Below, piece after piece: positions 1 through 29,211 of a DNA stretch of 29,211 bases; the first letter of the stretch is position 1, and each line of letters starts with the position of its first letter. Below the pieces are notes generated by a model, which was not told where the DNA came from, searched no databases, and was given only the letters and a program-made list of their open reading frames with translations. The stretch is from a virus (taxonomy: Duplodnaviria > Caudoviricetes), in IMG/VR virus record IMGVR_UViG_3300025803_000071, positions 1 through 29,211 of that record, one strand, 5' to 3'. A program made the position numbers and the translations under genes.

Positions 1-112
1 TTTTCATTTTAGCTACAGCTTTTGCAGCTTTATCCTGTTTTTCTTCTTTGACAGAATCCGTTGCTTTTTTTAATGCCTCTAAATAGGCTTTGTATTCAGT
101 TGCTTCTTCCAT
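1..112 (-). CDS. Small basic late protein, N-terminal part (runs off window); paralog of 14695..15018
   Basis: Hand translation MEEATEYKAYLEALKKATDSVKEEKQDKAAKAVAKMK; ATG overlaps the TAA of 112..402; first 18 aa nearly identical to 14695..15018. Confidence 0.85.
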   Translation of the reverse strand, partial: MEEATEYKAYLEALKKATDSVKEEKQDKAAKAVAKMK

Positions 113-402
113 TATGTATCTATCATACCACCATAATATAATTTAGTAAACGCACCTTTTGATGCCATTGTTTTAACATTATCTGGTTTAGGGCCACTGT
201 TGGGGGCTTGGCGCTTTCGTTTGACAGCACTCGCCTTTTGCGACGCGCTCATCCGTGTGGCTTTTGCAAGTGGGACACACTTTGGATACTTTCTTCCTTT
301 TGAAGAACTCGCTGATTTTCTTCCACATTCTTGATACTTACCTCCCTTTTTAGGTGCTCCTATGTCTACCCATTTTTCTTTAAACCATTTATCTAAGCTC
401 AT
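112..402 (-). CDS. Small basic Cys-containing protein, putative internal head protein
   Basis: WFKEKWVDIG..CGR..YPKCVP domain recalled from marine phage late regions; ends LYYGGMIDT; coupled to both neighbours. Confidence 0.8.
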   Translation of the reverse strand: MSLDKWFKEKWVDIGAPKKGGKYQECGRKSASSSKGRKYPKCVPLAKATRMSASQKASAVKRKRQAPNSGPKPDNVKTMASKGAFTKLYYGGMIDT

Positions 403-989
403 TTTAATAAATCGGCGTAATAATTACCTAGGCTTTCATTTGATAACTCAATACCAGCTGAGTCATGTTTTATAAACTTTCCATTATAACCACCTGAGCT
501 AAATGTTTTAGTAAAAGTTAATGTGCCACCTTTTGTTTTATTTTTGTTACCAAAATTATTACTTGATTGACCCTTATTTAAATTAATATTAAATGAACTT
601 GAATCATTTATTTTAAAAGTTTTATTATAGTTAATATTTTTAGATTTAGTTTCTAAATCTTTAAAACCTTCCATACTTTCTTTTCTATCTGATTTAGAAA
701 TATTTATGTTACCAAATTTTTTGTTACTAATTCCTAATCCTACACCTTTATTTTCATAAGAAATTTTACCATCTACACCAGACTCTGCAGTAACAGAAGG
801 TGAAACAGAAGTGTTAGCAAGTAAACCTGTTTTAGCTTTCTTAGGTCCCCAATCTTTTCTTTTTGTACCTGATGGATCTTTTATTTTACCCGCACAAATT
901 TTAGATGCATATGCATTAGCATACGCTGACGGATAAACTTTAAATTTTCTTTTTGCGGCCGCTTTGCCTCTAGCACATAGTTTTGTCAT
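399..989 (-). CDS. Basic late protein with N-terminal YPSAYANAYASKIC domain and C-terminal GG/YYADLL tag
   Basis: 196-aa ORF; 4-nt overlap with downstream gene; ends FSSGG...NYYADLLK. Confidence 0.8.
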   Translation of the reverse strand: MTKLCARGKAAAKRKFKVYPSAYANAYASKICAGKIKDPSGTKRKDWGPKKAKTGLLANTSVSPSVTAESGVDGKISYENKGVGLGISNKKFGNINISKSDRKESMEGFKDLETKSKNINYNKTFKINDSSSFNINLNKGQSSNNFGNKNKTKGGTLTFTKTFSSGGYNGKFIKHDSAGIELSNESLGNYYADLLK

Positions 990-1125
990 GCTGTTTAAGC
1001 CTCTTTCTGTTGTACAACTTCTTAGATTGTACCACTCTTGGTCTAAACAGTAAATGTCCTAGCGAGAGGATTCTTTTTATTGGATTTTTTAGCTTGAAGT
1101 TTCTTTTTTTCTTTTTTCTTTTCAT
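970..1125 (-). CDS. 51-aa highly basic protein with ArfA-like segment
   Basis: Hand translation MKRKKKKRNFKLKNPIKRILSLGHLLFRPRVVQSKKLYNRKRLKQHDKTMC; GAGGT upstream; fills the gap between longer genes. Confidence 0.6.
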   Translation of the reverse strand: MKRKKKKRNFKLKNPIKRILSLGHLLFRPRVVQSKKLYNRKRLKQHDKTMC

Positions 1126-1186
1126 CTTTGGCACCTCTTAACTTGCCATCAATCTGTTGTGTCATTTGTGATCTTGTAATTCCCAT
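1043..1186 (-). CDS. 47-aa basic protein with N-terminus resembling the major capsid N-terminus
   Basis: Hand translation MGITRSQMTQQIDGKLRGAKDEKKKEKKKLQAKKSNKKNPLARTFTV; TAATG coupling to the peptidase stop. Confidence 0.65.
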   Translation of the reverse strand: MGITRSQMTQQIDGKLRGAKDEKKKEKKKLQAKKSNKKNPLARTFTV

Positions 1187-1662
1187 TATACTAAGTCTAC
1201 TGCCTTTCCTATTATTGGTTTATATTTTGTTTTTTTATCTTCTCTATATGCTCTCATATACTGGCATCTTGGATTAAATTCAACCCAACTTGCATGGATC
1301 CATCCAGAATTAGGTTCTCCTGGGGTATAATATTCAAGAATTAACTGATCTGTTCTAATGTTCTGATTAACCCAATCAGCCACCTCAGCATTATCTACAC
1401 CAACACATTCGAAATCAACGGCTTCAGCTTTAGCATGCTGTGAATTGATCGAGCTACCAATAGCTAAACATAGTTCAGGACTACGATATCCGCTAGTCAC
1501 CTTAACTCTGCCGAAATGATCCCGGACAGGTTGAAGAACATTTTCACAAAGTCTTTTTAATTTTTCTATTTGATCTGCATTAGGATTATTATCAATCCCT
1601 TTACGAATCGCTGTGTCCGATTTAATTAGCTCTTGAAGAGTGAAGTTTCGTGAAAGATTCAT
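1186..1662 (-). CDS. Peptidase M15A family Zn peptidase (putative endolysin)
   Basis: SGYRS, SQHAKAEAVD and WIH Zn-ligand motifs; MNLSRNFTLQEL N-terminus. Confidence 0.9.
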   Translation of the reverse strand: MNLSRNFTLQELIKSDTAIRKGIDNNPNADQIEKLKRLCENVLQPVRDHFGRVKVTSGYRSPELCLAIGSSINSQHAKAEAVDFECVGVDNAEVADWVNQNIRTDQLILEYYTPGEPNSGWIHASWVEFNPRCQYMRAYREDKKTKYKPIIGKAVDLV

Positions 1663-1880
1663 TATTTCGGTTGAATAATTTTATCTATACTATAGCTTCC
1701 ATCTACGTTCTTGTAAAGCTCAGCCTCTACCTCCCCGCACATGAACGTTTTGTTTTGCATTTCCATATTTCTAGTGGCTTCTCTTTTCATCTTTAAACAA
1801 GTAGATAAACTATCTTGTATTCTGTGTTCTACAAGTTCACCATTTATGAATAAACACAATGCAAATACTAATTTTATCAT
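1662..1880 (-). CDS. Small hypothetical protein with hydrophobic N-terminus and Cys residues
   Basis: 72-aa ORF with TAATG coupling on both sides. Confidence 0.75.
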   Translation of the reverse strand: MIKLVFALCLFINGELVEHRIQDSLSTCLKMKREATRNMEMQNKTFMCGEVEAELYKNVDGSYSIDKIIQPK

Positions 1881-2263
1881 TAATGTCCTCCATTACCATT
1901 TGCAAACTTGATATCTCTTGTTGCATCCTTTAATTTTTCAATATCTTTTTTTAATTTTTCAATTTCTTTTTCATGACTAGATAACATTACACCTGTGTGT
2001 ACATTTGCTTCTAACATTTTTTGCATCTTCTCTATTTGTGTTGCCTGCCATTCTAGGATCATGAACTGCTCCTGATCGATGGGTTTTTGAACACTAGCCT
2101 CTAATAAATCTTTTTCAAACAACTGATTTTTAGTTTCTAGTTTATTAAGTCTTTCGATAACACCGAAAGCAAACCATGCTCCGACAATTATGGCTGCGAT
2201 CAGACCAATTAAGTTCCTTAAAGGGAGACCGATACTGGTGTTCTCATTTATTTTTATTGACAT
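1880..2263 (-). CDS. Membrane-anchored coiled-coil protein (possible lysis accessory, spanin-like)
   Basis: TM segment LIGLIAAIIVGAWFAFGVI followed by heptad-rich region; ATG start at 2263 preferred to GTG at 2272. Confidence 0.75.
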   Translation of the reverse strand: MSIKINENTSIGLPLRNLIGLIAAIIVGAWFAFGVIERLNKLETKNQLFEKDLLEASVQKPIDQEQFMILEWQATQIEKMQKMLEANVHTGVMLSSHEKEIEKLKKDIEKLKDATRDIKFANGNGGH

Positions 2264-2388
2264 GATAGGCACTCATCTGAACCAGAATCTAATTCAGCTA
2301 ATGCCTCCTCTTTACAATCCTGACTACAGAATTGATCTAGCTCATCTTTTGGTTGAAACTCTTTTTGACATTGATTACATTTCTTCAT
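2254..2388 (-). CDS. 44-aa zinc-finger protein with C-terminal DECLSCQ
   Basis: Hand translation MKKCNQCQKEFQPKDELDQFCSQDCKEEALAELDSGSDECLSCQ; AAGGAG RBS; ATGA overlap. Confidence 0.8.
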   Translation of the reverse strand: MKKCNQCQKEFQPKDELDQFCSQDCKEEALAELDSGSDECLSCQ

Positions 2389-2528
2389 CGTTTATGTCTC
2401 CTTTTTTTTCTAAGTAGTTTAAGTCTTTGTTGCCAAAGCCAAGAAACAAATGCTACAGCATATTTCTCAACCTTTGAGAAAAACTCATCTATAAGACTGA
2501 AGAAATTATATAACCATTTATCAAACAT
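2385..2528 (-). CDS. 47-aa amphipathic protein with basic tail
   Basis: Hand translation MFDKWLYNFFSLIDEFFSKVEKYAVAFVSWLWQQRLKLLRKKRRHKR; abuts both neighbours. Confidence 0.7.
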   Translation of the reverse strand: MFDKWLYNFFSLIDEFFSKVEKYAVAFVSWLWQQRLKLLRKKRRHKR

Positions 2529-2684
2529 TTAAATGCCTTGTAATCTAGGATCGTTTGATGTGATATTTTTTTCAGCTTTTGGTCTAGCAATTGACTCTTT
2601 ACTTCTTTTTCTAAGTTGAGCAACCATAGACTCTTGCTTTCTTTTATCTTCTATTTGTTTTTTTAAATCTCTAATTAAATTCAT
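2529..2684 (-). CDS. 51-aa basic helical protein
   Basis: Hand translation MNLIRDLKKQIEDKRKQESMVAQLRKRSKESIARPKAEKNITSNDPRLQGI; tiles the gap exactly. Confidence 0.75.
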   Translation of the reverse strand: MNLIRDLKKQIEDKRKQESMVAQLRKRSKESIARPKAEKNITSNDPRLQGI

Positions 2685-2685
2685 A

Positions 2686-3006
2686 TTAGCACTTCCATCT
2701 TCTTCTTGCTGCGCATATTCTCTTATCAGGAGTTTTAGCGCAATTAATATTATGCATCTTCATTTGTCCTCTTGATCTTCTACAATAAGATGCTCTTCTT
2801 TTAGCTGCTTTAGATCCTTTTTTAACTTTACCTGTAACAGCTGTTTTTAACTTCGATCCAGGGTTCATTCTTCTGTACGCACGAACACCTGCTGCAGTCA
2901 TACCTGCTCCAGATTTTGTAGACCTAAAGTTCTTTTTATTTTTCGCTGGCATACCGCCTTTAGCGAAGCCATCGATCTCTATACCTAAATCAGCATAGTA
3001 ATCCAT
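2686..3006 (-). CDS. Basic Cys-containing protein (DUF6321-like), putative internal head protein
   Basis: NPGSKLKTAVT..KRRASYCRRS..ARRRWKC pattern; GAGGT RBS; N-terminal MDYYADL..FAKGG. Confidence 0.85.
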   Translation of the reverse strand: MDYYADLGIEIDGFAKGGMPAKNKKNFRSTKSGAGMTAAGVRAYRRMNPGSKLKTAVTGKVKKGSKAAKRRASYCRRSRGQMKMHNINCAKTPDKRICAARRRWKC

Positions 3007-3015
3007 GTTTTACCT

Positions 3016-3336
3016 CTAAGCAGTTAATCCTGGACCAGAATATTTATCTGTTAGTAATGTATAAGCAGCGACGTTTGTTTTTGTTTTAACAAAAATTCCT
3101 TTTGGAAAAAGGATTCCGTCCTCTGGAAATGAAAAGTTAATTACATCACCTTGTGGTACATCACCTATAAAAAGTGAATCACCTGTAGCTGATGTTGTTG
3201 TTAATTCTAATATACCTGCTCCAACATTATCTGAAGCAATAATAATTCCTCTTAATCTAATTGGCTGTGAAATAACTGCAGTACCTGTGTTACCTGCTGT
3301 TGATCTTGTAGCCTGAATATCACTTTTAAAACTCAT
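3016..3336 (-). CDS. Putative virion structural protein (beta-rich)
   Basis: 106 aa immediately downstream of the capsid gene; FPEDGILFPKG motif; GGAG RBS. Confidence 0.8.
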   Translation of the reverse strand: MSFKSDIQATRSTAGNTGTAVISQPIRLRGIIIASDNVGAGILELTTTSATGDSLFIGDVPQGDVINFSFPEDGILFPKGIFVKTKTNVAAYTLLTDKYSGPGLTA

Positions 3337-3345
3337 AGTATCTCC

Positions 3346-3374
3346 ATTATAAGGGTAAAATATAGGGGCGTAAA
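3346..3374 (-). promoter_or_regulatory. Sigma70-like promoter overlapping the capsid terminator
   Basis: Minus strand TTTACG-17 nt-TATAAT. Confidence 0.55.
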
Positions 3375-3387
3375 GTACGCCCCTATA
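3357..3387 (-). terminator. Rho-independent terminator after major capsid gene
   Basis: Perfect 12-bp stem TATAGGGGCGTA / TACGCCCCTATA followed by TTTT on the minus strand. Confidence 0.8.
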
Positions 3388-3399
3388 AACTGTAATTTA

Positions 3400-4332
3400 T
3401 TACGCTCCTGGAGAACCGAAGATTCCTCTAGGGTCAGACCAACCGAAGCTGTATCTTTCTCTAGCTTTGAATCTAACGTTACCAGTGTCAAAATCACCTT
3501 CAATCGCTGTTTTAATTGGCGATCTTACAAAGTGTTTTAAACCGTTAGGCGCATCAGTCATGATGAAGAATGCATCAGTGTCAGTTAAGAAGTGATTAAC
3601 TCTGTAACCTTCTGGAATCATTCCCATGTTCATCATTGCATTGATGTCATTTTTAGCAAACGCTGAAGAACCGCCTGGAGTTGTAGATAAAGGAGATTTC
3701 ATGATTCTCTCAGCAGTAAATTGTAATTCTTTTGGAATAATCAATTTTCTACCTTGTAGAGCGATCTTTAATCCTCTTTCATCTACGAACGCTGCGATAT
3801 CGATTAACGCTTGTTCTAATGATGTTTCTGACAAGTCAGAAGCAGTTGAAAGTTCATTTCTGAACGTTCCACCAGTCGCTAATGGGTGGTCAGTAGTACA
3901 AAGTGCCTTACCGTCACCTCCATTGTAGCTTCCGCCTGTATCAAACGCGTTGTTTAATACATTCGCTGCTGTGATTTGTTTAGATTGCGCCATTGATCTA
4001 GCAAGAGCTCTTGTGTATCTGCCCGCTAATCTGTCGTATAAGTTATCTTCAATAGCCTCTTCTGTGATAGCAAATGCTAACGCCACAGTATTGTGAGTGT
4101 ATCTTGAAGTATACGCTTCAGTAGCTTGGTCAAAGACAACTCCAGCACCTTCAGCTTTAGTCGCTGCAGTACCGAAGCCAGATAACATAACTTCTTCTTC
4201 AAACGCTCTGTCTGAAGATTCCGCCATGAAGATCTCTGCATGTTCATTGTCGTATCTGTTGTATTCCAGGCCAAATAGTGCATTCAAACCTGGCTCTAGT
4301 TCTTTAACTAGTTGTGATCGTGATATAGCCAT
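3400..4332 (-). CDS. Major capsid protein (HK97 fold)
   Basis: 310 aa; MAISRSQLVKELEPGLNALFG...GDFDTGNVRFKARERYSFGWSDPRGIFGSPGA typical of this capsid family; AGGAG RBS; follows scaffold. Confidence 0.93.
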   Translation of the reverse strand: MAISRSQLVKELEPGLNALFGLEYNRYDNEHAEIFMAESSDRAFEEEVMLSGFGTAATKAEGAGVVFDQATEAYTSRYTHNTVALAFAITEEAIEDNLYDRLAGRYTRALARSMAQSKQITAANVLNNAFDTGGSYNGGDGKALCTTDHPLATGGTFRNELSTASDLSETSLEQALIDIAAFVDERGLKIALQGRKLIIPKELQFTAERIMKSPLSTTPGGSSAFAKNDINAMMNMGMIPEGYRVNHFLTDTDAFFIMTDAPNGLKHFVRSPIKTAIEGDFDTGNVRFKARERYSFGWSDPRGIFGSPGA

Positions 4333-4351
4333 AATTTATAATCTCCTATTA

Positions 4352-4930
4352 TTATAAGCCTGTGCCTTGATTGTAGAAGTGGTTGTTAATTCTAACTAAC
4401 ACGTCTACGTTCGCGCTTCCAGCATCGCTGTTGTCAGTATTTTGTGACACATCGATTGCTTGAAGGACAGTTCCACTTGTAGTTAAACCAGATACACTGT
4501 AGTCCATTTGAACTTCAGAGATTCCAGTTAAAGCGTTACCGCCGCCTGTTGTTATTGCAAAGTTTTTAAAGATGTCTGCTGCCGCAAACGCTCCATCAGA
4601 GTCTATTGAATAAACTACATTAGGATCATCGATAACAGTAGCGACAATGTCACTAGCGTTAACAGTTCCTGGATAATAGTTTTTCCAAGTAGGCTTCTGA
4701 GTAGTAGGGTCTGTGTAGAACACTCCGTTAAAAACACCCACAACGAGATCAGAAGTATTTGCTACTGCTCTTTCGATTCCGCCACCTGCAACAGGTTTTA
4801 CCAAGTCACCTTGATAAATCGCAGTACCGTAATTCGCAGCAATTCTGTATCTGTTTTGCGCGTTAATAAATGGAGAGCCATCTAACTTTCTTACTGGTCT
4901 TAGACCATATTTTTCAGCTACATTAGCCAT
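4352..4930 (-). CDS. Capsid decoration/cement-like structural protein
   Basis: YGLRPV..AIYQGDLV..GVFNGVFYTDP..DDPNVV motifs; AAGGAG RBS; directly upstream of capsid gene. Confidence 0.8.
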   Translation of the reverse strand: MANVAEKYGLRPVRKLDGSPFINAQNRYRIAANYGTAIYQGDLVKPVAGGGIERAVANTSDLVVGVFNGVFYTDPTTQKPTWKNYYPGTVNASDIVATVIDDPNVVYSIDSDGAFAAADIFKNFAITTGGGNALTGISEVQMDYSVSGLTTSGTVLQAIDVSQNTDNSDAGSANVDVLVRINNHFYNQGTGL

Positions 4931-4989
4931 AGTTGTTTTCTCCTTTATTGTTTAACATTTACTTTGGAGTGAATATTGCCAAATAATTA

Positions 4990-5457
4990 TTATTTGTTTC
5001 CACCACCAAAAGTTACGCGAGATTGTCTATTAATATTAATAGGCATCTCCGGTCGTTGTTCCTTCATGACATCGTTGTCTACCGCGGCGACTCTGTCCTG
5101 AGTAATTCTTTGGAAATACTCTGCACGGCTTTTTACGATTTCTTCAGGTATCCTTCCCAACACAAGGCCAGCAACCCCGATGAGACCTGCGTAAGTTCCC
5201 TGAGCAATGACTGGATAAGAATGATCACCTAATTGATTTTTAATCTCTTCGGCTCTCACAAATTCCCAACCTTCTCTCATTTTCTTCGATACGTTAGCCG
5301 TATCTTGGAAACCCATACTTTCGGTTCTGATCCATCTATGAACATAACCGTCTGGCGCAGGTGGTGCATCCAGAGATGATGGTGGCGTCCATGGTTGTTT
5401 TCTAACATCCTTTACTTCATTAGACGCGCGTGAAGTTCTATTTATTTTATCGCTCAT
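4990..5457 (-). CDS. Conserved head-module protein
   Basis: WTPPSSLDAPPAPDGYVHRWIR..REGWEFV; GGAGG RBS; between scaffold and decoration genes. Confidence 0.85.
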   Translation of the reverse strand: MSDKINRTSRASNEVKDVRKQPWTPPSSLDAPPAPDGYVHRWIRTESMGFQDTANVSKKMREGWEFVRAEEIKNQLGDHSYPVIAQGTYAGLIGVAGLVLGRIPEEIVKSRAEYFQRITQDRVAAVDNDVMKEQRPEMPININRQSRVTFGGGNK

Positions 5458-5458
5458 T

Positions 5459-6451
5459 CTATACCTCCTTCACGAATTTAGCGTATTCTTCTAGTGGCAC
5501 CCCTAATTTTTTGGCAATAGCCACCTGTGATTTGGTGAGTCTCACAGATCTACGTCCCTGCTGAGTTCTACCAGCAGAAGCAACTTTTTGGACGGGTCTT
5601 CGTTGCTCTTGAGTAGCAAAACGGTGAGGGAAATTTTCCTTCATTCGTTTGTCTATCTCATTATAGTACTCATCACTTTCAACATCAACACCCATGCCCA
5701 CTAGATCTTCGTGCACAGTCATTGCTGCATTTGTCATGATTTTATCGTTACCAAACCAAGCGTTTTTACTAGCCCAAGATCTTGCTCTTTCACTAGGCTC
5801 AGCTTGTGCTTGTTGTTCTTGGATTGGTTGTTCTTTTGGCGCGTTTTTTTGCTCTTCTAGCTGTTTCAATCTAGCTTCTCTATCAGCCATTTTGATTCTA
5901 GCTTTTTCCTTCTCAACAGTTAATTGAGTAAGCTCATCATTAGCTTCCATGATTTTATCGGCATCGTTATTTTCAATAGCCTCTTTAAGCTTTCTCTTAA
6001 CCTGTTCTCTTTGAGCATCTACTCTCGCATCAAATTCTTTAAGATATTTCTCATCTGTAGAATCATATTTACTTTGAGTATCATCATACTTTTTCTGTAA
6101 ACCTTTAGCAAAATCTAAAGCAGCTTTTTCTCTTCTTTCAGCTTCTCTAAATTTTCTAGTAAGTTTATCGATTCTTTTTTTAACAGATTCAGAAACGTCA
6201 GTTAAATCTTCAGGTTCCTCTGTTTGTGTTTCTTGTTTTGGTTGTTCCTGAACTTCTTCAACAGCAACTTCTTCTTTTGGTTGCTCTTTGTCATGATCAG
6301 TATAACCTAAATCAACTTCACCAGCGTTTAAGTTTGGTTCTTTTGATTCTTCCTGTTTTGTTTCTTCAATACTAATATCAGTTTCTTTAACATCATCTGT
6401 ATCGAGTTCAACTTCAGGTTGTGTCTTAGCATATTCTTGTGCATCAGCCAT
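5459..6451 (-). CDS. Capsid scaffolding protein
   Basis: Acidic N-terminus, long coiled coil, C-terminal LTKSQVAIAKKLGVPLEEYAK helix-turn-helix; AAGGAGG RBS. Confidence 0.85.
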   Translation of the reverse strand: MADAQEYAKTQPEVELDTDDVKETDISIEETKQEESKEPNLNAGEVDLGYTDHDKEQPKEEVAVEEVQEQPKQETQTEEPEDLTDVSESVKKRIDKLTRKFREAERREKAALDFAKGLQKKYDDTQSKYDSTDEKYLKEFDARVDAQREQVKRKLKEAIENNDADKIMEANDELTQLTVEKEKARIKMADREARLKQLEEQKNAPKEQPIQEQQAQAEPSERARSWASKNAWFGNDKIMTNAAMTVHEDLVGMGVDVESDEYYNEIDKRMKENFPHRFATQEQRRPVQKVASAGRTQQGRRSVRLTKSQVAIAKKLGVPLEEYAKFVKEV

Positions 6452-6463
6452 GATGTGTCCTCC

Positions 6464-6916
6464 TTAATATAAATGCAGAATATCTTCTGGTTTTGCTATT
6501 GTTGCGATGATTTCATCATCATTCAAAATACGGTGTTCACCATATTTTGTTTTAAATCTAGAACCGGCATATCTACCGTAGATTACAAATTGCCCTTTAC
6601 TACACCAAGGACCTTTTGGAAATTTTTCTTTATCCTGATAACAAAGATCACCCATCTCAACAACTAAACCAACTACGGTTGTCATCTGAATAGTTTCACT
6701 TGCTGTATCAGTTAAAATAATTCCACCTTTAGTTTTTTTAGGTCCTGAATAAGGTCTAACTAAAAGTCTATATCCAACTGGTTTTGGTATAACGTCTAAG
6801 TATTTTTTAATACCTTCTGGGTCAGTAGGTATGGCTTGTTCTTTTGATTCTGGTGTAGCCTCACCATTTTTTTTGATCCCGACTAAAGGATCAGGTTGTA
6901 TTATCGTCATCGACAT
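6464..6916 (-). CDS. groES: Co-chaperonin GroES (Cpn10) homolog with N-terminal extension
   Basis: PVGYRLLVRP..KTKGGIIL..G.VVEMG..YGRYAG..ILNDDEIIA. Confidence 0.92.
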   Translation of the reverse strand: MSMTIIQPDPLVGIKKNGEATPESKEQAIPTDPEGIKKYLDVIPKPVGYRLLVRPYSGPKKTKGGIILTDTASETIQMTTVVGLVVEMGDLCYQDKEKFPKGPWCSKGQFVIYGRYAGSRFKTKYGEHRILNDDEIIATIAKPEDILHLY

Positions 6917-7100
6917 TCTCCTCGTTTCTCTGCAGGTCTTTAAGATCCTGTAGCAGCGTTTCTAAAGCGCTGAGTTTCCCTCTAGCATACGATAGGTTGT
7001 CGATTGTGTCTACATGGTACACCAAATCCTCTTTGGTCTTCTCAATTTGTTTTTTGATGTAATGTCGAATTGATTGTAGTGTATCTAAATCAAGATTCAT
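6891..7100 (-). CDS. Small helical head-module protein
   Basis: 69 aa, YARGKLSAL motif; overlaps both neighbours. Confidence 0.75.
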   Translation of the reverse strand: MNLDLDTLQSIRHYIKKQIEKTKEDLVYHVDTIDNLSYARGKLSALETLLQDLKDLQRNEENVDDDNTT

Positions 7101-7665
7101 TTCGTTCTAAACAGATTTTATTTTTACCAGCCTCTATTGTTTTAAATCCATATTTTTCTAGTATTTTAGATATAAAAGGCATGTCATATTTAGGATAATC
7201 ATCAAATATAAATCTAGTACCTTTTACAGATTTATTAGCAAACCATACTGATTCAGTAATAACATCTTTAGTCATATGAGGTCCGTCAAAATGCACAAAG
7301 TTAAAATAATCAATATTTGTATACTGATTCATAAATTCAATATCAGTCATTTTTGTAAAATAAAACATTGGATAAGATTCAAAATCTTTCATCATTTGTT
7401 CATACATAGCATCAGTGTAATCACAAGTATAAGCACCTGTATTATCATAATGTTGATATTCTAAATTACCATAAGGATCTACAGCGAAGTGTATATAAGG
7501 AGTTCCTTGAATTCTTTCTCTAAAAGAATCCATAATTATTTTCGAACCAAGTCCTTCTCTGACTCCAATCTCGCATGAATAAAATCTTTCTCTAGGGGAA
7601 AATACAGGTGTAGTCTCACACCATTTTTTTAGTAGTTCATATTCAGAACTATCGCCTCTAATCAT
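7090..7665 (-). CDS. Class I SAM-dependent methyltransferase (Methyltransf_24-like)
   Basis: EIGVREGLGS (motif I), AVDPY, VHFDGPH, IFDD. Confidence 0.85.
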   Translation of the reverse strand: MIRGDSSEYELLKKWCETTPVFSPRERFYSCEIGVREGLGSKIIMDSFRERIQGTPYIHFAVDPYGNLEYQHYDNTGAYTCDYTDAMYEQMMKDFESYPMFYFTKMTDIEFMNQYTNIDYFNFVHFDGPHMTKDVITESVWFANKSVKGTRFIFDDYPKYDMPFISKILEKYGFKTIEAGKNKICLERNES

Positions 7666-7700
7666 GATAGTTGTTTATAGCAAAGTAAGTTAAATAGCAA

Positions 7701-8081
7701 CTACTTTCGTTTTATTAAATCTGTAGCTTTAAGTCCGTAAACACTCGCGATGACACCTACAAAAATTGTTTGATACCAGAAAGGAAGTTGCGAAAAATAT
7801 TCGAAGAAAAGCTTCATCTTTTCCATCGCAGTTGGATCATCCGAAAATACTGCCCAACTTAACATTACGATAGGAGCTGAGAGCAATAATAAAATGAATT
7901 CGTCTTTCCAGTCCGATTGTCTTGCTTCTAATAATTTACCCTCGTAAGCTATCTCTCCCGCTCGCATCTTTTCTGCGTGCAGAAGTTGTGCATCCGACAT
8001 TGCTTGTTTGGTTCTTTGCTTGTTCTGATATAAGTGGGCTCCAGTTTTTAGGCCCATTCCCAATAATTTTAACCACATCAT
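7701..8081 (-). CDS. Holin-like membrane protein
   Basis: SDWKDEFILLLLSAPIVMLSW and LPFWYQTIFVGVIASVYG hydrophobic helices; basic C-terminus. Confidence 0.75.
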   Translation of the reverse strand: MMWLKLLGMGLKTGAHLYQNKQRTKQAMSDAQLLHAEKMRAGEIAYEGKLLEARQSDWKDEFILLLLSAPIVMLSWAVFSDDPTAMEKMKLFFEYFSQLPFWYQTIFVGVIASVYGLKATDLIKRK

Positions 8082-8397
8082 AATATTGTTTTTGTCTTCT
8101 TTTACCTAAATAAGGTAACATTTCCTCCATAAAGTGTAAAGCACGATAGCCTTTTAACCAAAATCGCCAAACTTGTTTGTGATGTTCTTTTTGTTTTTTC
8201 TTTTTTTTATGAATATTTCCATTTGTTTTAAAATAATATTGAAATCTTTTGACGACATCTTCATCTGTCATCTGTACTTCTAGTACAGCTGAAGGCGTCC
8301 ACCCATTTGGTCTTTTATTAACACCAAACCAACCTTCACCTTCAAATATACCAGCTAAAAAAATTAATTGTTCTCTTTTTGAGAGATTTTCAAACAT
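7936..8397 (-). CDS. Free-standing single-motif LAGLIDADG endonuclease
   Basis: FLAGIFEGEGWF, VQMTDEDVV, MLPYLGKRR; 3' end overlaps the holin-like gene by 146 nt. Confidence 0.85.
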   Translation of the reverse strand: MFENLSKREQLIFLAGIFEGEGWFGVNKRPNGWTPSAVLEVQMTDEDVVKRFQYYFKTNGNIHKKKKKQKEHHKQVWRFWLKGYRALHFMEEMLPYLGKRRQKQYYDVVKIIGNGPKNWSPLISEQAKNQTSNVGCTTSARRKDASGRDSLRG

Positions 8398-8403
8398 TCA
8401 AAT

Positions 8404-8640
8404 CTATAACAGATCTTTATAATAATCGCTACCCTTAAATATCATTCCGCCTGTTGATTTTTTATCTACTTTTGGGGATCTTAAAATATTTAAAGCTTGA
8501 GATATCTGTGATTCTTGTGAGATAGAAGGATCTACATCATTTTTCATAATATCATCAAATTTTTTATGAAGATCAGGTCTATTTTTTAAAACCTTTTTAG
8601 CAATCTTACTACCAACGTATTGTAAAACTTTAGCGACCAT
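8404..8640 (-). CDS. Small basic tagged protein
   Basis: 78 aa ending KKSTGGMIFKGSDYYKDLL. Confidence 0.8.
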   Translation of the reverse strand: MVAKVLQYVGSKIAKKVLKNRPDLHKKFDDIMKNDVDPSISQESQISQALNILRSPKVDKKSTGGMIFKGSDYYKDLL

Positions 8641-8782
8641 TATTTAAGTTCCTACAAAGTAAACAACCTTTTTTAAATTTTTCATGTTTCCAACAAGGCT
8701 CTTTAACAACTTCTTTTTGTTTATAAATAATTGGTGGAAAAAATAAACACCAAACCCATCTTGCTATTTTTTTAAAAATCAT
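8630..8782 (-). CDS. 50-aa protein with hydrophobic N-terminus and CxxH-x6-CxxC motif
   Basis: Hand translation MIFKKIARWVWCLFFPPIIYKQKEVVKEPCWKHEKFKKGCLLCRNLNNGR; GAGGT RBS; ATGA overlap. Confidence 0.7.
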   Translation of the reverse strand: MIFKKIARWVWCLFFPPIIYKQKEVVKEPCWKHEKFKKGCLLCRNLNNGR

Positions 8783-8952
8783 CTTACACCTCTAAAGTTA
8801 AAACCTTTGACTTGGATACCTTTAGTTCCTCTTACATCTACACACTCACTACAACAAGCATCTCCGCCTGTGTTCATTTTAATTGGTGGCACTTGTGAGT
8901 TTGGTCCACTTTTAGGTGGAACTGTTTTTGTTAATCTCTTATTTTTAATCAT
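8779..8952 (-). CDS. 57-aa tagged protein
   Basis: Hand translation MIKNKRLTKTVPPKSGPNSQVPPIKMNTGGDACCSECVDVRGTKGIQVKGFNFRGVR; ATGA overlaps at both ends. Confidence 0.8.
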   Translation of the reverse strand: MIKNKRLTKTVPPKSGPNSQVPPIKMNTGGDACCSECVDVRGTKGIQVKGFNFRGVR

Positions 8953-9509
8953 AATAAACTTTTATCTACATTAGAGCTTACCACAATCTCACCACCATGT
9001 TCAAACGATTGTGAAACAGGTGTCTTACACGGAGGATAAGTTCCATCAGGACATAATTGTTTGTTATTGTTATTGTTATCTGGTATTGTTGCAGGTCCTG
9101 TTGTTTTTTGACCTGTAGTTAACATCTCGCCACCTAGAATATCATTTTGACGAGCATCTTTTAAATTTTTTCTATTATACAAACCTTGTGAAATTTTATT
9201 AAACGCATAAGTAAAAGGTCCTATAGTTGGAACTTGAACAGGTCCTGTTCTAACTTGAACTTGAGGTCCCCCTGTGCTGGTTGGACTTGATCCCTTAGCA
9301 CCAAATTGATTTGTGCTTTGATGAGTATAACCTCCTTCACCACCTGTATCTCCAGGTCCTGGTGTGTTTACTCCAAAATCAGCTTTAGATGCATCTGCAC
9401 CACCTTTAGCTTTTAAAATTTTATTACCATATTTCTTAGACCACTTTTTTGCGATCTCTGGTTCATTCGCATACATGTATCTTCTTTGCTTTTCAGATTT
9501 AAAAGGCAT
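8949..9509 (-). CDS. Low-complexity tagged protein downstream of portal
   Basis: MPFKSEKQRRYMYANEPEIAKKW N-terminal domain; KAKGG and FEHGG; TAATG coupling to portal. Confidence 0.8.
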   Translation of the reverse strand: MPFKSEKQRRYMYANEPEIAKKWSKKYGNKILKAKGGADASKADFGVNTPGPGDTGGEGGYTHQSTNQFGAKGSSPTSTGGPQVQVRTGPVQVPTIGPFTYAFNKISQGLYNRKNLKDARQNDILGGEMLTTGQKTTGPATIPDNNNNNKQLCPDGTYPPCKTPVSQSFEHGGEIVVSSNVDKSLL

Positions 9510-11848
9510 TATCTTTTATTGTCCTTTTTTGGTTGTTGCATTTTCTGTGCAGTTAAATCTATTTTCTCTTCTGCAATTCTAATTCTCTCTTCAGCTTGAT
9601 CTTCAGCAGATTCTAACTTCATTTTATCAAAGTCTAATCTTTCTTCAAATTCCATTTCTTTTCTTTCTGCGTCTTGCTGATTTTCCATAGCTTTTCTTTG
9701 TAAATCCATAGCTCTTAAATCTAATTCTCTTTGTTTCAATGCAACTAATGGATCTTCTTTTTGTCCACCAGCTTCTTCTTGAGCTAACATCATTGTAATC
9801 TCAGCAACTTTTTTAGCGACCATAGAATCAAATAATATTTTAAATCCTTGTGGGTCTTGTTGTGCTTGCATTTGTAATTCTGGTGTATTCTGAATCATAT
9901 CTCCTATTTCACCATGAGCTTTTAATGCAATGTGGTCAGATATGTGTCCTTGTAGTAAAGCATATACCATTGGATTGATTTGAACCATTCTTGTAGCCAT
10001 AAATGCTCTATGAGCTGCAATATGTGAATCATGATCTTGTTCAGGAAACGCTTTTAGCATTTGCATCTGTAATGATTTAGCATTTTCAGTTGCAGGATCC
10101 TCAGGTTGTGGTTGTAATTCAGGTTTTAACAAAGCATCAATGTTTTTTGTTCCTAAAGCTTCATAAACTCTTCTGTAAGCTTCTCTTAAATTGTGCATTT
10201 GTGGATTTGAAGCTGCAATTTTTAAATTCTCGTTTGCTAAAGTGACTCTTTGAGCCATTGAGAAGATATTTGGGTCTGCAACAGGGATTACATCCACTCT
10301 ATCGTCAAAATCTTGTAGTTTTACGAATCGATCTGCGTTTGTAACTGCATATGGATACACAGGAGGCAGATAATCTGCAAAAACTTTTGATAAAAGTCTA
10401 AATTCTTGTCTCATAGCGTAGTAACAACGCTTGTGAATAGCGCTCATGACCCTTGAACCACGCTCTAACAACGCAATTGTCGTTCCAACAGCTCTATTTT
10501 GACTGTCTTCACCCATTTGCATGTCTGCAATCGCTGCAAAACGTTGTCCAGCTTGTACAACAAAGCCTAAAAGTTGGAATAAAGTACTACTTGGCTCTTT
10601 AAAAGGTAAAATTTGGAATTGATCTTTGATATTTCCTCCAGGTGCATCAACATCTCTGAACTCACCAGGTTGAAAAGGTTGGTCATCGTCACGAATTCTT
10701 ATACCTCTAGACTTAAATCCAGCAGGTAAGTTCGCTAAAGTACCTGCATCGAGCAATTGTCTTAGTGCTTGAGTAGCAGACCTAGATAATCCACCAATCA
10801 TATGGATTAAACCAAAGCCATAAAAACCTAATCCAGGTAAAAATTTGTAATGTACAAAGTATTCTTTTCTAGATTGTGTGTCATCATCTTCGCTGTAGTT
10901 TCTATAAATAGATAAAACTTCTCCTGAACCTTCATCTATTGAAACAATGTAAGGTAATTTAACTTCTTTCTCTGCATTCTCAACTTCAAACTCGTTCAAG
11001 TTTAAATCAATATGCATTTCTAAAATATTATATTGATATTCTTTTTCTCCAGCAGGTTTTACACCTTCTAGTTCATTTAACTTATCTTGTATTGGACTCT
11101 TGTCAGCTTGCTTTGGTATTAATTCTACATCTCTATAGAATCCTGCTTTCTGTTGTTTAAGAACATCATTCTCTGACATCTTAACAATGTGTGTAATTCT
11201 TTCACAATCTTTTAAATCAGTTGCGTAATATGGAACAATTAAATCTTCAGCAGGTACAAATTTAGCAACTGCTCTTTGTTTGATTTCATCGTAATAAATT
11301 TTTTTAAATGCAGATCCTGCTAATGGTAAATAAAATAATAATTGATCTGTGTCTGGTGTGTATTCTTCCATTTGTTCCATCAACATATAGTTCATGAAAT
11401 CTTTAACACGTTCTGCTTGTTGTGATACTTCTGGAGTGTCAGCACCAATGACTTGAGTTCTTACAGGTCCATCACTTGGTAATAATTCTTTATACGCTTG
11501 CGCTTGAAATTGTGTTACAGCTTCAGATAAAAGCGGATGGGTTACACCACTTGCACCTTGGAAAGGTCTTGTGTTTTGCACATACTTAAATCCAAGAAGG
11601 TCTAAACCTTGTGTGTAAGCTTGTTCCCAATCCGCTCTTGAAACTTTATCTTTTTTATAATCCTGAATAAGTTGTGAAGACATACGGCCAAGCGTTCGCT
11701 CGTCCATATCTTCAGCTAAGTTTCTGTAAAAATCTTCTTCTGGTTCTGGAGCCTCGTCTGGAGTTTCCTGACCCTCAACTTCTACATCAACTTCTGACTC
11801 TTCAACTTCTTCTTCAGGAAGTTCATTTTGTTTTTCTACTTCAGCCAT
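9509..11848 (-). CDS. Portal protein (P22-like, long C-terminal coiled coil)
   Basis: 779 aa; HPLLSEAVTQFQAQAYKELLP, LPLAGSAFKKIYYD, YKFLPGLGFYGFGL, RQLLDAGTLANLPAGFK; between terL and scaffold. Confidence 0.92.
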   Translation of the reverse strand: MAEVEKQNELPEEEVEESEVDVEVEGQETPDEAPEPEEDFYRNLAEDMDERTLGRMSSQLIQDYKKDKVSRADWEQAYTQGLDLLGFKYVQNTRPFQGASGVTHPLLSEAVTQFQAQAYKELLPSDGPVRTQVIGADTPEVSQQAERVKDFMNYMLMEQMEEYTPDTDQLLFYLPLAGSAFKKIYYDEIKQRAVAKFVPAEDLIVPYYATDLKDCERITHIVKMSENDVLKQQKAGFYRDVELIPKQADKSPIQDKLNELEGVKPAGEKEYQYNILEMHIDLNLNEFEVENAEKEVKLPYIVSIDEGSGEVLSIYRNYSEDDDTQSRKEYFVHYKFLPGLGFYGFGLIHMIGGLSRSATQALRQLLDAGTLANLPAGFKSRGIRIRDDDQPFQPGEFRDVDAPGGNIKDQFQILPFKEPSSTLFQLLGFVVQAGQRFAAIADMQMGEDSQNRAVGTTIALLERGSRVMSAIHKRCYYAMRQEFRLLSKVFADYLPPVYPYAVTNADRFVKLQDFDDRVDVIPVADPNIFSMAQRVTLANENLKIAASNPQMHNLREAYRRVYEALGTKNIDALLKPELQPQPEDPATENAKSLQMQMLKAFPEQDHDSHIAAHRAFMATRMVQINPMVYALLQGHISDHIALKAHGEIGDMIQNTPELQMQAQQDPQGFKILFDSMVAKKVAEITMMLAQEEAGGQKEDPLVALKQRELDLRAMDLQRKAMENQQDAERKEMEFEERLDFDKMKLESAEDQAEERIRIAEEKIDLTAQKMQQPKKDNKR

Positions 11849-11850
11849 TA

Positions 11851-12207
11851 TTATGTAATGATAGTTCTTTTATTTTTCCCTAACTTACAGCCTCTAGCCA
11901 TTACGCCGTTTTTAGCTTTAATCATTTTACCAGTTTTAGCACCATCATATGGGCCTAAACCAAATGCATCACCATATCCTAAGAAATCAGCTCCGCTTGA
12001 TTTTTTAGTCATTGGTTTCTTTTTAGGTAACATTGAAGCACTCATTGCTTTAGATAAAGCTGTGTCATTAGCCATTTCTGAACCAAGATCACCTGTATCT
12101 ACTTGTGCTGCTTTTGCCATTGCTTTGTTTCTAGCACCTAGCATTTTAGCTCCAGCCATACCAATTAAGGCTGCACCGATAGCTTTTTTTATTTTTTTGC
12201 TTGCCAT
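11851..12207 (-). CDS. Small basic Ala/Gly/Met-rich protein with degenerate tags
   Basis: AGGAG RBS; hydrophobic IGAALIGMAGAKML; AKTGKM, AKNGVM, MARGC. Confidence 0.8.
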   Translation of the reverse strand: MASKKIKKAIGAALIGMAGAKMLGARNKAMAKAAQVDTGDLGSEMANDTALSKAMSASMLPKKKPMTKKSSGADFLGYGDAFGLGPYDGAKTGKMIKAKNGVMARGCKLGKNKRTIIT

Positions 12208-12225
12208 GATAATTATCTCCTATTT

Positions 12226-12253
12226 GTTATAACAGATTTATAATATCATGCAA
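12226..12253 (-). promoter_or_regulatory. Possible sigma70-like promoter
   Basis: Minus strand TTGCAT-16 nt-TATAAC with extended -10 TG. Confidence 0.4.
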
Positions 12254-14477
12254 ATATATTTACGACTAGACCACCCTCATTGTAAGCTTTGAAAGGCTTA
12301 TTGATCATATCTGGAGAGATCTTAATCGCATATACGTCATAAAATAAATCTGGATCATTTGGTGCCATTCTTACAATATCAGCATTGTCGCCATATCTTC
12401 CAACATAATATTGAGCTTCTGCTTCTGTTTTAAATGCAGCGATATGCTCATCAATTTTTTTCTTATCGCCATAACCAAATTCTTTTTTACCCTGATTTGT
12501 TCTAACTACTTTAAACTGTTTATCAGGATCTGATTTAGCGACAGGTATTGTCTTTACCTCAGAGTTATATTCTCTAGCTAATCGTTTCATCTCCGCAGGT
12601 AGAGTTGCTTCTTTATTAGGATCCGTTAAAATTTCTCTATCTTTTTTCTTACTAAATACTTTATAGTTTTTAAAACCAGCTTTACCAAATCTATTTCCAT
12701 AAAACTCTATATCCCCTAAAAACTTTTCTCTTTTCAAATGGTGTAGTCTTTCTACAGGAGAGATTCCAACCCACTGTATCCCTCTATCTACTGCATCTTT
12801 AATTGTATTTTTCAAAGCATGTCCACCCCAGTTCTGTTTTCCGAATAAAGGTAAGAATGGAATTGAATCTGTTTGTTTTCTAGTATTAATGTTTGCTAGG
12901 TTCATTGAGTTCGCTTTAATTTCATCAAACTCAGATTTAAGTTCTCTAAATCGTTTCATGTCCGCATTTGTTTGCTTCATACCTTTTCTTGTAATGTTAG
13001 TCATCTCGTTTACGATTGCATCTAACTTTCTATTTGATGAGAAAAATTCTATTTCAGAACCAAATGCATTTTCAACTCTATCTCTTGCAGGGTTTACATC
13101 TCTAAGTTTTTGATTGTAGTCAGATTGTATTTCATCAATCATTTGAATTTTTTGATTGTCTGCCGTCTTACGAATACTTCCTCTTACATGATATACCTGG
13201 TTAGGAATACCGCTGTAATGTCTATTAAAGTCATAAGGTAATGTTTGACCCATTGGTAATGGTTTAGGATAGTAAACTACATTTTCAAAATACTCATCAC
13301 CACCTTTGAGTCTATATTCAGAGTGGTTTCCATACTTCGGTCTAAACCCTTGTGATTCTTGTAGCTGTAGTTTTCTAAATATTTCTGTATCTCTTCGTTT
13401 TAATAGGTTAGTTGCATTTGCAACGTCATCACTAACATTCAGTCCTAAGTTTCTAGCTTGAGTTATTATGTTTTCATAGCTGTCTACAGAATCTTTAAAA
13501 GGTGATGCACTAAAACGATCATAGTCATCAGATGCTACTTCTCTAAACTTATAGTTCATTCTTGCATTAATCTTTAAATTGGATTTTTGCACTGCATTAA
13601 TATTCTCTAATAAACTAGATAATCGTTGAGTTTGTGTATCTGATCTTGTAGGCATAGCCGTGATTTGTGCTCTAATAGTATCTAAATTATTATTCATAGT
13701 ACGTGCTACATCTTCTGCTTCATCTACGATTTTAACATCAGTCATGTACTTTCTAGTTTTAAGATTGTTCACAGGAGCTTTTTCGACAATGTAAAGTAAA
13801 TCCATTTTAGTTAATGGAATCTTTTTATCTTGAGCGACTTTTAAAAAGCCACCTATTAAATTACCTTGTTTATCAAACTGTGCAATGTTGGAGTCCCATA
13901 ACTCTTCTTTCTTTACCCCTTGAGAAATACTTTTAAAATCAGGATTACCTGTTTTAAAAGATCCAGGGCCAGTAGATTTAAAATCTCTAATCCATTCATC
14001 TGCTTTTCTTGCACCTGCAATCGGGTGTCTTGCAATGTAATCCCATAGTGAAGATCCGATACGATTAGTAGAACCTCCTCTAGATAGTGGATTGTTATAA
14101 GCAATCTTTTTTAGCTCATTTGATTTTTGAATAGCTTCTTGTCTAATTTGTTCTTGTAATGAGATTTGAGGTTTAGTCATTGCTTGACCTCTTTCAACTC
14201 TTGTTGGAGCAATCTGTAATACTTCTTCTACCTGATCAACTGGTTCCTTGATCCGCGATACTGGATTCTTTGGCGTTGTCTTAGCCATAATACGATTAAT
14301 GGCTCTACCGATAGGAGTTCTAAGAGCCACGGCTCCTGCACCAGCAACCGCTAATCCCGCTACACCCTTCAAGGCGCTCGGTTCATAAGGTTCTGCGTAT
14401 TCTGAATTACCTACAGGAACATTAGATGTAGGTTCATCTTCTATGATCTCTTGTTTCTTTAAAGCTTCTAGGCTCAC
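12246..14477 (-). CDS. Large putative internal virion/ejected protein with HxR...EIQSD core
   Basis: 743 aa; YHVRGS..IDEIQSDY..PFLP..WGGHALK pattern recalled from large polyvalent phage proteins; ends KAYNEGGLVVNIFA; GTG start, GGAG RBS. Confidence 0.75.
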   Translation of the reverse strand: MSLEALKKQEIIEDEPTSNVPVGNSEYAEPYEPSALKGVAGLAVAGAGAVALRTPIGRAINRIMAKTTPKNPVSRIKEPVDQVEEVLQIAPTRVERGQAMTKPQISLQEQIRQEAIQKSNELKKIAYNNPLSRGGSTNRIGSSLWDYIARHPIAGARKADEWIRDFKSTGPGSFKTGNPDFKSISQGVKKEELWDSNIAQFDKQGNLIGGFLKVAQDKKIPLTKMDLLYIVEKAPVNNLKTRKYMTDVKIVDEAEDVARTMNNNLDTIRAQITAMPTRSDTQTQRLSSLLENINAVQKSNLKINARMNYKFREVASDDYDRFSASPFKDSVDSYENIITQARNLGLNVSDDVANATNLLKRRDTEIFRKLQLQESQGFRPKYGNHSEYRLKGGDEYFENVVYYPKPLPMGQTLPYDFNRHYSGIPNQVYHVRGSIRKTADNQKIQMIDEIQSDYNQKLRDVNPARDRVENAFGSEIEFFSSNRKLDAIVNEMTNITRKGMKQTNADMKRFRELKSEFDEIKANSMNLANINTRKQTDSIPFLPLFGKQNWGGHALKNTIKDAVDRGIQWVGISPVERLHHLKREKFLGDIEFYGNRFGKAGFKNYKVFSKKKDREILTDPNKEATLPAEMKRLAREYNSEVKTIPVAKSDPDKQFKVVRTNQGKKEFGYGDKKKIDEHIAAFKTEAEAQYYVGRYGDNADIVRMAPNDPDLFYDVYAIKISPDMINKPFKAYNEGGLVVNIFA

Positions 14478-14695
14478 TACTTAACTCCAGTGAACTTCGT
14501 TCCTTGTATTGCTACTCCGCCTCCAGTACTATAATTATCTACACCTTCAGGTCTTAAATAATCTTCTGGATGTTCTTTTACAGGATCATACATTTTACCA
14601 TCTACCATGTATGGATCTCCTAGATAAACAATGTTCTTATCTCCCATTGCCATATCTCTAGCTTTAGGCATTTTCTTTTTTTTATTTTTTGACAT
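14477..14695 (-). CDS. Small tagged protein
   Basis: 72 aa ending YSTGGGVAIQGTKFTGVK; coupled on both sides. Confidence 0.8.
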   Translation of the reverse strand: MSKNKKKKMPKARDMAMGDKNIVYLGDPYMVDGKMYDPVKEHPEDYLRPEGVDNYSTGGGVAIQGTKFTGVK

Positions 14696-15018
14696 TATAG
14701 TAAATCCTTAATGTAATCTCCGCCTTTAGTAATTTCGACTTCCCCACCTGTTTTCATTTTAGCATTACCTGTTGCTTTTTGATAAAGATCAGTGACCATG
14801 TTTTTTTTATTACTTACATATTCTGTATCGTTCGGTGTAGCCGTAGCTGTTTTCTTAGTTGCTTTACTTAAAGCTTTTGCTCCAAGTGCACCTAATGCAA
14901 GAACTCCTAAAACTGCTTTAATAGGTTTTATAGGTTTATTTTTCTTTTCTTTTTTAGCATCCTCAGTTGCTTTCTTTAAAGCTTCTAAGTATTTTTTATA
15001 TTCTGTAGCTTCATCCAT
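14695..15018 (-). CDS. Small basic tagged protein; paralog of 1..112
   Basis: Start moved to ATG 15018 (MDEATEYKKYLEALKK) overlapping the terL stop; ends KMKTGGEVEITKGGDYIKDLL. Confidence 0.85.
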   Translation of the reverse strand: MDEATEYKKYLEALKKATEDAKKEKKNKPIKPIKAVLGVLALGALGAKALSKATKKTATATPNDTEYVSNKKNMVTDLYQKATGNAKMKTGGEVEITKGGDYIKDLL

Positions 15019-16489
15019 AATAACTATATTCCTTCGGTACTTTATAAAATTCTTCTTCATAGTCACTTAACATTTCTATGAAGTTTCCTTGACGATATCT
15101 TAACACAGCCTGTGTGGTACTGTCGACATAGTCATCATGAGCTCCATGTGGAAATGCTGCACATTCCTCAATCACTTCTTCAGCATATTTCTCGTCTTCT
15201 GGATAGTAAACTTGCCCACTTTCGAATACTGGAGCGGTGGCGTTGACCCGTGAATGCTTATCTTTTCCCCTTGATGGTACGAATGGGATGACAGGGATCC
15301 CCATTCTTCTGAACTCCTGCATGAGTGGTTCCCCTGTAGCCTTAGCCTCAATGATCACGGACTCAGGTTCCCAATATTTATATTGATCCAAAGCAACTGC
15401 TTTTAGTTCTGGAAAGTCAAATTTACCTTTGAGTGCATCTAATAATATCATTGCAGGTTTACCATCTTCTTTTGGAAAGAAGACACCCCAAGTTGTGATA
15501 GCTGAATAGTCAGCAGTTTCTTTTGCACTAAATGCAGTATCGTACGATTGAATAACATGTTGCAGTTTTGGAATATTTCTTTTAGTCCATGGTTGCCACC
15601 ATTCTCTTTTTAAGATTGCACCTTCTTCAGATGTAGGTTCCTGCATATACTGAGCAGACCAGTTTCTGATTGGAAGTGATGCTTTAACTTTTTCTAATTC
15701 TTCTAGTTCCCAATACTCAGGCCAAACAGGTTTACCTGAATCTAATATTGCAGGAAATGAAATTACATTCCACTTGTCAGCTTTAGGTTCAGCTTGAGCC
15801 TTGATTAATCTTCCTGTCAAATCATCTTCAGCCCATCTTGTCATTACAACTACAATTGAGCCTCCAGGTTGTAAACGTTGTCTAGGTCCTGACACGTACC
15901 AATCATATGCACGTTCCATAGCTGAATCAGACATTGCATCTTGTTCAGTGTGTGGGTCGTCGATAATAAGTAAGTCCGCCCCTCGTCCTGTGATAGAACC
16001 GCCTACCCCCGCTGCAAAGTATTCCCCACCATGATTGGTCTCCCAACGTCCTTTTGCCTTACTATCTTCTCGTAGTTTAACATCTCCAAATATATTTTTA
16101 TACTCCTTCTGTTCCATTAGGTTACGAACCTTAGAACCAAATCTTGATGATAGTTCTGCGTTGTGTGAAACTTGCATAATTTTCAGATTGGGAAACTTCC
16201 CTATCATCCAAGCAGGAAATAAGAATGATGCAAATTCTGATTTGGTATGCCTAGGGGGCATATTGATAATGAGCCTCCCTTTTTTCTGTTTAGAAATTTT
16301 TGTAAACTCTGAAGCTATATGTTGATGGTGGCCCCACTTTTTAGGATTAGGGTCCAATCTACATATAAAATCAGGCCATACTTCTTTCACAAAATATATA
16401 AAATTATCCTGGCACAACTTTATGTGCTCAATCCATTTTTTTTCTACAGCTAATCTAAGCTGTTCATTGGTTAATAATTCTTTTTGCAT
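15011..16489 (-). CDS. terL: Terminase large subunit
   Basis: Walker A MPPRHTKS, ITGRGADLLIIDDPH Walker B, MTRW, QSYDTA, HDDYVDSTTQ nuclease motif. Confidence 0.96.
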   Translation of the reverse strand: MQKELLTNEQLRLAVEKKWIEHIKLCQDNFIYFVKEVWPDFICRLDPNPKKWGHHQHIASEFTKISKQKKGRLIINMPPRHTKSEFASFLFPAWMIGKFPNLKIMQVSHNAELSSRFGSKVRNLMEQKEYKNIFGDVKLREDSKAKGRWETNHGGEYFAAGVGGSITGRGADLLIIDDPHTEQDAMSDSAMERAYDWYVSGPRQRLQPGGSIVVVMTRWAEDDLTGRLIKAQAEPKADKWNVISFPAILDSGKPVWPEYWELEELEKVKASLPIRNWSAQYMQEPTSEEGAILKREWWQPWTKRNIPKLQHVIQSYDTAFSAKETADYSAITTWGVFFPKEDGKPAMILLDALKGKFDFPELKAVALDQYKYWEPESVIIEAKATGEPLMQEFRRMGIPVIPFVPSRGKDKHSRVNATAPVFESGQVYYPEDEKYAEEVIEECAAFPHGAHDDYVDSTTQAVLRYRQGNFIEMLSDYEEEFYKVPKEYSYYG

Positions 16490-16501
16490 TGGGTCCCCTT
16501 T

Positions 16502-16530
16502 AATTTAACCCATAATAAAATTATTGTCAC
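16502..16530 (-). promoter_or_regulatory. Possible promoter for terL operon
   Basis: Minus strand GTGACA-17 nt-TAAATT, with ATGGGT in the spacer. Confidence 0.4.
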
Positions 16531-16659
16531 TACGTTTGTAAATCAGAGTTTAAAGGCCAGATCATCAGATACATTTGGAACGCTTAGCGTGGCACAAGAT
16601 GTGGTGTAAAAGTTTATATGTTGCTACTAGGTTTGGTACCTCTATGAAGTACGAGATGG

Positions 16660-16690
16660 CAGGTGATGTAGCCCCGAAGGGCTACACCTG
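16660..16690 (-). terminator. Hairpin with cUUCGg tetraloop downstream of 16698..16955 (terminator or RNA stabiliser)
   Basis: Minus strand TGTAGCCC-TTCG-GGGCTACA with extended CAGG/CCTG pairing; no U tract. Confidence 0.55.
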
Positions 16691-16697
16691 TTGGTGA

Positions 16698-16955
16698 TTA
16701 CTGATTAAAGTCTTGGTTATTCTGTATTAACTCAAGTATTGGTCTTAGATTATTAACAAGCTTTGCTTTTAACTCATTAACAATAGGATCATTAGGGTAC
16801 TGAATTATAATTTCCTCAACAGCACTCTCTAATTGTTTATACATGAATTGATAATTCAACCCACTATCAAGCGAGTTAGTACTCGCTTGTTCAACTTCAT
16901 TATTGTTCTTTTTGCTCTCAATAATGTTATTAACCATTTTAACTAGATTGCTCAT
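16698..16955 (-). CDS. Hypothetical protein
   Basis: 85-aa ORF, AAAGG RBS, tandem with 16958..17296. Confidence 0.75.
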   Translation of the reverse strand: MSNLVKMVNNIIESKKNNNEVEQASTNSLDSGLNYQFMYKQLESAVEEIIIQYPNDPIVNELKAKLVNNLRPILELIQNNQDFNQ

Positions 16956-16957
16956 AC

Positions 16958-17296
16958 TTAACCTTTCTTTTGATATTTGATTTTGATTTCATTAGTTTCC
17001 ATAGGAACTAAATACTTTAAGTATTCATCTGGATTTAATTCCTTAAACTTTGTGATATCAAACCGATTTAACTTACGATTAATTAATTGAGCATAACCCT
17101 CATAATCATCTAACTTATTAAAGATGATAAGATTTGTTTTTAATCTATTGAACAAATCTATATGAGTTGGAATAACTAATTTAATATTCTTAGCCATTTC
17201 CTTTTGGTTATCTTTTGCTATACCTAAGTTTAATAGGTCTAGTTGGTTTTGTTTTGTAGCTTTCTTTTGTAGCTTTACTACATTTTGATTGCTCAT
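16958..17296 (-). CDS. Hypothetical protein
   Basis: 112-aa ORF, AAAGGA RBS and own promoter; FDITKFKELNPDEYLKY motif. Confidence 0.8.
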   Translation of the reverse strand: MSNQNVVKLQKKATKQNQLDLLNLGIAKDNQKEMAKNIKLVIPTHIDLFNRLKTNLIIFNKLDDYEGYAQLINRKLNRFDITKFKELNPDEYLKYLVPMETNEIKIKYQKKG

Positions 17297-17333
17297 AACA
17301 TTCCTTTCTTTTTAGTTAGTTAGTTATCCCATT

Positions 17334-17362
17334 GTTATAAGATTAAAAAAAAGATTAATCAA
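17334..17362 (-). promoter_or_regulatory. Sigma70-like promoter with adjacent ATGGGAT box
   Basis: Minus strand TTGATT-17 nt-TATAAC, AT-rich upstream tract. Confidence 0.6.
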
Positions 17363-17511
17363 GAAATAATTTAAAAAAGATTAAAAAAAATAAAACAATC
17401 AATATTACATAGATCATATAAATTCTTGTCCTGAACTGAACTGAACTGGGCTTCACGGCCAGGCAGCTTTTGTTTAGTTTATTGTTATGGCGTCGGCGTG
17501 GCGTCGGCGTC

Positions 17512-17533
17512 GGCGTGGGCGTTAGCCCACGCC
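17512..17533 (-). terminator. Hairpin downstream of 17546..18049
   Basis: Minus strand GGCGTGGGC-TAAC-GCCCACGCC, 12 nt after the stop; no U tract. Confidence 0.5.
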
Positions 17534-17545
17534 ATTTGTATTAAC

Positions 17546-18049
17546 TCAACATATACGAAACCCGTTGGATTGTTCGCAGAACTCAATGAAACTCTCAACC
17601 TGTTCCATTGTGAACGGGTACGAACTCCCATAGCTATACTTCCGTTGTATCCATTCCCAAGTGTCGTGGTCTTCCTTTGGATAGTCAGCAGGTGCAGTAT
17701 TTGTTTTTCCTGTTTCCCTTTCTACCTTTTCCCTCAACATCTTATGGCAGATTTCAACGAACTTATTATTCCTTTCAGCTTCTTCGCTCTCTTGCTCTAC
17801 CTCATGGATTGCTTTTGAAACTGTACCGTCTTTGATAAGTGCTTTTAGTTGTTTAGCAATTTCTTTTGCCTCGCTCTCGCTTACCTCATGACCGTCATTA
17901 GATTGCCAAAACTTTTTATTATCTTCAGCAATTACTCCTGTTTGCTCACAAACAAAGTCAGCTAATCTTCTCCAACCCCAAACGGATTGTCTATAATATT
18001 CGCCTGTTTCTGTTTTGTGATTGCCTGTACTATATAAGTCAAAGCCCAT
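17546..18049 (-). CDS. Conserved hypothetical phage protein
   Basis: Start moved to MGFDLY (AAGGAG RBS); YYRQSVWGWRRLA, SNDGHEV, YPFTMEQVESFIEFCEQSNGFRIC. Confidence 0.85.
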   Translation of the reverse strand: MGFDLYSTGNHKTETGEYYRQSVWGWRRLADFVCEQTGVIAEDNKKFWQSNDGHEVSESEAKEIAKQLKALIKDGTVSKAIHEVEQESEEAERNNKFVEICHKMLREKVERETGKTNTAPADYPKEDHDTWEWIQRKYSYGSSYPFTMEQVESFIEFCEQSNGFRIC

Positions 18050-18080
18050 TTTCTTTCTCCTTGTTAAGTTAGTTTCTAAA

Positions 18081-18108
18081 GTCTTACCATATCCCATCAG
18101 CAATGCAA
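18081..18108 (-). promoter_or_regulatory. Sigma70-like promoter with ATGGGAT box in spacer
   Basis: Minus strand TTGCAT-16 nt-TAAGAC with extended -10 TG. Confidence 0.5.
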
Positions 18109-18431
18109 CAAAATATTTTAGAAAAGTTTTCCAGCTCACAGCTGCTTCGCTGCACGCTGGTGCACCAGTCCTGAACTTACCTTTACCTATCATCATATCT
18201 CCTCTCGGCGTGGGCGTGGGGGTAGAGCTAATGGATCCCAGCACGCCAGTCTGCTGCTGGCCAGGCAGGAAAGCTTCATCATCTAGCACATGCGTGTGTG
18301 GGGTCGACGGCGTGGGGGCACCGGTCAGAGACCTGTGCATCCGCGAACCATCAGTGCGAGCGCAATGATGTAGATCCATCCTACGCGAGGAAAGAAGACT
18401 AGTGGTACAGTCAGAACGAAGAGCCACCATA

Positions 18432-18743
18432 TCAATGTGTCTCCTTCGCTGCTTCCAGCTCCTGGGCAGCACATTCGACAGCTAACCATGTCATTGAATT
18501 TTTAAAGGCGGTGGGACCACGGATGTCCTTGTCCAGCAGGAAGAAGACAGACTCACCACAAGCCTCTGCTGCCTCCCTTACATATTTCCAAACGTCAGCT
18601 TCGTGTTCGTTATAGAAGGCAGTGGTTTCTACGTAGTAGGTCAGACCTGCTACCCCGCCACCACAGCCGTGTGTTGCGATGTCTTTGATGGCGAACATTT
18701 CCTTCTGTTCGCCATCTTTTAGCCATTCCTTTATCGTCCCCAT
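18432..18743 (-). CDS. Conserved hypothetical phage protein
   Basis: DIATHGCGGGVAGLTYYVETTAFY motif; GGAGG RBS. Confidence 0.85.
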   Translation of the reverse strand: MGTIKEWLKDGEQKEMFAIKDIATHGCGGGVAGLTYYVETTAFYNEHEADVWKYVREAAEACGESVFFLLDKDIRGPTAFKNSMTWLAVECAAQELEAAKETH

Positions 18744-19024
18744 GTTATGCCCTCCACATCGGTTTTGAATTTAACTATGTCCCTTAGCTTTAGGTGCGTC
18801 AGGACTTGTGGTTGGTTGTCTAGAGTTCCCTGACCCTTCAATCGTGAGCCACTTGTAATTCTCACCCACATCTTCTCAGATCTATTACGGTGCTTAAACC
18901 ACACATACACATAGTCACGCATCTTGGGCATTTGTTCCAATCTCTTGATTTGGAAGTAAGTTTCTTTTCCATGCTTTGGACATGAGTAAACTATGTTGTC
19001 ATCTTTTTGAACTGTTTCTACCAT
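18731..19024 (-). CDS. Hypothetical protein with DUF2314/YegJ-like segment
   Basis: Start moved to MVETVQ (AGGAG RBS); EKMWVRI..GTLDNQP..LKL.DIVKF. Confidence 0.75.
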   Translation of the reverse strand: MVETVQKDDNIVYSCPKHGKETYFQIKRLEQMPKMRDYVYVWFKHRNRSEKMWVRITSGSRLKGQGTLDNQPQVLTHLKLRDIVKFKTDVEGITWGR

Positions 19025-19098
19025 ATGATCACTCCTGTCAAAGTTAGGACAGCAAATGTAATTGCGATCACAGTTAGTTCTGGAATTATTGTGTTCAT
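19018..19098 (-). CDS. 26-aa single-pass membrane peptide
   Basis: Hand translation MNTIIPELTVIAITFAVLTLTGVIIW; AAGGAG RBS and promoter directly upstream. Confidence 0.65.
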   Translation of the reverse strand: MNTIIPELTVIAITFAVLTLTGVIIW

Positions 19099-19124
19099 TT
19101 CTTTCTCCTTTGTTAGTTATGTAA

Positions 19125-19153
19125 GAGATAAGATATGATGGGATAGATGTCAA
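19125..19153 (-). promoter_or_regulatory. Sigma70-like promoter with ATCCCAT box in spacer
   Basis: Minus strand TTGACA-17 nt-TATCTC. Confidence 0.55.
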
Positions 19154-19498
19154 GTTCTTTTTCCAAATTATTTTTCGCAGATGAATTTACCGAAATAGGA
19201 TCCTCTGCTGCCAGCTGCACGCCTGGCCAGCTCCTGATGGCTTAGTTCAGAAAAGCAGGGTAGCTTTTCGTAACGGGAACGGGGTCGTGGGTCGAGAAAG
19301 GAAAATGAAAATAAACCATACCCACGCCCCAAGAAACTTTACCATCTCCTGACCAGCAGCGCCAGTTCCCAGCTGGTGATGCCCTAAGTTCTTCCACATT
19401 TCTCCTTGATAATCGGGCTTCGGGATCGGGGGTGAGCTGCTCCTGAGCCGCGTCTCCCAGCTCACCAGGCCAGAGTTCAATGGTTCTATTATCGTTAT

Positions 19499-19909
19499 TT
19501 AACGGGATTCGGGACGGGGATCGGGGACCCGGGAGGATGCGCCAGTGCCCAGCTGCGCTGCGAAGGTGATTAAGGTTCTAAGATCCGTGTGGCGTGCCAA
19601 CGGGATCGGGGTTCGGGACTCACGGCTCACGGCCAGAAGTTCATAGGCGCTCTGCAAGAGGGGCCTATTCAAGATATACGCTCTACCACCTGCTTTCAAA
19701 TATTTAATATGCCAATTAATTTGATACTTTGAAAGACCACAATTCTTGCTGGTGTTGGCTTTGAGTTCTATCCAAAAAACTTGCTTATTTACGACACAGT
19801 GGACATCTGGAATACCATTAACTGTGCTAGATTCTATGCGGGTAAAATGCCAATCTTTATCTAAATTTTTTAACTCGTGCCATATCCTAGTTTCTTTGTT
19901 TTGAGCCAT
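19499..19909 (-). CDS. VRR-NUC / Holliday-junction-resolvase-like PD-(D/E)XK nuclease
   Basis: GIPDV..FWIELK..LSKYQINW..KAGG. Confidence 0.88.
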   Translation of the reverse strand: MAQNKETRIWHELKNLDKDWHFTRIESSTVNGIPDVHCVVNKQVFWIELKANTSKNCGLSKYQINWHIKYLKAGGRAYILNRPLLQSAYELLAVSRESRTPIPLARHTDLRTLITFAAQLGTGASSRVPDPRPESR

Positions 19910-19920
19910 ATTTTAATCGG

Positions 19921-20226
19921 TCAATAATTGCAAATTTTGCCTATCACAGGCTCATTAAAAATACGATGTTCAACCCAATTTTCAAACTCTGCTGGGTTAT
20001 CTTTTTCTACAATTACAAGATTGTTTTGCCACCAAACATCACAGGGCTGATTTATTTTGAAAGATAATAAGCTATAGCCACCATCTCTATTAATAAAAAT
20101 AACTCCAATCCGCTCATTAAAGCTCGACGATTTTAGTGATGACGGAATTAGGAATAATAGTGCTACCACCAATAGTTTCAATATAACCTTCATCGCCTTC
20201 CTTTCCATCTTTAAGACCATAGTCAC
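19921..20226 (-). CDS. Hypothetical protein with possible signal peptide (start uncertain)
   Basis: MKVILKLLVVALLFLIPS hydrophobic stretch; overlaps upstream gene. Confidence 0.5.
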   Translation of the reverse strand: MTMVLKMERKAMKVILKLLVVALLFLIPSSLKSSSFNERIGVIFINRDGGYSLLSFKINQPCDVWWQNNLVIVEKDNPAEFENWVEHRIFNEPVIGKICNY

Positions 20227-20446
20227 AAAAGATTCTAGTTATGCCTTTTTCACGTGAGAGCAACCAACCTCTTGAAACCATTCTACCAAGTCCTGACTTC
20301 ATCAATTGATCAAAAGTTTGCCAACCTGACTCTCCAACAATATCTACCCAATGTACTTCTACAAACGGATATCTTTCAATTTTTTCTTTTGGAAATTTTA
20401 TATTAAGTTCTAATGCTTTCTTTCTGTTTAATCTTTTACTTTTCAT
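20117..20446 (-). CDS. Conserved hypothetical phage protein
   Basis: VEVHWVDI..SGW..SRGWLL..TIIPNSVITKI pattern often seen beside terminase genes. Confidence 0.8.
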   Translation of the reverse strand: MKSKRLNRKKALELNIKFPKEKIERYPFVEVHWVDIVGESGWQTFDQLMKSGLGRMVSRGWLLSREKGITRIFCDYGLKDGKEGDEGYIETIGGSTIIPNSVITKIVEL

Positions 20447-20618
20447 AATCGTCCTTTGTTAATACAGATACAATACCAAGTTTTGTAGTAAGAGTACTAT
20501 TATGGACTTCATTGAATACTGTCAAGAAATCTTTCCAATCCTTACTCTGTACTAGTTTCAATTGGCGTAACGTCAATGATGTTTTTTGCTTCGCCGATTT
20601 TTGATTCAAGCTCCTCAA
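20436..20618 (-). CDS. Hypothetical protein (start uncertain)
   Basis: Bridges the terS end and the next gene; FNEVHN motif. Confidence 0.5.
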   Translation of the reverse strand: MRSLNQKSAKQKTSLTLRQLKLVQSKDWKDFLTVFNEVHNSTLTTKLGIVSVLTKDDYEK

Positions 20619-21054
20619 GTCTCTTCTCCAGTTGTTCTCGGTTCATACCTTCTAAACCTATATGGCTTATTTCTTTCCTATCTACAAAGTGTCCTGCCAT
20701 CTGATCTCTTCTAAACTGAGCAGTAATTGCTGCTGTCATCTGGCCTTTTTTCTCTGACACATCTCGCATTCTGTTGTAGTGCTTGTATGACAATAATTTA
20801 TCTTTCTCTTCTTTCTCTAGTTCTTGAGCCATACGTTTTTCAAAATATCTAACTACATGAGGATTCTTATCTGGATTTAATAACCTACTAGCTTGATCTG
20901 TAGGTCCATATTTATTTGTTGAAGTAAAACCCGCTTGCTTAGCAGCCTCTACTTTCGAAATTTCGCCATAATTGGAAACATAAATATCAACAAACTTACG
21001 TTGTTTAGGTGTAAGTTCTGATATTGTTTTTAACTGATTTGACTTTTTTGGCAC
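20542..21054 (-). CDS. terS: Terminase small subunit
   Basis: LTPKQRKFVDIYV..EAAKQAGF..ASRLL HTH; GHFVDRKEI; GTG start. Confidence 0.88.
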   Translation of the reverse strand: MPKKSNQLKTISELTPKQRKFVDIYVSNYGEISKVEAAKQAGFTSTNKYGPTDQASRLLNPDKNPHVVRYFEKRMAQELEKEEKDKLLSYKHYNRMRDVSEKKGQMTAAITAQFRRDQMAGHFVDRKEISHIGLEGMNREQLEKRLEELESKIGEAKNIIDVTPIETSTE

Positions 21055-21062
21055 GTAATTAC

Positions 21063-21356
21063 TATATACCCCTTCCTTAGAAAATAAAACTCCTTAGTAA
21101 AAATTTCTACCCCCCACTCGTAAGGAGTATAGTTACTCCTAGAAATTTCTAGGAGTAAAACTGGTTCTAGGAGTAAATCTAGGAGTAAATAAGTGTTGGT
21201 ATTAGCGAATAATAGTCAATTACTCCTAGACTCCTAGAAAAAAAGGCTATTTTTTCTAAAAAGTTTTTTTTAATTTTTTTTTCTAAGCAGTGGGTATATA
21301 CCAAAATCTAGGAGAAACCACGTAAAACCTAGCTTTTTGATATCTGGTTCTAGGAG
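21063..21356. repeat. TCTAGGAG iteron-like array with 26-bp palindrome and flanking 22-bp inverted repeats (candidate origin or packaging signal)
   Basis: 8 copies in both orientations; palindrome 21133-21158; inverted repeats 21063-21084 and 21279-21300. Confidence 0.85.
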
Positions 21357-21561
21357 CGTGTACCTTAGAACCATTATAAACTACACATTTTACTTGACCC
21401 CTGTGACCAATTTGATAAGGTGTAAGAGTAAATGTTAGCTTTTTTTCATATTACGCTCTTTGAATCAACTAAGGAGGAAAAAATGACTTGACTATTTAAT
21501 CAAAATAAACTAATGCGAACGCTTGATTATGTTTCATAATCATTCTTTCTAAGTTAGTTGG

Positions 21562-21599
21562 AAAAGGGCAGCTACCGGGAGACTGGTGCTGCCCTTTTT
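21562..21599. terminator. Bidirectional Rho-independent terminator
   Basis: AAAAGGGCAGC...GCTGCCCTTTT stem immediately after the stop of 21602..22033. Confidence 0.8.
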
Positions 21600-21601
21600 A
21601 T

Positions 21602-22033
21602 TTATATTGATGTTACTAAATTTGAAATAAATGCAGTAGTACACAAATCAACTGCGTGCCTTAAATGTTCTAGATGTTTTCGGTGATATTTTTTAGATTC
21701 TTCTTCCTTACAATTTCGATACTTAGTAAATTGTAGTGAATATTTTTTCCAGGCAAAGTTCCTTGGACTGAAGGCTATATCGCCTTTCATAATAGCCATT
21801 TTATATCGTTCTTTTACATGCTCAGGCTCAAAACCAGCATAATAACAAACAGTATGAAAATCAGTAGTATTCGACATAATCCATGTATGAGCCTCACATT
21901 TATAAATTGAAGGCTTTCTTTCTTGAGACCTGGATCCTGCGTCTTCGATGGCATTGACTAACACTCCTCTCCATAATTTTTCTTCAGGTTCTACTTCAGT
22001 GCTCAACAACTGAGCTGCAAAACTAGTGCCCAT
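21602..22033 (-). CDS. Conserved hypothetical protein
   Basis: PEEKLWRGVLVNAIEDA..DFHTVCYYAGFEP; start MGTSF chosen for small overlap. Confidence 0.8.
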   Translation of the reverse strand: MGTSFAAQLLSTEVEPEEKLWRGVLVNAIEDAGSRSQERKPSIYKCEAHTWIMSNTTDFHTVCYYAGFEPEHVKERYKMAIMKGDIAFSPRNFAWKKYSLQFTKYRNCKEEESKKYHRKHLEHLRHAVDLCTTAFISNLVTSI

Positions 22034-22205
22034 AAGTTTTAATAAGGAAAGAGAGTAAGTCACGATGGTAGATAGTTCCTTCTATATCTCTACGAGATTT
22101 TTTTGATTTTTCATAATCAATATGTACACCATCAATGATTTGGTGTATATCCTCTCCAGAGTGTTTAGGTTGATCTTCGTGCTTCGTGAAAATATCTCTA
22201 GCCAT
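22023..22205 (-). CDS. Hypothetical protein
   Basis: MARDIF start tiles the operon. Confidence 0.65.
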   Translation of the reverse strand: MARDIFTKHEDQPKHSGEDIHQIIDGVHIDYEKSKKSRRDIEGTIYHRDLLSFLIKTYGH

Positions 22206-22212
22206 GGATCTA

Positions 22213-22488
22213 TTATAATGATTTATCTGCGTTTTTTCCACCTTTGATGACCTTTAATTTGTAAAGTTTAGCCTTACTTTTAACTTTTTTTTCTTTTCCA
22301 AACTGCCACACAGCCTGGATATCAGCCATTACTTGAGGATCAAACGTTTCTTTATAACCACACTTATCGCCCATGTATAATCTAAACATGATGCTTGTGA
22401 CTTTAGAGTAATCTTTTTTCTCTAATTTGTTGGCTAGGATTTTAAGACTATCTAAAAATGGACTAGTGGATTGTTGTTTTCGAGCCAC
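22213..22488 (-). CDS. Hypothetical protein
   Basis: GAGGAG RBS, GTG start; C-terminal LKVIKGGK. Confidence 0.75.
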   Translation of the reverse strand: MARKQQSTSPFLDSLKILANKLEKKDYSKVTSIMFRLYMGDKCGYKETFDPQVMADIQAVWQFGKEKKVKSKAKLYKLKVIKGGKNADKSL

Positions 22489-22729
22489 GTTTTACAAACT
22501 CCTCTAATAACTTGATCAGCTTTAACACATATTGTGTTTCTACAACTGGGTCTTGATCCGTGGTTCGTTTAACATTTTCAAAGTGACCTGCTCCTCCACA
22601 CTCTTTGCAAGTTTGCGTTTCTTCATACATGGCTATTCTGACATAGCCATTGCCCTTGCAATTCTTACAAATCTTGTAGGGTTCACCAAATTTTATATTC
22701 ATATTTTTCTTATATTTCTTTTTTGACAT
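22463..22729 (-). CDS. DnaJ-type zinc-finger protein
   Basis: CKNCKGNG and CKECGGAG repeats. Confidence 0.8.
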   Translation of the reverse strand: MSKKKYKKNMNIKFGEPYKICKNCKGNGYVRIAMYEETQTCKECGGAGHFENVKRTTDQDPVVETQYVLKLIKLLEEFVKRGSKTTIH

Positions 22730-22961
22730 AAGTAAAGGGTTTATTTCTAGGGTTACGATTTTTAGGCCAACGACACTTGAACACTTGTGTGACTACACTG
22801 TCTAAATTTTTCTCGTCACCAGTTAAGATAGTAATATCATGACCATTCTGAACTGCATGCACATGGTGTCGAATATAATTATTAACTTTAATAACTCGTT
22901 CTCCTTTTTTTAAATCATCAAGGTAATTATCAAAGTCAATACAATCTTTATCGGACATCAT
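22710..22961 (-). CDS. Hypothetical protein
   Basis: 83-aa ORF with ATGA coupling. Confidence 0.7.
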   Translation of the reverse strand: MMSDKDCIDFDNYLDDLKKGERVIKVNNYIRHHVHAVQNGHDITILTGDEKNLDSVVTQVFKCRWPKNRNPRNKPFTYVKKEI

Positions 22962-23140
22962 TTTCTACCTTCCGTATAATCATTTAGTTTATGATAATGC
23001 TCATTGTCTCTTAAAATTGCGATAGCATCATCACAACTTTTAATTACATTCTTTTGAAGCTTATCTAGACTTTTTTGAGTTTCGTCTAAGCTTTTTTCCA
23101 ACCTTGCTATTGTTGCTTTTAGCTTTGATATTTCGTCCAT
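22958..23140 (-). CDS. Coiled-coil hypothetical protein
   Basis: AAGGAGG RBS; heptad pattern. Confidence 0.75.
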   Translation of the reverse strand: MDEISKLKATIARLEKSLDETQKSLDKLQKNVIKSCDDAIAILRDNEHYHKLNDYTEGRK

Positions 23141-23360
23141 CTAAGTCCTCCTTTTTAATTAATTTTGGATCCATTTTTAAAACTAATTCTTTATACTCAG
23201 GGATAGAAAATTTATTTTTCATTGCCTGGTATTCTACATATTCATTTACAAGTTTTGAAATCATTGATGCAGGTGATCTAAACTTATGATTACAAAGTCC
23301 TTGCAAAGTATCATAATCTGCTTTTCTTACTGCAACTGATTTAAATTTATTTATATCCAT
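23061..23360 (-). CDS. Putative ribbon-helix-helix-like DNA-binding protein
   Basis: MDINKFKSVAVRKADYDTL..RSPASMISKLV strand-helix-helix pattern; AGGAG RBS. Confidence 0.7.
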   Translation of the reverse strand: MDINKFKSVAVRKADYDTLQGLCNHKFRSPASMISKLVNEYVEYQAMKNKFSIPEYKELVLKMDPKLIKKEDLDGRNIKAKSNNSKVGKKLRRNSKKSR

Positions 23361-23529
23361 GTTTTTTTAACTCCTGTTTCATCTGTTGTTTTGTTTTAAT
23401 TTTAGGATTTGGTAATACAATACACATTCTTTCAAAGTATGGATTGTTGTCACTGAAGTCCCAACCTCTTTTTTTGCTCAATCGATAGTGAGCTTTATAC
23501 TGTCTATCTTTCCAATCTACATTACCCAT
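23347..23529 (-). CDS. Hypothetical protein
   Basis: AGGAG RBS; 60 aa; overlaps neighbours. Confidence 0.7.
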   Translation of the reverse strand: MGNVDWKDRQYKAHYRLSKKRGWDFSDNNPYFERMCIVLPNPKIKTKQQMKQELKKHGYK

Positions 23530-23612
23530 AAAACTCCTAACATGACTAATGCTAATTTAGGAAACATGAAACACAGTAAAATTATAAATGCTAAAATATG
23601 AATCAAGTTCAT
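23517..23612 (-). CDS. 31-aa hydrophobic membrane peptide
   Basis: Hand translation MNLIHILAFIILLCFMFPKLALVMLGVLWVM; GGAG RBS; ATGA overlap. Confidence 0.7.
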   Translation of the reverse strand: MNLIHILAFIILLCFMFPKLALVMLGVLWVM

Positions 23613-23806
23613 CTAGACTCCAATTCATTCATAGCTAAGATATCACACAGATCTGTGTGTAATGGTTTTTGATATTCGTCCTTGTGTTTGATATGAACAT
23701 TTTTTAGTTTATCTGATATCTCATCAAAACTTTTTCCTTCAGATAATGCTAAGTCCATCTTCTCAACCAAAGATCTAAATATTTTTGATTTACTTTTTAA
23801 GTTCAT
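23609..23806 (-). CDS. Hypothetical protein
   Basis: AAGGAG RBS; first gene of the leftward operon. Confidence 0.75.
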   Translation of the reverse strand: MNLKSKSKIFRSLVEKMDLALSEGKSFDEISDKLKNVHIKHKDEYQKPLHTDLCDILAMNELESR

Positions 23807-23820
23807 TGTTTTTCTCCTTG

Positions 23821-23875
23821 TCCCATCTACATAAGAAATCCCATGTAAGTTGTCAAGACAAAAATATGGTATAAT
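23821..23875. promoter_or_regulatory. Divergent promoter region with two TCCCAT boxes
   Basis: Minus strand TTGACA (23851-23856)-17 nt-TATGTA; plus strand extended -10 TGgTATAAT (23867-23875). Confidence 0.65.
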
Positions 23876-23880
23876 AAATT

Positions 23881-24111
23881 ATGAAAGAATATTTTATAGC
23901 GGGTATGATTTGTTTATTAAATCCTGTTTCGGACATGCCTCAATGCTTTAATTTTCATGAAGATCCAATAAAATATTACAATTTAGAAGACTGTAAAGCA
24001 TTTTCTAATCAAAAAGCCAATGAAATGGCCAATAATTTCACTGCAAATGGTTTTCAAATACTTGAATTAAGAATAACCTGCCTGGTTGACAAAGAACACA
24101 AAAACACTTGA
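23881..24111 (+). CDS. Small Cys-containing hypothetical protein, likely leaderless
   Basis: Four Cys; ATG 5 nt after TATAAT; no SD. Confidence 0.7.
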   Translation: MKEYFIAGMICLLNPVSDMPQCFNFHEDPIKYYNLEDCKAFSNQKANEMANNFTANGFQILELRITCLVDKEHKNT

Positions 24112-24136
24112 TTTTACACTAAATAGTTGATAAGAT
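24108..24136 (+). promoter_or_regulatory. Sigma70-like promoter
   Basis: TTGATT-17 nt-TAAGAT, 6 nt before ATG 24143. Confidence 0.65.
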
Positions 24137-24142
24137 TATCAC

Positions 24143-24406
24143 ATGAAGCAATATCGCTTTCAATGTTATGCAGCTGGACTGTATTTTACTAGTGTCGTAA
24201 ACGCTGCTAACGATGAAGAGGGGATTAAAAACTTCGCATCGAATTTAAACCAAGGTTTATATTCGGTTAAAAAGGATGGTTTCGGTCGAGGAATGCGTCG
24301 ATACCATCTAACTTATGAGGAGCTAGATAATGGCACTACAAAAGTTAATATCGGAGAAACTTCTGCTGGAGTCCAAATGGGCATCACAGGCGTTAGCGCA
24401 GGGTAG
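24143..24406 (+). CDS. Hypothetical protein, likely leaderless
   Basis: 87-aa ORF under its own promoter. Confidence 0.7.
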   Translation: MKQYRFQCYAAGLYFTSVVNAANDEEGIKNFASNLNQGLYSVKKDGFGRGMRRYHLTYEELDNGTTKVNIGETSAGVQMGITGVSAG

Positions 24407-24518
24407 AGTTACTACTGACATGAAGTGGATTGATATTAAAATTAAAGAGCTTAAAAATGCTATTAACGCACAAAGCGTTACTGATGCAAGAGAGCTTTTT
24501 GTTGAAAAAACTGGTTAA
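24330..24518 (+). CDS. Hypothetical helical protein
   Basis: GAGGAG RBS; LESKWASQ..GRVTTDMKWID. Confidence 0.75.
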   Translation: MALQKLISEKLLLESKWASQALAQGRVTTDMKWIDIKIKELKNAINAQSVTDARELFVEKTG

Positions 24519-24550
24519 TTAACTAGTTAAAATTTTTTCTAAAAAATCAT

Positions 24551-24724
24551 TCATTTGATTAGGGGGTTCTTGCCCTCTTTTAAACAGATTTTGTGCCATG
24601 CACACTCAGCACAAAAATATTCGTTGTTCTCTATTATGACTGCTATTTTAGATCTACAGTCCTTACATTTTCTTGGAAGATGTGTGGGACTTTCTCGGTA
24701 TACTTTTTCATTTTCCCTTGCCAT
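24551..24724 (-). CDS. 57-aa zinc-finger protein
   Basis: Hand translation MARENEKVYRESPTHLPRKCKDCRSKIAVIIENNEYFCAECAWHKICLKEGKNPLIK; GGAG RBS; CxxC..CxxC. Confidence 0.7.
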   Translation of the reverse strand: MARENEKVYRESPTHLPRKCKDCRSKIAVIIENNEYFCAECAWHKICLKEGKNPLIK

Positions 24725-25095
24725 AGTTTCTCCATTAAGTTTGATACATCAGGATGTAGCTCCCAGGTTAAAACATTTAATCTAGAAAAAAAATTTACTT
24801 CTTCATCTGACTTAGCAACGTAAAATAAACTTGCATCTCCATGTTTTTTAATAGCTTTGAATCTATGATTACCATTTCTTAATTGTAATTTTTCATCAAC
24901 TACTAATGGACACAATAAACCCTTTGTCTCTATATCCCCTCTTATAGTTGCTTTAAATTCTGCGTGTGTGTTGTGTATTATTTTAATATCTTTAAATTGT
25001 TTTATCTGTAGCCTCTCTTTAAAGATCATGTACAAAGGCCAAATAACTTCTCCATGGCCTACAACTATATTTTTATGAAGCTTGTCCAAAGTCAT
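24643..25095 (-). CDS. ParB/Srx-like domain protein
   Basis: DIETKGLLCPLVV..LRNGNHRFKA. Confidence 0.75.
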   Translation of the reverse strand: MTLDKLHKNIVVGHGEVIWPLYMIFKERLQIKQFKDIKIIHNTHAEFKATIRGDIETKGLLCPLVVDEKLQLRNGNHRFKAIKKHGDASLFYVAKSDEEVNFFSRLNVLTWELHPDVSNLMEKLWQGKMKKYTEKVPHIFQENVRTVDLK

Positions 25096-26944
25096 CTCCC
25101 AATGCTACATCTACTTTACTTGGCACTTTAAATTCCATACAAGTTTCCATTGTTTCTTTAATGGTATTTATATCATTTTCATCCTTAATATCAAAACATA
25201 ATTCATCATGTATTTGTATTTTAGGTAAGTATCCAGCCTCATAACAACTTACAATTGCTTGTTTTGTTTGATCAGCTGCAGATCCTTGGATCAATCTATT
25301 TAATGCTTTGTAGGTAAAGGCTCTTTTAATATTTTGTCTGCCGTATTTTGAAGATGCGTTTTCAAATGTTTCTGGTGTGTGAATACCAAAATCTCTTGGC
25401 TCCCACATATCAAATCTACACTTACGACCTTTCTTAGTTCTAATAATACCCTCATCGCTTGCTTTTTTCATACATCTATCAGATAATAGCTTCACAAATG
25501 GTACCTTTCTATTATATTTTGCTATTAGCGCTGACGCTTCTTCTGTTGATAATCCAAGAGAATTGGCCAGTTTATTCTTTCCCATACCGTACATTAGTCC
25601 TAATCCTATTGTCTTTGCTTGTTTCCTTTCTATGCCTGCTAAATCAGCTACAGTTTGATGAAAGTCTGTCTCAGAATTTGCATATGCCTCTACAAGTTCA
25701 TTGGATCCCTCGTATCCTTCTCCTATAGAGGCTGCATAGTGAACTACCATTCTTGGTTCTTGCTGACTATAGTCAAATGATCCCCATCTACAGCCTGGCT
25801 CTGGTAAGAAGAGACCTCGGATTTTTGGGCCAAAGTCTTTATTACGAGCGGGTAGCTGTTGAAGATTAGGATTAGCCATAGACAGACGGCCAGAAACGGT
25901 CCCACCACTGTCGCTACGTAATTGATTAATCTCACCATGTATTCTCCCATTATGTTCGTATCTTAAAATTGAATCCAGGAATGTACCATGAAACTTGTTG
26001 ATCTCTCTAGCCTGTGCTATATATTTACTTATTTCGTGTTTCGAATTAGCTAACCAATTAGATGTAAAAGATGGCTCATGAGTTTTGTCAGTACGTGGAT
26101 AATCTATCCCTAATTTATCGTAAGCTTCTCCTATTTGTCGTGCTGCCCATATGTCTATGTCTTTTCCTACTAATTGCTTTATTTTTTGTAAATAAGTTTT
26201 CTCCTGTAATTGGAACTCTTTCTTTAAAGCATGAGCTTTATCTACGTCAACCAAAACCCCTTTTTCCCTCATCTTAATTAATATTGGAAGTAGTTTAGCT
26301 TCTAACTCCCAAATCGTTTCTAAGTTTTGATTGTAAATTTCTGGCTTAAATCTTTGCCATAATAGGTACGTGAGGCGTGCATCTTGTTCCGCATAGAACC
26401 CGACATGCTCTGCAGGTAACTTCCACATCTCTGCTTTAGGATCTATACCATGATCTTTTGCAGCTTCTTTTAAATCGTTTTCGGACTTCAGCTCACCAAG
26501 ATAATCTTTAGCCAATGCATTTAAACTATAAGACCATCTGTTTTCATCAATGATACCCGCAGCTATCATCGTATCTACTATTTCACCATTAACTTCAATA
26601 CCCATATGTCTTAACCATCCAACATCGTATTGTGCGTTATGAAATATTTTTCTTGCAGGTAACTTACAAACATCTTTCATGTATTGTAAAACTTGTGGCT
26701 CGATCATATTGCCACCACCAAAATGTTTAAATGGATAATATCCTTGCCAACCTTCTACAGCTACAGCAAAACCAATCACATAGCCATTACCAGTTGCCCA
26801 ACCTGCTCCTAATTTATTATTAATACCTTCATCTCTTGTTTCTAAGTCAATTGCAATCTCATCATACTTTGATAAGTCTTTATACTCTGATGGACATGAC
26901 CAAATATGTTTTTTAAAGTTAAATGTAAATTGTAATCCTGTCAT
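25073..26944 (-). CDS. polA: DNA polymerase family A with 3'-5' exonuclease domain
   Basis: IDLET, FHNAQYD, YAEQDA exonuclease motifs; SGRLSMANPNLQQLP, DYSQQEPR (A), RKQAKTIGLGLMYG (B), QIHDEL (C). Confidence 0.97.
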   Translation of the reverse strand: MTGLQFTFNFKKHIWSCPSEYKDLSKYDEIAIDLETRDEGINNKLGAGWATGNGYVIGFAVAVEGWQGYYPFKHFGGGNMIEPQVLQYMKDVCKLPARKIFHNAQYDVGWLRHMGIEVNGEIVDTMIAAGIIDENRWSYSLNALAKDYLGELKSENDLKEAAKDHGIDPKAEMWKLPAEHVGFYAEQDARLTYLLWQRFKPEIYNQNLETIWELEAKLLPILIKMREKGVLVDVDKAHALKKEFQLQEKTYLQKIKQLVGKDIDIWAARQIGEAYDKLGIDYPRTDKTHEPSFTSNWLANSKHEISKYIAQAREINKFHGTFLDSILRYEHNGRIHGEINQLRSDSGGTVSGRLSMANPNLQQLPARNKDFGPKIRGLFLPEPGCRWGSFDYSQQEPRMVVHYAASIGEGYEGSNELVEAYANSETDFHQTVADLAGIERKQAKTIGLGLMYGMGKNKLANSLGLSTEEASALIAKYNRKVPFVKLLSDRCMKKASDEGIIRTKKGRKCRFDMWEPRDFGIHTPETFENASSKYGRQNIKRAFTYKALNRLIQGSAADQTKQAIVSCYEAGYLPKIQIHDELCFDIKDENDINTIKETMETCMEFKVPSKVDVALGDDFGQAS

Positions 26945-27120
26945 ACTGATACCTTTTTGTTGTAGTACGTTACCATTGCTCGTGATCCTTCATACTTTTC
27001 TAGTCGTCGTTTCATTACTTGGTTCTCTAAGTATAGTTTTTCATTTTTTTGTTTTAACTTATCTATTATCTTTCGAAATCTAAGGTGCCAATTTTTACCA
27101 AGATCTCTGTCTCCAATCAT
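26941..27120 (-). CDS. 59-aa coiled-coil hypothetical protein
   Basis: Hand translation MIGDRDLGKNWHLRFRKIIDKLKQKNEKLYLENQVMKRRLEKYEGSRAMVTYYNKKVSV; ATGA overlaps at both ends. Confidence 0.75.
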   Translation of the reverse strand: MIGDRDLGKNWHLRFRKIIDKLKQKNEKLYLENQVMKRRLEKYEGSRAMVTYYNKKVSV

Positions 27121-27365
27121 TTCTTTTTTTTCATGTCTTTAAGTTTAAGTATTTCTAAATCACAATAGTGTTTAATCTTTTCTAAATCCTCGATACCATT
27201 TTTATTCATATATCTACAAACATATTTAATTACGTTGCCTTGGAAGAACGTTAAATTGTTTTTACTAATAAATTCATAAGGCTGTATACGAAACTCCTTA
27301 TAATGATTTCCGCCAATCTGTTTACTTTGCGGAAAAGCTTCTTCTAATAAATCTTTATTCGTCAT
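27117..27365 (-). CDS. DUF3310-like protein (T7 gp1.7/SaV-like)
   Basis: QIGGNHYK..IQPYEFI..GNVIKYVCRY..KNGIEDLEK; start at ATGA overlap. Confidence 0.85.
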   Translation of the reverse strand: MTNKDLLEEAFPQSKQIGGNHYKEFRIQPYEFISKNNLTFFQGNVIKYVCRYMNKNGIEDLEKIKHYCDLEILKLKDMKKKK

Positions 27366-28174
27366 ACACCACACATCCCTTCACATTCTTGATTAAATAA
27401 ATCTGGACCCTCATCATCTTTGAACTTAACCTCATCTAATGGTACACATTGTCGATGTACAAAGTTTTTAACTTTAGGGTTATGCATACGCATCTTTTTA
27501 TCAAATTCTACAGCAGATGCAAATTCTTTCGGACGGTTGTCTCTCATATCAATCCAAAACTTATCATCATGAAATGGACATCCAATGCATGCACTCTTAA
27601 CTGGTATTTTAAATCCTTTACCTTCATACCATTTTAAACAATCCTCTCTTGACATTTTTTTATCTATCAATGGCCATACATTTTTCTGCCACCAAAATCT
27701 TGAAGGCTTCATACGCATAATTTCATCAGTTGATATACCAACCCAAACTTCTACAAATTCTGTTTTTGGAAATCTTTGTCTTGGTTTAAGTCCACATAGT
27801 TCTCTAATCTTTTTAGCAATCGGAGTAATCTTGTATTCTCTTGTACATTGTCTTCTACCCATACCTTTCTTACCTTGTTCGTTTAAAGTATAGAATGGTG
27901 CAGAAGCAAATTGATTACCACCTGGTGCGAGAGCCGTGAGGATGTCATCTTGGATATTACCTTTCTTAACTAAATACACAGGATAACTTAATACTGACTT
28001 TAGATACTCTAAATGTTTTATTACAGGTTCAGGTTCCCAACCCGTATCAGCGAAGATAGCTGCGTCTGGCTTTACACCAAACTCTCCAGCATCTGCCATC
28101 AAGGCCATTGTAGAGCTTTGTACTCCTGCTCCAAGGCTTAGTATTCTTAGTTTTGGTTCTTTGTTACTTTCCAT
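27362..28174 (-). CDS. PAPS-reductase-like / adenine nucleotide alpha hydrolase, Cys-rich
   Basis: SLGAGVQS PP-loop variant, FADTGWE, RQCTREYK, KSACIGCPFH, C-terminal ECEGMCGV. Confidence 0.85.
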   Translation of the reverse strand: MESNKEPKLRILSLGAGVQSSTMALMADAGEFGVKPDAAIFADTGWEPEPVIKHLEYLKSVLSYPVYLVKKGNIQDDILTALAPGGNQFASAPFYTLNEQGKKGMGRRQCTREYKITPIAKKIRELCGLKPRQRFPKTEFVEVWVGISTDEIMRMKPSRFWWQKNVWPLIDKKMSREDCLKWYEGKGFKIPVKSACIGCPFHDDKFWIDMRDNRPKEFASAVEFDKKMRMHNPKVKNFVHRQCVPLDEVKFKDDEGPDLFNQECEGMCGV

Positions 28175-29103
28175 ATTGCCCTTCCTATTTCTTCTGCGAT
28201 TTGCGGGACGATAGAGTTTCCCAATGCTTTAAGTCGGTATACCCGCCCGGGTACCCCATTAGCCACTCTACCCACATTGGGTTCAAACTCCCACCAACTT
28301 TTTCCCCTAGATTGCTCTTGCCTCGATCTACCTTGCTGTCCTTGTACATAAACTCTCTCGGTGTCGGCCACATTATGTTTGGATGTGCTACTTGATCGTT
28401 CAAACTGATTGGCATTTTCTTTTCTACTTTCATCTGCATTCTTTTTGCTGAGCTTGCTCCCCTGTCGCAATGTGCGTCTGGAGTTCTCCATAACCTCATT
28501 GTTTCTGGATCCACTTGCTCTCTCAGATTCGATGGTCTCGTTCTGCCTTTCCTGTGCCCCTGCATTAATTTCATTGTTCCCTCTTTTGATCTTGGAGGTA
28601 AGTGATCCATTGTGTTTGGAGTAGCCCACAATCCAGACTCTGTCTCTTTTGTGGGGCGCGCCGACGCCTGCAGCTGGAATAACAAACGTTTGGACTTCGA
28701 AGCCTTCACTTTCCAAATCAGAGCACACTGTCTCGAAGACCATGCCGTCTTGGATGTTAATAAGACCTCTGACATTTTCTGCAATAATGAAGGTGGGTTG
28801 GACTTCTTTAATGACTCTAAACATTTCTGGCCAGAGATATCTATCGTCATTGGTTCCTTTTTGTTTTCCTGCAACGCTGTAGGGCTGGCAGGGGAAACCA
28901 CCTGTGAGGATGTCGACTTTTTCTTCGATGTCCTTTCCTTCCAATTTCTTAATATCATTATATATCTTAACTCCTTTCCAATGTTTTTGCAGCAACAATC
29001 TGCAGTATTCATCTCTTTCACAAAATGCTATTGTTTTAAATCCTACCTTTTCTAAGGCTAAACTAAATCCACCAATACCACTAAATAGATCTAAATGATT
29101 CAT
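28147..29103 (-). CDS. C5-cytosine DNA methyltransferase (alpha chain)
   Basis: Motif I DLFSGIGG, IV GGFPCQPYS, VI ENV, VIII PHKRDRVW, X LGNSIVPQ; motif IX not found in this frame. Confidence 0.93.
   Translation of the reverse strand: MNHLDLFSGIGGFSLALEKVGFKTIAFCERDEYCRLLLQKHWKGVKIYNDIKKLEGKDIEEKVDILTGGFPCQPYSVAGKQKGTNDDRYLWPEMFRVIKEVQPTFIIAENVRGLINIQDGMVFETVCSDLESEGFEVQTFVIPAAGVGAPHKRDRVWIVGYSKHNGSLTSKIKRGNNEINAGAQERQNETIESERASGSRNNEVMENSRRTLRQGSKLSKKNADESRKENANQFERSSSTSKHNVADTERVYVQGQQGRSRQEQSRGKSWWEFEPNVGRVANGVPGRVYRLKALGNSIVPQIAEEIGRAIWKVTKNQN
28185..28850 (-). CDS. Nested alternative-frame methyltransferase beta chain (target-recognition repeats plus motif IX)
   Basis: Frame open for 278 codons; WATP/WRTP/WPTP repeats; LNPMWVEWLMGYP resembles motif IX; AAGGA upstream of ATG 28850 (start uncertain). 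Confidence 0.75.
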   Translation of the reverse strand: MTIDISGQKCLESLKKSNPPSLLQKMSEVLLTSKTAWSSRQCALIWKVKASKSKRLLFQLQASARPTKETESGLWATPNTMDHLPPRSKEGTMKLMQGHRKGRTRPSNLREQVDPETMRLWRTPDAHCDRGASSAKRMQMKVEKKMPISLNDQVAHPNIMWPTPREFMYKDSKVDRGKSNLGEKVGGSLNPMWVEWLMGYPGGYTDLKHWETLSSRKSQKK

Positions 29104-29210
29104 TTGTTTCCTTGTACATATACTAAATAATCTTCTCCAATTGGATAATGATATTTATAGTCTGTGCTTAATAAATGCAAACTATCTCTTGCTCGTGTTA
29201 CTCCTGTATA
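29100..29210 (-). CDS. UvrD/SF1 helicase C-terminus (partial)
   Basis: Hand translation YTGVTRARDSLHLL matches helicase motif VI; ATGA overlap with the methyltransferase start. Confidence 0.85.
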   Translation of the reverse strand, partial: YTGVTRARDSLHLLSTDYKYHYPIGEDYLVYVQGNK

Positions 29211-29211
29211 C

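Follow-up and report, generated by a model that had tools for sequence, protein, structure and literature searches.

A phage C5-cytosine methyltransferase gene whose overlapping +1 frame encodes motif IX and a variable cassette of putative target-recognition modules

M.EcoHK31I of Escherichia coli is a heterodimeric C5 methyltransferase acting on the sequence YGGCCR. According to the accessible parts of two publications, its alpha chain comprises motifs I-VIII, motif X and the recognition domain, and its beta chain supplies motif IX (PMC2836561, PMC3404938). The available text of the latter source also places the target-recognition domain of canonical C5 enzymes in the variable region and describes M.AquI as an enzyme whose second chain contains the distal variable region together with motif IX (PMC3404938). 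In the C5 enzymes of Bacillus phages, as stated in the available sections of the corresponding papers, tandem recognition domains are located between motifs VIII and IX, address several targets and provide protection from several restriction systems (PMC8936443, PMC12707154). A literature search that reached few subscription or older papers returned no report of a nested module array, and the accessible parts of PMC6070908 and PMC8919816 make no mention of a nested chain. The phage enzyme described here resembles a hybrid between M.EcoHK31I and the multispecific enzymes of Bacillus phages, and departs from each of them in one defining feature.

The analyzed window, i.e., the whole 29,211-nt stretch of viral DNA, encodes terminase, portal, major head protein and a family A DNA polymerase, as revealed by the scan of its open reading frames (ORFs); a Cpn10-like co-chaperonin and a LAGLIDADG-like protein are encoded among the head genes (6464-6916 and 7936-8397, minus strand). 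The minus-strand ORF at positions 28147-29103 encodes a C5-cytosine methyltransferase catalytic chain of 318 aa, hereafter alpha (PF00145, E-value 8.9e-57; phrog_363). It contains the words FSGIGG, GFPCQ, ENV, HKRDRV and LKALGNS, which are motifs I, IV, VI, VIII and X, respectively, in the numbering of the C5 methyltransferase family. All signature motifs of PF00145 (FxGxG of motif I, PC of motif IV, ENV of motif VI, R-x-R of motif VIII, and motif X) are present in alpha. Motif IV, which contains the catalytic Pro-Cys pair (28885-28899, minus strand), and motif X (28213-28233, minus strand) were located by motif inspection and alignment; residues P71, C72, E109, N110, R153, R155, G295 and N296 are invariant across 107 aligned sequences. 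Inspection of the window translation revealed no motif IX in the alpha frame, where a polar stretch lies between motifs VIII and X instead. The profile match and motif inspection thus agree with the first-pass annotation, in which motifs I-VIII and X of a C5 methyltransferase, but no motif IX, had been noted in the main frame. No restriction endonuclease was recognized among the 25 scanned ORFs of the window, the contig of which stops 108 nt upstream of the alpha gene, and word counts in the window revealed no clear target motif (CG occurs at 0.63 of expectation).

The +1 frame of the same strand stays open over 280 codons from stop to stop (28185-29027), or 278 codons as counted from GTG 29021. 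It encodes a second chain, beta, likely of 257 aa (28185-28958, minus strand), matching phrog_1008 ‘DNA methyltransferase’ with an E-value of 6.3e-20. In this chain, an N-terminal part (about 109 aa, 28632-28958) that overlaps motifs III-VIII of alpha is followed by module A (LWATP...NLREQV, 46 aa, 28494-28631), module B (LWRTP...SLNDQV, 40 aa, 28374-28493), module C (MWPTP...NLGEKV, 29 aa, 28287-28373) and the motif IX stretch LNPMWVEWLMGYP (28248-28286), all on the minus strand. The 278-codon frame with these four elements was found where the preliminary description had located it. Three modules are indeed present, as that description had claimed, but instead of being plain repeats they are divergent protein modules sharing their ends only, and a single DNA repeat (21 nt, 71%) links two module starts. 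The assignment of motif IX is based on invariant alignment columns and on single-chain relatives, where it precedes motif X; it forms a high-confidence helix in the model of one such relative (P0136). Otherwise, beta had no match in Pfam or NCBIfam and nothing significant among the sequences of solved structures, neither of the two beta forms checked is present as an exact sequence in the protein collection, and the matches in the ESM Atlas are restricted to viral clusters without names. The model of beta alone (pLDDT 61, pTM 0.33), in which two helices and a beta-hairpin are predicted with low confidence for the N-terminal part, matched nothing in Foldseek (E ≤ 0.001) or VIA (Z ≥ 5) searches.

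The beta chain of the window resembles that of M.EcoHK31I in being nested wholly within alpha, in an alternative frame, and in supplying motif IX. The suggested parallel with M.EcoHK31I is nevertheless partial, because the recognition domain of the latter is assigned to alpha and its beta has no modules, whereas in the window the alpha variable region is unconserved and the modules belong to beta. A published primer led to an EcoHK31I-like allele that is present in 73 of the 5426 E. coli genomes searched. It encodes a 309-aa alpha and a 176-aa +1-frame beta without W-x-T-P modules and has a NotI-family nuclease as its neighbour; its beta N-terminus gave a weak in-register alignment with the window family (E-value 0.0018, probability 15%). 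The EcoHK31I-like beta starts after motif V and bears a classical motif IX without modules, and its gene is part of a chromosomal restriction-modification pair, whereas the window gene is carried by a phage. Tandem arrays like that of the window, where modules are about 40 aa long (median 41), occur in the enzymes of temperate Bacillus phages (SPR, phi3T, H2 and their kin), but these are single polypeptides encoded in one frame, while the window array is overprinted in a second one. As compared with M.AquI, in which motif X belongs to the small chain, motif X of the window enzyme stays in alpha, and alpha must therefore remain open across the whole cassette.

Among annotated phages, the gp49/gp50 pair of phage Diva is labelled ‘internal gene’ in GenBank without a function, and gp50 is a member of the beta family. 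In phage MM1, annotated as having ‘C5 methyltransferase alpha/beta subunit’ genes, the nested ORF stops before the recognition region and alpha retains its own motif IX, unlike the window alpha; the beta profile had no match to MM1 alpha. Shorter nested ORFs over motifs III-VIII were observed in MM1 (locus L155, 1652-2077) and in a Bacillus thuringiensis plasmid (locus L361, +1 frame of 1495-2367). They end with a word similar to L.DILEE.V..KY.LS, which the SPbetaL2 enzyme has in its main frame. Possibly, dual-coded C5 methyltransferases form a broader family, to which those of MM1 and the B. thuringiensis plasmid would belong.

Both overlapping frames are under selection. In the window, synonymous recoding of the beta codons gives 11.4 expected stops in alpha over the cassette, with none observed, while the third frame contains 11 stops versus 8.9 expected. 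Across 89 representative loci (chosen at <80% identity), the +1-frame stops, totals of which were added by hand from per-column values, numbered 255 before alpha residue 63 versus about 245 expected from synonymous codon choice, and 2 beyond alpha residue 62 versus about 440 expected. Recoding of beta over the 89 cassettes gave 569 expected alpha stops, with about 1.3 of the 89 remaining open by chance; because the representatives were prefiltered for an open alpha, the fair observed figure for alpha openness is 203 of the 207 loci surveyed below. The third frame of the same 89 cassettes contains 513 stops versus 373 expected. Values of pN/pS were obtained as uncorrected pairwise counts between related sequences, namely 57 close homologs that provided, for each region, 35-44 distinct segments of equal length. 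For alpha versus beta, the values were as follows: N-terminus, 0.26 versus 1.23; dual region, 0.36 versus 0.58; module A, 6.3 versus 0.08; module B, 2.35 versus 0.18; motif IX, 0.83 versus 0.15; and the part starting with motif X, 0.18 versus 1.51. The switch between frames is large despite the uncorrected counts. The N-terminal part of beta is under purifying selection in both frames in the stretch tested; the alpha variable region (28297-28626, minus strand), likely a passive linker, is maintained open, yet its protein sequence is not conserved where tested (modules A and B). Stop avoidance, frame-specific pN/pS and open homologous loci agree with the initial proposal that both frames must be kept open.

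With beta as the query, at least 598 homologous stretches were retrieved from viral contigs and 313 from genomes of prokaryotes, and the exact degenerate motif IX pattern is estimated to occur in about 3600 stored viral stretches. From 361 loci, 280 pairs of motif IV and motif IX were obtained, 212 of them unique; 83 entries were left out, one motif being missing in the available DNA or under the patterns used. Motif IX is in the +1 frame relative to alpha in 207 of the 212 unique loci. In all 207, the +1 frame is open from upstream of the catalytic PC; alpha is open through motif IX in 203 and reaches motif X in 200. Since most homologs were gathered through beta, which biases the prevalence, 80 loci found by alpha alone were also checked. 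The first-pass annotation had named closure of the nested frame in most homologs as an argument against its proposal; the frame was open in all 76 complete loci of this set, all of them near relatives, the other four being incomplete. The same layout is found in cultured phages of Paenibacillus, Lactobacillus and Mycobacterium, and near-identical copies of the window gene are present on other contigs. Its words were recovered at 63-74% in 14 freshwater DNA sequencing runs and at 24-44% in four RNA runs; contigs from two RNA runs span parts of the gene and are uninformative on transcription or frame, and joints at the cassette borders have short sides and may derive from other relatives. A PAPS-reductase-like gene overlaps the alpha end in the window (27362-28174, minus strand; phrog_424, E-value 1.9e-49). 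A functional tie with it is not supported, the two genes adjoining in 46 of 48 near relatives but in 5 of the 89 representative loci.

Comparison of homologs bore out the predicted variability of the cassette. The 200 intact loci contain 554 modules, from one to six per locus, in 143 arrangements; they fall into 189 types, a number depending on the chosen clustering threshold. Modules of types A, B and C occur in 79, 68 and 19 of the 200 loci, respectively, and 51 of the 74 types seen at least twice occupy more than one slot. The modules, with conserved ends and hypervariable middles, are tandem exchangeable units positioned between motifs VIII and IX, in the window in the second chain. The cassettes of all 48 near relatives start with types A and B and exhibit 11 arrangements, the slot of module C being the position that differs. 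Long beta chains have 3-9 module starts, and in 105 of 120 a module start lies beyond motif IX. In a quickly built tree of 89 alpha cores, the distribution of module A (14 rows) took 11 changes, at least seven of them forced by well-supported branches, and 20 of 500 shuffles were equally low in changes; it is consistent with module A having been repeatedly gained and lost, or exchanged. By eye, a module type with a long helix-turn-helix-like insert was noticed in the beta chain of locus L058 and in proteins P0006, P0007 and P0035, where it sits in the cassette or past motif IX. In one variant (L293), the modules are in the +1 frame and motif IX is in the alpha frame before motif X.

Single-chain relatives indicate what the modules may do. 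Eleven of 121 proteins examined contain motif IV, T-P module starts, motif IX and motif X in one chain, although frameshift errors may be behind some of them; ten further relatives have modules, motif IX and motif X with the catalytic core missing, which matches the M.AquI layout. The order of elements in the single chains means that the modules occupy the variable region holding the canonical target-recognition domain. In P0128, motif IV with an insert and the motifs up to VIII are followed by five modules, motif IX of the family type and motif X; the insert, situated within motif IV at the catalytic cysteine, is intein-like (PF13403), and the first modules, including a module-A-like stretch, align to those of the window with 31% over 120 aa. 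P0128, P0130 and P0178 belong to clusters of two to three members, and P0136 is a singleton. Compared as a whole, the model of P0136 (pLDDT 82, pTM 0.82) matched M.HhaI (Z 22.9, 251 residues, 3.5 Å); its last module is moderately ordered (pLDDT 63-78), and the first one has pLDDT below 50. The profile of module starts gave no score above shuffles against the recognition domains of SPbetaL2, MM1 and EcoHK31I-like enzymes; its best hits, with shuffle-level scores, fell in the SPbetaL2 and MM1 enzymes on words containing T-L or T-I. In place of the T-L of the SPbetaL2 enzyme, the window modules start with T-P. Judging from the single-chain relatives and their modelling, it is probable that the modules serve as DNA target-recognition units. 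In P0124-P0127, beta-like segments are in frame with an N6/N4 methylase or a primase-polymerase, which may be read-through gene calls.

Taken together, these sequence data make it highly probable that the window gene encodes a two-chain C5 methyltransferase in overlapping frames. The example of M.EcoHK31I, together with the single-chain relatives, gives good support to a heterodimer of alpha and beta, in which beta, produced separately from ATG 28958 using its own ribosome-binding site, would fold onto alpha and contribute motif IX and a small domain, the alpha variable region acting as a passive linker taking motif X past the cassette. By analogy with the Bacillus phage enzymes, a single module would read DNA at any time, and up to three motifs could thereby be methylated. 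Methylation of several motifs would shield the phage genome against several host restriction systems, and gain, loss or swap of a module would alter the set of protected sites. An anti-restriction purpose of the enzyme is likely by the same analogy. The full reading, a two-chain multispecific enzyme with each module recognizing one DNA sequence, appears to us the reasonably probable one.

Silent recognition domains occur in Bacillus phage enzymes, and the two-chain enzyme of the window might likewise be monospecific, with one active module, likely the last one adjacent to motif IX, and the others kept as a silent reserve. The P0136 model, ordering its last module only and that moderately, and the variability of the last slot among near relatives would agree with such an arrangement. 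On the other hand, the non-terminal modules A and B are subject to strong purifying selection in beta (pN/pS 0.08 and 0.18, see above), module types are found in different slots, and the low model confidence of the first P0136 module may reflect the alignment of unlike types; we consider a silent reserve unlikely. The modules could also be basic DNA-binding or processivity units, jointly providing one relaxed or near non-specific activity, in line with the absence of a significant sequence match to classical recognition domains and with the modules located past motif IX, outside the usual slot, in 105 of the 120 long beta chains. However, the 189 types, which are conserved at their ends, hypervariable in between and exchanged as whole units, are compatible with selection for diverse specificities, module A is scattered over the alpha tree, and a multispecific enzyme with separated recognition domains is named by title in the references of PMC8936443, in the part of that source available. 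Non-specific binding units are, in our opinion, quite improbable.

Separate production of beta presumes a start within the alpha gene. The first-pass annotation had tentatively put it at 28850; stop avoidance, Shine-Dalgarno (SD) sequences and start-codon counts instead favour ATG 28958, which would yield the 257-aa product. This upstream ATG is present in all 48 near relatives, whereas the internal ATG (28848-28850, minus strand), likely not the main start, is a start codon in 24 of them. About 85 of the expected +1-frame stops of the 89 representatives fall upstream of the 28850 position, where two are seen; in the window, the chance of zero stops from 28958 to 28850 is 0.003. The likely ribosome-binding site of beta, AAGGAG (28971-28976, minus strand), lies 12 nt before ATG 28958, a spacing on the long side. 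SD sequences of at least 5 nt precede 39 of the 108 ATG or GTG codons situated 20-75 nt before motif IV, versus 3 of 73 at the 28850 position, 1/166, 4/300 and 5/390 in other controls and 19/261 in the third frame. The start zone is devoid of ATG and GTG in 11 of the 89 representatives, and ATG 28958 is also a by-product of the Asn-Asp codons of alpha. The SD and start-codon statistics thus favour a separate initiation of beta at an internal start, of which 28958 is the likely one.

If beta were reached instead by ribosomal frameshifting from alpha, a fused chain would be formed without separate initiation, for which natural in-frame fusions of core and modules and the long SD spacing of the window could be taken as hints. 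Yet the +1 frame is open and conserved over motifs IV-VIII, a region in which the product of a frameshift would depend on the alpha residues, the enrichment of SD sequences is directly upstream of the start zone, and motif X would require a second shift, all of which makes frameshifting very unlikely. The idea that the nested frame only shadows alpha without coding for protein, or results from faulty assembly, with alpha being a degenerate monomer, as the failure of beta to match Pfam, NCBIfam or an exact protein copy might suggest, is contradicted by stop avoidance, beta-frame pN/pS, hundreds of independent loci, near-identical contig copies and cultured phage carriers, and has a negligible probability.

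In many distant relatives, the beta chain bears an additional N-terminal word. The pattern QL[STD][LM]F is present at the beta N-terminus in 22 of the 89 representatives versus 0.27 expected under synonymous recoding of alpha, and a looser pattern in 40 versus 1.4, also in GC-rich loci; QLTLF-type examples are the beta N-termini of loci L198, L182, L177 and L154. The word resembles the sliding-clamp-binding motif, described as QL(S/D)LF and placed at C-termini in the available part of PMC9690074; in the third position of the beta word, T is commoner than S or D, and the word may instead have a structural role. It is absent in the window, which reads KSTSS, and in all 48 near relatives. A link between loss of QLxLF and a neighbouring PolA gene was tried and dropped, since the underlying counts (word present in 1 of 6 loci with PolA in the flank versus 39 of 83 without) are confounded by clade and short flanks. 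As a tentative and rather doubtful extension, the whole specificity program of this large and mostly unannotated family might reside in the overprinted chain, with modules of 30-45 residues, each for one motif, being traded across the phages of distant hosts, and with a clamp-binding QLTLF that would anchor the enzyme to the replisome of the host, present in many members and lost in the DNA-polymerase-encoding clade of the window.

This family of phage enzymes is widespread. Gene callers usually give alpha only, and recoding of the gene for expression would destroy beta, after which the enzyme would be called inactive. If each module sets specificity, a mere 200 loci of the family already provide a natural collection of about 190 short recognition units, and the code relating recognition domain to DNA would be directly testable through module swaps. 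As a case of dual coding, the gene exhibits, within one kilobase, selection that acts first on one frame, then on both, then on the other and finally on the first again, and its single-chain, split and nested forms are all extant for comparison.
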